From positions 1-51,054 of the IMG/VR virus record IMGVR_UViG_3300010352_001565: a stretch of 51,054 nucleotides of DNA, one strand, 5' to 3'. Every line of letters starts with the position of its first letter. Position 1 is the stretch's first letter. The translations under genes were made by a program, and so were the position numbers. Positions 1 through 51,054 of the stretch are shown here, one piece after another. Below the pieces are notes generated by a model. The model was given only the letters and a program-made list of their open reading frames with translations. It searched no databases and had not been told where the DNA came from. This DNA is from a virus.

Positions 1-291
1 AGTCGGAGACGGAACACCGTTGCTCCTGGCGCCGAAGCACCCGCCGCTGAAGCACCTGCTGAAACCTCCGAAAGTTCTGCTCCGGTCGCCGAAGCCGAAA
101 CCTCGGAAGCTCCTGCTGAAGCTCCCGCTGGCGACGCCAAAACCAAACCGTCCATCAACCAGAACATCAGCGTCGTCGCTCTGCTTGTCAGTGCGCTGCA
201 GATCGCTGAAGTCGACAGCAAGCCCGGTGCCGAAAGCCGTCGCAAGAAGCTGAACGACCTTCTCCAGGAATACAACCAAGTGATTGGTTAA
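1..291 (+). CDS. 3' end of a gene that starts upstream of the window (frame 1). It has a low-complexity Ala/Glu/Pro-rich region followed by a structured C-terminus (...NQNISVVALLVSALQIAEVDSKPGAESRRKKLNDLLQEYNQVIG*).
   Basis: Frame 1 is open from base 1 to TAA at 289-291 and reads as a plausible protein. The track ORF at 20..253 in another frame reads as K/P/L-rich nonsense. The stop is followed immediately by a strong terminator. Confidence 0.5.
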   Translation, partial: SRRRNTVAPGAEAPAAEAPAETSESSAPVAEAETSEAPAEAPAGDAKTKPSINQNISVVALLVSALQIAEVDSKPGAESRRKKLNDLLQEYNQVIG

Positions 292-323
292 AATTTCCCT
301 TAAAACCACACCCCTCCAATGCC

Positions 324-360
324 GAGAGCCTGGGACTAGTTCCCAGGCTCTTTTTGTTTG
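324..360 (+). terminator. Rho-independent terminator
   Basis: GAGAGCCTGGGA-ctagt-TCCCAGGCTCT hairpin followed by TTTTTGTTTG. Confidence 0.75.
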
Positions 361-1388
361 CGGTTCTATCTAGAGTGCCAAACGTTCAACTAAAAGCACC
401 AGCAAAACCAGAAGAGACTCCGAAGAATGAGCACATCTTTCCGGCTACAAAGCTGACTGAGTACGCCATCAGATGGAAGGAGCTCAATAGCAAGGGCCGA
501 CACCGTGAGGCGTCTGAGCTCCTCGAGTACATCATCATCGAATCTACGGCGATGTTCGAACGGCTGGCTCAGTACGAAGACTTTCACCGCACTGTTGACC
601 TTCCAATTCTCGTCGCCGCGGCGCAAGAAAAGGTGGTCAAGTGGCTTCTGCGCTGGAAGCCAAAGAAAGGAAAGCTCTTCACCTGGTTCTCGAAGTGTGC
701 CAAGAACGCGTTCAGGTCTGAAGTGGTAAAGGTGTCTCAGTACCGCAAGCGCTTCCACGTCACTGGTGACAACCTTGAGAAGTTCTACGGGTTCGAGGAA
801 CATGAGGTTGACAAGCACGACGCGGCAAGGCAGGTGCGCAACCGCCTGTCAGAAATTACGTCGAGATGGGGCTCTCCTGAAGAGATCGGATCGCTGCACT
901 TCCTGACCGAATGCATCATCTCTGACACCCACGACAAGCAATCGGCCATAAAGGGCTGCGCTTACGCATACGGAATTCCTATCGATTTAGCCAAGTTTTT
1001 CTACACCTGGTCGCTTGTGTCTCTACGCGACGTCATGTACGATCAGGTCTATGTTCCTTTCACAGAGCAGGACTTGTTCCGCCACCGGTTCAGCTACACC
1101 CACCTCCCAGACCTTCTCAATATCCTAACGTGGGACCAACTGCGCCGACTCATTGTTACTCGCGGCGGGATGAGGTTCAAGATCCCCACGATTGCCCAGA
1201 TTGCCCAGCTCAAAGAAGACTACAATACCTTCCGGGAGGTAGAAGCCACGGATAAAGATCCTGACTCTATCGCCGCCGTCGCGAAGAATCGAAAGAGAAC
1301 TCCGCGCACAGCGCAGGAAGCTTATGAATCCATGGTCGAAACTTTGAATCCTGACCGCTCTGGAGAATTTCAGGTGTACGAGGATTGA
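354..1388 (+). CDS. gp55-like late sigma factor (sigma-70 region 2-like). The true start is uncertain.
   Basis: TEYAIRWKELNSKG and LFTWFSKCAKNAFRSEVVK resemble T4 gp55 (LQAIIDWKTELANNKD; ITQACFNAFVQRIKK) and the sigma-70 region 2.2-2.3 pattern. The gene sits directly after the terminator. The track start is TTG, and no ATG precedes the conserved region. Confidence 0.5.
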   Translation: MFAVLSRVPNVQLKAPAKPEETPKNEHIFPATKLTEYAIRWKELNSKGRHREASELLEYIIIESTAMFERLAQYEDFHRTVDLPILVAAAQEKVVKWLLRWKPKKGKLFTWFSKCAKNAFRSEVVKVSQYRKRFHVTGDNLEKFYGFEEHEVDKHDAARQVRNRLSEITSRWGSPEEIGSLHFLTECIISDTHDKQSAIKGCAYAYGIPIDLAKFFYTWSLVSLRDVMYDQVYVPFTEQDLFRHRFSYTHLPDLLNILTWDQLRRLIVTRGGMRFKIPTIAQIAQLKEDYNTFREVEATDKDPDSIAAVAKNRKRTPRTAQEAYESMVETLNPDRSGEFQVYED

Positions 1389-1405
1389 TGCGCCTGCCAT
1401 CACCG

Positions 1406-1465
1406 AAATAAATTTACACTTTTTTGCAAAAAAGTGTTTACTTTATATTCACGTACGGTTAGATT
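1406..1465 (+). promoter_or_regulatory. T4-early-type promoter region: AAATAAAT upstream element, a 22-bp perfect palindrome, a GTTTAC -35 at 1436-1441 and TAGATT at 1460-1465.
   Basis: It shares the AAATAAAT-(T)TTACA head with the promoters at 14281, 28492 and 35614. ACACTTTTTTGCAAAAAAGTGT at 1416-1437 is a perfect inverted repeat overlapping the -35. Confidence 0.45.
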
Positions 1466-1483
1466 GTCCATGTTGGTCAAACA

Positions 1484-1505
1484 AAATTTTCGTCAAATTT
1501 TCGTC
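1484..1505 (+). repeat. Tandem direct repeat AAATTTTCGTC x2 ending 4 nt before the ATG at 1510
   Basis: Exact 11-mer duplication read in the sequence. Its position suggests a translational or transcriptional operator. Confidence 0.6.
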
Positions 1506-1509
1506 CTAT

Positions 1510-3021
1510 ATGGCCCAAACTATTACGGAGTTGCTAACCCCGCGTCCAGGTAGCTCGCTCTTCCTCGTATTCAAGGACCCCCACCATCGTCCCCCAGTCT
1601 TAGATGAGATGATGGAAGACATCAATCACGTCATCACGTCTATCGCGACGAGATACACCGATACGAGCTGTCCTCAGCTCCACTTCGAAGACCTCGTCGC
1701 TGAGGGACGGTTCAAGCTCGCAGAGATCATCGACAAAGGCCATCTCAGCCGCCTTCCAAACCGCGTCGAATTCTTCAAATTTTTCAAGACAGCGGTGAAC
1801 AACCACATCAAGGGGTTGGTTCACCGACACAGGTTCACGGTAAAACGCACGGGTCACCGACCTCCTCCTAAAGAAGACCGCTTCAACTTTAATCCAGACA
1901 GCCATGCTGAGTCAGGAAAACCAGTAGAGATCAGCCTTGATGACCCTGATTCACACCTGCAGATAAGCGACAGCGACATCGAGAGCTTCTCTGGAGGCGG
2001 AGGAGTCGGAGATAGCGATCTTCTGGAAGAGATAGAGCAGATCCTTAGTCCGATCGAAAAGCTTGTCATGCGCCAAATGATTGAGCCCAACCCAGAAGCG
2101 CTGACATTTGCCATGGTTGAGTCGCACATGGGGAAGAAACCGAGTTCTGTTAAAATCAAAGTCAGGTATCAGCACATGGCTGATGGTCTCGGTATTGGAA
2201 TTGACCAGTTCACCAAGATCCAAGAGTCAATTAAAACAAAGGTTAGCGAGTTTATGCAACAATCTCAAGCGTCACCAGACGCCATCAAATACAACGTGGC
2301 AATTTCTCAGCTCTCTGAGCTGTTTGGCGTTCAGATTCCTCGCTCGATTGACAAGCTAGTGATTCGCCGACTGCTCACGATCGCCGCACGCGATCAGTTT
2401 GAGAAGGTGAACGCTGACGTTCGAGAGATGCTGGCGACTGTCGGAGCAAAAGCTCCCGATGCGAAAGGTAGCATCCTCTCGTGCTACGGAGTCCTCTACC
2501 AGCGCGGCCACAAAATATGCAGTACGTGCGGAATGCTTGAGTCGTGCAAGACTGAAGCGGCTAACGTGGGTCTCGGAGAGATCACGCTGTCGCCAAAGCT
2601 TCTTGGCACAAAGCAAACGCGAATCCCTATCCTGGTTGCGAGACAACAGCCCAAGCTCCAAGAAGAGCAGAGCAGCATTCCTGCTCCTGACATCTCGTCC
2701 ATCAAAGACGACGGCGCTCCCCTCTCCAGCGAGCGCGACGACGAAATCTTTAATTTCCTCTCAGAGAATTTTCGTCAGGTCAAATACGCGAACGAACCTT
2801 ATTTCAGGCACAAGGAGCTCCCTCCAAGCAAGAAGGTCAAATACATCTTTTGGTTCCATCGCGTCAGCGGAGAACCTATGCAGCTTCGATTCTGCAACCC
2901 TCCTGCCACCATTATCGGGCGCCTTGAAAAGCGCAAGAATGGGTATTATCTTCCAAGCGCCACTCCTGCAAAGGACGCCGCTGAACTGATCAACCTACAC
3001 GCAACTGCCACATTCAAATGA
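1510..3021 (+). CDS. Second gp55-like sigma-region-2 protein, with a ~300-aa C-terminal extension containing a Cys cluster (CYGVLYQRGHKICSTCGMLESC).
   Basis: DLVAEGRFKLAEIIDKGHLSRLPNRVEFFKFFKTAVNNHIKGLV matches the sigma-70 region 2 pattern DLIQEGNIGL..KFD..RG.RFSTYATWWIRQAI. It is paralogous to the 354..1388 product. Confidence 0.55.
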   Translation: MAQTITELLTPRPGSSLFLVFKDPHHRPPVLDEMMEDINHVITSIATRYTDTSCPQLHFEDLVAEGRFKLAEIIDKGHLSRLPNRVEFFKFFKTAVNNHIKGLVHRHRFTVKRTGHRPPPKEDRFNFNPDSHAESGKPVEISLDDPDSHLQISDSDIESFSGGGGVGDSDLLEEIEQILSPIEKLVMRQMIEPNPEALTFAMVESHMGKKPSSVKIKVRYQHMADGLGIGIDQFTKIQESIKTKVSEFMQQSQASPDAIKYNVAISQLSELFGVQIPRSIDKLVIRRLLTIAARDQFEKVNADVREMLATVGAKAPDAKGSILSCYGVLYQRGHKICSTCGMLESCKTEAANVGLGEITLSPKLLGTKQTRIPILVARQQPKLQEEQSSIPAPDISSIKDDGAPLSSERDDEIFNFLSENFRQVKYANEPYFRHKELPPSKKVKYIFWFHRVSGEPMQLRFCNPPATIIGRLEKRKNGYYLPSATPAKDAAELINLHATATFK

Positions 3022-3308
3022 AATCTGAGACAGCCCTAAGAGAGGTCGGATTCTTCAAGCCGATAGACGCGGTCCTTGCGGCGATCATATCGCTCGCGGT
3101 CATCACAGCCTTCGTGCTCATGATCTGCGGCGCGAAGTGGTCTAGCCTTGCGGTGGCCGTTGCTTGCATAATCGTGACGCAGCTCTGGATTGTGTCACTG
3201 GTTTACAGGTGCAATTGGTACGTGATCAAGGTGTGGGCAGACGTTAAGATGATGCCCGCTGATGCTGCGAAACTGGCCGTCGGCTTTATCCAGCGAGGAG
3301 GAGAGTGA
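3018..3308 (+). CDS. Small two-TM membrane protein
   Basis: There are two long hydrophobic segments (AVLAAIISLAVITAFVLMICG; LAVAVACIIVTQLWIVSLVY). The ATGA start overlaps the stop of the upstream gene. Confidence 0.45.
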   Translation: MKSETALREVGFFKPIDAVLAAIISLAVITAFVLMICGAKWSSLAVAVACIIVTQLWIVSLVYRCNWYVIKVWADVKMMPADAAKLAVGFIQRGGE

Positions 3309-3997
3309 AAGATCTCTTTTTAGAGCGCGTCGCAGTTAGCATAGCGGATGCCGCTCGCGAATACTCTGGACTGTCTGTATTTTCAGATCCTGACATGGCG
3401 CGTCGCTGCCAGGTTGCGATGGGAAACCGTCAAGACATCAGCGACGACGCCCTGTCAGATCTAAATCTCGCTTTCGCGCCAAGAACTCCTCAAATAGCGC
3501 GGCAAGGCAGGTTGCTTTCGTGCTTCTGGAAAACCTATCCGTTCGCGCTTTCAAACGCACTCAGCAGACTGCTTGTCAATCCTCCATCTGACATCAACCC
3601 TGGAGAAGGATTTTCAATGACTCTTAAGACCCAGTCGTGGGTTGAAGGAATTCATGGTGCGTGCATATTTAACAGAGAGCTCACACCAATAGAGGTAGTT
3701 TCAATACCAGGGGCGTTCTCGTCTTTTTTCGACGACGTTACTGTTTTTTGGGACTACGGATTTGGAGAGGATTGGTTCCTCGGAACTAGCGTGGTTGTGG
3801 ACCGAATTATGCCAGGGTCAACGGTGACTCTTGTTCGACCGAGCGCGCATCACAACACCTGGATCGGTTGGAGTGGAATCGACCTGTCGTTTAAAAGACT
3901 CCTAGCGAGCATCAACAGCAAGTACAAGCTTCGCGAGCTGTCCGTGAACACGGTCGGAAACATCGAAGTTGCCATACTTGGAGTTGAAGCAAAATGA
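3305..3997 (+). CDS. Hypothetical protein
   Basis: 230-aa ORF with a GTG start overlapping the upstream stop and an ATGA junction to the next gene. No recognisable motif. Confidence 0.4.
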   Translation: MKDLFLERVAVSIADAAREYSGLSVFSDPDMARRCQVAMGNRQDISDDALSDLNLAFAPRTPQIARQGRLLSCFWKTYPFALSNALSRLLVNPPSDINPGEGFSMTLKTQSWVEGIHGACIFNRELTPIEVVSIPGAFSSFFDDVTVFWDYGFGEDWFLGTSVVVDRIMPGSTVTLVRPSAHHNTWIGWSGIDLSFKRLLASINSKYKLRELSVNTVGNIEVAILGVEAK

Positions 3998-5727
3998 GAC
4001 TTGGAGATTCTGGAGAAAGTGTACGTCAGCTGCAACAGTGCCTTAACCTCATAGGTGAAAGGGTCCCAGTGTCGGGACACTACTGCCAGCGGACAAAAGC
4101 GGCAGTAATGAGGTTCCAGCAGGCGAACGGGCTTCAGCAGGACGGCATTGTTTCTCAGAAGATATGTGACATGATGGTTCGACAGGCAGACACTCATCGC
4201 CTGAACCCTCCTGTCCGCGTGGAGCCGACGCCTGAAAAGAGGGAAGAAATGGGACGAGGCGTCTGGTCTGAATTCTCCCTGGATGGCCTTCCTGGCCTCC
4301 AGATTGTCATTACGGCTCACAACGCTGGCCCCTGGATAACCGATTGCCTCCTGAGCGTAAAACGCGCCATGCGTCATTTAAAGAGCGGGTGGAAAGTCCT
4401 GGTGGCTGATGACTCCAGCACGGATCACACGTACGCTCTCGTTTCTGAGCTTAATGGCCAATTTCCATCCCTGACTATAAAACGCTTTCCAAAATCTCGC
4501 AGCGTTGGCGCGGCAAGAAACAAGGCCATCAGCATGGCCATGGGCGACTCGACCAGAGAGTTTCCTGCCATCTGCATGGTTGACGCTGACGACACGCTGT
4601 CTGAGGACCACGGCACTCTGCTTCGCGCGATGGTAGACTCTGGAAGCCTTGCGGTCTTTGGCGACTATTTCAAAGGAAACGAACTCGTCATCGCCGCTCC
4701 TGAAAATCAGGTCCGAGGGAACATCAAATGTGGCGCGGTAATGTTCCACCACAGCCTCATTCCAGGAAACGGAGCTCTGTTTCGCGAAGACTTAGAGATC
4801 AACGAAGAAGCTGCTTTGTGGATGTCGTGGTTTAAGCGCGAGATCAACATGAAGGCCTGTCCTGGAACAGTGGTCTACAACTATAACATTCACGATGGGT
4901 CGGCGTCGAACCCGCTGGATTTGCAGTTTAAAGAGGCTGCGCTTAAAAAGTGGGCCTCGATAAGAACGTCCATCATGGACGCAGGAACTTCAATTTGCGA
5001 GCCTCTCGTGTCTTGCTTGATGCTGACCGGAAAATGCCCAGAACGGTTGCCGTTGGCCCGCGTCGCCATTCGCTGCTTTCTCGATCAGACGTGGCACAAC
5101 AAGCAGCTGGTGATTATCAATCACGGGGACACCCCTCTATCAACAGGAGATCCACGCGTTGTCGAAGTGATGACGACAAAAGGACCTGATGTTTCTCTTG
5201 GCGATTTGAGAAACATGAGCATCGACGCCGCCAGCGGAGAATGGTGCGTGCAGTGGGATGACGACGACTGGCACCACCCTACGCGCATTGCCCAGCAGAT
5301 GAAGGAAGCCAGGCATGACGCTCTGGTGACCTATCTCTGGCAGATCAGGTTGAACCTGGTCACCGGCTCGGCGTTTTATGACAAGATGGAAGGAGGTCAG
5401 CACATGTCGGTGCTATTCCACAGGTCAGTGGCTCACCGCTATCTAAAGCTTGAACGAGCAGAGGACACCGCTTTTGTAAAGAGCTTTAGCAGAATTATCG
5501 CAATTGATAACTCCATTCTAAACCCGTTCACAGACCCACTTCAGTACGTCAGGACTTACCACGGAAGAAACATCTGGGATGCATCACACATTATGCGCGG
5601 AAGCGACCAGAAGAACGTTGACCACCCCGCTGAGATGAAGCTGACGGAGTACCACGCCGACAAGGTGCGTGGTATTATTGAAACCTACCAGATCCAGCCA
5701 GGTTACACGGCTGGAACGAATGTGTAG
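3994..5727 (+). CDS. Peptidoglycan-binding domain fused to two GT-A (family 2-like) glycosyltransferase domains
   Basis: N-terminal GDSGESVRQLQQCLNLIG...QDGIVSQKICDMM fits the PG_binding_1 pattern. VITAHNAGPWITDCLLS...VLVADDSSTDHT...GAARNKAI...DADD is a GT2 signature. A second GT-like unit follows (VSCLMLTGKCPERL...WDDDDWHHP). Confidence 0.7.
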   Translation: MRLGDSGESVRQLQQCLNLIGERVPVSGHYCQRTKAAVMRFQQANGLQQDGIVSQKICDMMVRQADTHRLNPPVRVEPTPEKREEMGRGVWSEFSLDGLPGLQIVITAHNAGPWITDCLLSVKRAMRHLKSGWKVLVADDSSTDHTYALVSELNGQFPSLTIKRFPKSRSVGAARNKAISMAMGDSTREFPAICMVDADDTLSEDHGTLLRAMVDSGSLAVFGDYFKGNELVIAAPENQVRGNIKCGAVMFHHSLIPGNGALFREDLEINEEAALWMSWFKREINMKACPGTVVYNYNIHDGSASNPLDLQFKEAALKKWASIRTSIMDAGTSICEPLVSCLMLTGKCPERLPLARVAIRCFLDQTWHNKQLVIINHGDTPLSTGDPRVVEVMTTKGPDVSLGDLRNMSIDAASGEWCVQWDDDDWHHPTRIAQQMKEARHDALVTYLWQIRLNLVTGSAFYDKMEGGQHMSVLFHRSVAHRYLKLERAEDTAFVKSFSRIIAIDNSILNPFTDPLQYVRTYHGRNIWDASHIMRGSDQKNVDHPAEMKLTEYHADKVRGIIETYQIQPGYTAGTNV

Positions 5728-6587
5728 CGGTTAAGCGCCGTCGTGCTGATTCCCTCACCATCTCTTCCACCCGCGACTAGAGGTGTCTCTAAGCTAAATT
5801 TACGGTAAGGATTAGTAGTCGCGTAGAGAGGACCTACTTGAGACATCACCATTGACGCAATGGCGTCGGCGCGGCCTCGTTCAGGTCCTTGGAGAGACGT
5901 TTCGACTTCTTGGTGCGCAAGAAATTTATGGTCGACATCGACACACAGCACGTCTGATCCTTCAAACTTCAGCAAACCTGCCATGCGAGCGCGGTGAGTG
6001 TAGTCGCAGTGCTCTTCTCCAAACTTACCGAAGCGGGTGTCAAAGTAGCCGATTCGGTCAACCAGGTCGCGCGTGATTGAGATGGCGATTCCGGTCATTC
6101 GAGAAAGTATCTTGACAGTGTACCCATTCGACCTCGCAGATCTCCATCGATATGAGTCAGACGTGAAGTCGCAAAAGCAAAACATTCCAATTCCAAGGTC
6201 AGCGTGTGCTTTTCGATAGAAATCCTCGAAAGGACCACGAACCTCGATGTCATCGTTTATTATCACGAGGTGATCCGCTCTAATATGGCGCATCCACGCA
6301 ATCGCTTTGTTGGACTGAGCTGCCACACCGAGGTTTCTCCTTCCCATGAAAACTGAAATGTTCGGAAGCCACCCTGTGTACTGATCACTTTCGATGGAGT
6401 CAGCAAATCCTGACTTGACCTTTGAACCGCGAGTCAGCAGCGACTCGGTCTCATCCATTCCACCGCAGTCCTCAAAGACGGCCACGGGTGTTTTTCCGCA
6501 GTGGTCTTTGAGGCCTTTTAGGCAGGTTGCGAGTGATTCGACGCGGTTATATGTTAAAACGGCGATGGCTGACTTTGCACTGGTCAT
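5703..6587 (-). CDS. Glycosyltransferase family 2-like
   Basis: IAVLTYNRVESLATCLKGL...VFEDCGG...VIINDDIEV is a GT-A N-terminal signature. Its 3' end overlaps the previous gene by 25 nt (convergent). Confidence 0.65.
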   Translation of the reverse strand: MTSAKSAIAVLTYNRVESLATCLKGLKDHCGKTPVAVFEDCGGMDETESLLTRGSKVKSGFADSIESDQYTGWLPNISVFMGRRNLGVAAQSNKAIAWMRHIRADHLVIINDDIEVRGPFEDFYRKAHADLGIGMFCFCDFTSDSYRWRSARSNGYTVKILSRMTGIAISITRDLVDRIGYFDTRFGKFGEEHCDYTHRARMAGLLKFEGSDVLCVDVDHKFLAHQEVETSLQGPERGRADAIASMVMSQVGPLYATTNPYRKFSLETPLVAGGRDGEGISTTALNRYTFVPAV

Positions 6588-6623
6588 GGAGTGTAGAACT
6601 GACCGCTGTCCTGTAGCTAGGCT

Positions 6624-7316
6624 GTGAATAACGTTTCTAGAATAATCGGAGAAATGACATCGGCAAGCGGAGTTCCAGCTGTTGACGGACCTCCTATCGG
6701 AGTCGCGTCTAGCAAGCGCTTCAGCTTTCGCCGACGCAAACCAGCTGGTAACGCTGGCAAGGTCATTGGTGAAGATGGAAATGACGAGCCGATTATTCCT
6801 AAAGATGCCCGCGAGATTGAACTTGAGGTTGAAGTCGGAAGCCCTAATCAGAGCACCCAGGATAACAGCAGCGACAACGATCCTGGAGACCTCATTAACC
6901 CATCCTCCGCGCTCGTAGCCCCTGACGTTACACCCGACGCAATGAAGCCCATTGACCCATCAATGGTGCCTCCTCCGAAACAAGATCCAGCCATCAGCGT
7001 CGTGCTTGGTCAGCAGCCTCAGACTCCGGCTTCTGCGACTCCAGTCCCTGCTCCTCAGCCTTCTGCTCCTGCTCCTGCGGTAATCACTCCTCAAAATCCA
7101 GTCGAGTCTATCAACTGGAGATCCATGGTTGGAAAGTCAGTCAGCGAATCGGCGCCTGCAAGCCTTCCAGGAATCCCTACCATCGCGTCACTCGGAGAGA
7201 GCCAGTCTGCCATTCCAACTGGAGACGCAGCCCTTAACGCGAATGCTCCGATGCCCGCACCTGTTCAGGCCCAGCCTGGTAAGGTGATCGATGCATTCAG
7301 GAGATTTGTGGGTTGA
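6624..7316 (+). CDS. Intrinsically disordered Pro/Ala/Ser-rich protein
   Basis: Low-complexity PASATPVPAPQPSAPAPA stretches. The start may be at the internal MTSASG. Confidence 0.35.
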   Translation: MNNVSRIIGEMTSASGVPAVDGPPIGVASSKRFSFRRRKPAGNAGKVIGEDGNDEPIIPKDAREIELEVEVGSPNQSTQDNSSDNDPGDLINPSSALVAPDVTPDAMKPIDPSMVPPPKQDPAISVVLGQQPQTPASATPVPAPQPSAPAPAVITPQNPVESINWRSMVGKSVSESAPASLPGIPTIASLGESQSAIPTGDAALNANAPMPAPVQAQPGKVIDAFRRFVG

Positions 7317-7600
7317 TAGAGAAGACCTACATTGTAAGCCCGACAACTACCCCTCAGGGGCTCCACGTCGAAATAGAGCGCGAGCCCTTCATGGAGTGGT
7401 TCACGTTCAAGCTGTCTAACGGGCACACCGAAGACCTTGAGCCAGATGAAGCTAGGACGTGGTTCAGAGATCGCGGCGCAAACATGGAAGCCGTTGAAAA
7501 GGCACTAGATTACGCATGGAACTTCTATCACGCGGAGGTTTACATCGCGAACCCGAAAGAGCCTACGTTTAGCAATCCGCGCTTGCGCCCGTCCATCTAG
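7313..7600 (+). CDS. Hypothetical small protein
   Basis: 95-aa ORF coupled to the upstream gene by start/stop overlap. Confidence 0.4.
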   Translation: MIEKTYIVSPTTTPQGLHVEIEREPFMEWFTFKLSNGHTEDLEPDEARTWFRDRGANMEAVEKALDYAWNFYHAEVYIANPKEPTFSNPRLRPSI

Positions 7601-7691
7601 CTCGCCATAACGGTAGAGATTGATCATCAACCCTCTGAGGCGTGAATGGGGAGTGCCCCTTAGCTGAACGTGGTAAACAAACAGTTATCGC

Positions 7692-9200
7692 ATGTCGAAA
7701 ATGCTGCTTGAGGATAATTTCGGTACGTTCGTTCCAGATCGTTCAAAGATGGTAACAGAAAGTACCCCCTCGGGTAAGCAGCTTACCAGAATTCCGGGTC
7801 TTTTCTCACTGTGCGATACGCTGAACGGAAACAATCGCCGATATTCGCGCAAAGTGTGGGAAAAGAATCTCGCCACTGGATCCACGCTTCAGTCCGCCAT
7901 CTCTGCTAATGCCGCTTTCGGTTTGCTTGAACACCCGAAAGACGGACACGTCGACCTTCTCAGCCCCATCGCTATCTCCACCACGCAGGTTTCACTGAAT
8001 GAAAAAGGTGAAGTTGTCGGTGAGATTACAGTGCTCGGTACCCCTGAGGGACAACGCCTTATTGCTCTGATCGAGGGTGGATGGAATCCGACGGTGTCAA
8101 GCCGCGGGTTTGGATCCTTGGTTCGCGGGACTGACGGCGTCGACGAGGTTCAAGAAGATTATGTCTGCGAAGGATGGGACGTCGTGCTGAAACCGAGCTT
8201 TGTGAAGGCCATCTTCAATGCTCACTCGAAACCTACCTCTGAATCCACGGCTCCCGTGGCTCCTCCTGCAGCACCAAGTTTGAGGGAGTCGAAGCCCTCT
8301 TCTAGCCCATCGGCTAGCCAAAACACCCAAGTAAATCAGACCAAAAAAGTCATGAGTGAGTCAATAAAGCAGCGCTTAGCGGCGCTCCGAGCAGTCGATT
8401 GCTCGAAGATGGATCCCGCCCGTTTCGCTGGTGGGCTGGCCGAAATGAACTCGCTTCACCAGGAGGTAGCCAACTATCTTTCTGAAGATGCGAAGAGGTC
8501 GTGGGAAGCTCAGCAGCTCCACACCGATATTTCTGCCTTGGAACAGACTTGGACGCAGGCGGCGAAAGCTCCCTCTGTTCAAGCCACGAAGCTCTCTGAA
8601 GACCGGAGCAAACTCCTTCAGGTTACCTCTGCAGTTGTTGCAGCGGCTGATAAGTTCCGCACCCGTCTCGGTGAAGCTATTAACACGATCGCCGGTCAAA
8701 AGCAGCTGGTCTCAGCTGCTGTTACCCGCGGTAAATTCTGGCGCAACAAATGCGAGCAGCTTGAGTCCAGGCTGGCCGTCCTTGAACAGCGCTACGATGT
8801 GGCAACTATCGCCTTGGACAAGCTGACTGAGCGCTATCACACCGATACCGTTCCCCTTGCTCGGCGCGTTATTCAGCTCGAATTCGCTGAACAGGCCAAA
8901 ACCCCTGAGATTAAGAAAGCCCTCTCTGAAGCGACCCGCCTCAAGCACATCGTCGCCATCCGTGAGAGCATTTCGAAGCCCGCTGCTCCTGCAGCTGCGG
9001 CTACTCCGGCTGCTGCGCCTGCTCCCGCTCCTGCTACACCGGCCGCTACCCCAGCTCCTGCAGCTCCCGCTCCCGCGGCGCCTGCTCCTGCTGCTCCTGC
9101 GGCGAACGAGAACATCAACACGCAACCTTTCGCAGGTGCGCGATCCATTTCTGAGTCAGTCGCTGTTGCTCAGCGCCTGTCACGGACAACCGCCCAATAA
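7692..9200 (+). CDS. Prohead core protease (T4 gp21-like) fused to a C-terminal coiled-coil scaffold-like domain
   Basis: RRYSRKVWEK..LLEHPKDGH..SSRGFGS..DYVCEGWDVVLKPSF matches T4 gp21 RRTYPKEIWEA..GELDHPADR..SSRGTGS..DFDFTGFDLVATPS. The C-terminal 300 aa are helical, ending in an (AAPAP)n tail. The gene lies immediately upstream of the MCP gene. Confidence 0.75.
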   Translation: MSKMLLEDNFGTFVPDRSKMVTESTPSGKQLTRIPGLFSLCDTLNGNNRRYSRKVWEKNLATGSTLQSAISANAAFGLLEHPKDGHVDLLSPIAISTTQVSLNEKGEVVGEITVLGTPEGQRLIALIEGGWNPTVSSRGFGSLVRGTDGVDEVQEDYVCEGWDVVLKPSFVKAIFNAHSKPTSESTAPVAPPAAPSLRESKPSSSPSASQNTQVNQTKKVMSESIKQRLAALRAVDCSKMDPARFAGGLAEMNSLHQEVANYLSEDAKRSWEAQQLHTDISALEQTWTQAAKAPSVQATKLSEDRSKLLQVTSAVVAAADKFRTRLGEAINTIAGQKQLVSAAVTRGKFWRNKCEQLESRLAVLEQRYDVATIALDKLTERYHTDTVPLARRVIQLEFAEQAKTPEIKKALSEATRLKHIVAIRESISKPAAPAAAATPAAAPAPAPATPAATPAPAAPAPAAPAPAAPAANENINTQPFAGARSISESVAVAQRLSRTTAQ

Positions 9201-9238
9201 GGCGTCAACATAAACAACACACACTGAGAAAATAGTAT

Positions 9239-10714
9239 ATGGTAATACTTGATTCTGTTGGGAGGCCTACTTTAGCCACGCCAGGCGGTAGCATCTCCCG
9301 TTTCACCGAAGTGCTCGAACTCGGCTGGCGCCTTGCGGAAACTCCCGTCGGAGTTCCTGAGGGCAGCTCCAGCAAAGGTCTCTGGGAATCCCGAGGCTGG
9401 AAAGAGTTCGTGCAGCACATGCCCGAATACAAGAGACCCCTTGCCGCGATCATGCTGGAAAACTGCCGCGCGCGCTTCGGCCGTATGGACGAAGTCACCC
9501 GCACGCAGAACCTCGGCACGTTCGACAAGTGGATCTTCCCGGTCATCGCAAACATGTCCGAAAACGACGTGATCGACCAGTTGGTTGCCCTGCAGCCCAT
9601 GGCTGGCCCCGTTTCGCAGATCGTGTTCATGGACATCGTGACTGGTCAGCGCAAAGGCCGCATTCCTGCTGGCGCTCCCATGTGGCGCGCTCTGCAAGGT
9701 GCTGTTGACCGCTACGACGACGCCGATGAGCTGATCACCGGTGAGGTCATGTCCAACACCATCCAGACCAACACGGCTACCAACAACCTCGAGTGGTTCC
9801 CCATTCGCCCTGGCACTGTCCAGGTGACTGTCGGTAACGATGTGGCGGTTGACGATGGCAACGGCGGCTTCCAAGCCAGTGGCAAGATCCTCGCGACTTC
9901 GACCATCAACTACGTCACCGGCGAACTCGTCGTGAGGACGTCTGCTGTGGCCGATGGAACTGAAGTTGACGTGACCTACGCGTACAACTCTGAAGGCAAC
10001 CAGAAGATCCAGAACTATGACATCAAGCTGTCCAGCACCCCGGTGACTGCGAAGGTCTTGAAGCTCAAAGCCACCTGGACCGAGGAAGCCGATCAGAACC
10101 TTCAGGCGATGTACAACATCAAGGCCGAACCGGTCTTGCTGAACGCCCTGACCAACGCGCTGCAATACCAGAAGCATCGCCAGGTCATCGCTGACATCCG
10201 CGCCCGCGCTGATGCCGGTTTCGTTGTCTGGGACGCCACGCCTCCGGCTAACGTCAACTACCAGACCCACAAGTTCAGCATCATCGACGCCTTCGAGACT
10301 GCCTCGAACTTCATCTACAGCTCGACCAACATGGTCGCTGGTAACTGGATCATCTGCGGTTTGCAAGCTGCGACCGTGGTTGTGACACTTCCTCAGTTCG
10401 TGCCCAAGAACAATCGCACGAACATGCAGGGCATCACCTACCTGGGTGACCTCGGCAACAAGAAAGTGTTCGCTGACCCGCACTTCCCGAACAACGAATT
10501 CCTCGTTGGTCACAAGGGCGATCAGTTCCTGACCACCGGCTACGTTCTGGCTGAATACCAGAAGCTGTACACCACGCCCGACATCCAGTTGCCCGACTTC
10601 ATCCACCAACGTGGCTTTGCGACCTCGTTCGCGAAGAAAGTCGTGAATTCGAAGATGTACTGCCGCGGTATCATCCGCAACAGTCCCTCGAGCTTCGGCA
10701 CCGTGATCGGTTAA
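9239..10714 (+). CDS. Major capsid protein, T4 gp23-like
   Basis: QLVALQPMAGPVSQIVFMDIVTGQRKG matches T4 gp23 LIAFDICGVQPMNSPTGQVFALRAVYGKD. The gene is followed by a strong terminator and sits downstream of the protease/scaffold gene. Confidence 0.8.
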   Translation: MVILDSVGRPTLATPGGSISRFTEVLELGWRLAETPVGVPEGSSSKGLWESRGWKEFVQHMPEYKRPLAAIMLENCRARFGRMDEVTRTQNLGTFDKWIFPVIANMSENDVIDQLVALQPMAGPVSQIVFMDIVTGQRKGRIPAGAPMWRALQGAVDRYDDADELITGEVMSNTIQTNTATNNLEWFPIRPGTVQVTVGNDVAVDDGNGGFQASGKILATSTINYVTGELVVRTSAVADGTEVDVTYAYNSEGNQKIQNYDIKLSSTPVTAKVLKLKATWTEEADQNLQAMYNIKAEPVLLNALTNALQYQKHRQVIADIRARADAGFVVWDATPPANVNYQTHKFSIIDAFETASNFIYSSTNMVAGNWIICGLQAATVVVTLPQFVPKNNRTNMQGITYLGDLGNKKVFADPHFPNNEFLVGHKGDQFLTTGYVLAEYQKLYTTPDIQLPDFIHQRGFATSFAKKVVNSKMYCRGIIRNSPSSFGTVIG

Positions 10715-10754
10715 GCGCCGCAGAATAGCCGATAACAATTCACAGGCCCTCGGA

Positions 10755-10782
10755 AACGAGGGCCTTTTTTGTTATCATTTTC
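10755..10782 (+). terminator. Rho-independent terminator after the MCP gene
   Basis: GGCCCTCG-gaaa-CGAGGGCC followed by TTTTTTG. Confidence 0.85.
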
Positions 10783-10796
10783 GTGTTCTATCCCGT

Positions 10797-11198
10797 ATGA
10801 ATATCTCTCGACGCGAAGCTATTTCATCTCTGGCTGCGGTTGGAGGCGCTCTGATTGCCTTCCCCGCTACGCTCGCTTGCAAGCTTAAGGCCGCTCCAAA
10901 GCCTGAGGAGCAAAAGCGGAGGGTGGACATCTACCGCCTCAAGCACATCATCCATGACTCAGTCACCATCGAGACCCACTTAGACAAGCCATTCGCAGAT
11001 ATTCAGAAGGGCGACGTTATTGTTGTCAGATCTGATGACGCGTGCAACGGCGCTTACTGGTACGCCAATTCCACCTTCAACGAAAAAGGAGTGCGCGGAA
11101 TAGAAGGGTTTCAGATCGACGTTCCGAATGTTCCGTGCTGGGCCGCGCACATCCAGTGGCACCGCTTGGAGAGATGGGCCGAAGAGCACGCGGTGTAA
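10797..11198 (+). CDS. Putative Tat-exported lipoprotein
   Basis: N-terminus MNISRREAISSLAAVGGALIAFPATLAC has a twin-arginine motif, an h-region and an L-A-C lipobox-like cysteine. Confidence 0.45.
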   Translation: MNISRREAISSLAAVGGALIAFPATLACKLKAAPKPEEQKRRVDIYRLKHIIHDSVTIETHLDKPFADIQKGDVIVVRSDDACNGAYWYANSTFNEKGVRGIEGFQIDVPNVPCWAAHIQWHRLERWAEEHAV

Positions 11199-11297
11199 TT
11201 AGAGCGTGAAACGGCATCCATTAGCAGACTTCTTGGACGGAGATCCATTCAGGCGGCAATGGACAAGAAAATGGCTGAGTACGCGGGTTCGCAATAG

Positions 11298-11744
11298 ATG
11301 ACAGCTAGCGCAATAATCGAAGCTCTCGTTCCTGACAAAGGAAGCGTCCTTAAGATGAACGACGATGGCTTGTTCGAGCCATGCGCAGTCCAGGTATCTC
11401 AAGGTCCTGAGCGCGTTATCGCCGTAGCGACCCAGATGGCCGGAGTTACCCTGCTTGGAAGGCCGTCTGACATCCACGCAACCCTTTCTGAAGGATACTG
11501 GGACTTTCTTGAGCAGACAGACCCAGAAGGTTTTGCCAAACTCCAGGTCAACTTTGAGTGGGCGCACCACGGCTGGTTCACCAACAAAGGTCGTTTTGTC
11601 GACAACGAAGAAGCTGCAAAGCTGCACAACACAGACGTCGATGCCTTCGCAGAAGAAAATCGCGAAAATACCATCCTTCACCCAGAACACTCTGACTACC
11701 GCTTCGAGTACGGACCCGGAGGCAAGCTTCGTCGGAAGCGCTAG
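11298..11744 (+). CDS. Hypothetical acidic protein
   Basis: 148-aa ORF. It was chosen over the overlapping antisense ORF 11199..11690 because its composition is more protein-like. Confidence 0.35.
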   Translation: MTASAIIEALVPDKGSVLKMNDDGLFEPCAVQVSQGPERVIAVATQMAGVTLLGRPSDIHATLSEGYWDFLEQTDPEGFAKLQVNFEWAHHGWFTNKGRFVDNEEAAKLHNTDVDAFAEENRENTILHPEHSDYRFEYGPGGKLRRKR

Positions 11745-11751
11745 TTAGCAT

Positions 11752-13020
11752 ATGCGCAGCTTGCGTGCCTTAAGGGGACCTCTTATGAAGAGTCCCGCGA
11801 TGATCGACCCTAGCGGAGTCGTGTATTCTGGAGAAGCCGTCTGGGACGCTCTTGACAAGAACCCCGAACTCGCCGCTGAGATTGAGGATGCGGGTCTGTA
11901 CGGAAACTACCACGACGTCTTCGCGGCCGTCACTGGGAGGGACATCGATTCCTATTTGCGAGATGGGTGGATTAGGTGGGCAGTTGGAGATCCGAGCAAA
12001 GACGAGGTATTTGTTCAGAGCTCACAAATCTCGCACCGGCAGCGGGCAGTTCTTGACCAATTCGCAGAAGATAACCCGTCTGTGAAGGTGACTTTCATCG
12101 GCTTGGTTCGAGAAGGGTGCGACGACACTTCAAAGCTTGGACTACCTCCAGAAGCTCGGACCTTCTCTAAGCTCAACTCCAGGAATGGAGGATTGGGTCC
12201 TAGGAAGCCCAAGGCCTACATTGACATGGTTGCAGCCATCACCAATCAAAAGAGCCGTAAGCATGGTTTCTGCAACAAGGATGGTGGCCAGAAGGTTCAG
12301 CATGCAATAAAAGAGTCCTTGGGATACATTGGAATGTTCTCAGGAGGAGGAATGGTCGTTCACGCCATTACAGCGGAGCAGGTTGACGACCATTCGTATG
12401 ACCACAGCGATGTTGGAAAAGCACTTGGAGCTACTGGACGATTCCGCTACAACCCCAACAGACCCGATGTTGTCGTGTGGAGCGACGAGCCGTCTAAGGA
12501 GCAGATGGAGGAAGTTGAAGACTTTCTGGCGCGGCGAGGGTTTAATCCATCAAAGCACAAAGTGTGGGCATGGGCCGACGGTGGACAAACACGGATTATT
12601 TCTAAAGAAGGTTCCCAAGATAGTTATGGCATGAATAATGAGTCTCTCGCAAGCAAACTGGTTGAGGAATTGATTGGAGACGAAAACGGGAAAAGCGGAA
12701 TTGAGATCGACGCCTTTATCCAGGAGCTGAGATCTGGAGGGTACGACCCTGAGCACGTTCGCGAGATGATCTCCGCGGCAACCAGCGCAAAGCGCTTGCT
12801 TGGCGGAGGCATTCAAGTCGTCACCAGCAACGAGCTTCAGGGAGCGGACATGATGGAGATGCTTGACCAGCTCGAAGCCCGCAGCGATCGCGCTGAAGCC
12901 GGCCAAGGTTTCGAGCGCGTCTTCCAATCTGGAGGAGCCCCATTCGCGCTTGAGTACATCACTCAGGGTGAGGACAACTTCACTGTTGTTTTCTTCACGA
13001 CCGCAGATCACCAGAAGTAA
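11752..13020 (+). CDS. Hypothetical protein (422 aa)
   Basis: Long ORF with balanced composition and no recognised motif. Confidence 0.45.
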   Translation: MRSLRALRGPLMKSPAMIDPSGVVYSGEAVWDALDKNPELAAEIEDAGLYGNYHDVFAAVTGRDIDSYLRDGWIRWAVGDPSKDEVFVQSSQISHRQRAVLDQFAEDNPSVKVTFIGLVREGCDDTSKLGLPPEARTFSKLNSRNGGLGPRKPKAYIDMVAAITNQKSRKHGFCNKDGGQKVQHAIKESLGYIGMFSGGGMVVHAITAEQVDDHSYDHSDVGKALGATGRFRYNPNRPDVVVWSDEPSKEQMEEVEDFLARRGFNPSKHKVWAWADGGQTRIISKEGSQDSYGMNNESLASKLVEELIGDENGKSGIEIDAFIQELRSGGYDPEHVREMISAATSAKRLLGGGIQVVTSNELQGADMMEMLDQLEARSDRAEAGQGFERVFQSGGAPFALEYITQGEDNFTVVFFTTADHQK

Positions 13021-13748
13021 ACCGGGGTGTCGTCAGCCTGGAACTTATTGCCGACGAACCACCCCCGTTCTGGATCAGGCCCTGGTATGGGTTTCCCGTT
13101 GGCACGGTTGAATGTGTCGTGGGCAAAGTGGTCATTTTTGAAGTGGCTTTCCCAGAAGGTGTCAAGGAAGTTGAAGTCTCCCCAAAATGCGTCTTGCTTC
13201 CAATCTTTAAGCCTCTGCTCAAACTCTGGAATGCGGTTGCACAAAGCACCCCACATCCCAGCCATGATGTGCTGAACGTGGTTTGGGTGGTCTCGCATGA
13301 CGTGGTAAGTCTTTCCAGACGCCAGCCACTCGCGCACAGCTTCAGCCTCTCTTTTTGTCAAGCGAGCGTCAGCGTCGCGTACTATCGCCACGCTGACTGA
13401 CGGATCAAACAAAGGCTCGAAGCGCCAGCGCATCCCTGAGCAGTCCACGTTGTCTGGCTTAATGATGATCTCTGCTCCAGAGTCGGAGAGTGCCTTCACA
13501 ACGCACTCAGGCACAGTTGAATCGACGTAAAACCGGCAGACAAAATTTGGATAGACGCTCTTTGCCAGCTCTGCGTTTTTAAGCGCGCCAACGGTGTACA
13601 TTGGCGCGCTTCCCCACAGGCTGTATGAAATGACCGACTTCACAGGGTTGAAAACGGGATTGCGTGGCCGGTGTACCCAGGCGCACTCCAGTAGCACGAT
13701 CCATTTAGCCTTGCGCGGCGTCCTCCGCTGCGATGGTAGTGATGACAC
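13008..13748 (-). CDS. Putative nucleotide-sugar transferase-like protein. The GTG start sits directly after an in-frame TAG.
   Basis: ISYSLWGSAPMY..CRFYVDSTVPECV..DADAR segments resemble GT-A type transferases. It overlaps the upstream ORF by 109 nt in the -1 frame. Confidence 0.35.
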   Translation of the reverse strand: MSSLPSQRRTPRKAKWIVLLECAWVHRPRNPVFNPVKSVISYSLWGSAPMYTVGALKNAELAKSVYPNFVCRFYVDSTVPECVVKALSDSGAEIIIKPDNVDCSGMRWRFEPLFDPSVSVAIVRDADARLTKREAEAVREWLASGKTYHVMRDHPNHVQHIMAGMWGALCNRIPEFEQRLKDWKQDAFWGDFNFLDTFWESHFKNDHFAHDTFNRANGKPIPGPDPERGWFVGNKFQADDTPVYFW

Positions 13749-14269
13749 CTAACAGAGTGGCAAGGGTTGCTCACGGTTAAACCTGCTTCTACGGCTTTTT
13801 GCGCCAGATAGGTGTCGCATCCGTCAATTCCAAGTATGATGTCATCTTGCATTTTGCAGATGGGAGCTTTGAACACCCACGTGTCTTGCGACCACTGATT
13901 TTGAAGCTGGCCATCTTCATTTACACGAGTGATGCAAAACAGATGGTTGTCCCAGCGGCTCGGAGGAAGCGACGCTAGCAGCTCCATTGTGCTGTCGTAC
14001 TTGATGTCTGTATTTGAAACCACGACGAACTCTCCGAGCAATGACTTATTGGCGAATTCGAAGTAGGCTCCGTATGTGGGACGGTCACTGACGCTAACAA
14101 ACTCCAGCTTCGGGTGCTCAATAGGTGGGAGGTACCCCCTCTCGCAGAAAATAAAGACGCGGCTGAAAAATGGCTGGTCAAGATTGTGCTTGATGCAGTG
14201 CACCAGCTCTTCTTCGCGCGGTTCATTCTTGAAAAACGTGGTCAGCAAGATCATGAGTTGGTAGAACAA
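13640..14269 (-). CDS. Hypothetical protein, possible glycosyltransferase N-terminal module
   Basis: FFKNEPREEELVHCIKHNL...VSNTDIKY...GIDGCDTY. The last ~36 residues look like out-of-frame readthrough. Confidence 0.35.
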   Translation of the reverse strand: MFYQLMILLTTFFKNEPREEELVHCIKHNLDQPFFSRVFIFCERGYLPPIEHPKLEFVSVSDRPTYGAYFEFANKSLLGEFVVVSNTDIKYDSTMELLASLPPSRWDNHLFCITRVNEDGQLQNQWSQDTWVFKAPICKMQDDIILGIDGCDTYLAQKAVEAGLTVSNPCHSVRCHHYHRSGGRRARLNGSCYWSAPGYTGHAIPFSTL

Positions 14270-14280
14270 AAAATAGTTGC

Positions 14281-14317
14281 AAATAAATGTTTACAAATTT
14301 CCGTTTCGTGATATAGT
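14281..14317 (+). promoter_or_regulatory. T4-early-type promoter: AAATAAAT upstream element, GTTTACA -35 (14289-14295), 16-nt spacer, TATAGT -10 (14312-14317), ATG 6 nt downstream
   Basis: Read directly. It is near-identical to the module at 28455-28492 (minus strand). A 7-bp inverted repeat GTAGAAC/GTTCTAC flanks it. Confidence 0.55.
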
Positions 14318-14323
14318 TCTACC

Positions 14324-14698
14324 ATGATTACGAACGAAACAGTTACCAGAGACAACATCGATAACGAAAGCTTCTACAACGTGGTTCAGCTTTGCAATAT
14401 CACTGGTTATGCTGATCCTGTGGCTGCTCTCAAATCCACTGGTGAGACTGTTCGCGTAACGCGAGACAACGGAGGAAACATTACTGGCGGCGAGCTGATC
14501 AGAAAGAGCGGCAACGAAAGCGCGAGAAACCTGTTCCGCTACATTCCTTCTCACAACGAATACTCCACGGTTGACGAAGCTGCCGCTGGAATGGAGAAAA
14601 CAGATACTGCTGTTGAGCAGCTTGTCAATGGAAAGTGGGTTCATTTTCGCACTCTTACCGCCCAGGACCACGCCGACGCCGCTTGGATGCAGGAATAA
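14324..14698 (+). CDS. Hypothetical early protein
   Basis: ORF starting 6 nt after the promoter -10. Confidence 0.45.
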   Translation: MITNETVTRDNIDNESFYNVVQLCNITGYADPVAALKSTGETVRVTRDNGGNITGGELIRKSGNESARNLFRYIPSHNEYSTVDEAAAGMEKTDTAVEQLVNGKWVHFRTLTAQDHADAAWMQE

Positions 14699-14704
14699 TC
14701 GCAT

Positions 14705-14983
14705 ATGGTTAACAAAAAGCGTTTACACTCTGCGCGTTCGCGCTATATTAGCGGTATGAATACTGTTCCTAAAATTGACTTATCCGAGCTTGAGGCTGCG
14801 GTAAGCGTCATGCAGGAAGGGACTTCAATCGAAGAGCCGATGACGAATTTCAGCCTCGAGGTGATCCACGAAGGTTTACTTCGCTTGACATCAAACGTCA
14901 CCAAGAGAGTGATTAACCTCCCGCTGACGGGGCGCTGCCCAATGTCAGTGATGGCGGGATTCGCAAAACGCCAAATGGCATAG
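14705..14983 (+). CDS. Hypothetical protein
   Basis: 92-aa ORF in an operon-like array. Confidence 0.4.
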   Translation: MVNKKRLHSARSRYISGMNTVPKIDLSELEAAVSVMQEGTSIEEPMTNFSLEVIHEGLLRLTSNVTKRVINLPLTGRCPMSVMAGFAKRQMA

Positions 14984-14990
14984 TTAAATC

Positions 14991-15488
14991 ATGAATATTG
15001 GAGATCGAATAGAGTTTAACGGGCGCGGTGAGACGATCCGTGGCACTGTCACCGATACTAAGCTCAGGCGCACCGGGTCGAGAAACCCGCTGGTTAAAGC
15101 TTACGGTCTCCAAGTTCCAGGCCAACGCGTGCTGATCATCATGTCAGACGACGGAAAGGTCTGGAACGTTCCTGAACGCATGGCCAAAAAGATCGGAACA
15201 GCAAGCGCTGCCGATCAGCAGACTGCGCGGTCTGGCGCTGCAGATCTCATAAGCAAGTACGTCAGAGCGAAAAATGATCGCAACAACGTGCGCAAAGATT
15301 CTGCGTACAATTCTGGTTTTTACAGCATGAACAAAGGCGATGACATCGAGATCCAGTTCCGCGGCGGAATGTGGAGACCGATGAAGTTCTCGCACCTAAC
15401 TGGAAGCGGCCAGGTCGGATTCTACGATCCCACTTTCCCGTCGCGTGTGCGATTCACGCCAGCTCAGTTTGCCAGAAAGCCGCAGTAA
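14991..15488 (+). CDS. Hypothetical protein
   Basis: 165-aa ORF with no recognised motif. Confidence 0.4.
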   Translation: MNIGDRIEFNGRGETIRGTVTDTKLRRTGSRNPLVKAYGLQVPGQRVLIIMSDDGKVWNVPERMAKKIGTASAADQQTARSGAADLISKYVRAKNDRNNVRKDSAYNSGFYSMNKGDDIEIQFRGGMWRPMKFSHLTGSGQVGFYDPTFPSRVRFTPAQFARKPQ

Positions 15489-15749
15489 AATGGTGTTCTT
15501 ATTGTCGTCAGCGGCGGTCAACAAAACCTGTGGCGACAATTCAACATCTTTTGAATTTTAAGCTGGTAATCACGCCAGCGGGTGACCATATACTGGGCGC
15601 AGCCCGCCCGTTTAAGTGGGACTACGGTTAGCTGTGGTAGGGCTTCGCCCGAAACGATAACATTTATCGCTGAAGGCGCGGTGAGTCATCCCATCGCGCC
15701 TTTTAATTTTGCCGAGCAGCATAATCCACTGCTTGTTTCAAAAAGAGAA
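15489..15749 (+). ncRNA. Candidate structured non-coding RNA or leader. It has several GC-rich hairpins and ends at a terminator.
   Basis: Hairpins GCTGG-taatcac-CCAGC, GGGCG-cagc-CCGCCC and GGCGCG-N14-CGCGCC. There is no plausible ORF. The track ORF 15582..16328 runs through the terminator, so its N-terminus is spurious. Confidence 0.25.
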
Positions 15750-15780
15750 AGGCCCGGAGCGAAAGCTCCGGGCCTTTTTG
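15750..15780 (+). terminator. Rho-independent terminator
   Basis: GGCCCGGAGC-gaaa-GCTCCGGGCC followed by TTTTTG. Confidence 0.85.
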
Positions 15781-15791
15781 GTAGTTACGCC

Positions 15792-16328
15792 ATGCAAGCA
15801 GTTATAGGCGGGCACAATTTCGGAGTGAGAGCAGCGATCGTGATGCTGTTCACTACGCCCATTGCGGAACCGGGAAGGCAAACAGCTGGGAATCCTCCGA
15901 GTAACCCGCCTGTCGCCACGGTCTCCAACGTTGGAGATTCACTCAAGTATCTTTTCTCGAGCCCAAACGGGGCATTCACCAGGAACATCTACGTTGACCC
16001 GAGTGGAGAGATTGTTGATGAAGTGGTCGACAACACTGATTTCAGCAGCAAAATCATCCTGGATGACCTGAGGTTGTTTTTCGTATCTCCTAATGGCCTA
16101 TACCTCAGAGTGCTTGGGGTCGCAGACGACGGCACCCCAACTGACTGCGTTATTGATGCTCCTGTCTTGCACGCGACAACCGATGCGCTTAAAATTCAGA
16201 ATTTGATCCGACAGTGCTTCGCCGTTCCAGGTGAAAGCAACTACCTTCACATAGGGGTCGACGACCTAGGAGACCCTTTCAACACCATCGAACCTTTCAG
16301 GGTAGCGCAGCAGCCCGTGTCATCTTAG
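15792..16328 (+). CDS. Hypothetical protein with an N-terminal hydrophobic segment. The start was reassigned to the ATG after the terminator.
   Basis: MQAVIGGHNFGVRAAIVMLFTTPIA. The upstream in-frame region contains the terminator. Confidence 0.45.
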   Translation: MQAVIGGHNFGVRAAIVMLFTTPIAEPGRQTAGNPPSNPPVATVSNVGDSLKYLFSSPNGAFTRNIYVDPSGEIVDEVVDNTDFSSKIILDDLRLFFVSPNGLYLRVLGVADDGTPTDCVIDAPVLHATTDALKIQNLIRQCFAVPGESNYLHIGVDDLGDPFNTIEPFRVAQQPVSS

Positions 16329-16332
16329 TTTT

Positions 16333-17805
16333 ATGAAGTTAAACGCAACACTCGCAACATTGTTTATCGCTGGATCTTGTTATGCCGGCACACCGGTCAT
16401 ACTTCCGCTCGGAGGAGAGCGGAATCCCGCGACAAAAACGAACGTCGTAAATTGGTTGATTGACGGCATCAACCTTTACGGGCTGAATCCAATCGGCCAA
16501 GTTACCACGTCATCGAACGCCCTTCAAGGACAGATAACCACAACATCCAACTCTCTTGTCCTGTCGTCAAATTCGCTGCAAACTTCAATCACGACTGCAT
16601 CCAACGCTCTCCAGACGGCGATCACTACCACGTCCAATGCGCTTAACTCGGTCGGAATTACCACATCCAACGCTCTGCAGACCTCAATCACGACAACGTC
16701 GAATCAAATGATTACGGCGTCAAACAACCTTCAAAGCGTGATTAACACGAAAGCCGCGACAAACGCGACGCTGTACGCTACCCCAGGTGGGGCGTTTGTG
16801 GTGGACTCAATAGGTGCAGTAGGAACTAGCATGACAAACTACGCCGGAACTGGAGCAAACGGTGACGGGCTAATAGCGGGATCGTTTACCTCTGGTCGCT
16901 GGGGAGGAAACGGCGGATCATTTATTGCAACTGCGGGATCTGGAGGTAGCGGGTCGTCGCAGACGGCGCAATCTGGGGGCATGGGAGGAAACGGAGGAAG
17001 CGTCGCGCTGACTGCTGGAACCGGCGGTAACGGAGGACCAAACAACGGAGGAGCAGGTAGCGGCGGTGACGTCACTTTAAAGCCAGGAAGACCTGGAGTG
17101 CAAAACGGGAGTGGAGCTGCGGGGTCTCCCGGGTACGTTTATGTGGATGCTGCGGCAGGAGGGTCAGTCAGGGTAAGAGCTTACGCCGCGGTAGATCCAT
17201 CAAGCTCTAGCGTATACGCCCAGATCTACGCTAAAACAAACACCACGGGAACAGGAGGTACGATCGGATATGCCGAAATGTACGTCCGCGACGGATCAGG
17301 AAACGTGACCTTGATCAGCCCTCACGCCACCGACGTTCCAGAGTGGTTCATGGACCAATGGACGCCGAACCCGATCATCACAAAGCACTACAACGTCTAC
17401 CTCGGCCAGGTCTACTACGAGAACGAAACGCGGTCGCGCTGGATCGTCCAACTTATGGCGGCAGGAACTAACGTCAACGCCTGGGAGCCGAAGTACCGAC
17501 AGACGATGTACGTCGAAAGCTTCGATCAGTACAACGCGCGGCACGGTTTCACGAATGGCATGGACGGCTTCCTTAAGATCGAAAACTGGTATGTTGACGC
17601 CTCTGCAGAGAGGCAGGCGTACGACGCCGAATACCAAAAAAAGTCGAAGATATTTGAAATCCTATCTGCGTGGTACAAGCGAGGATACAACGATGATGGA
17701 GAGCCATTCACTGAGGAGCCTGGATTGCCGGCGTATAACCCTCCTCCTGCCACTCTCCCTCCACCCGAGTGGCTCTACAACCGCGGTATTCTTAACGAAA
17801 GATGA
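16333..17805 (+). CDS. Secreted or surface fibrous protein. It has a Sec-type signal peptide, about six 11-residue repeats (TTSNALQTSIT) and a Gly-rich region; it may be a tail fiber or adhesin-like protein.
   Basis: N-terminus MKLNATLATLFIAGSCYAGTP. The 33-bp DNA repeats at roughly 16500-16740 are coding hendecads. GGNGGS/GTGGNGG glycine runs. Confidence 0.5.
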   Translation: MKLNATLATLFIAGSCYAGTPVILPLGGERNPATKTNVVNWLIDGINLYGLNPIGQVTTSSNALQGQITTTSNSLVLSSNSLQTSITTASNALQTAITTTSNALNSVGITTSNALQTSITTTSNQMITASNNLQSVINTKAATNATLYATPGGAFVVDSIGAVGTSMTNYAGTGANGDGLIAGSFTSGRWGGNGGSFIATAGSGGSGSSQTAQSGGMGGNGGSVALTAGTGGNGGPNNGGAGSGGDVTLKPGRPGVQNGSGAAGSPGYVYVDAAAGGSVRVRAYAAVDPSSSSVYAQIYAKTNTTGTGGTIGYAEMYVRDGSGNVTLISPHATDVPEWFMDQWTPNPIITKHYNVYLGQVYYENETRSRWIVQLMAAGTNVNAWEPKYRQTMYVESFDQYNARHGFTNGMDGFLKIENWYVDASAERQAYDAEYQKKSKIFEILSAWYKRGYNDDGEPFTEEPGLPAYNPPPATLPPPEWLYNRGILNER

Positions 17806-18272
17806 AAGCTGTTGTAATCGCTGTTGCTCTCTCCGCCGTCCAAGCTATCGCTCAGGACGGCGGGGGTGTTTTAAAGAGGCCATTCGTATACCACCACCCG
17901 GACCCTCTTCGTTACTACGCACCGTTTGACATGCCGTTTCCGGCTGAGCATGTCGAGAAGTTCATGGATGCCAGCCGAACGAATGCGCTTGCATTCTGGA
18001 AAATTTTGCAGACGGACGACGTCAAGAAGATCCACGAGATGGCGCAGGCGCAGCTGACAGCGCACTTTCAGCTGATTGACCAGATGCACTTCTATCCGAG
18101 CCGCGATCTTTCGTGGCACGTCTGCTGCTCTCCTTCTTGCGAGTCAAATGGTTGCCCGTTCGTGTTCGATCTCGACAACATACGGCCAGGATACGCTGAC
18201 ACCTTCAAGTTCTGGTGCGACCACAGGACGGATACCAACACCGTCGTGATTGGTCCGAAGCCGTCGCAATAG
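17802..18272 (+). CDS. Secreted Cys-rich protein with a signal peptide
   Basis: MKAVVIAVALSAVQAIAQD N-terminus, then a Cys-rich C-terminus (CCSPSCESNGCPF..WCDH). Confidence 0.45.
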   Translation: MKAVVIAVALSAVQAIAQDGGGVLKRPFVYHHPDPLRYYAPFDMPFPAEHVEKFMDASRTNALAFWKILQTDDVKKIHEMAQAQLTAHFQLIDQMHFYPSRDLSWHVCCSPSCESNGCPFVFDLDNIRPGYADTFKFWCDHRTDTNTVVIGPKPSQ

Positions 18273-18279
18273 TTAGCGC

Positions 18280-20835
18280 GTGAGCCAAGCTACCATTTTG
18301 GAGGACACGCTGAAGAGTCTCGGCGGCGTCCATGCATCGATTGAGCGGTCGCACGCTGAGTCTGACCAGCTCGGGAAGTCTTGGTCCATTCTCTCCACCA
18401 TCACAAACGCTGTGTCTGTCGGCGCCACTGGGTGGCTGCTGAGCATGTCGGGCGTAGGGCGCCACGTCAAATCCATCTATCACGAGCTCAAAGAAGTGTC
18501 GCAGATGAAGGACTTGATTGACATCGGCAACGCAGACGAGCGCCTGGCGACCCTGTCAGAGTCCCTCGCATATCTCTCTGAGAAGGGGCTCAAAGATGGA
18601 AACGCCCAGTACGACCTAGCAAAGAAGCAGGTTAAGATGGCAGAGCTTGAGCTTCAGCAGATCAAGTGGAAAAATGAAGCTCGCAAGGAGTACGTTGAGC
18701 TCGGAAAGATTGAGGTCAAATGGCTGGTGCTTGCTGGAACGACCATTGCTGGGATGCTTTCCACGTCTCGGACTCTGAACGAGTCTCTGATTCATGCGAA
18801 CTCATCCATCGCAGCAAGATACGACCTTCTCACCAAGATTTACAAGGTTCAATCCGAAACCGGAGCCTCAACCAGAGAGATGTCTGTAGTTGCGCATGCG
18901 CTGACCGAGTACGGCATTGACCTCAACAGCAACTTTGCTGACAGCGCGAAACTAGTCTATCAGATGAACTCGGGGCTTGGAGTAAGCGTCCAGCACGGGG
19001 CGGAGCTAGTCAGCGCTTTCCAGCGTCTTGGAGTCGACGTTAGGAGCGTCGGCGATGGCATTGCAAGAGTAACTGCTGATACAGCTCTTAGCGCGGATGA
19101 AGCCTCGCGGTTTTCAATTAACATCGCTCGCGCGCTTTCGACGATGCGCACTGGAATGGGTAAAGGATCTAGTGAGGTTGCTGAGTTTTTAAACCGCATC
19201 GAAGGCCAGCTCAAATCTGCCACTGGCGTGACTGGCGAGCTTACAGCAATGTACACCAGGATGACCACGACCCTGGATGGCGCTGGCGTCGCTCACATGC
19301 TTGGCATCAAAAACATCGAAAGCCTCGGTGGAAAAGACGGCGCTGAGCGCATGACAAAAGCTTTGCGGAGTCTGGTTGACAACACTTTGCGCGGTCTCGG
19401 TGGAGATGCGCGCTTGAGCGCTCTTGAAAGTCTGTCTGAAATGACTGGAATGAGCACCCTTGCGCTTTCATCACTGAGCACAGCGATGGACGACGCAAGT
19501 AAGAAGATGGGCTCAAGGACGACCATTGAGCAGGCGTGGAAAAACCAGCTGGTAACGACAGGAGAAGCGGTAAACTCAATGATCGGGTCTTTGCGCTTTT
19601 TAGCCATTAAAGTTGTCCAGCCTCTTCTACTTCCGATTCAGATGCTATCAAAGGCGGCTGCTTCACTCATAGGAACTGTTTCAAAGATTCCAGGAATCAC
19701 AGTCGCTCTTCAAGGCCTTGCGCTGATGGCCATACCATACCTCATTAAGCAGGTTTACTCTCTGACTACAAGCCTTATTTTTCTAGCCAGAGCTGCAGCT
19801 ATGGCTGCTAAAAGCGCTGCTGCGGCCGCCGCTTCTCAAGCAACTGAGGGAACGCTTGAGCGCGGATCAGGAATTTTTGACGCCATTAAAGACATCATCG
19901 GGAACAAAGGCGGATCTCCTGGAAGAGGGACTCCGGGACCTGGACCCGCTGGTTTTGGATACGGAGGCGTGGTTACCAGAGCAGGAAGCGCTGCAGCAGC
20001 TGCAACATCAATGGAACGCCTGACCTCCGCCTTCACTAAGGGATACGAGTTTCAGAAGCTCCTTATGGTCGCAAGATTTGAGAATCTCAGATCGATGGTT
20101 GCGATGAGCAAAGCGTACCAGTGGGGAGCATCTGCCGTTACTGCCGCAAGCGGGGCGATCGGGAGAATTCCGACGCTGTTTGGAAAGGCGGCTTCGTCTG
20201 GTGTTTCATCCCTAGCAATGCGCATGCTTCTCCCTATGATGGGAGGCCTTGGAGCGGTAGCTGGAGCGGCTGTTCCAGTCATTATTGGGGCTGTTGCCGC
20301 CTACGGCCTGTACAAAATTGCAAACGCTGCTCTGGGTGGAAAGCTTGACAACTGGCAACAGAAGTTCTTTTCCAGCTTCATGGCTCAGAAGAAGGATTAC
20401 ACGAAGCAGGACGCCTTTACTACGGACGTCAAGAGAATGGTCCGCACAAAGACAGAGCAGGGCGCCTCTGCAAGCGAGATCCGCGACGCCATTGAGAAGG
20501 AAAAGAAGATTGGAAAGCTGAAAGGCCTATCCGATATTGACGTCGCCATTGCAATTGGAAAAGGAATGCGCGAGCGCGAAAGCCTGCTGACAGCCAAGCT
20601 CACAAAAGCACAGCTTAACCTTGGAACTGGACAGAGCGACCAGAAGACTGCTGAGTACCTGAAGAAGCAGCTTGAAGTGAACGAAGAGATTGCTGAGTCT
20701 CTCCGAGTCATGGTGTCTACCGCCAGAAAAGAAGCTCAGGAGAACGAGAAGCGCGAGAATGCTCGCGACAACGAAGCCATAATCCGATCTCTTGGAAATC
20801 ACATCGGGTGGGCTCCAGTTCCAGTAGGACACTAA
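18280..20835 (+). CDS. Tail tape-measure-like protein (851 aa)
   Basis: Long alpha-helical, Ala-rich protein with internal hydrophobic segments and a Gly-rich patch. Assigned to the tail by composition only; no direct gene-order support. Confidence 0.45.
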   Translation: MSQATILEDTLKSLGGVHASIERSHAESDQLGKSWSILSTITNAVSVGATGWLLSMSGVGRHVKSIYHELKEVSQMKDLIDIGNADERLATLSESLAYLSEKGLKDGNAQYDLAKKQVKMAELELQQIKWKNEARKEYVELGKIEVKWLVLAGTTIAGMLSTSRTLNESLIHANSSIAARYDLLTKIYKVQSETGASTREMSVVAHALTEYGIDLNSNFADSAKLVYQMNSGLGVSVQHGAELVSAFQRLGVDVRSVGDGIARVTADTALSADEASRFSINIARALSTMRTGMGKGSSEVAEFLNRIEGQLKSATGVTGELTAMYTRMTTTLDGAGVAHMLGIKNIESLGGKDGAERMTKALRSLVDNTLRGLGGDARLSALESLSEMTGMSTLALSSLSTAMDDASKKMGSRTTIEQAWKNQLVTTGEAVNSMIGSLRFLAIKVVQPLLLPIQMLSKAAASLIGTVSKIPGITVALQGLALMAIPYLIKQVYSLTTSLIFLARAAAMAAKSAAAAAASQATEGTLERGSGIFDAIKDIIGNKGGSPGRGTPGPGPAGFGYGGVVTRAGSAAAAATSMERLTSAFTKGYEFQKLLMVARFENLRSMVAMSKAYQWGASAVTAASGAIGRIPTLFGKAASSGVSSLAMRMLLPMMGGLGAVAGAAVPVIIGAVAAYGLYKIANAALGGKLDNWQQKFFSSFMAQKKDYTKQDAFTTDVKRMVRTKTEQGASASEIRDAIEKEKKIGKLKGLSDIDVAIAIGKGMRERESLLTAKLTKAQLNLGTGQSDQKTAEYLKKQLEVNEEIAESLRVMVSTARKEAQENEKRENARDNEAIIRSLGNHIGWAPVPVGH

Positions 20836-20836
20836 C

Positions 20837-21697
20837 ATGCTATTCTCTCCATTCACCGAAAATCGAGTTTACTCCCGCACTAGCACGTACGGTTTTGGAT
20901 CTCTGAAGTCTCTGGTGTCTCAGCTGACTCCGGCATCAGTGTCAGTCCTCACGGGTGGATCAACCGTGTCAAACGCGGTGATCATCAACTTCCCTGCGAT
21001 GCCTGATTCCATAGAGCTGGCGCGCAAGGCCAATTACGTCGTCTATGAGAATTTTACTGCGCCAGACGGGTCGCATCACAGGTACAAAGGAACGACTCCT
21101 CTGGAGATTCCGTTTTCATTTAAAGTGCATGCCTACGACTCCTCCTTCTGTCCTCAGGCCGGCCTTACGCTGCTTGACATTGCAGCCAAGCTTCATTCCT
21201 TAACTCTCCCGATCGGGGACAGCGCCCGTCTTATTTCTGCAACTTCTGCTGGAGAAGCGTTCACGCCAAAGCAGTCCGCAGGAGATGATGCAAAAGGGGC
21301 GGCGTCACCAAATACCGGCGACACTCCCACGCTTAACGACAAAGATGCGGATGCTGTGGCCTTTCCAGTCGCCGCAGTTTTGGATTTGATCAAGGCCGGA
21401 GGACAAGCTCCTGGCGTGCGCTGCGTGGGGTACGTCAAGGACGTTTCGACAAAGTTTGGTGGTCCGTGGATCTGCTCTCCAGACTTTACCCTGGTCAACA
21501 TTCCTACCACGCTTGAAGCCTCGTTCGTGTTTGTGCACCGCCCGAGTCACACCAACAACTTTGGAACAAGCCAGCTGTCATCGTCGATCACTCAGCAGAA
21601 CGTCCAGGCGTACGCGGACGACGTCAAGAAATCGCTGTACAACACGATGGATCTGGCTCTCAAGGTAGGAAACAGCTACACCGGCTACAAGCACTAG
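20837..21697 (+). CDS. Hypothetical structural protein
   Basis: 286-aa ORF coupled to the tape-measure-like gene. Confidence 0.35.
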   Translation: MLFSPFTENRVYSRTSTYGFGSLKSLVSQLTPASVSVLTGGSTVSNAVIINFPAMPDSIELARKANYVVYENFTAPDGSHHRYKGTTPLEIPFSFKVHAYDSSFCPQAGLTLLDIAAKLHSLTLPIGDSARLISATSAGEAFTPKQSAGDDAKGAASPNTGDTPTLNDKDADAVAFPVAAVLDLIKAGGQAPGVRCVGYVKDVSTKFGGPWICSPDFTLVNIPTTLEASFVFVHRPSHTNNFGTSQLSSSITQQNVQAYADDVKKSLYNTMDLALKVGNSYTGYKH

Positions 21698-23649
21698 CGC
21701 TTCCACGCGAGGCTCGTAACCCTGCCTTCTTTCGATACCTCGAGGACGTGATCGGCGTAATTCTGGACTTCCTCATGGTGGTCCACAATGAAGATCAGAA
21801 TCCCAAGCTTGTTTGCTAGCTCCTTGAGGTAGCTGAACAGACTGCGGCGCGTTGATGGCTGGAAGTTTCCAGTCACCTCGTCATACCACCTGAATCCGAC
21901 TCTGTTCCAAACCTGCCCGACTTCAGCGAATGTCTCAGCAACAATCAGGTTTGTCTCACCACGCTCGCCCTTCGAGCTTCCCTCTGCTCTCTTGCACCCA
22001 AGCTTGTTGTCAACCTTGATTGACAGCTGGCATCGGTCTTCACCGCTAGCGAGCGTCTTCGTGGTCGCGAATGACACATTAAGGGTCCCCTCGGTCATAA
22101 TGTGGCTGATTCTCTTCGCGATGTCGTTTAAAGGTGCCACAGAATCGCGCAGAATCATATTAGGGATGCCGGTTGGCCCATACCCTTCTACCCAGTAGGC
22201 TATGGCTTTCGTGGCCTCCTTAGCGTCACTGAATGAGGCAGAAGAGGTGTCAACTCGCAACTCAGCAGACTTGAGCTGGCGCTTCCGCTCACCGAGGACG
22301 GCTTCGGCGCGGTTAACCCTCGACGCATCGGGTCCTTGGCGAAGGACCGCTACCGAAGACTCCATGGACGCAATGTCATCCGACGCGGTTCTGATGGCGC
22401 GGTTTAAGGCTGAAATTTCATCTTCGACGTCCTCGCAATCCTCGCTAAGCTGTTTGACCTTATCCCGAACACCCAGCGCCGCGGTCTCTTCGTCAAGGAC
22501 GTTTAACTGGCCGTTGTAGGTGGAGGCGTCAGCAACAGCTTCAGAAACGAGAGCGTCGAATTTCTTTTGGCGCTCCTTGATCCCATTGATTTTTGCCTGT
22601 TGGTCTGAAAGCTCTTGAGCGCTGTGTCGGGCGTCCCACGGACGGTTGCACCTTGGGCATGACGTCGGAGCGTCTTTCATGGCCTGAAGCGCTCTTTCGG
22701 CGGCTCGCGCATTTGACTTTAGGTCTTCAATTCGATCAAGACGCCGCTGTCTGAACGACCGAGCCTGAGACAGTTTCTTGTTGATCTTCTGCTTCTTCAC
22801 CTCAATCTGGTGGTAGCTCTCAGCGCTGTCGTTCTCAAGCTTCCTTATTTTCGAGGTGATTTCCTTGATCTCTTCTCGCTTGTCAGCGACCGCATCCTGC
22901 TTTTTCTTAAGCTCCTCTCTGGCTCTGGAAAGACGGTCTTCCGCTCTCTGGAGCTTTTCAGAATGCTCGAGCTTTTCTTTCTCGTGGGCAGATCGCTCGC
23001 TGCTTAGAGTTTCCTCAGCATCGGAGATGTCCTGAGTCACGGTGTCGACTGCTCTCTTGGCCTCATTATAGGCTGACTCTGCGGTGGTTTCTTCCTTCTT
23101 GAACTTTTCAAGGACCTTCAAAGCGTGCTTGTGGTATTTTGACCACGGAGGGGTGGCAAGCGACGCCATCACGAGGTCAACCGCGTCCTTCTGGGACAGC
23201 GTTGCAAAGTTCAGCCCGCCGTCGATAAAGACCACCCACTCTGCCAGCTGAGGAGTTACCCCGAGGATTTTGATCAATTCCTCTCGAGTTGATGAGATAA
23301 CATCGCGCCAGACAACCTTTCCGTCGTGGGTGAACCTGAATCCCTCACCGGTTGAAGAAAGCTCAGAGCACTTGTATCCAAGTTCGACAACCAGCGGCTT
23401 TTCACCACGGTCTGCCTCGATTTTGACGTAGGAATTCTTTCCGGAGTCATCGCAGGCGTAGTGTGCGACTTGCGTAAATCTTCCCTTAACGCCAACTAGC
23501 GCTCGGCACAGAGCTTCACCGAGCAGCGTCTTTCCGGCTCCGATCGGGCCAGAAACGAGCACTAACCCACGGTCTGGAAAATCGATCTTCGCCTCGCGAA
23601 TAGTTCCCCAATTTCGAATTTCAACTGATTTTAGCTTAGCAGATGGCAT
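21694..23649 (-). CDS. SbcC/Rad50-like recombination ATPase (T4 gp46-like). The start was reassigned to MPSAKLKSVEIRNW.
   Basis: Walker A GPIGAGKT, a long coiled coil, a CPRCNRPW zinc hook and a C-terminal IFIVDHHEE Walker B/D-loop-like segment. Confidence 0.8.
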   Translation of the reverse strand: MPSAKLKSVEIRNWGTIREAKIDFPDRGLVLVSGPIGAGKTLLGEALCRALVGVKGRFTQVAHYACDDSGKNSYVKIEADRGEKPLVVELGYKCSELSSTGEGFRFTHDGKVVWRDVISSTREELIKILGVTPQLAEWVVFIDGGLNFATLSQKDAVDLVMASLATPPWSKYHKHALKVLEKFKKEETTAESAYNEAKRAVDTVTQDISDAEETLSSERSAHEKEKLEHSEKLQRAEDRLSRAREELKKKQDAVADKREEIKEITSKIRKLENDSAESYHQIEVKKQKINKKLSQARSFRQRRLDRIEDLKSNARAAERALQAMKDAPTSCPRCNRPWDARHSAQELSDQQAKINGIKERQKKFDALVSEAVADASTYNGQLNVLDEETAALGVRDKVKQLSEDCEDVEDEISALNRAIRTASDDIASMESSVAVLRQGPDASRVNRAEAVLGERKRQLKSAELRVDTSSASFSDAKEATKAIAYWVEGYGPTGIPNMILRDSVAPLNDIAKRISHIMTEGTLNVSFATTKTLASGEDRCQLSIKVDNKLGCKRAEGSSKGERGETNLIVAETFAEVGQVWNRVGFRWYDEVTGNFQPSTRRSLFSYLKELANKLGILIFIVDHHEEVQNYADHVLEVSKEGRVTSLAWKR

Positions 23650-23665
23650 GCTGTATTTAGAACGC

Positions 23666-24382
23666 ATGACGGCTCGTAGTATCATCGAACAGATCTTTTT
23701 CACAGGCGCGGTGTTTTTCGACACCTCTGGCCGCGGCTATATCGGTTCGAATGGGGTCTTCTTCATGCGCCACGACGGATCAAAGATCATTCCAGCTCTC
23801 GAGAAGTTTGTCAACCTGTGGTCGCGCTCAAAGAAAAATCGCGAGACCCTGATGATGGACCCGCTAGCATCTGCAGTAAGCATGATTGAGAGGCACGGAC
23901 TCGTGGTTATGTTTCATGGAATCGCCATGTACGACGTGGTGATAAGCCGCGACCGTCCAAAACTGACGCAAGATCAGCTCAACTGGATCGACGCGCACTT
24001 CTCGCAGGGTCTCGGAGAAAGCGTCCTCTGGTTCAAGACTATCGACGCTCCTCCTACCAAGACCACGGTGGGCGCACTTCTGTATGGCGAAAAGGAGCCG
24101 CGTAGAATGGACAAGGTAATTCGCCAAAAAACGAAGTGGGAAAAGAGGACGCCGGCAGACGACGAGTTTGACGCTATGGTGAACGACTACGCTGCGTCCG
24201 TTAAGCCTGACAACCGACCAGCCCACCAAAAACCGCAGCCCATCACGCACGCGCCGCCTCCTGGGTACGATCCAAAGGCGTCCGGAAAGAAGGATGTCCT
24301 TCGCATGCGTTGGACAAAAGGATTTCCAGCTCCAGCCAAGTGGTCTCCTAACCAAGATCCGAAGCTGACTGTGCACTCATGA
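23666..24382 (+). CDS. Hypothetical protein. The start is ambiguous: the track start at 23648 shares the CATG palindrome with the divergent gp46-like start.
   Basis: ORF with a plausible Met at MTARSII. Its stop overlaps the next start (ATGA). Confidence 0.4.
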   Translation: MTARSIIEQIFFTGAVFFDTSGRGYIGSNGVFFMRHDGSKIIPALEKFVNLWSRSKKNRETLMMDPLASAVSMIERHGLVVMFHGIAMYDVVISRDRPKLTQDQLNWIDAHFSQGLGESVLWFKTIDAPPTKTTVGALLYGEKEPRRMDKVIRQKTKWEKRTPADDEFDAMVNDYAASVKPDNRPAHQKPQPITHAPPPGYDPKASGKKDVLRMRWTKGFPAPAKWSPNQDPKLTVHS

Positions 24383-25704
24383 AGCCCATCTTGCAAAAAT
24401 TTACCTGGGCTGAAGTCTTCAGCGGTCCAGTGTTCGAGCGGCTAAGCTTTGCCCAGCTATTGCAGCGCAGCGAACCTCGCCGAAAAGTCAGAGCGCTGAC
24501 AGTCCGCGGACCACCGTTAAAGATCGCAACCGGATCTGACTCGATCTATTACATTTTCAACTTTAAGTCATTCCCGAGTACTACCGGTTTCCGCCACCAC
24601 GGGTTCATTAAGTTCCTTCGTCCTCGCCGACAAAAGCGACTTCAGGACGTTGAGTGCATTGTGGACTGCACATGCCCCGACTACAAGTACCGCTGGGCGT
24701 GGACAAACAAGCAGCGCGGGTCAAGCGTCGTGGGCGGCCAGAGCATGAACAAGGCCTGGAACAGAGCTCCGCGCATCACGAATCCAGCCGGTAAAGTTGG
24801 GTTGTGCAAGCACTTGATTGCTCTCCAAGAGTACATCGGAAATTCAATGTCTCCTGAGGTGTTTCCGTCTAGCGGCGGAAGCGAAGACCAGGATAAAGCG
24901 ATGCGGAAGTTGCTCAAGTACTCAAATGACCGCTGGGTCAACGTTCCGCCAGGTACGAGCGCGCAGGCGCTTGACCGAGAAGCCGAGGTGCGCGCAAACG
25001 CGCAGCGAAGAAACAGAGGCCAGGAGCCGTCAAACGCTCCGAGCGCTCCACCTGCCGTGGGAGATAACGCAGGAGTCGAAGCTCCAGACAAAACTTCGAA
25101 TCCTGAAAACCCGCGAAACCCAAACAACACACCAAACAGCGACACGCCTAATGGCGAACCCGAGCCAGGTGAAACTGAGGAGGGACTAGTAGTTAATGCA
25201 CATATGCAAGCTTTGAAAGACGCCCACAAATTGGTTGAAGAGCTGGAAGACAGTTTTCAAAATGAACTGAGTGGACCTGAAGCTGGTTCAGCCGGTGGAC
25301 CCGCTGGTCCTGACGGCGGATTTGGATCCGAACCCACGCCTCCTCAAGGTGGCCAAGACCAGGGTGAAGAAGCTCTCAGCCTGCTGAGAGACATCGCCTC
25401 TGGAATCCAGCGCCTCTCTACCGCTTTGGAAAATCCTGCGATGAACCCTGCTGCAGCCCCTGCGGCACCCGCTGCTCCTGCTGCTCCCGGTGCCCCTGGC
25501 GAGCTCGCTGTTCCTGAATACCCTTCTGGTGGCGAAGCTCCTGGCGCTCCTGCTGACGACCTCGATGGTCTCGAAGGTGGCGAAGGTGGCGAGGGTGGAG
25601 AGGGTGAGGGTGAGGGAGATGAAGGTGAAGAGGACGAACCACCCGCAAAACCCGCTCGGCGCCGCAGCTTCCGCTCTCCTGACGCCAGCAGAAACGCCGA
25701 ATAA
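24379..25704 (+). CDS. Putative SWIM-like zinc-finger protein with an acidic low-complexity C-terminal tail
   Basis: C-x-C (VDCTCPDY) ... C-x-H (LCKHLIAL) preceded by a beta-rich segment. The C-terminus has GEGGEGGEGEGEGDEGEED and PAAPA repeats. Confidence 0.4.
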   Translation: MKPILQKFTWAEVFSGPVFERLSFAQLLQRSEPRRKVRALTVRGPPLKIATGSDSIYYIFNFKSFPSTTGFRHHGFIKFLRPRRQKRLQDVECIVDCTCPDYKYRWAWTNKQRGSSVVGGQSMNKAWNRAPRITNPAGKVGLCKHLIALQEYIGNSMSPEVFPSSGGSEDQDKAMRKLLKYSNDRWVNVPPGTSAQALDREAEVRANAQRRNRGQEPSNAPSAPPAVGDNAGVEAPDKTSNPENPRNPNNTPNSDTPNGEPEPGETEEGLVVNAHMQALKDAHKLVEELEDSFQNELSGPEAGSAGGPAGPDGGFGSEPTPPQGGQDQGEEALSLLRDIASGIQRLSTALENPAMNPAAAPAAPAAPAAPGAPGELAVPEYPSGGEAPGAPADDLDGLEGGEGGEGGEGEGEGDEGEEDEPPAKPARRRSFRSPDASRNAE

Positions 25705-25709
25705 ATTTT

Positions 25710-26201
25710 ATGCACCCCGGAGAATACGCACAACCGCTGAATCGGACCACCTCAGGTTCGGCTCCTATCGAGTCGGGCTTTGTTGGTCTTCGCTTCCGTG
25801 CGTCTCAAAAACCGACAGGCACCACTCAAAGCCTCTGTCAGGTTCTGCTTGAGAACACTGGGAAGTCACAATTCACCGTGCTCATTCAGGGCACAGACAA
25901 TCACTCGCCTGCCGGCACGAGAGCGCAGCTGAGTGAAGTGGTCCTCATGCCTGGCGGCCAGAAGACAGTCAGCGTCACGCCAGTCACGAAGTACATCGAA
26001 TTCGAAGGCTCTGCGGGATCTGGAAATCTTAAAGTCCAGATTACCTCTGAAATCCGCTGGGAGCCTCTCGCGTTCTCGAAAGTTGACACTGAGTATGACA
26101 TCCTGGGTCTGACCCAAGCGGCTGACGCCGATCTGGATGCTTCTCGCGGTGCAACTACAGTATTTGGTCAATCAGGGAGTGCGGGTGAGGTGACCAGTTA
26201 G
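25710..26201 (+). CDS. Hypothetical beta-rich protein
   Basis: 163-aa ORF followed by a strong terminator. Confidence 0.4.
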   Translation: MHPGEYAQPLNRTTSGSAPIESGFVGLRFRASQKPTGTTQSLCQVLLENTGKSQFTVLIQGTDNHSPAGTRAQLSEVVLMPGGQKTVSVTPVTKYIEFEGSAGSGNLKVQITSEIRWEPLAFSKVDTEYDILGLTQAADADLDASRGATTVFGQSGSAGEVTS

Positions 26202-26228
26202 TCAGCATCAGAAACTGTTATCCATAGT

Positions 26229-26258
26229 GAAGCTCCTCCTTGTGGAGGAGCTTTTTAG
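26229..26258. terminator. Rho-independent terminator between convergent genes
   Basis: AGCTCCTCC-ttgt-GGAGGAGCT followed by TTTTT. Confidence 0.75.
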
Positions 26259-26261
26259 CAT

Positions 26262-27548
26262 CTACCCGCGTGAAGGATCGCGAACTTCGCGAGAGGTCGG
26301 ACCGATCGTAGACGACCCCACAGCCAGAAGGCTGATTTGCTGCCCTTGCGCCTCGTTCGCGCTAGAAACTATATTCGTGTTACCGGCATCTCGCATAGCC
26401 TGTTGGCTAGCGCGATTCGTCTGAAGCTCACCTCGATGCAGGGTGAAGGCGCTAACGAGGTCTCCCTTGTCGATGACATGCGTGGACTGAGATACACTGT
26501 AATATCCAGCCCACGAAGTGTCGGCGCCACTCTTACCAAGCTTGATGTCGATGAAGTCGTTAATGCGGAGAAGCGGGGTTTTTGTGGTCTTGAGCTCAAG
26601 AGAATACATCGCTGATCTCTGCTGCTCATATTTGTTTTGGATGATGTTTTCTCCCTCAACAGCCCCATTTTCACCCACGTGGTACGAGAAAATGCGGTCG
26701 TACTCTTGAGGGATTTCCGGGGCTGAGTTCCCGATCTTTAGGACTCGTGAACTGTCAGATCGAACAGCTTGGGTCTCTCCCGTCATCGGGTTGTGAGCAA
26801 CCATCCTGACAACAGCCCCAGCCGCCCCATCCTCGCATTGCACCTGTGAGCGGTCGCTCTGAATCAGCGACAGGCTGTTAGTTGGACCAAAGTACGACAG
26901 CTCCTTGAGCTCGGATTGGTAATCTGGAGAGTGGAAATGAAGCACGCTGTCCTTCACGTACAGCCTGAAGTTCCCGCGTCCTTTTTCGTTCACCGCTCTT
27001 GAGATGCACCTGTCGACAATGAAAGTGAAGTCGGAGATCCGAGGCTGAACGAGGCTAAATTTTCCGATGGTTGGCTCGACAATCGCTTCGATCTGGTGTT
27101 CGGCGGCGATCGCCTTGACCATGTCGCTAATCAGCCCCTGCCGCGAAACAATCTTGTGCGCTCGGCTGATCTTCCATAACGGGTCAGCTGTGCATATTTT
27201 GACGTGGTGGGTCCCGTTACCGTATGGGATGGCTGAAAATTCCGTAATGAAATGGCGCTGCCACGGAAGCCATTGCATGGCGCGTGGTGTTCCAATCCCA
27301 AACCTGATCTTGCACTCAGGCTCACCAGACGACATTGCTGGTTGGACTACTCTGATGACTTCCTCGTCACTTGAGGCAAGGATGGTGACTGACTCGGACC
27401 ATGCATTGATCCGTTCCTTGATAGTAGTAGTGCAATGGTCAGCAGTTCCGCGTACGTCGACGACAGACTGCTGACCATTGACGGTTACTCCGATTTGAAA
27501 GATGCACTGAGCGTTCCCGCTGTTCGCAATGGTCGTTGATGTCGGCAC
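26262..27548 (-). CDS. Baseplate hub protein, P2 gpD / T4 gp27-like
   Basis: LISDMVKAIAAEHQIEAIVEPTIGKFSLVQPRISDFTFIVDRCISRAVNEKGRGNFRLYVKD parallels P2 gpD LGAIVKAIATRNRLEARVAPSLAGIKIPHIDQSQESDAKFLTRLAERNGGEVSVKMGKLLFLK. Confidence 0.5.
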   Translation of the reverse strand: MPTSTTIANSGNAQCIFQIGVTVNGQQSVVDVRGTADHCTTTIKERINAWSESVTILASSDEEVIRVVQPAMSSGEPECKIRFGIGTPRAMQWLPWQRHFITEFSAIPYGNGTHHVKICTADPLWKISRAHKIVSRQGLISDMVKAIAAEHQIEAIVEPTIGKFSLVQPRISDFTFIVDRCISRAVNEKGRGNFRLYVKDSVLHFHSPDYQSELKELSYFGPTNSLSLIQSDRSQVQCEDGAAGAVVRMVAHNPMTGETQAVRSDSSRVLKIGNSAPEIPQEYDRIFSYHVGENGAVEGENIIQNKYEQQRSAMYSLELKTTKTPLLRINDFIDIKLGKSGADTSWAGYYSVSQSTHVIDKGDLVSAFTLHRGELQTNRASQQAMRDAGNTNIVSSANEAQGQQISLLAVGSSTIGPTSREVRDPSRG

Positions 27549-27561
27549 TTCCTAACTAGCG

Positions 27562-28275
27562 TCACTCTTCTTCGTGCTCGCACAGGGCAACTCTTGGGCG
27601 GTTGAAGAAATCGCGGTGCTCAGACGGCTCATCTGGAACTGACCAGACGTGCTCAAGTCCCTTTTCAGTAACCTTGTAAGCGTCGCCCATCCCAAGAGTG
27701 TGGGTGGTATGCTGAACGCGCGCCAACTGAGTTGGGATGATGCACTGGCGCGATGCCACGAGCGTCAGATAGTCGGTGTCGCTGAATTTCCACGTCCATG
27801 CCTGCAGCGACTGATTTTTGCGATACACGAACATCTCGCCACCTTCGAACCAAATCAGCCCAACTGATCCGTGCGCTCTCTGCAGAGCGCGGGTCTTGAT
27901 AAGAGGCCCTAAGCACTCGCTGTCGACCACCACGCCGGGTCGGATCAGGTTGTAATTGGAGATGATGCCGTTGTGCGCATAGACAACCCCTTCAAACTCA
28001 AACGGGTGAGCGTTGACGTCGGTGTGCGCACCATGTGTGGCATAGCGGACGTGGCCAAATCCGAGTCGGCTGACGCGGGCGGCACGCTCGATGCGGTGAT
28101 TGCAGTTGCGCAGAAACACCGCCGGGTGAATTGCTCGCTTGAACACTTTCAGGGGGTGCCCTGTCTCAGCGTAGGCAAGGCCAACAGAGTGCGGTCCGTA
28201 TGGAATCGATCTCCCATACATCTCACGCAGCAGCGGGGTGCTGATTTTACCAGCCCATCCAATAATCGCGCACAT
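27562..28275 (-). CDS. Stand-alone class-II glutamine amidotransferase / Ntn-hydrolase domain protein. The start was reassigned to MCAIIGW.
   Basis: Met-Cys N-terminus (MCAIIGWAG), then GHVRYATHG..NAHPF..YAHNGIISNY..VVDSEC, which is the GATase_2 signature. The track start at 28335 adds 20 non-conserved residues and overlaps the upstream small ORF. Confidence 0.65.
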   Translation of the reverse strand: MCAIIGWAGKISTPLLREMYGRSIPYGPHSVGLAYAETGHPLKVFKRAIHPAVFLRNCNHRIERAARVSRLGFGHVRYATHGAHTDVNAHPFEFEGVVYAHNGIISNYNLIRPGVVVDSECLGPLIKTRALQRAHGSVGLIWFEGGEMFVYRKNQSLQAWTWKFSDTDYLTLVASRQCIIPTQLARVQHTTHTLGMGDAYKVTEKGLEHVWSVPDEPSEHRDFFNRPRVALCEHEEE

Positions 28276-28280
28276 ATTAT

Positions 28281-28448
28281 TTAAAAAGAAGAGTTGCCAC
28301 TTTGAACGACCCGAACAAGCAGAGCGCTGCTCCAACTGAGGCTATCAGCGCACCAGCAGAATCCGGTGAGAGATAGAAGCACAAGCGATAGTATTACAGT
28401 GAAATAGTCGTCGAGTTTATCCACGACGTTGCATTTGTTCGCGTTCAT
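28281..28448 (-). CDS. Small membrane protein (55 aa), first gene after the promoter
   Basis: ATG 7 nt downstream of the TATAGT -10. Hydrophobic core FTVILSLVLLSLTGFCWC. The TAA stop is 5 nt before the MCAIIG start. It is below the 60-aa ORF-track cutoff. Confidence 0.4.
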   Translation of the reverse strand: MNANKCNVVDKLDDYFTVILSLVLLSLTGFCWCADSLSWSSALLVRVVQSGNSSF

Positions 28449-28454
28449 ATCAAT

Positions 28455-28492
28455 ACTATATCACGAAACAAGAATTTGTAAACATTTATTTT
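28455..28492 (-). promoter_or_regulatory. T4-early-type promoter (minus strand): AAATAAAT, TGTTTACA, 16-nt spacer, TATAGT
   Basis: Minus-strand reading AAATAAATGTTTACAAATTCTTGTTTCGTGATATAGT. It differs from the 14281-14317 module at only 3 positions. Confidence 0.55.
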
Positions 28493-28953
28493 TAAAGTCC
28501 CAATTCTCGCTTCCTGTCTAGAACTGTTTGGACGGCCTGGTTTCCTACGCTGTCACCAGCGTTGATCCTCACCAGTTTCCATTCGTGGCCAGAGGCATAC
28601 TGGTCTTTCATCTTGTCGCGATTCACTTGGCGACCTGAGCGGTGATAGCGCCGCGAGTCAATTTCAATGAGAAGCCGCAGGTTAGGAAATGCAAAGTCGT
28701 AGATGAACCCACCCATCTCGTATTCCGCCTTGGCGTAGATCTTCGCAACTTGGAGAGCTTCGCGCACTTTACGCTCAGGGTAGCTCTCGTTGTTTTGGCG
28801 AGTGCCGCGCGTAATCTCAGGAGTCTCAAGGCAGTGAAGACAGATCCAGTAGTAAGAGTTGAACCTTGACCTGCTCTTGAACTTCTTGCAGAGACTCGCC
28901 GCTTTCTGCTTGCCGCACTTACGGCATAGCTGAGGCAAGGAATCAGTACTCAT
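28492..28953 (-). CDS. DUF559 (Vsr-like) endonuclease-fold protein with an N-terminal zinc ribbon, homing-endonuclease-like
   Basis: CRKCGKQ...CLHC, then GGFIYDFAFPNLRLLIEIDSRRYH...NRDKMKDQYASGHEWKLVRI matching the DUF559 pattern. Confidence 0.55.
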   Translation of the reverse strand: MSTDSLPQLCRKCGKQKAASLCKKFKSRSRFNSYYWICLHCLETPEITRGTRQNNESYPERKVREALQVAKIYAKAEYEMGGFIYDFAFPNLRLLIEIDSRRYHRSGRQVNRDKMKDQYASGHEWKLVRINAGDSVGNQAVQTVLDRKRELGL

Positions 28954-29231
28954 CGACTGGGTCGAATAATTCGCGGATTTTATCGAGGACGGGGTCTGTC
29001 AGCTCGAGGGCATAGAGCTCGATGGACGCCTTGGAAACCCCGAGAGCGTCGAAGAATTGTTGAACCGTGGATTCGTCTTGAAGCAGCTTCTCGCACTCTT
29101 CCTTGTTGAATTCAAGGTTTCCTTGCGCAGTAGCAACGATCATGCGAGACGACTCAATCGTACCGACGGTTTCGTCTCCAAGAGCTTCAAGTTCCTCCAA
29201 CAAATCACCAATTTCAGCAGGCATTTTCATA
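28943..29231 (-). CDS. Small acidic protein; start taken at MKMPAEIG
   Basis: The upstream 55 residues of the track ORF are low-complexity (R/C/Q-rich). TTTACG-17-GATAAC-6-ATG gives a promoter-like context at 29232-29270. Confidence 0.35.
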
Positions 29232-29400
29232 TTGTAGTTATCGCGTGCGATTTCAAGAACGTAAAGATTTTCTTTCGAACCCAGATGTTTTTGGGTTGCA
29301 AGATACTCAGACAGCCCTGAGAATCTACAACGAGTGGTGCGTACGCCACTCTGCGAATCCACGCCCAAAGTTTCTTGAAGTTGACCGCAGCGCATCAAGA

Positions 29401-29805
29401 ATGGATCCGCTGTGGCATTCGCACGTAGGTCCTGTTCAATTCACGCGAGAGCTTGATGTTCCCTGCATCAACGTGTTTCAAAAGCCGTCGTGGAGGCTGA
29501 CTCAGATGGGAATCATCGCCTGCCGCCAGGACAAGTTCATCATTGCCCACAACACCCTTCAGCAGCTCGATTATTTCCCTGAGCGCGGTGACAAGGTTGT
29601 ATGGAACGGGTACCGCTATGTGATCCTCAACGTGGTAATCGATCCGGAAGCTTACTGGCAACAGACGCAGCAGTGGATGGGTTTAACTGTTGAATGCGTC
29701 GTTCCTCCTGAAGGTGATTCGACTCCAGTCATCGACGCTAAGACGCTGACTCCAAGCGAGAAATCTACGGCGTTCCAAAAGCTTAGCCAACATCGCGAGG
29801 CCTAA
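29401..29805 (+). CDS. Hypothetical protein; start taken at MDPLW
   Basis: The part of the track ORF upstream of 29401 overlaps the divergent gene's promoter region. Confidence 0.35.
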   Translation: MDPLWHSHVGPVQFTRELDVPCINVFQKPSWRLTQMGIIACRQDKFIIAHNTLQQLDYFPERGDKVVWNGYRYVILNVVIDPEAYWQQTQQWMGLTVECVVPPEGDSTPVIDAKTLTPSEKSTAFQKLSQHREA

Positions 29806-30152
29806 TGCTTGGAAATGCCATAGACGACGCGGTCTACGCTTCGATAACTGCAAAGCTCAACGAAATGAGCGACGCGGAACGCCAGAAGGTTTCCAACGCC
29901 ATATACACCTGGCTGAGCACGGAGACCAGGAAGCTTCCGACGGCAGATATTCCTTCCAAACTCGAGGCGTGGCGCGGACGAATTGACAGGATGTGCAAGG
30001 AACTGGTATTTAAGATAGACGGCCAGAAGTTTGAAATATCTGCTTCGGGCGACGCGGATTTGACCCTGATCGGTCTTACCCGCGGAACGGACTGGTTTGT
30101 TGGCCATCCCGATCTCGCGCGCCTCGTAGTGGAGACAGTATTTAGCTCATAA
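29805..30152 (+). CDS. Hypothetical protein
   Basis: 115-aa ORF; ATG overlaps the upstream stop. Confidence 0.4.
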   Translation: MLGNAIDDAVYASITAKLNEMSDAERQKVSNAIYTWLSTETRKLPTADIPSKLEAWRGRIDRMCKELVFKIDGQKFEISASGDADLTLIGLTRGTDWFVGHPDLARLVVETVFSS

Positions 30153-30162
30153 TTTAAACAAA

Positions 30163-30441
30163 ATGAAATCGAATGTAACAGCCCGAATCGAAGAAGCTCT
30201 GAAGACTGTGGACCTCAAAAAGCCCGCCACCGTTACGGAAGCTGCACGCCGAATCATTGAGTCTCCTGTTGATCTGAGCGCTGGAAACTCGGTTGCCGTC
30301 ATTGACGACCCGACGTTCCCTGCGTCTGGACAGGTTGGAAAGGTCCGCGGTAAATCCGCGAAAGGTGAGGGTTTTGTTGACGTTGAACTCGCCAACGGTA
30401 CCGTTATGCCCCTCCAAGCTGACTTGCTGATCAAGCTTTAA
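30163..30441 (+). CDS. Hypothetical small protein
   Basis: 92-aa ORF. Confidence 0.4.
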   Translation: MKSNVTARIEEALKTVDLKKPATVTEAARRIIESPVDLSAGNSVAVIDDPTFPASGQVGKVRGKSAKGEGFVDVELANGTVMPLQADLLIKL

Positions 30442-30456
30442 TCGCATGATCCGAAC

Positions 30457-31314
30457 ATGCCATCTATCGTCACAGCGGACGCCGTAATCAAACCCGATGG
30501 ACTCGGAGGCTCTCTCCGATGGCATGAACTCGCTTTGCAGCGGTGGCTACACCGCTGCTTTTTAGTCTCCTCAGGTTACCCAGTTCCTGTGATCTTCTCC
30601 AACCCAATGGATGCGTTCGCTCAGTTCAGCATCCTGTGGAGAGACAAGGACAACCCATTCAGCTACTTGCTTGAGCTCAAGGACGAGCACGGTCGCCCGC
30701 GGTATCAGCCGTACCCTGCTCCGCCGCTCTATCCTCTGCTTTCAGTTCATCGCCTTGGTTGGCGCCCACGCGCCTCTCAGAGCTGGGGAGTCCGCGTTCA
30801 CAGGAACGTCGGGTGGCTGACCATAAGCGACAACGCCAAAAAGCAGGATCTCGCGAACGTTGCGCAGGTCAGGATGCCGTCTGCCTGGGACTTCCGCTTC
30901 CAGATTGACCACTTCTGCATGAACCCGAGTACGCAGTCGAACTTCATCACATCGCTGATGCAGGCGTTCAGCTACTTTGGAGGACAGCCTCAGACGTGGA
31001 TCGACGCAGTTTACCCGGGTCACTGGGGGCACCAAACGCTCCACATGGTTATGGATGGAGATATTCAGTCCGTGACTCCAGAAGTTGCGCCTGAAGGAGA
31101 AGTCACCCAGTTTCGTACGAGCTTCAGCGTAACGGTTGAAGGTTACTGCCCAGAAATCAACTACGCTGTCGTGCCTTCCCTTTGGACCCTCGTAGCTGAG
31201 AGTAAAGCGGTGGCACCTGACGCTCTCACAAAGATTTTTTCAACTGACGACTTGAGGCCTGACGATGGCAACGACGATTTAAACTCGCGGCCAAACATCC
31301 CGCCTAAGCTGTAG
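30457..31314 (+). CDS. Hypothetical tail-associated protein
   Basis: 285-aa ORF immediately upstream of the sheath gene (gene-order argument only). Possibly gp15-like (sheath stabilizer). Confidence 0.35.
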   Translation: MPSIVTADAVIKPDGLGGSLRWHELALQRWLHRCFLVSSGYPVPVIFSNPMDAFAQFSILWRDKDNPFSYLLELKDEHGRPRYQPYPAPPLYPLLSVHRLGWRPRASQSWGVRVHRNVGWLTISDNAKKQDLANVAQVRMPSAWDFRFQIDHFCMNPSTQSNFITSLMQAFSYFGGQPQTWIDAVYPGHWGHQTLHMVMDGDIQSVTPEVAPEGEVTQFRTSFSVTVEGYCPEINYAVVPSLWTLVAESKAVAPDALTKIFSTDDLRPDDGNDDLNSRPNIPPKL

Positions 31315-31345
31315 ATAAGGCCGATAACAAGAGAACAGAATTTTT

Positions 31346-33496
31346 ATGGCAACGATTCACGCATCAACTTTTCCCGGTGTCTACTCAAAAGTCACCGACC
31401 AAAGCTTCGTTACTGAAACCACCAGCCGCTATCACCCTGGGTTGATCGGCGTTGCTGAAAAAGGTCCGTTTGACGTTCCGACCGCGGTCCGCTCAAAACG
31501 CGACTACTTGAAGACGTTCGGCAAATCCATTCCGAACCGCTACATGGCGCACTATGGCGCAGTTCTCGGTGACTTGTCCGATGGCCTTACGGTTGTCCGC
31601 GTCGGAAATCGCTACAAGACGGTTGCGACCGGTGGTTCTGGCGAAGCTGGAAGCCACACCGTCCACGTCGGCTCGAAAGCGGTGCTGTTCAGCGTCAACG
31701 AATTCGTCCGCGTCTCTCAGCCTGGCAAGAAGACCTCCGTCAACATGCAGATCGCCCAGATCTCTGGAGGAAACCTCTTGCTCAGCACTCAGGATGCTGC
31801 GCTTGCTGACACGTACCATGGCGCTGTGGTTGATTCTGCTGAAGTTTCTGGCGCAGCCAACGAAGCTGAAGCGTTTCTCGACACTTACACATACGACTCT
31901 CCGATTACGTCGCTTGGAACGATCGTGGGTCGCAAGAACGAGTACAAGCTCACAGTTACCGCGGATGCCTCTGCCGCGTTGCACGTTGGCGACCTGATCA
32001 AGATCGAGCAAGAAGGCCGCATCACGACCTCTGAAATTCGCGTCAAGGACGTCGGCCCGTTGGTCAGCGGTTTGGCTACCATCACTTTTGACACATCGAA
32101 CGATGCGGAGTACGGCTACCAAGCTGTGGCGCTCCAGGACTCTTATCTGGATCCTTCGCTCTACGACAATGCCATCCCGGCTGCCACCATCTCGAAGGTG
32201 GCGAAGAACGCTGACGGATCTCCTGTCACACGGACGGCCATTCCGCTTATTGCGTCATCCGCTGGTGAGTGGGCGAACTCGGACGGTGTGAAGACTGGCC
32301 TTGTGGTTCAAGTGAGCCCTGGGTCAAAACCGGGCACCAAGAAGCTGCTCGTCTACGAGAACTCTGGCCTTGTTGAGACCATCGACAACTTGTCTCTGGT
32401 CCAGAGTGACGATAACTTCTACAACAAGCGCATCCAAGGTTCCTCGTACATCGCCATCCCGGCTGGTTACACTGTAGCGGTTCATCCTGCTAACACAGTC
32501 AACCCCTGGAACACCGCGGTGGCCACGACAGTCAACTTTGCAGCGTTCAATGGTGGATTCAACGGTGACTCTCCGAGCATCCAAGACTTCATCGGCACCA
32601 TTAACCCCGCAGACGACTCTCCGACTGGGTTGCAGTGCTTCGATGACGAAAACTTGGACGTGGACGCCATCGCTGCTCCTGACGTCCCTGAGTTGTTCGC
32701 TGAGAACGACGTCGCGATCCTTCAGGAAATCGCTCGCGTGGGCCGCAAGGTCTACGCCAACGGCTTCGCTGACATTCCTCGCGGTTTGAACGCTCGCAAC
32801 GCGATCGACTATCACAACGGCGCAGGTTTCTACGCCTCTCGCGGCCGCATCGACAACTACTCGCTGTCGACCTGCTGGAACTGGATCCAGATCGCTGACT
32901 CTTACAACGGAAACCTCGTGTGGGTTCCTCCCTCTCTTGGTTTCATGCGCTGCCAAGCTGCTACATTCGATGGCTTCAAGCCCTGGTTTGCTGCTGCTGG
33001 TGAAGTTCGCGGTATCATCCCCGAAGCTCTCGCGGTTGAGTTCGAGCGCGTGTCTTCTGACACTAAGTCGGCGATGTACGGCGACGGAAACAGCGTGAAC
33101 CCGATCTTGCTTCAACGCGGGCGCATCATGGTCTATGGCGATCGCACGATGCAGCGCGCCGAAAGCAAACTGACGGCCACTCACAGCGTCTGCTTGACGA
33201 ACAACATGCTCAAGAATATGGGCCTGATTGCTCGCAAGTTTGTGTTCGATCCGAACGATCCGACCCTGCTTTCTTCGCTGAACCTGTCCATGACAGCGTT
33301 CCTCGAAACGGTGAAAGACGGCCGTGGCGTGGAAGAGTACCTGCTGGTCCTCGATACCACAAACAACACTGCCGACACCCGAAACAAGCGCGAAGTCATC
33401 GTGGACTTCTCCTACATCCCGGTTGATGCAGCGGAACGCATTTACATCAACGCTACTGTTCGTGAGAGTGGCGCGACCCTTAACAAAATCGTTTAA
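31346..33496 (+). CDS. Contractile tail sheath protein, T4 gp18-like
   Basis: The C-terminus VLDTTNNTADTRNKREVIVDFSYIPVDAAERIYINATVRESG matches T4 gp18 VCDTTNNTPSVIDRNEFVATFYIQPARSINYITLNFVATATG. The VYGDRT segment and the N-terminal PGVY motif also match. Confidence 0.9.
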   Translation: MATIHASTFPGVYSKVTDQSFVTETTSRYHPGLIGVAEKGPFDVPTAVRSKRDYLKTFGKSIPNRYMAHYGAVLGDLSDGLTVVRVGNRYKTVATGGSGEAGSHTVHVGSKAVLFSVNEFVRVSQPGKKTSVNMQIAQISGGNLLLSTQDAALADTYHGAVVDSAEVSGAANEAEAFLDTYTYDSPITSLGTIVGRKNEYKLTVTADASAALHVGDLIKIEQEGRITTSEIRVKDVGPLVSGLATITFDTSNDAEYGYQAVALQDSYLDPSLYDNAIPAATISKVAKNADGSPVTRTAIPLIASSAGEWANSDGVKTGLVVQVSPGSKPGTKKLLVYENSGLVETIDNLSLVQSDDNFYNKRIQGSSYIAIPAGYTVAVHPANTVNPWNTAVATTVNFAAFNGGFNGDSPSIQDFIGTINPADDSPTGLQCFDDENLDVDAIAAPDVPELFAENDVAILQEIARVGRKVYANGFADIPRGLNARNAIDYHNGAGFYASRGRIDNYSLSTCWNWIQIADSYNGNLVWVPPSLGFMRCQAATFDGFKPWFAAAGEVRGIIPEALAVEFERVSSDTKSAMYGDGNSVNPILLQRGRIMVYGDRTMQRAESKLTATHSVCLTNNMLKNMGLIARKFVFDPNDPTLLSSLNLSMTAFLETVKDGRGVEEYLLVLDTTNNTADTRNKREVIVDFSYIPVDAAERIYINATVRESGATLNKIV

Positions 33497-33507
33497 TACT
33501 CAAACTT

Positions 33508-34125
33508 ATGACAATGCTATACAAAAACCTGTGGGGTACGGCGAACCAAGGTTTCGACCAACAGCGCGCCGATTTGTTCGAGGTCGAGATTATCTTGCCT
33601 GCGGCCTGCGGTGGTGTGTCAGCGTGGAATAACCATGTCAAATTTGCGGTCCAGAAGTTTCCCTTCCCCGACCGCAAGAGCGACACGATTCCAGTCAAAT
33701 ACATGAATCAGACGAACCACGTGCTTGGAGCTGACGCTCCCACTGGTCCGATCGAAATTCCTGTGCGGTACGCGTTCAACCAGGAAACCCATCGCCGGTT
33801 GGAGATGTGGAAGTGCCTGTGCTCGAACCCTCGCTCTGGTGGCGTGGCGCTGACAAGCTTTGCGAAAGCGATGGGAGAATTCCGCTGGTTGATTCCAGAC
33901 ATGCGGGCTCAGCAGAACTTCGATGAGAAGATGGCCTTCATCAAAGGCCAGGAATACACCTTGGAAGGAATCCTGATCACTGGATTGAAACCTGGTGGCG
34001 CCGACATGGCCGCAACAGGCGACGCCTCGCTGGTCAACCTTGAGTTCACACTTCAGGTCGACCGCTACTATCCGAAGGACTTGGACAATATGGTCTTTTC
34101 CTCGAACGTTGGAAACAGACCGTAA
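33508..34125 (+). CDS. Tail tube protein, T4 gp19-like
   Basis: QQRADLFEVEI..IPVKYMNQTNHVLGAD..NQETHRRLEMW matches gp19 FARPNLFQVEI..IPVGFMNRKINVAGD..NDEAHDARQKFVDW. Confidence 0.85.
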   Translation: MTMLYKNLWGTANQGFDQQRADLFEVEIILPAACGGVSAWNNHVKFAVQKFPFPDRKSDTIPVKYMNQTNHVLGADAPTGPIEIPVRYAFNQETHRRLEMWKCLCSNPRSGGVALTSFAKAMGEFRWLIPDMRAQQNFDEKMAFIKGQEYTLEGILITGLKPGGADMAATGDASLVNLEFTLQVDRYYPKDLDNMVFSSNVGNRP

Positions 34126-34153
34126 GTCGGGTTGGGGATTGGTTGCTACGAAC

Positions 34154-34188
34154 TGGCCGCACGTAACGTGCGGCCAGTCTCGTTTTCA
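34154..34188 (+). terminator. Rho-independent terminator after the tail tube gene
   Basis: CTGGCCGCACG-taa-CGTGCGGCCAG followed by TCTCGTTTT. Confidence 0.75.
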
Positions 34189-34190
34189 GA

Positions 34191-34622
34191 TTAGATGACC
34201 ACCACGCCAAGGTAGCTTTGAGCCGCCTCGTGGTTGCAACTGCCAGTGACGTCCACAACCATTGGAGGGACGCCAAAGGTCAGCACCGTGACCCGCGCGC
34301 CAACCACTGACAGCGCCTGAAGCCCCTTCGGGAAGACGACTGCCCGCTTGCCGCTGGCGTCACGCAGATCAAGGATCGAGTTGTCCTTGCGGTTGTTGGT
34401 CACATTGAATCCTGAGTGGTTCAGAGTGACGATGTTGTACCTCGAGCGGAGTTCCTGAGTAATGCGGTCAAGCATATGCTGAGAAACATCGCACATGACG
34501 TGCGCGTCAGACGAGGTTGTGATTGTGACGACCCCATTGTCAATCACGATAGACTTGATGTCTTGCGTGTTGATCGCCACCGGGGTGGGACCGCCGTTAA
34601 GAAGCACGTATGTCGGTTTCAT
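34191..34622 (-). CDS. Hypothetical protein
   Basis: 143-aa ORF whose ATG lies 4 nt after the stop of the upstream -1-frame ORF. Confidence 0.45.
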   Translation of the reverse strand: MKPTYVLLNGGPTPVAINTQDIKSIVIDNGVVTITTSSDAHVMCDVSQHMLDRITQELRSRYNIVTLNHSGFNVTNNRKDNSILDLRDASGKRAVVFPKGLQALSVVGARVTVLTFGVPPMVVDVTGSCNHEAAQSYLGVVVI

Positions 34623-34626
34623 AGTT

Positions 34627-35013
34627 TCAATTGTCGTAAATCCTGGTCAGCAGTCCTCCCTCAACGGGAATCGACCGCCCAGCCGGAAGCGACTTCCGGG
34701 TGTATCCTGCAGTTCTCTGATAAATCTCGGCTTTCGCGCGGCCGCCTCGCTTCAGCTTTCCGAGCCTCACAGTAATCTCATTGAGGACGCAGCGGTCGAA
34801 GATCAGGTGGCTGAGCACCATTCCAACAAACCAGACTGCGGGCAAAATGCAAACCCACCGAAGTGGGCTATGCGTGGCAATGAGGAGTCCGCTGACAAAG
34901 GCTAATGGCCCGTAAATGAGAGCCCCTGTCTTGTTGAATCGGCGGTTTATTTGTATGATCCGCTGAACTCGATCAGGTTGCAGCTCGAACGCAATTTTTG
35001 CACGTCTAAATTT
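34627..35013 (-). CDS. C-terminal membrane / PH-like domain ORF with no start codon of its own. It is reachable only by a -1 frameshift from the 34947..35537 frame (slippery A_AAT_TTA at 35007-35013).
   Basis: The -1 frame is open across the stop of the upstream ORF and encodes TGALIYGPLAFVSGLLIATHSPLRWVCILPAVWFVGMVLSHLIF (two TMs) plus a basic C-terminal domain. There is no ATG or GTG after the upstream stop. Confidence 0.35.
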   Translation of the reverse strand, partial: KFRRAKIAFELQPDRVQRIIQINRRFNKTGALIYGPLAFVSGLLIATHSPLRWVCILPAVWFVGMVLSHLIFDRCVLNEITVRLGKLKRGGRAKAEIYQRTAGYTRKSLPAGRSIPVEGGLLTRIYDN

Positions 35014-35537
35014 GGAGCTCGCAAAACTGCGCCATCGGGATACAACACCATGGCACCATCGGGTGCAAACGTTACCTTGCTGGCTCCCTTGAGGGCCACC
35101 AGCGACGTTGTTGACGGTGACACTGGCAGGCTCGACCGCTGGCTGCTGCTGGGAGGCGCTGCCACCATCTCCAAAGGGGACGGTTCCGGTTTCTCCGCAC
35201 TGGGTTGAGACGGGGCTGTCGGGGACTGAATTTGCGCTTCCCGCAGCGGCGCCACTGGAGGCAACGTCGACACAGACGCAGACCCCGCTTGAGTCGGAGG
35301 GACTCCCATGACTTGGGCGAACTTGGCCGGAAGGGCCAGATTCAGGGATTGAAGGTGCTTCAAGAAAGTGGCTTCGGTACCAGAGCTTGACGCTGAGCAG
35401 AGGCCTTCTGAGGCCATGGTCTCGACGACGACTTTCTTCGAGGGACGGCTGGCAATCGCCAGTGCGGTCTCGACTTTGGTCAAGACGCCCTGAGCTTGCT
35501 CCGCCGACAGACAGGCAATTTTCGATTTTTTGATCAT
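34947..35537 (-). CDS. Early protein (196 aa) with a helical N-terminus and a Pro/Ser-rich linker. It is the zero-frame product of the candidate frameshift gene.
   Basis: ATG about 40 nt downstream of the promoter -10. The N-terminus MIKKSKIACLSAEQAQGVLTKVETALAIAS looks protein-like. Confidence 0.5.
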   Translation of the reverse strand: MIKKSKIACLSAEQAQGVLTKVETALAIASRPSKKVVVETMASEGLCSASSSGTEATFLKHLQSLNLALPAKFAQVMGVPPTQAGSASVSTLPPVAPLREAQIQSPTAPSQPSAEKPEPSPLEMVAAPPSSSQRSSLPVSPSTTSLVALKGASKVTFAPDGAMVLYPDGAVLRAPNLDVQKLRSSCNLIEFSGSYK

Positions 35538-35574
35538 ATGTTTGTTTAGCTGCGAACAGCATAAGTTTCATCAG

Positions 35575-35614
35575 CACTATAGCATGCGAATAAAACTTTG
35601 TAAACATTTATTTG
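35575..35614 (-). promoter_or_regulatory. T4-early-type promoter (minus): AAATAAATGTTTACA, 17-nt spacer, TATAGT
   Basis: Minus-strand reading AAATAAATGTTTACAAAGTTTTATTCGCATGCTATAGT. Confidence 0.5.
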
Positions 35615-35665
35615 AAAGAATTATTGGCAGCCCGCAGTACACCGAAGAACAGTTCTAATTCGAAT

Positions 35666-36439
35666 ATGGCTCTAAAGACCAATCTGACAAGCCTCACGCC
35701 AGCGCGTGAGAAATTCAAACGCGAGATCACTTTACTCTCGCATGGCTACGCTGCTCCTCAGTCTTTTCCTGACGGCAAAATCACGGTCTACCCATGGGAC
35801 CCTGAGACTGATGACTGGATTGTTGACCGCATTCGCCGCTCTGGCGGAAGCTCGAATTTTATGTGGGATCTCTGCGCTCGACAGTGCGATTTGAAAGGCT
35901 GTCCAATCGACCGCTTTGTTGTAGGCGACGTCAACACCGTGATCTTGGTTTCACGCGGCATCATGAACCGCAACGTCGTTCAGATCTCTCCAAAATGCCC
36001 GATGTGCGGCAAGCAGGCGACCGAAGAAATCAAGGTTCCTGACAACCTGTCAAAGATTGGTGAAAAATCAGCAGACTATCCAGGTTACGACACCATCACT
36101 CTTCCTGACTGCAAAGACGCAGTCAAGATTCGTCCGCTCGTCGTCGGCGACATGAAGAAGATCGATGGCCGCCCTGAAGATGACAAGCTGATCCTTCCTG
36201 ACCGCCTGCTGAAAATCCTCGTTCCTGTCGTCGAAGTTAACGACACAACGCCTGATACGTTTAGTGAGCTTCAGAGCTGGTACGACGCTCTCCACCCGAT
36301 CGACAAACAAGAGCTGCAAGACAAGGAAGACGAGCTTTACCCTCATCTCGACCAGAACCTCAGCGTCCAGTGCGACAACCCGGACTGCAAGCACATCTTC
36401 CAGCACATTCTAACATTCAACGAAAAGTTTTTTCGCTAA
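35666..36439 (+). CDS. Hypothetical protein with two CxxC zinc-ribbon-like pairs; start taken at MALKTNL
   Basis: The track start is a TTG inside the divergent promoter. CPMCGKQ and CDNPDCKH motifs. Confidence 0.4.
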   Translation: MALKTNLTSLTPAREKFKREITLLSHGYAAPQSFPDGKITVYPWDPETDDWIVDRIRRSGGSSNFMWDLCARQCDLKGCPIDRFVVGDVNTVILVSRGIMNRNVVQISPKCPMCGKQATEEIKVPDNLSKIGEKSADYPGYDTITLPDCKDAVKIRPLVVGDMKKIDGRPEDDKLILPDRLLKILVPVVEVNDTTPDTFSELQSWYDALHPIDKQELQDKEDELYPHLDQNLSVQCDNPDCKHIFQHILTFNEKFFR

Positions 36440-36476
36440 CGCGGCTCTCATCGGTCAGGAAGACTACTACCGTGAG

Positions 36477-36614
36477 ATGGCAGAAGCCGCATATATTGGG
36501 CGTGGTTTGACGATTGACCTTACCAGAATTCCGAGCTGGGCGATCGACGTCATCATGAAACACCAGGAACGAATTTCAAAAGAGCTGAAAACCCTAGAGG
36601 GAACTAAGCAATGA
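36477..36614 (+). CDS. Small ORF (45 aa) translationally coupled to the RNase H gene
   Basis: The ATG at 36477 opens a frame ending in TGA that overlaps the rnh ATG as ATGA. It is below the ORF-track cutoff. Confidence 0.3.
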   Translation: MAEAAYIGRGLTIDLTRIPSWAIDVIMKHQERISKELKTLEGTKQ

Positions 36615-37477
36615 GCACAAACAGCAACTACGGGATATGGGACGCAAACTCATGGTACAGCCGGTCGTACTATGCGGCTAACGAGGACGTCCACGAGGGG
36701 TTCAAGCTTGGCATCACAACGCTGCTGAACCAGCTTGACTTCCACTCGTCGCGCCTTCCAGACGTGCTGACTCACACCCTCTTCTGCTGGGACACCGGAC
36801 GAAAGTCCAATAAGCCACGCGATCCGAAGCCAAAAGAGTACGACGAAGGGATTGTCACCATCCGCGAGATCCTGACCAAGCTCTTTAACTCTGCCCACGC
36901 CATTCCTCCTTGCCACGAAGCAGATGACGCCGTTGCCACCGCAGCACTTCGCCAGAAGACTGGAAATGTGTACGTCATTTCCGGGGATAAGGACCTGCAC
37001 GCCCTTATCGGCGACAACTGCTACTATTACTGCCTGAACAACCGGGCAGTCCTTTCCAGGAACTTCGTCCTATCGAAGTGGGGCATCAAGCGGCCATCTC
37101 AGGTCCCGCTCGCCTTGGCCATTATCGGCGACCACAGCGACGGAATCACAGGAATCAGAGGGTGGGGACCTGCTAAAGCCAAGGCATTGTTTGAGAATGT
37201 CACCGAGGACATGAGTTTCAGCCAGGCCCTAGACAAGATAGACTCGATGATCCCGGATGCGAAGAAGGATGAATTCTACACATCCTTGAATGCCACGATG
37301 CTAGATCCAGAGGTTCCCGGCGTCCCGGAGCCAGCACCGTTGAGATTTACGGATGAACCGATCCTTGAGGAGCTGGGCTTTCCTACTGTCCAGACATACT
37401 ATGACCAGGTGAAGCTCCAATACGAAGACCGAGCGACGGATTCTGCCCCAGGAAAGTTCGACGAAGCGGAGTATTAA
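36611..37477 (+). CDS. rnh: RNase H / 5'-3' exonuclease (FEN family, T4 rnh-like)
   Basis: HEADDAVA and ISGDKDL acidic motifs of the PIN/53EXO fold, plus helix-hairpin-helix ITGIRGWGPAKAKAL. Confidence 0.8.
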   Translation: MSTNSNYGIWDANSWYSRSYYAANEDVHEGFKLGITTLLNQLDFHSSRLPDVLTHTLFCWDTGRKSNKPRDPKPKEYDEGIVTIREILTKLFNSAHAIPPCHEADDAVATAALRQKTGNVYVISGDKDLHALIGDNCYYYCLNNRAVLSRNFVLSKWGIKRPSQVPLALAIIGDHSDGITGIRGWGPAKAKALFENVTEDMSFSQALDKIDSMIPDAKKDEFYTSLNATMLDPEVPGVPEPAPLRFTDEPILEELGFPTVQTYYDQVKLQYEDRATDSAPGKFDEAEY

Positions 37478-37953
37478 AACGGAGGCTCGCTGTTCGGATC
37501 ATTCGGGCCCTCATCCTCAATATCCCGCCTGAGGTCATCAAGGTCCTGCCGAAGCCGCCGCATTCCAGGTTCAGAGATCAGCAGCTGTCGGGCTGTCTTT
37601 GCCACCTCGTCAGCCACAGAGACTAGGTTAGCGTTCAGCAGATACTTCTTGTCCCAGAGAGTGTTTCCAGAGTTTCCAGGGTCGATATTGCTGATGCGGA
37701 CGGTGAACTTGCTGCTGTGATCAAGCGCCCAAGCGTTTTCCTTTGCATCCGGTGTGTTGCGATCGAATTGGATGTGGTTTAAGATCTCGACCGATTGAAC
37801 GAATCCCTGGCTAGTGCGGTGGGTTAGCGACTTTCTGGTCTCGCGAGGAAGCTTCTCATAGGAGTAATCCGTAAGCCTCGCCAACAAGAGCTGGCGAAGC
37901 TTACGAGTGACTGCGTGACCAATCACAGATTCAATTAGACGCCTTGATTTCAT
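37474..37953 (-). CDS. Hypothetical protein
   Basis: 159-aa ORF in a minus-strand array. Confidence 0.4.
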   Translation of the reverse strand: MKSRRLIESVIGHAVTRKLRQLLLARLTDYSYEKLPRETRKSLTHRTSQGFVQSVEILNHIQFDRNTPDAKENAWALDHSSKFTVRISNIDPGNSGNTLWDKKYLLNANLVSVADEVAKTARQLLISEPGMRRLRQDLDDLRRDIEDEGPNDPNSEPPF

Positions 37954-38537
37954 TTCAGTTTGCTGAAAGAGCGGCGTCTCAGCTCCTCGTTGTCGGGATA
38001 CTCGCGCCGTTTTGTCTGCGGTTTCGGAGCAGGACGATCTTCAGCGCTGAGGTAATCGGCGTAGTTGTCAGGGTCGTAGTTTTTGACGAGCCGCAGAATG
38101 TTCTGCTTCGTCCCAGAAAACTCGTACACCGGCCAACCGCCTCCAGGGCCGTTTTTCTTGATAAGACGCGCAGTGCACCCGTACTTTGACGCCCAATCAA
38201 CGGTGTTAGCATGAACATCTCCTCTCTTTGTATCTTCAGGCTCAACGGCGATGTCCAGCTGAACAGAAATGACTTCAGATGAGTTCGATTTCACGCCGAG
38301 GCGTGTCGATAAGCCACCGAGGTTCTGTTGAGTCTGAGGTCCCTCTTCAAGCAAGCTGGCGACGACAGCCTCAGCGACCTTTTCCTTCGATGGTTTTTTC
38401 TTGAGGTGAGGGTTCTGGCAGATACACCCGATGTCGCTTGCCACGCCGTGTCGCGTCCACTCGGCTGGTGAAACTTCACGCCCGTTGACCTTCATAGATG
38501 TCATACCCCCGCACGATTTGCAAAATGTTTGTTTCAT
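37950..38537 (-). CDS. Hypothetical protein with an N-terminal zinc ribbon
   Basis: CKSCGG...CICQNPH. Confidence 0.4.
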   Translation of the reverse strand: MKQTFCKSCGGMTSMKVNGREVSPAEWTRHGVASDIGCICQNPHLKKKPSKEKVAEAVVASLLEEGPQTQQNLGGLSTRLGVKSNSSEVISVQLDIAVEPEDTKRGDVHANTVDWASKYGCTARLIKKNGPGGGWPVYEFSGTKQNILRLVKNYDPDNYADYLSAEDRPAPKPQTKRREYPDNEELRRRSFSKLK

Positions 38538-38540
38538 AAG

Positions 38541-38954
38541 TTATCCTCGCATCCTGCGCATTATGATGCTGTTTTGGAGAATTTTGTCGTCGCTTCCACG
38601 CCTGACTGAATAATGCTTCCCGTCAAGATCAACGGCAAACAGGCCCCCTGGAAGGGTGAAAAACACCGTTTGCTCTGGAAGGTCGACGTAGCTTTCGCGA
38701 TTGTGGCGGCTGTATCCGCCGTTCCACTCAGACGCGAGAACTTTAATTGGGTTTGGAACAACCACGGCGTACCCGACAGGGAGCTCGTCCCAGGAAAACC
38801 CGTCGTTTCCGATTCCTGGATTGTCTCTGCGCTGCAGAAACTTTCGGTTGTCAGCCGGTCTTTTGTAGGCGGCTGAAACGCGGGCTCCTTCAGCCTCGTC
38901 GCGCAAGTCAAGCCCTTCGACAACAAGCTGCTCAATAATCTGCTTTGATTTCAT
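38541..38954 (-). CDS. Hypothetical protein
   Basis: 137-aa ORF. Confidence 0.4.
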   Translation of the reverse strand: MKSKQIIEQLVVEGLDLRDEAEGARVSAAYKRPADNRKFLQRRDNPGIGNDGFSWDELPVGYAVVVPNPIKVLASEWNGGYSRHNRESYVDLPEQTVFFTLPGGLFAVDLDGKHYSVRRGSDDKILQNSIIMRRMRG

Positions 38955-38957
38955 ATC

Positions 38958-39458
38958 TTATGGTTGGCCGTCAGACGGAGCCCGACCGCCAGTTGGATCT
39001 TGAGGGTCAAGCTCGTAAGCAAGCTTGTACCAGTACATTTCGCAGGTTGACGGACCCCATTCAGCAAACGGAGAAAGGCATCCGCTACGAGGATCTGGGT
39101 CTTCGATCATGGCGATGGCAATTCCGTCATTTTTGCCCTCTTCACCTTCTTCTTCAACCTCTGCGTTAGCGAATGCACCTTTGATGCTCTTGTCATCCGG
39201 AATGACGTAGATGGAGTGGCCTGTAAAGCCTTGAGATTCGACCTGTTCGATCGTTCCGTGGACGTCCTTGAATCCTGGAGTGAGCCCGTCAGCGTACTGA
39301 GTGAGGACTATCCGCTGACCTTCTTTAAGACCCTTGAATTGCTCAGGAGTCAGACCACCGTTGGCCATTACATCTTGAACATTGTCTGCTTTCGGTGGTT
39401 CGTTCTCGCCGAGAAGTTTCTCGACGAGCTGCTCAGCCTTCTTTTCGTTTTGTTTCAT
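38958..39458 (-). CDS. Acidic early protein; start reassigned to MKQNEKK
   Basis: The ATG lies 6 nt after the TATATT -10 of the promoter at 39465-39495. The first 7 residues of the track ORF fall inside the promoter. Confidence 0.5.
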   Translation of the reverse strand: MKQNEKKAEQLVEKLLGENEPPKADNVQDVMANGGLTPEQFKGLKEGQRIVLTQYADGLTPGFKDVHGTIEQVESQGFTGHSIYVIPDDKSIKGAFANAEVEEEGEEGKNDGIAIAMIEDPDPRSGCLSPFAEWGPSTCEMYWYKLAYELDPQDPTGGRAPSDGQP

Positions 39459-39464
39459 ACGAAT

Positions 39465-39495
39465 AATATAGCACAGATTCAAAAATCTGTAAACA
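39465..39495 (-). promoter_or_regulatory. T4-early-type promoter (minus): GTTTACA, 17-nt spacer, TATATT
   Basis: Minus-strand reading AAGTGTTTACAGATTTTTGAATCTGTGCTATATT. Confidence 0.5.
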
Positions 39496-39496
39496 C

Positions 39497-39835
39497 TTAC
39501 ATGCTCAAGATCGGAAGCGGACCGCCAGCCGGTCGGTCAGCCGTGCGAGTCACGGAGAAGTCAAGAAGGGCGCCACCGGAAGCGTTGCCAGACAGGCGAA
39601 CTTGAGGATAGCTCGAGGTGACCACGCATGGAACAGTTTGACCAGCGATAAGGGTGCTGGTGTTTCCAACGTCGACCCAGGCAGTCCCGTTAAACTCTTG
39701 CCAGCGATAGTTGACGGTGTTAGTTCCGGCGTTTCTCAGGGTGACCAGAGCGGAAACTTGACCTTGTTGGAGCATCGAAAAGAGGACAGCATCGACCTCT
39801 CCCACTACGGCGGTGTCAGACACGAAAATTTTCAT
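39497..39835 (-). CDS. Hypothetical beta-rich protein
   Basis: 112-aa ORF. Confidence 0.4.
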   Translation of the reverse strand: MKIFVSDTAVVGEVDAVLFSMLQQGQVSALVTLRNAGTNTVNYRWQEFNGTAWVDVGNTSTLIAGQTVPCVVTSSYPQVRLSGNASGGALLDFSVTRTADRPAGGPLPILSM

Positions 39836-39854
39836 GCCTTAAATACCCGAGGTC

Positions 39855-40595
39855 TTAGATTCCGGCTTCGCGCTCGATCTTTCGAATATGAGCTTCGCCT
39901 GGAAGGACAGCGGAAATCGAGCCCCAGTCTTCGCCGTCATTCTTGTAAAAGTAGCCGGATTTAGCTTTTCCGCGCTTTAAAAGACCACGCATTCTTCCGT
40001 TCGCGTGGCTGTCGCCATGAGGGCGATACTCGCTATTGCTCATCTTACCGACGATCTCAAGCTCAAAGATGTCAGGCTTCGAATCGAGAGGAATTGGCTG
40101 GCCGTTTGAGAACGTGGCGGGCTTGTACTCTCCAGGATAGAAGTCATCCTCTGGAAACGGAGACCCGAACCCGCAGTTGAACCCTGTTGGTCGTATCCCT
40201 CTTTTTTGAAGAGTCCTTTTGCCGCACAAGAGAGTCTTGCCGTACTCTCGAGTGCCGTCCCAGACTCCGCTCACAGGATAGCCGATAGTGGCAGTGAGCG
40301 CCTCGTAAGCAGCAAGGTGGGTTCCAACGTGAAGTCCGGTGGCGCCTCCCCTGAGATCTCCACTTGCAGTCCCATGCCAGTACGCCTCGATGAGGCTCTC
40401 GCATTGCTTCGAATCCACCCCCGCCATAATAGCGTTGGCAAACCAACCAATCATGGTTCCTTCATCTGAAGGAATGGAGGGGTTCTTTTTGATGCAGCTG
40501 CAGAATTCTTTTGCCCACACAACGGCGTCTGTCGTTTGGGGTATTGGCTTTCCGTCTTGGCCAACAAGCTGCTCAATTGCCTGCTTCGCGTTCAC
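39855..40595 (-). CDS. Hypothetical protein (246 aa)
   Basis: Well-formed ORF with no motif I can name confidently. Confidence 0.45.
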   Translation of the reverse strand: MNAKQAIEQLVGQDGKPIPQTTDAVVWAKEFCSCIKKNPSIPSDEGTMIGWFANAIMAGVDSKQCESLIEAYWHGTASGDLRGGATGLHVGTHLAAYEALTATIGYPVSGVWDGTREYGKTLLCGKRTLQKRGIRPTGFNCGFGSPFPEDDFYPGEYKPATFSNGQPIPLDSKPDIFELEIVGKMSNSEYRPHGDSHANGRMRGLLKRGKAKSGYFYKNDGEDWGSISAVLPGEAHIRKIEREAGI

Positions 40596-40601
40596 GGCTA
40601 A

Positions 40602-41144
40602 CTAGCATCTGATACTCCACGACCAGACAGGCGAGAAATCGTCAGACTTGTTGATGCCCACATAGGTCTTGCGGGCGATGAGAGTTTCGTTTCCAGAGAA
40701 GAGTCCCATTTCCTTAATGAGATAGCCGTTGGCTTCACCAGCCCCAATTGAAAACTCCACGCGGGAAACGAATGGGCGCGGCCAGTCAACGCCGTCGATC
40801 TCCTTGAGATAAACCTCCTGGCCTTCGACGAACGAAATCGGGCTTTCAAGACCGACATCAGTGACTTTCGGGGCGGTTGTTCCAGTACCGACGCCGAATT
40901 TGGCGCAGACGTAGTCAGATGTCGGATTCTTGCCACCAAACAGGTAACTGAGCATCTGGCGGCCTTGGTCGACAAACAGGTTGGATCCAAGCACTATCTC
41001 TCCGTCACGCACATCCCAGCCTCGGCGAGAGGTGGAGCAGCGCGAATCTAGGAGCCAGCCAAATTTGATTGCTTTTTCAAGCGGAACGTTCTTCCCGTTG
41101 GAAGAGTCAACGAGTCGCATCGTAACAAAGCCTTTGATATTCAT
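40602..41144 (-). CDS. Hypothetical protein
   Basis: 180-aa ORF. Confidence 0.4.
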   Translation of the reverse strand: MNIKGFVTMRLVDSSNGKNVPLEKAIKFGWLLDSRCSTSRRGWDVRDGEIVLGSNLFVDQGRQMLSYLFGGKNPTSDYVCAKFGVGTGTTAPKVTDVGLESPISFVEGQEVYLKEIDGVDWPRPFVSRVEFSIGAGEANGYLIKEMGLFSGNETLIARKTYVGINKSDDFSPVWSWSIRC

Positions 41145-41199
41145 GTCGTGATAACTATCGATCTCAGTTTATGTTCGTTGCCAATGCGAAACTTTCATT

Positions 41200-41229
41200 G
41201 TTTACATTTCAGCGCTTGTGCTGTACATT
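41200..41229 (+). promoter_or_regulatory. T4-early-type promoter: GTTTACA, 17-nt spacer, TACATT, ATG 6 nt downstream
   Basis: ATTGTTTACATTTCAGCGCTTGTGCTGTACATT, then gacagt ATG. Confidence 0.5.
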
Positions 41230-41235
41230 GACAGT

Positions 41236-41637
41236 ATGAAGAACTCCTTGATGTTATCAGTCTTGCTAGCGCTGTTGTGCGGGTGCACCATTGCCCCTGT
41301 CAGGTACCCTCCTTCGTCATTTCAGCCCACATCCGAGGGAAAGACTAGCCCTCCTTTCATGCGCGGAGATCTCGTGGTCCTGAAGACTCAAGAGGTCAAT
41401 TACCCTGGAAGTGCGCGCGGCCAGGTGGTCTGTGGCTACTGGGATCCGATGTTTTGCACTTGGCGGTATCAGGTAAAATTTCCGAGAGGAGCGTGGGGAG
41501 ACTTCTACCCATACTTTGCGGGAATCCGTCAGTCGTACTACTACGAAAACTACTACGACTTCGACGTCTGGGTTTGTGGATACGAGCTTCTTCGCGTTGA
41601 CGAGCCGCGAGCGGTTACTTTTCCGTTGAGTAGGTAA
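41236..41637 (+). CDS. Putative lipoprotein expressed from an early-type promoter
   Basis: MKNSLMLSVLLALLCGC is signal-peptide-like with Cys at the cleavage region. Start moved from the track's GTG at 41218 to the ATG. Confidence 0.45.
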   Translation: MKNSLMLSVLLALLCGCTIAPVRYPPSSFQPTSEGKTSPPFMRGDLVVLKTQEVNYPGSARGQVVCGYWDPMFCTWRYQVKFPRGAWGDFYPYFAGIRQSYYYENYYDFDVWVCGYELLRVDEPRAVTFPLSR

Positions 41638-41640
41638 AGT

Positions 41641-41982
41641 ATGCCAGGTCGACTAATATGCGTTACGGGAGCCCAAAACGCTGGTGGAGCAGTTTTTACC
41701 GGCAAGCCAGGAGCTCCAGAATTTGGTGGAGGAGAGGCAGTCACAAACACCTGCACGGCGTCCTGTCCTGCAGCAGCCGGTCAAGGACCTGGAGGATACG
41801 GGCTTCACCCTGTCGATGCGTTAGGAAACCGGATGGCGATGGACTCGACTCCACTGCTTCCATTCTGCAGCCAAATTGTGAGATACAACACCGATGCTGT
41901 TGCGCTGGTTGGAACGATGACGTCGTGCGGTCATGCGATGACCCAAGCAGGAATGAACGGGTGCGCGACAAGCGCCACCTAG
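41641..41982 (+). CDS. Small Gly/Ala/Cys-rich protein
   Basis: The ORF exactly fills the gap between the lipoprotein gene and the convergent gene. Its odd composition makes the coding call tentative. Confidence 0.25.
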   Translation: MPGRLICVTGAQNAGGAVFTGKPGAPEFGGGEAVTNTCTASCPAAAGQGPGGYGLHPVDALGNRMAMDSTPLLPFCSQIVRYNTDAVALVGTMTSCGHAMTQAGMNGCATSAT

Positions 41983-42575
41983 ATCATCATGTCTTTGATG
42001 CTCGATTTAAGCTCGGCCATCTCTCGATTCTTTCTCTGAATTGCCTGATTTCCAAGAGCTGAAGGACCAGCAGCAAGGTTCTTGGCATAGTCGTTAACAG
42101 CCGCTCCAGCCGCCCCCATCGCGGCCCCTGTATTTTCAGCCGCATGACACATTCCATCGGCGCACCTGATGTAGCCTTGAATCTTTCCAAGGTCAATGTT
42201 CATATGGTGCTGAAACCTTGCCAGACATTTCTTAAAACGGTCCAATCGCAATGCCGCGTGACTGTCAATCTGATCGCACAGATGGGCGTACGCTTTGTTG
42301 AGCTCTCCTCTTAGCTGGTCAATTCCAAGAAGGTTGTCCATGTCTGCGTAAGGAAGATTCAGGAATGGGCAGCTGTTTCTAAGGTCGTTGTAAAGCGTAA
42401 GATCGATGTTGGAAACAGGAATAAGGTTCGCAGGGTTCGGCACCAGCGTCTTGAGGTCAGCCGCTTGCTCAATGAGGTCAGCCATCCGCTGCATCGACTC
42501 AACGCGGCGGTTCATGCGGTCAATAAGACCAAGCTGGTGCTTTTGAAGCGAATCTAAGACACGACAAGCGCTCAT
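41979..42575 (-). CDS. Hypothetical baseplate-module protein
   Basis: 198-aa ORF, third gene in an array downstream of the spike gene. Confidence 0.35.
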   Translation of the reverse strand: MSACRVLDSLQKHQLGLIDRMNRRVESMQRMADLIEQAADLKTLVPNPANLIPVSNIDLTLYNDLRNSCPFLNLPYADMDNLLGIDQLRGELNKAYAHLCDQIDSHAALRLDRFKKCLARFQHHMNIDLGKIQGYIRCADGMCHAAENTGAAMGAAGAAVNDYAKNLAAGPSALGNQAIQRKNREMAELKSSIKDMMI

Positions 42576-42850
42576 ATTCCAACAGTTTCGTCAAAGATCT
42601 TTGTTTTTGCAGCGGCCGTCTTGATGTAGATCTTGAGACGGACAGACGCCTCAGGGATCATGTCGATCAGCTTGAGAATCAAGTTAATAAGCTCCTGAAT
42701 GTGGTCCCCTAGCCACTTTAGGACGTTCGGAAGATCCGGAAGCTTGATAGTGGGGATTGCCGGTATCCACGCCCCTAAGCTAAACGTAGGGATCGGGATG
42801 GTCACCGAAATGATCAGGTTCAAACCGTTTGCTTCAATCATCTGGGTCAT
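42572..42850 (-). CDS. Hypothetical small protein downstream of the spike gene
   Basis: 92-aa ORF coupled by start/stop overlap on both sides. Confidence 0.35.
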   Translation of the reverse strand: MTQMIEANGLNLIISVTIPIPTFSLGAWIPAIPTIKLPDLPNVLKWLGDHIQELINLILKLIDMIPEASVRLKIYIKTAAAKTKIFDETVGI

Positions 42851-43923
42851 ACAAAAGTAAATCCTGTAGCAGGGTCTATGGTTAAGGTGTGTGCTCCAGC
42901 TTGAATTATGATTGGAACTGGAGTAGGGCCAGATTTTATCGTGACTCCGGCCGGAGTGGTCTGGACAGTCAGCTGTGATCCTAGCGCTGATCCTACCGTA
43001 AATCCAGCGGTGTCAAAATTGATGGAGTTGCACATGAACGTAACGCTGCTCAGCCCCGTGTTATCCACGGTGATAGAAGCACCGGGAAGCCCGGTGGTTA
43101 ATGGCGCGGCGTAAAGCACTACCTTCTGACCGTCAACGCTCACGTACGACCCAGTAGACGCAGAGATCGCTCCAGCTCCATCTCCAAGCGCAATGGCTCC
43201 GCCTCCGCTGTCTGTCACTGCAAATTTTCCATTTTTCAGCGACAGCGTGGAGCATTCTTCGTCACCAGAGAAAATTGAAAAACCCTTGCCTGCCTGTAGG
43301 ATGTAGTCCTCATCAATAATAAGGGCCATGTCCTTCGTCGTGTAGGTGATCGCGACATCGGCCGAGAACCGCATCCTCTTTATCGCCTCAAAATCAAAGT
43401 CGTTAGCAAGCACCACCCACTGCTCACCGATGTTGTAGGTCAGGTCCTCGTTAATGTGGAGAAGACCACCGTTGCACTTGTCATCCAGCATCCAGGCGTT
43501 TCCTTTCGCCGAGATTTCAAGGATTGACTCGCTGTTAAACTCGATGGTGTGGCCATACCTGGTCAGCGCAGCGCGCTTAGGAAGCCCTGTCTTTTCATCA
43601 TGCTGGTGCAGCTTAAGATTCTCAGTTCCCGCAATGGTTTGATTACCCCACTCCCAGATTGGCTTCTCTGGCTCAAGATTCAAAAACCTGACGTACACTT
43701 GGTCGCCAGGTTCTGGGAGCCAGGAGATACCACCGGATGCAGGAGAGTTGCCAGCGGGCATGCCGACAGGAAGCGCCCATGGAATGTCCTTGGTGCTGAC
43801 AGACCCGAAATCGCTCTTGGACGGGCCATAGATGTGCGGAACACGGACCTTGAGCCGACCCATCTTCAACGGATCGGCGTTATCTTCAACAGTACCAATA
43901 AATGTCCCGCTTAGCTGACTCAC
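42847..43923 (-). CDS. Baseplate central spike, P2 gpV / T4 gp5 N-domain-like, with a C-terminal beta-helix-like extension
   Basis: GTVEDNADPLKMGRLKVRVP...WLPEPGDQVYVRFLNLEPEKPIWEWG fits the Phage_base_V OB-fold pattern G.V..dp...GRvrVr.p...W..P..G..V.V.F..Gd...P...G. Confidence 0.7.
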   Translation of the reverse strand: MSQLSGTFIGTVEDNADPLKMGRLKVRVPHIYGPSKSDFGSVSTKDIPWALPVGMPAGNSPASGGISWLPEPGDQVYVRFLNLEPEKPIWEWGNQTIAGTENLKLHQHDEKTGLPKRAALTRYGHTIEFNSESILEISAKGNAWMLDDKCNGGLLHINEDLTYNIGEQWVVLANDFDFEAIKRMRFSADVAITYTTKDMALIIDEDYILQAGKGFSIFSGDEECSTLSLKNGKFAVTDSGGGAIALGDGAGAISASTGSYVSVDGQKVVLYAAPLTTGLPGASITVDNTGLSSVTFMCNSINFDTAGFTVGSALGSQLTVQTTPAGVTIKSGPTPVPIIIQAGAHTLTIDPATGFTFV

Positions 43924-43961
43924 GCCGTAACTACCGTCCGTAGTTATAGCACGAAAGGCCT

Positions 43962-44687
43962 ATGTCAATCTTAAAATCAGCCATAAACCCGTGGGGAAGA
44001 TCAGGTAGCGGAGCCGAGCTACAGAGGGCCGACCTGTGGGAAATTGACTTCCAGATACCGTTCAACTTTTTTACCTCGAACGGAATCTTTGGGGGAGGAT
44101 TTTACGGGATTGACATCAAATACAACGCGGTGTCCGTCTCATTTCCAGAGGTTCGGACAAATCCTGAAGTTGTTCGTAGAGACTCGCGCCCGTACAACTT
44201 CCCAGGATGGGATGAGGCTGTTGGCGCGCTTCGCATTGTATTTCGCGTTGATGCAGGAGCTGCGGCGTCGTCAAAGACAGCAGGTGTCAGAGAGTACGCT
44301 TACAGCCGATCACAGCTTCTTAAGTTCCTAGACACATGGAGAGCTGTAGTGAGGGCTGGCCGCGGTCCCATGTCGAACGAGCGCCATTTCGTGAATAACG
44401 TCGCGTACGGCACTCCATACGCTCACGACTTCGGAATCAACCTGCTGAGAGGGGCCTCCAACCCATCTCTGGACGACTCAAGCTCTGGAATGTCGTACAG
44501 CACGAAGCTTACCGCAAAAAACGCCTGGTTGAGCTCGACTCAGCTTAGCGACTTGTCCTACGAGAAGGGCAACGAAATCTTCACGGTGTCTACTGTGTTC
44601 TTTTGCGATGACATCCTGAACGCAAACGGGACTGAGGGGCTTCAAACGTACAATGAGCTTCCAAGCTCTTCCATCGCGCCGTACTAA
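43962..44687 (+). CDS. Tail-tube paralog (T4 gp54/gp48-like tube initiator)
   Basis: N-terminus LQRADLWEIDFQIPF mirrors the tube protein's QQRADLFEVEIILP. Confidence 0.45.
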   Translation: MSILKSAINPWGRSGSGAELQRADLWEIDFQIPFNFFTSNGIFGGGFYGIDIKYNAVSVSFPEVRTNPEVVRRDSRPYNFPGWDEAVGALRIVFRVDAGAAASSKTAGVREYAYSRSQLLKFLDTWRAVVRAGRGPMSNERHFVNNVAYGTPYAHDFGINLLRGASNPSLDDSSSGMSYSTKLTAKNAWLSSTQLSDLSYEKGNEIFTVSTVFFCDDILNANGTEGLQTYNELPSSSIAPY

Positions 44688-44815
44688 CCGGGAAGATTGG
44701 TCTTCAACTTCGAGAATAAAGCGCAAATCAAAATTGTGCTTATTACGACGCGGATAACTTTGTGGGTGATCTCGCAAGTTCGCTGCGAAAACGTTAAAAT
44801 TAACACACAAATATT

Positions 44816-45271
44816 ATGAATCAACAAAGTTGCATTGGATTCGGCACAGACGCTAACGTTCTGGCCGCGTATGCTAACCGCGCTAACGAGCGCCTCGGCT
44901 CCTTCAGCTTCCTGATCGAGAACACCGGCAACAACGCCCTGTACCTCCAGTTCAAAGAGTGGGATGGCACAACCTCCCCCAGCGGCTGGTCTCCGATCGG
45001 CACCCCGGTCACTGTTGCGGCTCGCGGACAGGTCACGAAGAACTTCACCCTGAACTCCAAGAAGGTTGGCTTCTTCGGCTCTGGAAACACCACGGCGAAC
45101 ATCTCGACTGTCATCCGCAACCCTGCGGATTTGCGCGGTGCTCAGATCGACATCAACGCCACTGGTCGGCGCGGTTGGGGCTTCGACGACGGCTTCGACA
45201 CCAAGCAGATGGTTGCTGGTTACGGCCAAGCTCCCGATGGTACTGCCGCTGACAAAGCGATTGGTGAATAA
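44816..45271 (+). CDS. Putative abundant virion protein
   Basis: 151-aa ORF followed by a strong terminator. Confidence 0.4.
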   Translation: MNQQSCIGFGTDANVLAAYANRANERLGSFSFLIENTGNNALYLQFKEWDGTTSPSGWSPIGTPVTVAARGQVTKNFTLNSKKVGFFGSGNTTANISTVIRNPADLRGAQIDINATGRRGWGFDDGFDTKQMVAGYGQAPDGTAADKAIGE

Positions 45272-45291
45272 CTGAGCGTCTCACCGAATTC

Positions 45292-45323
45292 AAGCCCTGG
45301 CGTAACAGCCAGGGCTTTTTTGT
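45292..45323 (+). terminator. Rho-independent terminator
   Basis: AGCCCTGGC-gtaaca-GCCAGGGCT followed by TTTTTTG. Confidence 0.85.
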
Positions 45324-45333
45324 TCTCCGCATT

Positions 45334-45909
45334 GTGAAAAGTCCTGATGAGAACACCACGTTTACAGTCGTCCAGCGCCACGACGCTAAAGACATTCCGA
45401 TGCCGCTTGATGCCTCAGACAAGAGGTACGTCGACCCGGATGCAGAGGGAATTCAGATGGTCAGGGACGCCCTCATGAGCGCCGGGTTTAGAGACGAGTG
45501 CCCAATCGACTACGAGTACGGAATCCGGCTCGTGCTGAGGGGGACCGCAGTTGACGTGTCACTTTGCAAAGATACCTCACGCGTGGCCTATGTTACAAGC
45601 GTCAGGGTGTCCGACTCAAAAGTTAAGAGCAATGTGAAATATCTTGGAGACGCGCTGCGATCTAGGAGAGCAATTCAGGTGCTGATCGGAAGCGGAGGAG
45701 TGGACCCGATCTACGTTCCCATAGATGGCATACGCGATGAGGAGAGGGCGGACTACATTGTGCGGTCTGTCCTTGCCGCGGTGGCGGCAGTCGCGGCAAG
45801 GATGAACGCCTTTACTCATGAGGCTGTAAGAGCCATTGCTGAGCGATCAGAGCAGCGCAGCGCTTACGTTCCGGAAACCGCTCCAAGCACACCTTCCGAG
45901 GAAATGTAG
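45334..45909 (+). CDS. Hypothetical protein
   Basis: 191-aa ORF. Confidence 0.4.
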   Translation: MKSPDENTTFTVVQRHDAKDIPMPLDASDKRYVDPDAEGIQMVRDALMSAGFRDECPIDYEYGIRLVLRGTAVDVSLCKDTSRVAYVTSVRVSDSKVKSNVKYLGDALRSRRAIQVLIGSGGVDPIYVPIDGIRDEERADYIVRSVLAAVAAVAARMNAFTHEAVRAIAERSEQRSAYVPETAPSTPSEEM

Positions 45910-46445
45910 CAGTAAGACTTCCCGTCGATGCTGAGCGCGTTAACTTGACCCTTGTTGAGGATGAGCTCAGTTCCAGGCGCGAGGTCGTAATCAACCCAAG
46001 CACCTTTCTGAACGAGCTTGAAGCGCTGCATCTCATTGGTGTTGTCGATATTCCCAGGGATAATGATCGGAGAGTCCTTGCGGGAGGTAAATGGCTCCAC
46101 CAGCAACCAGCGCCCGAGCATCTCGAAGTTTTTCAGCGTGACCTTTGCGGACTTCAGCCTGGCCACCATGTCATTTTGGTGGAGCACAATGCCGCTGAAC
46201 GAAGGAGACTCATACGCAGCTTGCTGCAGCATGTAGTCGTTCGACTGAAAGAGCACGGTGTCTCCTGGAGAAAGCTGGGTGTCGCGGGCAGGGGCGCCGT
46301 CGACAGTCTTGCTTACGGAAACCACGGATCCAAGAAGGTGAGATTTGCGGCCTGTGCCAGGAGGAAGGACAATAAGACCCTCATGCTTTTCCTCGACGAC
46401 TTTTAAGGCAACGCGAGAACCGAAAACGAGAACGTTATTTTTCAT
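45864..46445 (-). CDS. Tandem GroES-like co-chaperonin (T4 gp31 functional analog)
   Basis: Two GroES-like halves: EEKHEGLIVLPPG..GSVVSVS..GDTVLF and SPIIIPGN..LAPGTELILNKGQ..A. Confidence 0.45.
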   Translation of the reverse strand: MKNNVLVFGSRVALKVVEEKHEGLIVLPPGTGRKSHLLGSVVSVSKTVDGAPARDTQLSPGDTVLFQSNDYMLQQAAYESPSFSGIVLHQNDMVARLKSAKVTLKNFEMLGRWLLVEPFTSRKDSPIIIPGNIDNTNEMQRFKLVQKGAWVDYDLAPGTELILNKGQVNALSIDGKSYCYISSEGVLGAVSGT

Positions 46446-47484
46446 TACCTTCTAAGAACTGATCGAGCTGGGTAGACAAGCTTTCGACAGGACACGACTT
46501 GCGTCTTACAAGAAAGCGGTCCCAAGCAAAGTCGACGTCGTCGTTAGGATCGAGTGTCCGGTTGTCTGCAGTTCGAGGAAGAGACGCCACAGTCGCGGTT
46601 CGCTGGTTGACCAGCCTCTCGGCTGACTTCCAAGATTCAGCGGTTGAGTCAGCGTCGAACATGAGGCAAAACTCTTTGACCCCTCGCAAGCTGAGCAGCT
46701 TTGAAATCTGAGGCTTGCTCATGTTGTGCTTGAACACCGCGACAGGGACCACGCTCTTTGCTCCGATCTTCTCTATCTTCTTTTCGAGCGACAGCACGTT
46801 GAATATTGCTTCAACGATTATGATGGTCTCTGGCTTAACCTCGCGCACCCTGTCAATGTTGTAGACCCAATACTTGGATCCTAGCGGGACCTCTCTGCGG
46901 CTAGGAAATTTCTTAGTTCCCTCACCCGGAGGAGGCTGTCCATACATGCGCCCTTGGTAATAGACCAGCTTCCCCCACTCCATCACAGGAAAGATGGTGT
47001 ATGGCTCCCAGTATGGGTCTTCCATGGTGTATCCCGCGCCAGCTTTTATAAAGTCGCTAATGTGGAGATTTTTGCGCTCTGCCATTTCAGCGACAAGGCG
47101 GTAGTAGGTTGACCGAGGATTGTCCTTAAGCAGCCTGAAGCCACGCGGTAGCTTCGCATTTGACATTAGAGGGGTTATTGTGCGCACTCCTATGCTGTCT
47201 GTTTCGTCGATCAGCTTCTCAACCTCTGAGATGTCTGGATCAACAATTCCGTCCTCAACCTCGTATCCAAGGCGCTGAACCCACTTAAAGAAGTTAGCGT
47301 GACCGACGTTGCAACGCCAGCAGTTCGTCCTTCCAGTCCTGAGGTTGACAGACCGGTTTCCCGACTTATCCGCGCATCCTGGCTGAGGGCAGATAAAGAC
47401 GAGTTCGTCCGTGGTGGAGCGATCCTTGTTGACCTCAAACAGCTCGTCCACTGTTCGCTTAATCTTTGACGCAAGCGCACTCAT
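46435..47484 (-). CDS. DNA primase, T4 gp61-like (zinc ribbon + TOPRIM)
   Basis: FICPQPGCADKSGNRSVN..CWRCNVGH parallels gp61 FRCPVCGDSKTD..HCYNCNYH. IIIVEAIFNVLSLE and CLMFDAD match the TOPRIM motifs. Confidence 0.8.
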   Translation of the reverse strand: MSALASKIKRTVDELFEVNKDRSTTDELVFICPQPGCADKSGNRSVNLRTGRTNCWRCNVGHANFFKWVQRLGYEVEDGIVDPDISEVEKLIDETDSIGVRTITPLMSNAKLPRGFRLLKDNPRSTYYRLVAEMAERKNLHISDFIKAGAGYTMEDPYWEPYTIFPVMEWGKLVYYQGRMYGQPPPGEGTKKFPSRREVPLGSKYWVYNIDRVREVKPETIIIVEAIFNVLSLEKKIEKIGAKSVVPVAVFKHNMSKPQISKLLSLRGVKEFCLMFDADSTAESWKSAERLVNQRTATVASLPRTADNRTLDPNDDVDFAWDRFLVRRKSCPVESLSTQLDQFLEGNEK

Positions 47485-47496
47485 GGTAGTTATGGC

Positions 47497-47697
47497 ATGG
47501 ACAACAGCTTATACGATCGCATCGCAACCGCGCAGAAGTTCCAGCAGGGAGAACAAGGCAAGACTGGATCTCCCGACGCTGAAAAACTCGCTTTTGGCAT
47601 GGGGGTTGTTAAAAACATGCAAGATAAAACGCATGAGAGGAACAGCATCCCGCAGAGTGAAGTGGTCGCACGTCCTGCGTATCCCATTCCGAATTAA
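47497..47697 (+). CDS. Small hypothetical protein (66 aa) in the gap between the primase and gp47-like genes
   Basis: Hydrophilic ORF on the strand opposite its neighbours. An antisense 65-aa ORF is also possible. Confidence 0.2.
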   Translation: MDNSLYDRIATAQKFQQGEQGKTGSPDAEKLAFGMGVVKNMQDKTHERNSIPQSEVVARPAYPIPN

Positions 47698-48758
47698 GCG
47701 TCAGCAGCCTCGGCAAGCTGATCTCCGAATTCGGCCATTTCCTCGACAGAAATAAGCACTCCACGCGTGTCTGGAGTCGCCTGACCAAGATACCTCAACA
47801 GCACGTCTTTTCGACCCTGAAGCTGCGCAGGAACTGCAGCTGCTTTCGCGTCGTCTGAGGCTTTGTAGTCGTAGATCGGCTCGCATCGCGTGGACAACGG
47901 GTGGGCATAAAACTTTTCGGCTTCTTCGTACGACGTCAGGACGACCTTGTAGCGATCTTCGCTGTCGACCTTAGCAGTCGCCATGAACTCATTAAGCCCA
48001 ACTGTCCTGTAGCTTGGAAATCCTGTAATTGGCACCCATTCAACTGTGCATGCTTCAGTATCGACGATCCCGACGCGCTTGTTCTCATTGGCTTCTCCAA
48101 AATCTTGCTGGAATGGCGATCCAACATAGTGGATGTTTTCGCTGAGCTCCTGGGGTTTGTGGACATGCCCTAGAATTGCCAGGTTAACCTCAGACATGAC
48201 TTCTAGAGGCACCCCTGTCAACGACACCCCGCTGTTCATCTTGCATCCCACGACCTGAAAGTGGCCAATCACAACGATCTTCTCGTCAGGGTAGCACTGG
48301 TCAACCGCGTCAGCGATCCACTTAGCCTGAACCGCCGAGTCTTCCTCGTAAGCGCAGCATAAAATCGCCGTCTTGTGCCACCGGATGATTTGAGATTCAC
48401 CGACGACTTGGAAGTACGGCTTGAACATCCTTCCACTGTGCACGCTGGTGTTGCGGAAGTATTGGTCGTGGTTTCCGATCAGTTTGATGTTCAACTGTGA
48501 TGCAGGAAACTGCTCAATTCCCTCGATTACGGCGTCAAGCGCAGGCACAGGAATGCTTGACCTGTCATCAAACATGTCTCCAAGGTCCCAGATGGCGGAG
48601 CAGCGGTGCTTTTTGTAGATCTGCGCGAGCTCAGAGTAAAACTTCTTGACGCGCCAGATTTGGAGCGACTCTGTAGGGCTGTTGAAACACCTATCAGAGC
48701 CGTCCGTCGCTTGAAGATCGCCGTAAACGAGAGCTTTCATGCTGCTTAGAATCCGCAA
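47694..48758 (-). CDS. SbcD/Mre11-like nuclease (T4 gp47-like), calcineurin-like phosphoesterase
   Basis: GDLQ..D, GNHD and ILGHVH phosphoesterase motifs. Confidence 0.8.
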   Translation of the reverse strand: MRILSSMKALVYGDLQATDGSDRCFNSPTESLQIWRVKKFYSELAQIYKKHRCSAIWDLGDMFDDRSSIPVPALDAVIEGIEQFPASQLNIKLIGNHDQYFRNTSVHSGRMFKPYFQVVGESQIIRWHKTAILCCAYEEDSAVQAKWIADAVDQCYPDEKIVVIGHFQVVGCKMNSGVSLTGVPLEVMSEVNLAILGHVHKPQELSENIHYVGSPFQQDFGEANENKRVGIVDTEACTVEWVPITGFPSYRTVGLNEFMATAKVDSEDRYKVVLTSYEEAEKFYAHPLSTRCEPIYDYKASDDAKAAAVPAQLQGRKDVLLRYLGQATPDTRGVLISVEEMAEFGDQLAEAADA

Positions 48759-49279
48759 AGATCAAAGCGGGCGGCAAAAACCTTGTCAACGTTCGCTGTA
48801 AGAAACTCACCGAGACCTCCGGCCCACTTGGAATGCGGGATAAAGTCGAACAGCTCCTCCAGGGTGACGATGCGGTGTTCGGGGTGCTTGTCAGGCTCCT
48901 TATTCACGAAAGTCTCGAGGGTTTTGACGCGCAGCGCTGTGATATGGATGATCCAGTGCCACTGAGGGTCATTCGGCGCGTTTTCAATCTCTGGCGCAAT
49001 GTTTTCAAAAAACCCGATGTTGATTGGATCAAATGTGTCGAAACACGCCTCAACTCCGCACTCCTCCTTGAGCTCCGCGGCGAATTGTTCGGCGGCAGTT
49101 AGCCCAACTTCATGCAGCCCGGTGACCAAGCTCCAGCAGTTTTTGGCTGATCGTATATTTGGTCCCCTGTAAAGTATTGGAAGCCTCCCGTGATCGTCAA
49201 ACGCGATGCCGCCAATAGTGGCGTAAGGGCGCGGTTCATCAAATTTTTTCCATCCGACAACATTAGATAAATTTTTCAT
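48746..49279 (-). CDS. Nudix-hydrolase-like protein
   Basis: GLHEVGLTAAEQFAAELKEECGVEA approximates the Nudix box Gx5Ex7REUxEExGU but is degenerate. Confidence 0.4.
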   Translation of the reverse strand: MKNLSNVVGWKKFDEPRPYATIGGIAFDDHGRLPILYRGPNIRSAKNCWSLVTGLHEVGLTAAEQFAAELKEECGVEACFDTFDPINIGFFENIAPEIENAPNDPQWHWIIHITALRVKTLETFVNKEPDKHPEHRIVTLEELFDFIPHSKWAGGLGEFLTANVDKVFAARFDLCGF

Positions 49280-49286
49280 TTTTGGT

Positions 49287-49313
49287 GTTTACATTCTCGA
49301 TACGAGGTATAGA
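49287..49313 (+). promoter_or_regulatory. Possible early-type promoter: GTTTACA, 14-nt spacer, TATAGA
   Basis: GGTGTTTACATTCTCGATACGAGGTATAGA. The spacer is shorter than in the other copies. Confidence 0.3.
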
Positions 49314-49337
49314 ACTTTCAATATTACGTCCACCACT

Positions 49338-49523
49338 ATGAAATCACACCTCGTAACTCTTGGGGACCTCGTGTCCTCCGTTTGCAACTCAAAAGCCTGC
49401 CATGCCCCAGCTGCATTTCTGACTCTTCTTGGAGAAATAGGATGCATTCGCACCGCAAAGGGAAAACGTCACATCACGTTTATCGCACCCACCCACAAGA
49501 CAGTTAGCAGGCAATCCTGCTAG
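49338..49523 (+). CDS. Small hypothetical protein (61 aa)
   Basis: ORF downstream of the possible promoter. Confidence 0.25.
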   Translation: MKSHLVTLGDLVSSVCNSKACHAPAAFLTLLGEIGCIRTAKGKRHITFIAPTHKTVSRQSC

Positions 49524-49743
49524 TCAGACTTCTTGTCTTACTCCGAAGAGTTCTTACTTCATGGAAACTTAATTCGTGCAAGTAAGAGCTTACGCATTAG
49601 AGCTGAACGGCGCACCAGCCTGCACCGTCAGCATTGAGACTCCAAGGTGGCTTCCCGTTCGACCGCGGGTTAACGCCACTTGGCTGCGAGGAGTCGTGCA
49701 GATTGCTCTAACACGCTGCTTTAAGACAAGGAGTAGTTAACTC

Positions 49744-50151
49744 GTGAACGCAAACCAAGCCGCACAGTTTTTGATTGAAGGTGACGACGAGAACTACGAC
49801 GCAAAAGTCTTTGCTGATCGTCTTCTTCTTCGCATTTACTCGGCGCCGTCGCTGCTGGCGTATCTCCATGACATTGCTATGATTAAGGAGAGCGACGAGG
49901 GGAAGAGCGGAGTCATTTTCCAGATCAAGTTCTCGAAGCTTCCTGAAGAAACCATCTCTCAGGTTAAAGACTTGATCGGAGTCCCTGGAATCAGGGCGCT
50001 TGCCTTTGACGAGGAACGCAAGCCTTGCACGGGATTTCAGTTTTTCATTTCTGACGAGCAGCTAAGTGCTTCGAAGTCTGAGAAGCAGCGCCCGAATACG
50101 CGAGGCGAAGGATTTGGTCAGACAGGACGTCAGCAACCGGCCCTAGGTTGA
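49744..50151 (+). CDS. Hypothetical protein (GTG start after an AAGGAG RBS)
   Basis: AAGGAGTAGTTAACTCGTG context. It overlaps the convergent 50045..50353 ORF by about 100 nt. Confidence 0.35.
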   Translation: MNANQAAQFLIEGDDENYDAKVFADRLLLRIYSAPSLLAYLHDIAMIKESDEGKSGVIFQIKFSKLPEETISQVKDLIGVPGIRALAFDEERKPCTGFQFFISDEQLSASKSEKQRPNTRGEGFGQTGRQQPALG

Positions 50152-50353
50152 TCGTCCGTCCCTCTTCCGCCCATGTGCGAACGAGGGATCTAAGTTGAGG
50201 TTCAAACTGGCGGTCAACCCTCTCCGCCTTCACAATACAAAAAGCCACCCAAAGAAGACTAAACTTCTTGATCGTGACAAGCGTACGGGTGTCCGTAAAA
50301 CGGATCTTTTCAGATCCGAACAACTTGCCTCGCTCGACAGCAAATCCAGTCAT
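50045..50353 (-). CDS. Hypothetical protein downstream of the RHH gene, possibly a toxin-like partner; start taken at MTGF
   Basis: The track start is TTG; an in-frame ATG lies 2 codons later. It sits 15 nt after the RHH gene's stop. Confidence 0.3.
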   Translation of the reverse strand: MTGFAVERGKLFGSEKIRFTDTRTLVTIKKFSLLWVAFCIVKAERVDRQFEPQLRSLVRTWAEEGRTINLGPVADVLSDQILRLAYSGAASQTSKHLAARQK

Positions 50354-50368
50354 ACCCAATCGGAGTAG

Positions 50369-50584
50369 TTAACTGGTGAGCCCGTTTACCACGGGATCGC
50401 GCTTACGGTCGGCTGGATTCAGGTAGACCAGGCGGCCAGCAAGAAAGTCAATAACAAGCTTACGTGCAAACTGATTGCCAGACCGGATACCGATGATCTT
50501 AGGTTCAACAGCTTTAGTCTCTAAATTGGATGCGAGGTTATCTGGGATTCGGAAGGCAACAACTCGCTCTTTTGTATTGTCCAT
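50369..50584 (-). CDS. Ribbon-helix-helix (CopG/Arc-like) DNA-binding protein
   Basis: N-terminus MDNTKERVVAFRIPDNLASNLETKA fits an RHH beta-strand plus helix. Confidence 0.4.
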   Translation of the reverse strand: MDNTKERVVAFRIPDNLASNLETKAVEPKIIGIRSGNQFARKLVIDFLAGRLVYLNPADRKRDPVVNGLTS

Positions 50585-50628
50585 GCGACTTAAGAACTGG
50601 AGAGTTTGCAGATTCTTATAACCAGAAT

Positions 50629-51054
50629 GTCTCCTACATCACTAAAAATATTCAATCACCTAGGACTCATTGGTTCGACAGGAGTTCCGACAGGGTCACT
50701 TGTTCCTAGAGCCAACACGGTCTCTGCGCGGCAGCAAGCCACGCAAGATTTCAGTGACGCAGGGAGACTCGCTGATCCTGACATTTGGTCAAAGTACAAC
50801 TCGCTGACGCGGCGGCCGACATCGTTCGACGCCATGCTTCAGCTGTGGAACGAGATGGCTGACTGGGACCTTATCTGCGCCGCCCTATCTGAAATCGTCC
50901 ACGAAGCTACCCAGACCGATGCTACGAGCCCCGGATCACTTTGGTACGAATGCAATGACCCAAGCATGGAAGACGAGCTAAATGACATGCTTGGCGTTAT
51001 CGGCGTCGAAGACATCCTTCCATCTCAAGTGTGGCACGTTGCTGGGTTAGGCAA
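50629..51054 (+). CDS. Portal vertex protein, T4 gp20-like (N-terminal part; continues beyond the window)
   Basis: SFDAMLQLWNEMADWDLICAALSEIVHEATQTD and ELNDMLGVIGVEDILPSQVWHVAG parallel gp20 [31 protein letters not shown] and [26 protein letters not shown]. Confidence 0.75.

What the first reader, a model, noticed from the sequence alone, without database searches (positions are those of the whole stretch)
27562..28448. Early operon: 55-aa membrane protein, stand-alone class-II glutamine amidotransferase (Ntn hydrolase) with mis-called start, and baseplate hub gene
The true GATase start is MCAIIGW (ATG at 28275), which gives the Met-Cys N-terminus required for Ntn autoprocessing and catalysis. 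The conserved GHVRYATHG, HNGIISNY and DSEC blocks are present, but there is no synthetase or partner domain. A previously unannotated small hydrophobic ORF (28281..28448) lies between the promoter and the GATase gene, 5 nt upstream of its start. Free-standing GATase-II/Ntn domains act as amidohydrolases, so in a phage this could be a metabolic or anti-defence hydrolase (for example degrading a gamma-glutamyl or other small-molecule signal). This is an inference only.
Basis: partly seen in the sequence, partly recalled or inferred. Interest (0 to 1): 0.65.

Follow-up and report, generated by a model that had tools for sequence, protein, structure and literature searches.

The report
Stand-alone early phage glutamine amidohydrolase gene
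A large T4-like phage known only from metagenomes carries a short, catalytically intact glutamine-splitting enzyme with no partner domain; the gene call is correct, similar enzymes are already annotated in many phages, and what it does during infection is still unknown.

Summary
The sequence observation holds. ATG 28275 opens a 237-aa protein, MCAIIGW… (27562..28275, minus strand). It is a complete class-II (Ntn, GlmS/PurF-type) glutamine amidotransferase domain with every glutamine-site residue conserved and no synthase domain.

The 55-aa hydrophobic ORF (28281..28448) exists. It starts 6 nt after the -10 box of a sigma70-like promoter, and its codon usage fits this phage.

- **Start and annotation:** public metagenome gene calls already use the Met-Cys start and already call the small ORF.
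- **Processing:** no autoprocessing is needed, because the Cys directly follows the initiator Met.
- **Operon:** the "operon" with the hub gene is not conserved. That 428-aa gene is moderately supported as gpD/gp27-like. It has its own TAGTTA-N4-GTG start signal and lies on the opposite strand in four related lineages.

New context:
- The enzyme is a core gene, 41-64% identical across lineages, of an uncultured T4-superfamily phage clade.
- In relatives the promoter sits directly upstream of the enzyme gene, which suggests a leaderless mRNA.
- In the window, a strain-variable cassette sits between promoter and enzyme. A 55-aa ORF and a 75-aa ORF alternate there in otherwise identical genomes.
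- 46 of 87 relatives end in Tyr-x-Gly-Gly. The window protein does not.

No amidoligase, QueC or other partner gene was found nearby. The physiological role is unresolved. This is a new member of a known kind, of moderate interest.

The parts
27562..28275 (-). Gene for a 237-aa stand-alone class-II (Ntn, GlmS/PurF-type) glutamine amidotransferase domain. Catalytic Cys2. Glutamine-site residues R77, N102-G103 and D118. Folded core is residues 1-212; the C-terminal tail of about 25 residues is disordered and acidic (…CEHEEE).
28281..28448 (-). 55-aa ORF with one predicted transmembrane helix (residues 16-34). Its ATG lies 6 nt after the -10 box, so the mRNA is probably leaderless. Its stop lies 5 nt before the GATase ATG.
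   Evidence: codon score 0.078 in frame, hydropathy peak 2.11. No homologues found; it forms a singleton cluster.
28277..28433 (.). Strain-variable cassette of 157 nt. In contigs L001 and L004 it is replaced by 272 nt that encode an unrelated 75-aa ORF. The flanks are 100% identical over 10.7 kb on one side and 99.98% over 9.7 kb on the other.
28455..28482 (-). Sigma70-like promoter: TTTACA, 16-nt spacer, TG-extended TATAGT. A near-identical copy (25/28) lies at 14290..14317 (+) and a looser copy at 35576..35604 (-). The same promoter type sits directly upstream of the GATase ATG in relatives.
27553..27558 (-). TAGTTA element 4 nt upstream of the GTG start of the 428-aa gene. It belongs to a clade-wide TAGTTA-N3-5-start signal.
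26262..27548 (-). 428-aa protein, probably a gpD/gp27/VgrG-type baseplate hub. It is adjacent to the GATase in all lineages examined, but in either orientation.
   Evidence: homologues and synteny; hhalign against P2 gpD, 80.9%, E = 1.3e-5; 9gtr_q, E = 0.08. The AlphaFold model failed (pLDDT 39). No Pfam or PHROG hit.
28492..28953 (-). 153-aa protein with a Zn-ribbon plus a DUF559/MTES_1575 (Vsr-like) endonuclease domain. It lies directly upstream of the promoter and is conserved at this position in 8 of 11 lineages (39-49% identity).
28943..29224 (-). Conserved acidic protein of about 93 aa, the first gene of the block that diverges from the tail module. The mechanical 151-aa ORF from TTG 29398 is probably too long.
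26236..26250 (+). G+C-rich hairpin followed by TTTTT, in the 60-nt gap between the converging genes 25710..26201 (+) and 26262..27548 (-). It looks like a terminator for the plus-strand gene; there is no T-run on the minus strand.

Best explanation
The gene at 27562..28275 (minus strand) encodes a catalytically competent, free-standing class-II (N-terminal nucleophile, GlmS/PurF-type) glutamine amidohydrolase. It is a core gene of an uncultured clade of large T4-superfamily myophages.

**Proposed mechanism**
1. The host RNA polymerase transcribes the gene from a sigma70-like promoter, probably early. In the window phage, an inserted 55-aa membrane-protein ORF takes the start site 6 nt after the -10 box, which probably gives a leaderless mRNA. 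The enzyme gene follows 5 nt after that ORF's stop, so it is probably translated by re-initiation.
2. Host methionine aminopeptidase removes Met1 and exposes Cys2 as the N-terminal nucleophile.
3. R77 and D118 hold the alpha-carboxylate and alpha-amino groups of L-glutamine or of a gamma-glutamyl-X compound.
4. Cys2 attacks the gamma-amide, with N102-G103 acting as the oxyanion hole. This forms a gamma-glutamyl thioester and releases ammonia (or the amine X).
5. Water then releases glutamate.

**Shown here:** the fold, the residues, the start codon, the promoter motif and the conservation.

**Inferred:**
- Enzymatic activity and early timing.
- That the ammonia is simply released, making this a stand-alone glutaminase or gamma-glutamyl amidase that reshapes the host glutamine or gamma-glutamyl pool. 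I favour this slightly over hand-off of ammonia to a separately encoded partner.

The biological purpose is not established.
For: **Start codon.** All 52 family members that reach the N-terminus have Cys at position 2. The public gene call P0001 is the identical 237-aa protein.

**Enzyme class**
- Pfam GATase_6 scores above its gathering threshold.
- PHROGs 4736 and 18128 match the N-terminal domain.
- NCBIfam GlmS and PurF models match the N-terminal part.
- The family profile matches the GlmS glutaminase domain at E = 5e-17.
- The AlphaFold model has pLDDT 93.9, and residues 1-212 form the whole Ntn fold. Closest solved structures are the GlmS glutaminase domain 1xff (TM 0.70), PurF (0.72) and EgtC (0.67).

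**Active site.** C2, R77, N102/G103 and D118 align with GlmS C1, R73, N98/G99 and D123. They are invariant in 63 of 63 sequences, apart from the truncated N-termini.

**Stand-alone architecture.** Family members are mostly 215-300 aa with no second Pfam domain.

**No partner gene nearby**
- No amidoligase or ATP-grasp homologue (direct homology search) in the window, and no synthase-type (SIS, QueC, asparagine-synthase) domain among the window ORFs scanned with Pfam or PHROGs.
- No relevant Pfam hit on the called genes in 20 kb of extra flank.
- No amidoligase or ATP-grasp homologue within ±10 kb of 14 related loci, and no relevant Pfam hit on the called genes of the five loci for which gene calls were returned.

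**Selection.** Identity between lineages is 41-64%, as high as for the tail tube and sheath.

**Expression**
- The sigma70-like promoter is at 28482..28455.
- The same promoter type lies 5-9 nt upstream of the GATase ATG in L014, L006/L021, L018 and L015.
Against: - No activity data exist for this or any closely related phage protein. Literature searches found none.
- Sequence and fold are closer to the amidotransferase type (GlmS, PurF) than to known free hydrolases. EgtC gives TM 0.67, with NCBIfam EgtC at 19 bits against a cut-off of 219. YafJ-like structures 1te5 and 3mdn give TM about 0.5.
- The family keeps an aromatic residue (Y, W or F) at the position of GlmS Trp74 (pattern).
- 46 of 87 members carry a conserved C-terminal Y-x-G-G tail on a disordered linker.
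- These three features fit a trans-acting partner at least as well as a free hydrolase.
- Only about 71 kb was inspected, whereas the longest contig carrying this protein is 222,710 bases, so a partner could be encoded elsewhere.
- A free glutaminase would drain the amide donor for nucleotide synthesis, which is not obviously useful to a phage.
Confidence: 0.5

Rival explanations
1. Split amidotransferase. The protein is the glutaminase subunit of a two-protein enzyme. It docks on a separately encoded phage or host synthase, perhaps through its C-terminal tail, and channels ammonia to that partner.
For: - The closest sequence and structure matches are the glutaminase domains of GlmS and PurF, not free hydrolases.
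- An aromatic residue is kept at the GlmS Trp74 channel-gate position (the H[TV]R[YWF][AG]THG pattern).
- The disordered C-terminal linker ends in conserved Y-x-G-G in 46 of 87 relatives. Other distant stand-alone phage GATases end in aromatic tails.
- Only about a third of the genome was inspected.
Against: - No candidate synthase was found in 71 kb of this phage or within ±10 kb in 12 related loci.
- Class-II amidotransferases are almost always fused to their synthase domain (established knowledge).
- The window protein itself lacks the Y-x-G-G tail.
Confidence: 0.27
2. Member of the phage amidoligase/ATP-grasp/GATase system predicted by Iyer et al. 2009 (phiEco32, LUZ24/PaP3, 7-11 and HMO-2011-type phages). 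That system is proposed to build or trim a peptide-like tag or metabolite.
For: - The best matches among cultured phages are these proteins.
- In Vibrio phage 1.262.O and Salmonella phage 7-11, the GATase gene lies next to or within about 2 kb of a COOH-NH2 ligase gene, with an ATP-grasp gene nearby in 7-11.
- Amidoligase and GATase genes are reported together in OM43 phage genomes (PMC10580990).
- Acidic tails such as …HEEE resemble the substrates of RimK-type tailing enzymes (inference).
Against: - Those proteins are 480-650 aa and only 22-32% identical, mostly over the N-terminal 144 residues.
- No amidoligase or ATP-grasp homologue was found in the window or in the 14 close-family loci. 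Only 2 of about 80 IMG/VR loci had one, and both are distant relatives.
Confidence: 0.07
3. DNA-base hypermodification enzyme. The protein supplies the amide nitrogen for a modified base, as in Gat-QueC (7-deazaguanine/archaeosine pathway) or the GATases found in thymidine-hypermodification clusters.
For: - GATases (PF13522) are listed among the thymidine-hypermodification machinery that co-occurs with phage T-dioxygenases (PMC13229309 and its preprint).
- The Gat-QueC protein of Pantoea phage Vid5 is a structural match (rank 18).
- A Vsr-like endonuclease and glycosyltransferases are encoded nearby.
Against: - No QueC, QueD, QueE, FolE, DpdA, P-loop 5-hmdU kinase, aa:DNA transferase or TET/JBP hit in any scanned ORF of the window, the extra flanks or the related loci.
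- The GATase is not fused to QueC.
Confidence: 0.07
4. Anti-defence or host-takeover hydrolase that destroys a specific gamma-glutamyl or amide-bearing host molecule.
For: - The gene has an early-type promoter.
- It sits next to a hot-swappable accessory-gene slot, where a 55-aa ORF and a 75-aa ORF alternate in isogenic genomes.
- It lies in a small block of probably early genes that includes a nuclease.
Against: - No known defence signal carries a gamma-glutamyl or glutamine-like moiety (own knowledge; nothing relevant).
- Anti-defence genes are usually patchy in distribution. This gene is core and as conserved as tail proteins.
Confidence: 0.09

Closest known systems
Glutaminase (N-terminal) domain of GlmS, glucosamine-6-phosphate synthase (PDB 1xff), and of PurF
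   Same: - N-terminal Cys directly after Met.
- Motifs R-[WY]-A-T-H-G, H-N-G-I-I and D-[ST]-E.
- Four-layer Ntn fold, TM 0.70-0.72.
- Profile E = 5e-17.
   Different: - No isomerase or PRTase domain, and none encoded nearby.
- The core is shorter, at 212 residues.
- The C-terminal half is divergent.
- A family-specific near-invariant Cys121 and a disordered tail are present.
Phage 'glutamine amidotransferase' proteins linked to amidoligase genes (PHROG 4736/18128; phiEco32, LUZ24/PaP3, 7-11, CW02, Vibrio 1.262.O)
   Same: - Phage-encoded.
- Homologous N-terminal GATase-II domain.
- Best structural matches in BFVD, TM 0.73-0.76.
- Function also not tested experimentally.
   Different: - These proteins are 437-657 aa with extra C-terminal regions.
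- In the two examples examined here (Vibrio 1.262.O and 7-11), a COOH-NH2 ligase gene lies within about 2 kb, with an ATP-grasp gene nearby in 7-11.
- Identity is only 22-32%.
- No such neighbours are present here.
Free-standing class-II GATase-like amidohydrolases: EgtC (PDB 4zfj), YafJ-like PA1307 (1te5) and SPO2029 (3mdn)
   Same: - Single-domain architecture of about 230-270 aa.
- N-terminal Cys.
- Ntn fold.
   Different: - Weaker similarity: TM 0.51-0.67 and 13-16% identity. NCBIfam EgtC scores 19 bits against a cut-off of 219.
- No ergothioneine gene context.
Short stand-alone 'Gn_AT_II domain' proteins of uncultured Caudovirales in BFVD (for example A0A6J7WYZ1, 235 aa, and A0A6J5MM44, 253 aa)
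   Same: Same size and single-domain architecture, phage-encoded, TM 0.71-0.73.
   Different: - Only 18% identity.
- Not the same family.
- Also uncharacterised.
P2 gpD, T4 gp27 and the VgrG N-terminal hub domain (for the neighbouring 428-aa gene)
   Same: - hhalign against P2 gpD gives probability 80.9%, E = 1.3e-5, over residues 90-183.
- The best PDB match is a VgrG-like phage hub protein.
   Different: - No Pfam or PHROG hit.
- The AlphaFold model failed.
- The OB-fold spike (Phage_base_V) is a separate gene at 42847..43923.

Membership tests
Class-II (Ntn, PurF-type) glutamine amidotransferase domain (Pfam GATase_6/GATase_4; MEROPS C44) | Catalytic Cys as the first residue after the initiator Met (or after a propeptide) | tested here: met
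   The protein starts MCAIIGW. All 52 aligned homologues that reach this column have Cys. It aligns to GlmS Cys1.
Class-II (Ntn, PurF-type) glutamine amidotransferase domain (Pfam GATase_6/GATase_4; MEROPS C44) | Glutamine-site residues: Arg73, Asn98-Gly99 (oxyanion hole) and Asp123 in GlmS numbering | tested here: met
   R77, N102-G103 and D118 are invariant in 63 of 63 sequences. One search confirms positions 1-114 independently against PDB sequences.
Class-II (Ntn, PurF-type) glutamine amidotransferase domain (Pfam GATase_6/GATase_4; MEROPS C44) | Four-layer alpha-beta-beta-alpha Ntn fold | tested here: met
   The AlphaFold model has pLDDT 93.9. Foldseek gives 1xff E = 2e-14, TM 0.70, and PurF TM 0.72.
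Class-II (Ntn, PurF-type) glutamine amidotransferase domain (Pfam GATase_6/GATase_4; MEROPS C44) | Score above the curated family threshold | tested here: met
   GATase_6 scores 28.7 bits against a cut-off of 27, but only residues 70-112 match. GATase_4 scores 19.3 against 23, below threshold.
Class-II (Ntn, PurF-type) glutamine amidotransferase domain (Pfam GATase_6/GATase_4; MEROPS C44) | Glutamine hydrolysis activity | not testable with these tools
   Needs an enzyme assay.
Complete glutamine-dependent amidotransferase (GlmS, PurF, AsnB, GltS) | Fused or adjacent synthase/acceptor domain | tested here: not met
   The protein is 237 aa with no second domain. No SIS, PRTase or Asn_synthase hit in the ORFs scanned in the window or flanks, or on the called genes of the related loci.
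Phage amidoligase/ATP-grasp/GATase system (Iyer et al. 2009) | COOH-NH2 ligase (Amidoligase_2/GCS2-like) and/or ATP-grasp gene beside the GATase gene | tested here: not met
   A phmmer/hmmsearch run with the Vibrio 1.262.O and 7-11 amidoligase and ATP-grasp proteins found no hit in the window or the 14 close-family loci. The rest of the genome was not seen; the longest contig carrying this protein is 222,710 bases.
Gat-QueC / 7-deazaguanine DNA modification | GATase fused to QueC, with DpdA, FolE, QueD and QueE genes | tested here: not met
   No fusion. None of these families was hit in any scanned ORF.
Thymidine-hypermodification cluster | 5-hmdU P-loop kinase (PF18751), aa:DNA transferase (PF18724), TET/JBP or dUMP hydroxymethylase nearby | tested here: inconclusive
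   None was found in about 71 kb or in the related loci. Most of the genome was not inspected, and not every small ORF was scanned with Pfam.
EgtC/YafJ-type stand-alone amidohydrolases | Sequence membership (TIGR03442 EgtC) and ergothioneine gene context | tested here: not met
   19.1 bits against a cut-off of 218.65. There is no EgtB or EgtD context. The fold resemblance is only TM 0.67.
gpD/gp27/VgrG-type baseplate hub (428-aa neighbour) | Homology to the hub N-terminal domains | tested here: inconclusive
   hhalign against P2 gpD gives 80.9%, E = 1.3e-5, over 93 columns. PDB 9gtr_q gives E = 0.08. There is no Pfam hit, and the AlphaFold model is unusable.

The most novel reading that the evidence does not exclude
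This clade's stand-alone GATase may not be a housekeeping metabolic enzyme. It could be an early effector that works through its C-terminal tail.

In most relatives a disordered linker ends in an exact Tyr-x-Gly-Gly carboxy-terminus, and in two it is followed by a short acidic extension. That layout resembles ubiquitin-like proteins and type II CBASS CD-NTases, which E1/Cap2-type enzymes adenylate and conjugate.

The enzyme could therefore be conjugated to, or act as a decoy for, a host or phage conjugation system. It would then deliver glutaminase or gamma-glutamyl-transfer chemistry to a specific target. The hot-swappable small-ORF slot beside it would be an anti-defence cassette site.

The window protein has lost the GG tail and ends …CEHEEE, so at best it would be a derived form.
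Probability: 0.07. Interest if true: 0.75.

Novelty: new member of a known kind. Interest (0 to 1): 0.35.

Why it matters
Phage genes annotated "glutamine amidotransferase" are common: 499 IMG/VR stretches matched in one scan, and there are several PHROG families. I found no experimental characterisation of any of them.

This family is a clean case for study:
- It consists of a single domain with an intact active site.
- It is a core gene in a clade of large T4-like phages, under selection as strong as that on the tail proteins.
- It has an early-type promoter.

If its substrate or partner were identified, that would show why many phages carry a bare glutamine-hydrolysing domain. Candidate roles include rewiring nitrogen or glutamine metabolism, modifying a base or a protein, and counter-defence.

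The side observations may matter more to phage biologists than the enzyme call itself:
- A clade-wide TAGTTA-N4-start signal.
- Start codons 5-9 nt after the -10 box of the early-type promoters, implying leaderless mRNAs.
- A cassette swap between otherwise identical genomes.

Tried and rejected
**Searches that found no relatives**
- Megablast of the region against cultured phages found nothing.
- A tblastn search with the 428-aa protein against phages found nothing.
- A scan of 185,579 GTDB species genomes found only GlmS-like N-terminal matches, so there is no cellular or prophage member.
- The last homologue search, on the 153-aa endonuclease, returned only the query itself.

**Structure and domain work that led nowhere**
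- AlphaFold on the 428-aa protein with a 4-sequence alignment gave pLDDT 39. The model was unusable, so no fold search was run on it.
- Pfam on ten longer relatives (366-520 aa) showed no recognisable C-terminal domain.

**Tests for the known phage GATase systems**
- Searches with the amidoligase and ATP-grasp proteins were negative in the window and in all close loci.
- In that run, the Vib_62 and 7-11 gp103 queries hit 56-57 loci. I took these to be hits on the GATase ORFs themselves, and so uninformative; I did not check this.

**Extending the genome**
- Adding 10 kb at each end found UvsX-like RecA, Gp23, Peptidase_S77, Portal_T4, gp25 and a DEAD helicase, but no partner.

**Literature**
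- Searches found no characterisation of stand-alone phage GATases.
- The NARP3 paper does not mention glutamine.
- The Iyer 2009 paper is not held.

**Ideas considered and rejected**
- A link to the old report that T4 gp28 is a folyl-polyglutamate gamma-glutamyl hydrolase in the baseplate. A class-II site needs a free alpha-amino group on the gamma-glutamyl moiety, and folyl-polyglutamates lack one.
- A split GlmS. No SIS-domain gene was found.
- The TTG at 28335 as the start. It would bury the catalytic Cys 20 residues inside the protein and overlap the small ORF.

**Other negatives**
- No tRNA genes and no Rfam families were found in the window.
Full report
**1. What is in the sequence**

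On the minus strand the mechanical ORF runs 27562..28335 from a TTG. The in-frame ATG at 28275 gives MCAIIGW…, 237 aa. The 55-aa ORF occupies 28281..28448 and stops 5 nt before that ATG. A 428-aa ORF (26262..27548) starts 13 nt after the enzyme's stop.

A sigma70-like promoter lies at 28482..28455: TTTACA, a 16-nt spacer and TATAGT, with TG before the -10 box. The pattern TTTACA-N15-18-TATAGT occurs three times in the window, against none in 100 shuffles. The copy at 14290 (+) is 25/28 identical to this one. In both tight copies an ATG lies 6 nt after the -10 box.

**2. The enzyme**

- Pfam GATase_6 is just above threshold: 28.7 against 27 bits, residues 70-112 only.
- PHROGs 4736 and 18128 match residues 1-144.
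- NCBIfam GlmS and PurF models match the N-terminal part.

A homologue search returned the identical 237-aa protein (P0001), on contigs up to 222,710 bases. It also returned 62 stand-alone relatives of about 210-370 aa.

In the 63-sequence alignment, R77, T80, N102, G103 and D118 are invariant. All 52 sequences that reach the N-terminus have Cys2. The family profile matches the GlmS glutaminase domain at E = 5e-17, with Cys aligned to Cys1. The mapping is C2=C1, R77=R73, Y78=W74, N102/G103=N98/G99 and D118=D123.

AlphaFold gives pLDDT 93.9. Residues 1-212 form the whole Ntn fold, and the last 25 residues are disordered. Foldseek ranks the GlmS glutaminase domain first (1xff, TM 0.70). PurF follows (0.72), then EgtC (0.67), then YafJ-like proteins (about 0.5).

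The start at 28275 is therefore right. Public gene callers already use it. No autoprocessing is needed, because removal of Met exposes the Cys, as in E. coli GlmS and PurF (established knowledge).

**3. The phage and the neighbourhood**

The window comes from a T4-superfamily myophage. It carries:
- a Gp23-type capsid protein, a Peptidase_S77 prohead protease and a tail sheath;
- a Phage_base_V spike and an SbcC-like protein;
- in the flanks, Portal_T4, gp25 and a UvsX-like RecA.

No cultured phage is close. The capsid protein is 26-30% identical to those of SP-15, HSE3 and others. No member of the enzyme family occurs in 185,579 species genomes.

Across 11 lineages the gene order is conserved:
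- tube, sheath and further tail genes, ending with a 186-aa gene;
- then, on the other strand, a 93-aa acidic protein;
- a Zn-ribbon/DUF559 endonuclease, present in 8 of 11 lineages;
- variable small ORFs;
- the GATase;
- the hub-like gene of about 430 aa, in either orientation.

The GATase is 41-64% identical between lineages. That is as conserved as the tube and sheath, and more conserved than the hub-like protein at 30-39%.

**4. Expression**

In L014, L006/L021, L018 and L015 the same promoter type lies directly upstream of the GATase ATG, with 5-9 nt between the -10 box and the ATG. The likely ancestral state is therefore a leaderless or near-leaderless early mRNA for the enzyme.

In the window, the 55-aa ORF occupies that start and the enzyme follows its stop. 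Contigs L001 and L004 are 100% and 99.98% identical to the window on either side. Between window positions 28277 and 28433, however, they carry 272 nt that encode an unrelated 75-aa ORF. This is a cassette swap in isogenic genomes.

Codon usage supports both small ORFs: 0.078 and 0.186, against 0.195±0.096 in frame and -0.39±0.18 off frame. The 55-aa product has one hydrophobic helix. It has no homologues.

**5. The hub gene and the "operon"**

The 428-aa family has no Pfam or PHROG hit, and its AlphaFold model failed. hhalign against P2 gpD gives 80.9% probability, E = 1.3e-5. The best PDB sequence match is a VgrG-like phage hub at E = 0.08, over the same region. "Baseplate hub" is therefore moderately supported.

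The gene is preceded by TAGTTA-N4-GTG. Of 15 TAGTTA sites in the window, 11 lie 3-5 nt before the start of an ORF of at least 60 aa. Control hexamers give 0-1. The signal recurs in relatives. The hub gene also lies on the opposite strand in L005, L006, L018 and L043. The three genes are therefore not a conserved operon.

**6. Function**

The intact glutamine site argues for hydrolysis of glutamine or of a gamma-glutamyl-X compound through a Cys2 thioester.

No partner was found:
- no amidoligase or ATP-grasp gene;
- no QueC/DpdA set and no thymidine-hypermodification genes in about 71 kb or in the related loci.

In cultured phages the distant homologues are 480-650 aa and lie close to a COOH-NH2 ligase gene. 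That is a different architecture.

Three features leave a trans partner open:
- the GlmS/PurF-type affinity;
- the retained aromatic residue at the Trp74 position;
- the conserved C-terminal Tyr-x-Gly-Gly in 46 of 87 relatives, absent from the window protein, which ends …CEHEEE.

I favour a free glutaminase or gamma-glutamyl amidase (0.5) over a split amidotransferase (0.27). The physiological role is unknown.

**7. Novelty**

Stand-alone GATase-II proteins are already annotated in many phages. I found no experimental study of any of them. This is a new, well-delimited family of a known kind.

Noticed in passing
window 11742+, 12621+, 14981+, 15782+, 18270+, 27558-, 29235+, 40604-, 43933-, 47487+, 49734+; also L005, L006, L010, L011, L014, L018, L043: TAGTTA followed 3-5 nt later by ATG or GTG. 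Of 15 TAGTTA sites in the window, 11 open ORFs of at least 60 aa; same-composition control hexamers give 0-1. The motif recurs across the clade, always before the first tail-module gene. It looks like a phage-specific (late?) promoter or initiation signal that gives leaderless mRNAs. There is no T4-type TATAAATA in the window.
   Followed up: partly
window 14290..14317 (+) and ORF 14324..14698 (+): A near-identical copy (25/28, plus shared upstream AAATAAATG) of the GATase-block promoter, again with an ATG 6 nt after the -10 box. Codon scoring favours the 124-aa plus-strand ORF (0.297) over the longer overlapping 137-aa minus-strand ORF (-0.012).
   Followed up: partly
window 28277..28433 compared with L001 9728..9999 and L004: Cassette swap between otherwise identical phage genomes. 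A 55-aa membrane ORF is replaced by an unrelated 75-aa ORF. Both start at the same ATGAACG and end just before the GATase ATG. Other lineages carry different small ORFs here, for example a 62-aa two-helix protein in L010.
   Followed up: yes
C-termini of family proteins P0005-P0092; L068: 46 of 87 family members end exactly in Tyr-x-Gly-Gly. Two have YKGG followed by an acidic extension. Ten, including the window protein, have acidic tails. A distant 261-aa phage GATase (L068) also ends in YQGG. This is unexplained.
   Followed up: partly
window 28492..28953 (-): The Zn-ribbon plus DUF559/MTES_1575 endonuclease looks like a homing endonuclease. However, it is kept at the same position in 8 of 11 lineages at 39-49% identity, as conserved as core genes. 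It may be a domesticated early nuclease rather than a mobile element.
   Followed up: partly
window 12631 (inside 11752..13020) and 15792 (inside 15582..16328): TAGTTA-N4-ATG sites lie in frame inside two ORFs. One suggests an internal start that gives a 129-aa C-terminal product. The other suggests that the true start of the second gene is 15792 (178 aa, not 248).
   Followed up: no
L043 9989..10003: In this relative the catalytic Cys is not preceded by ATG (…V-S-I-A-C-A-I-F-G-W). A GTG four codons upstream would give a short propeptide that needs removal, as in B. subtilis PurF. Alternatively it is an assembly error.
   Followed up: no
window 3994..5727 (+) and 5703..6587 (-): A 577-aa protein combines an N-terminal peptidoglycan-binding (PG_binding_1) domain with a family-2 glycosyltransferase domain. 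It sits next to a second glycosyltransferase, just upstream of the head genes. This is an unusual fusion of unknown role.
   Followed up: no
window 24379..25704 (+): The 441-aa protein has a long low-complexity C-terminal half that is rich in Pro, Ala, Gly and Glu (…PAAAPAAPAAPAAPGAPGE…GGEGGEGGEGEGEGDEGEEDE…). Only the N-terminal part of about 230 residues is conserved in relatives.
   Followed up: no
L006 1..475, L010 1..1146, L018, L019, L021, L043: Several relatives encode a NodU/CmcH-type carbamoyltransferase of about 577 aa, some 8-10 kb from the GATase, beyond the tail tube gene. It is absent at that position in the window phage.
   Followed up: no
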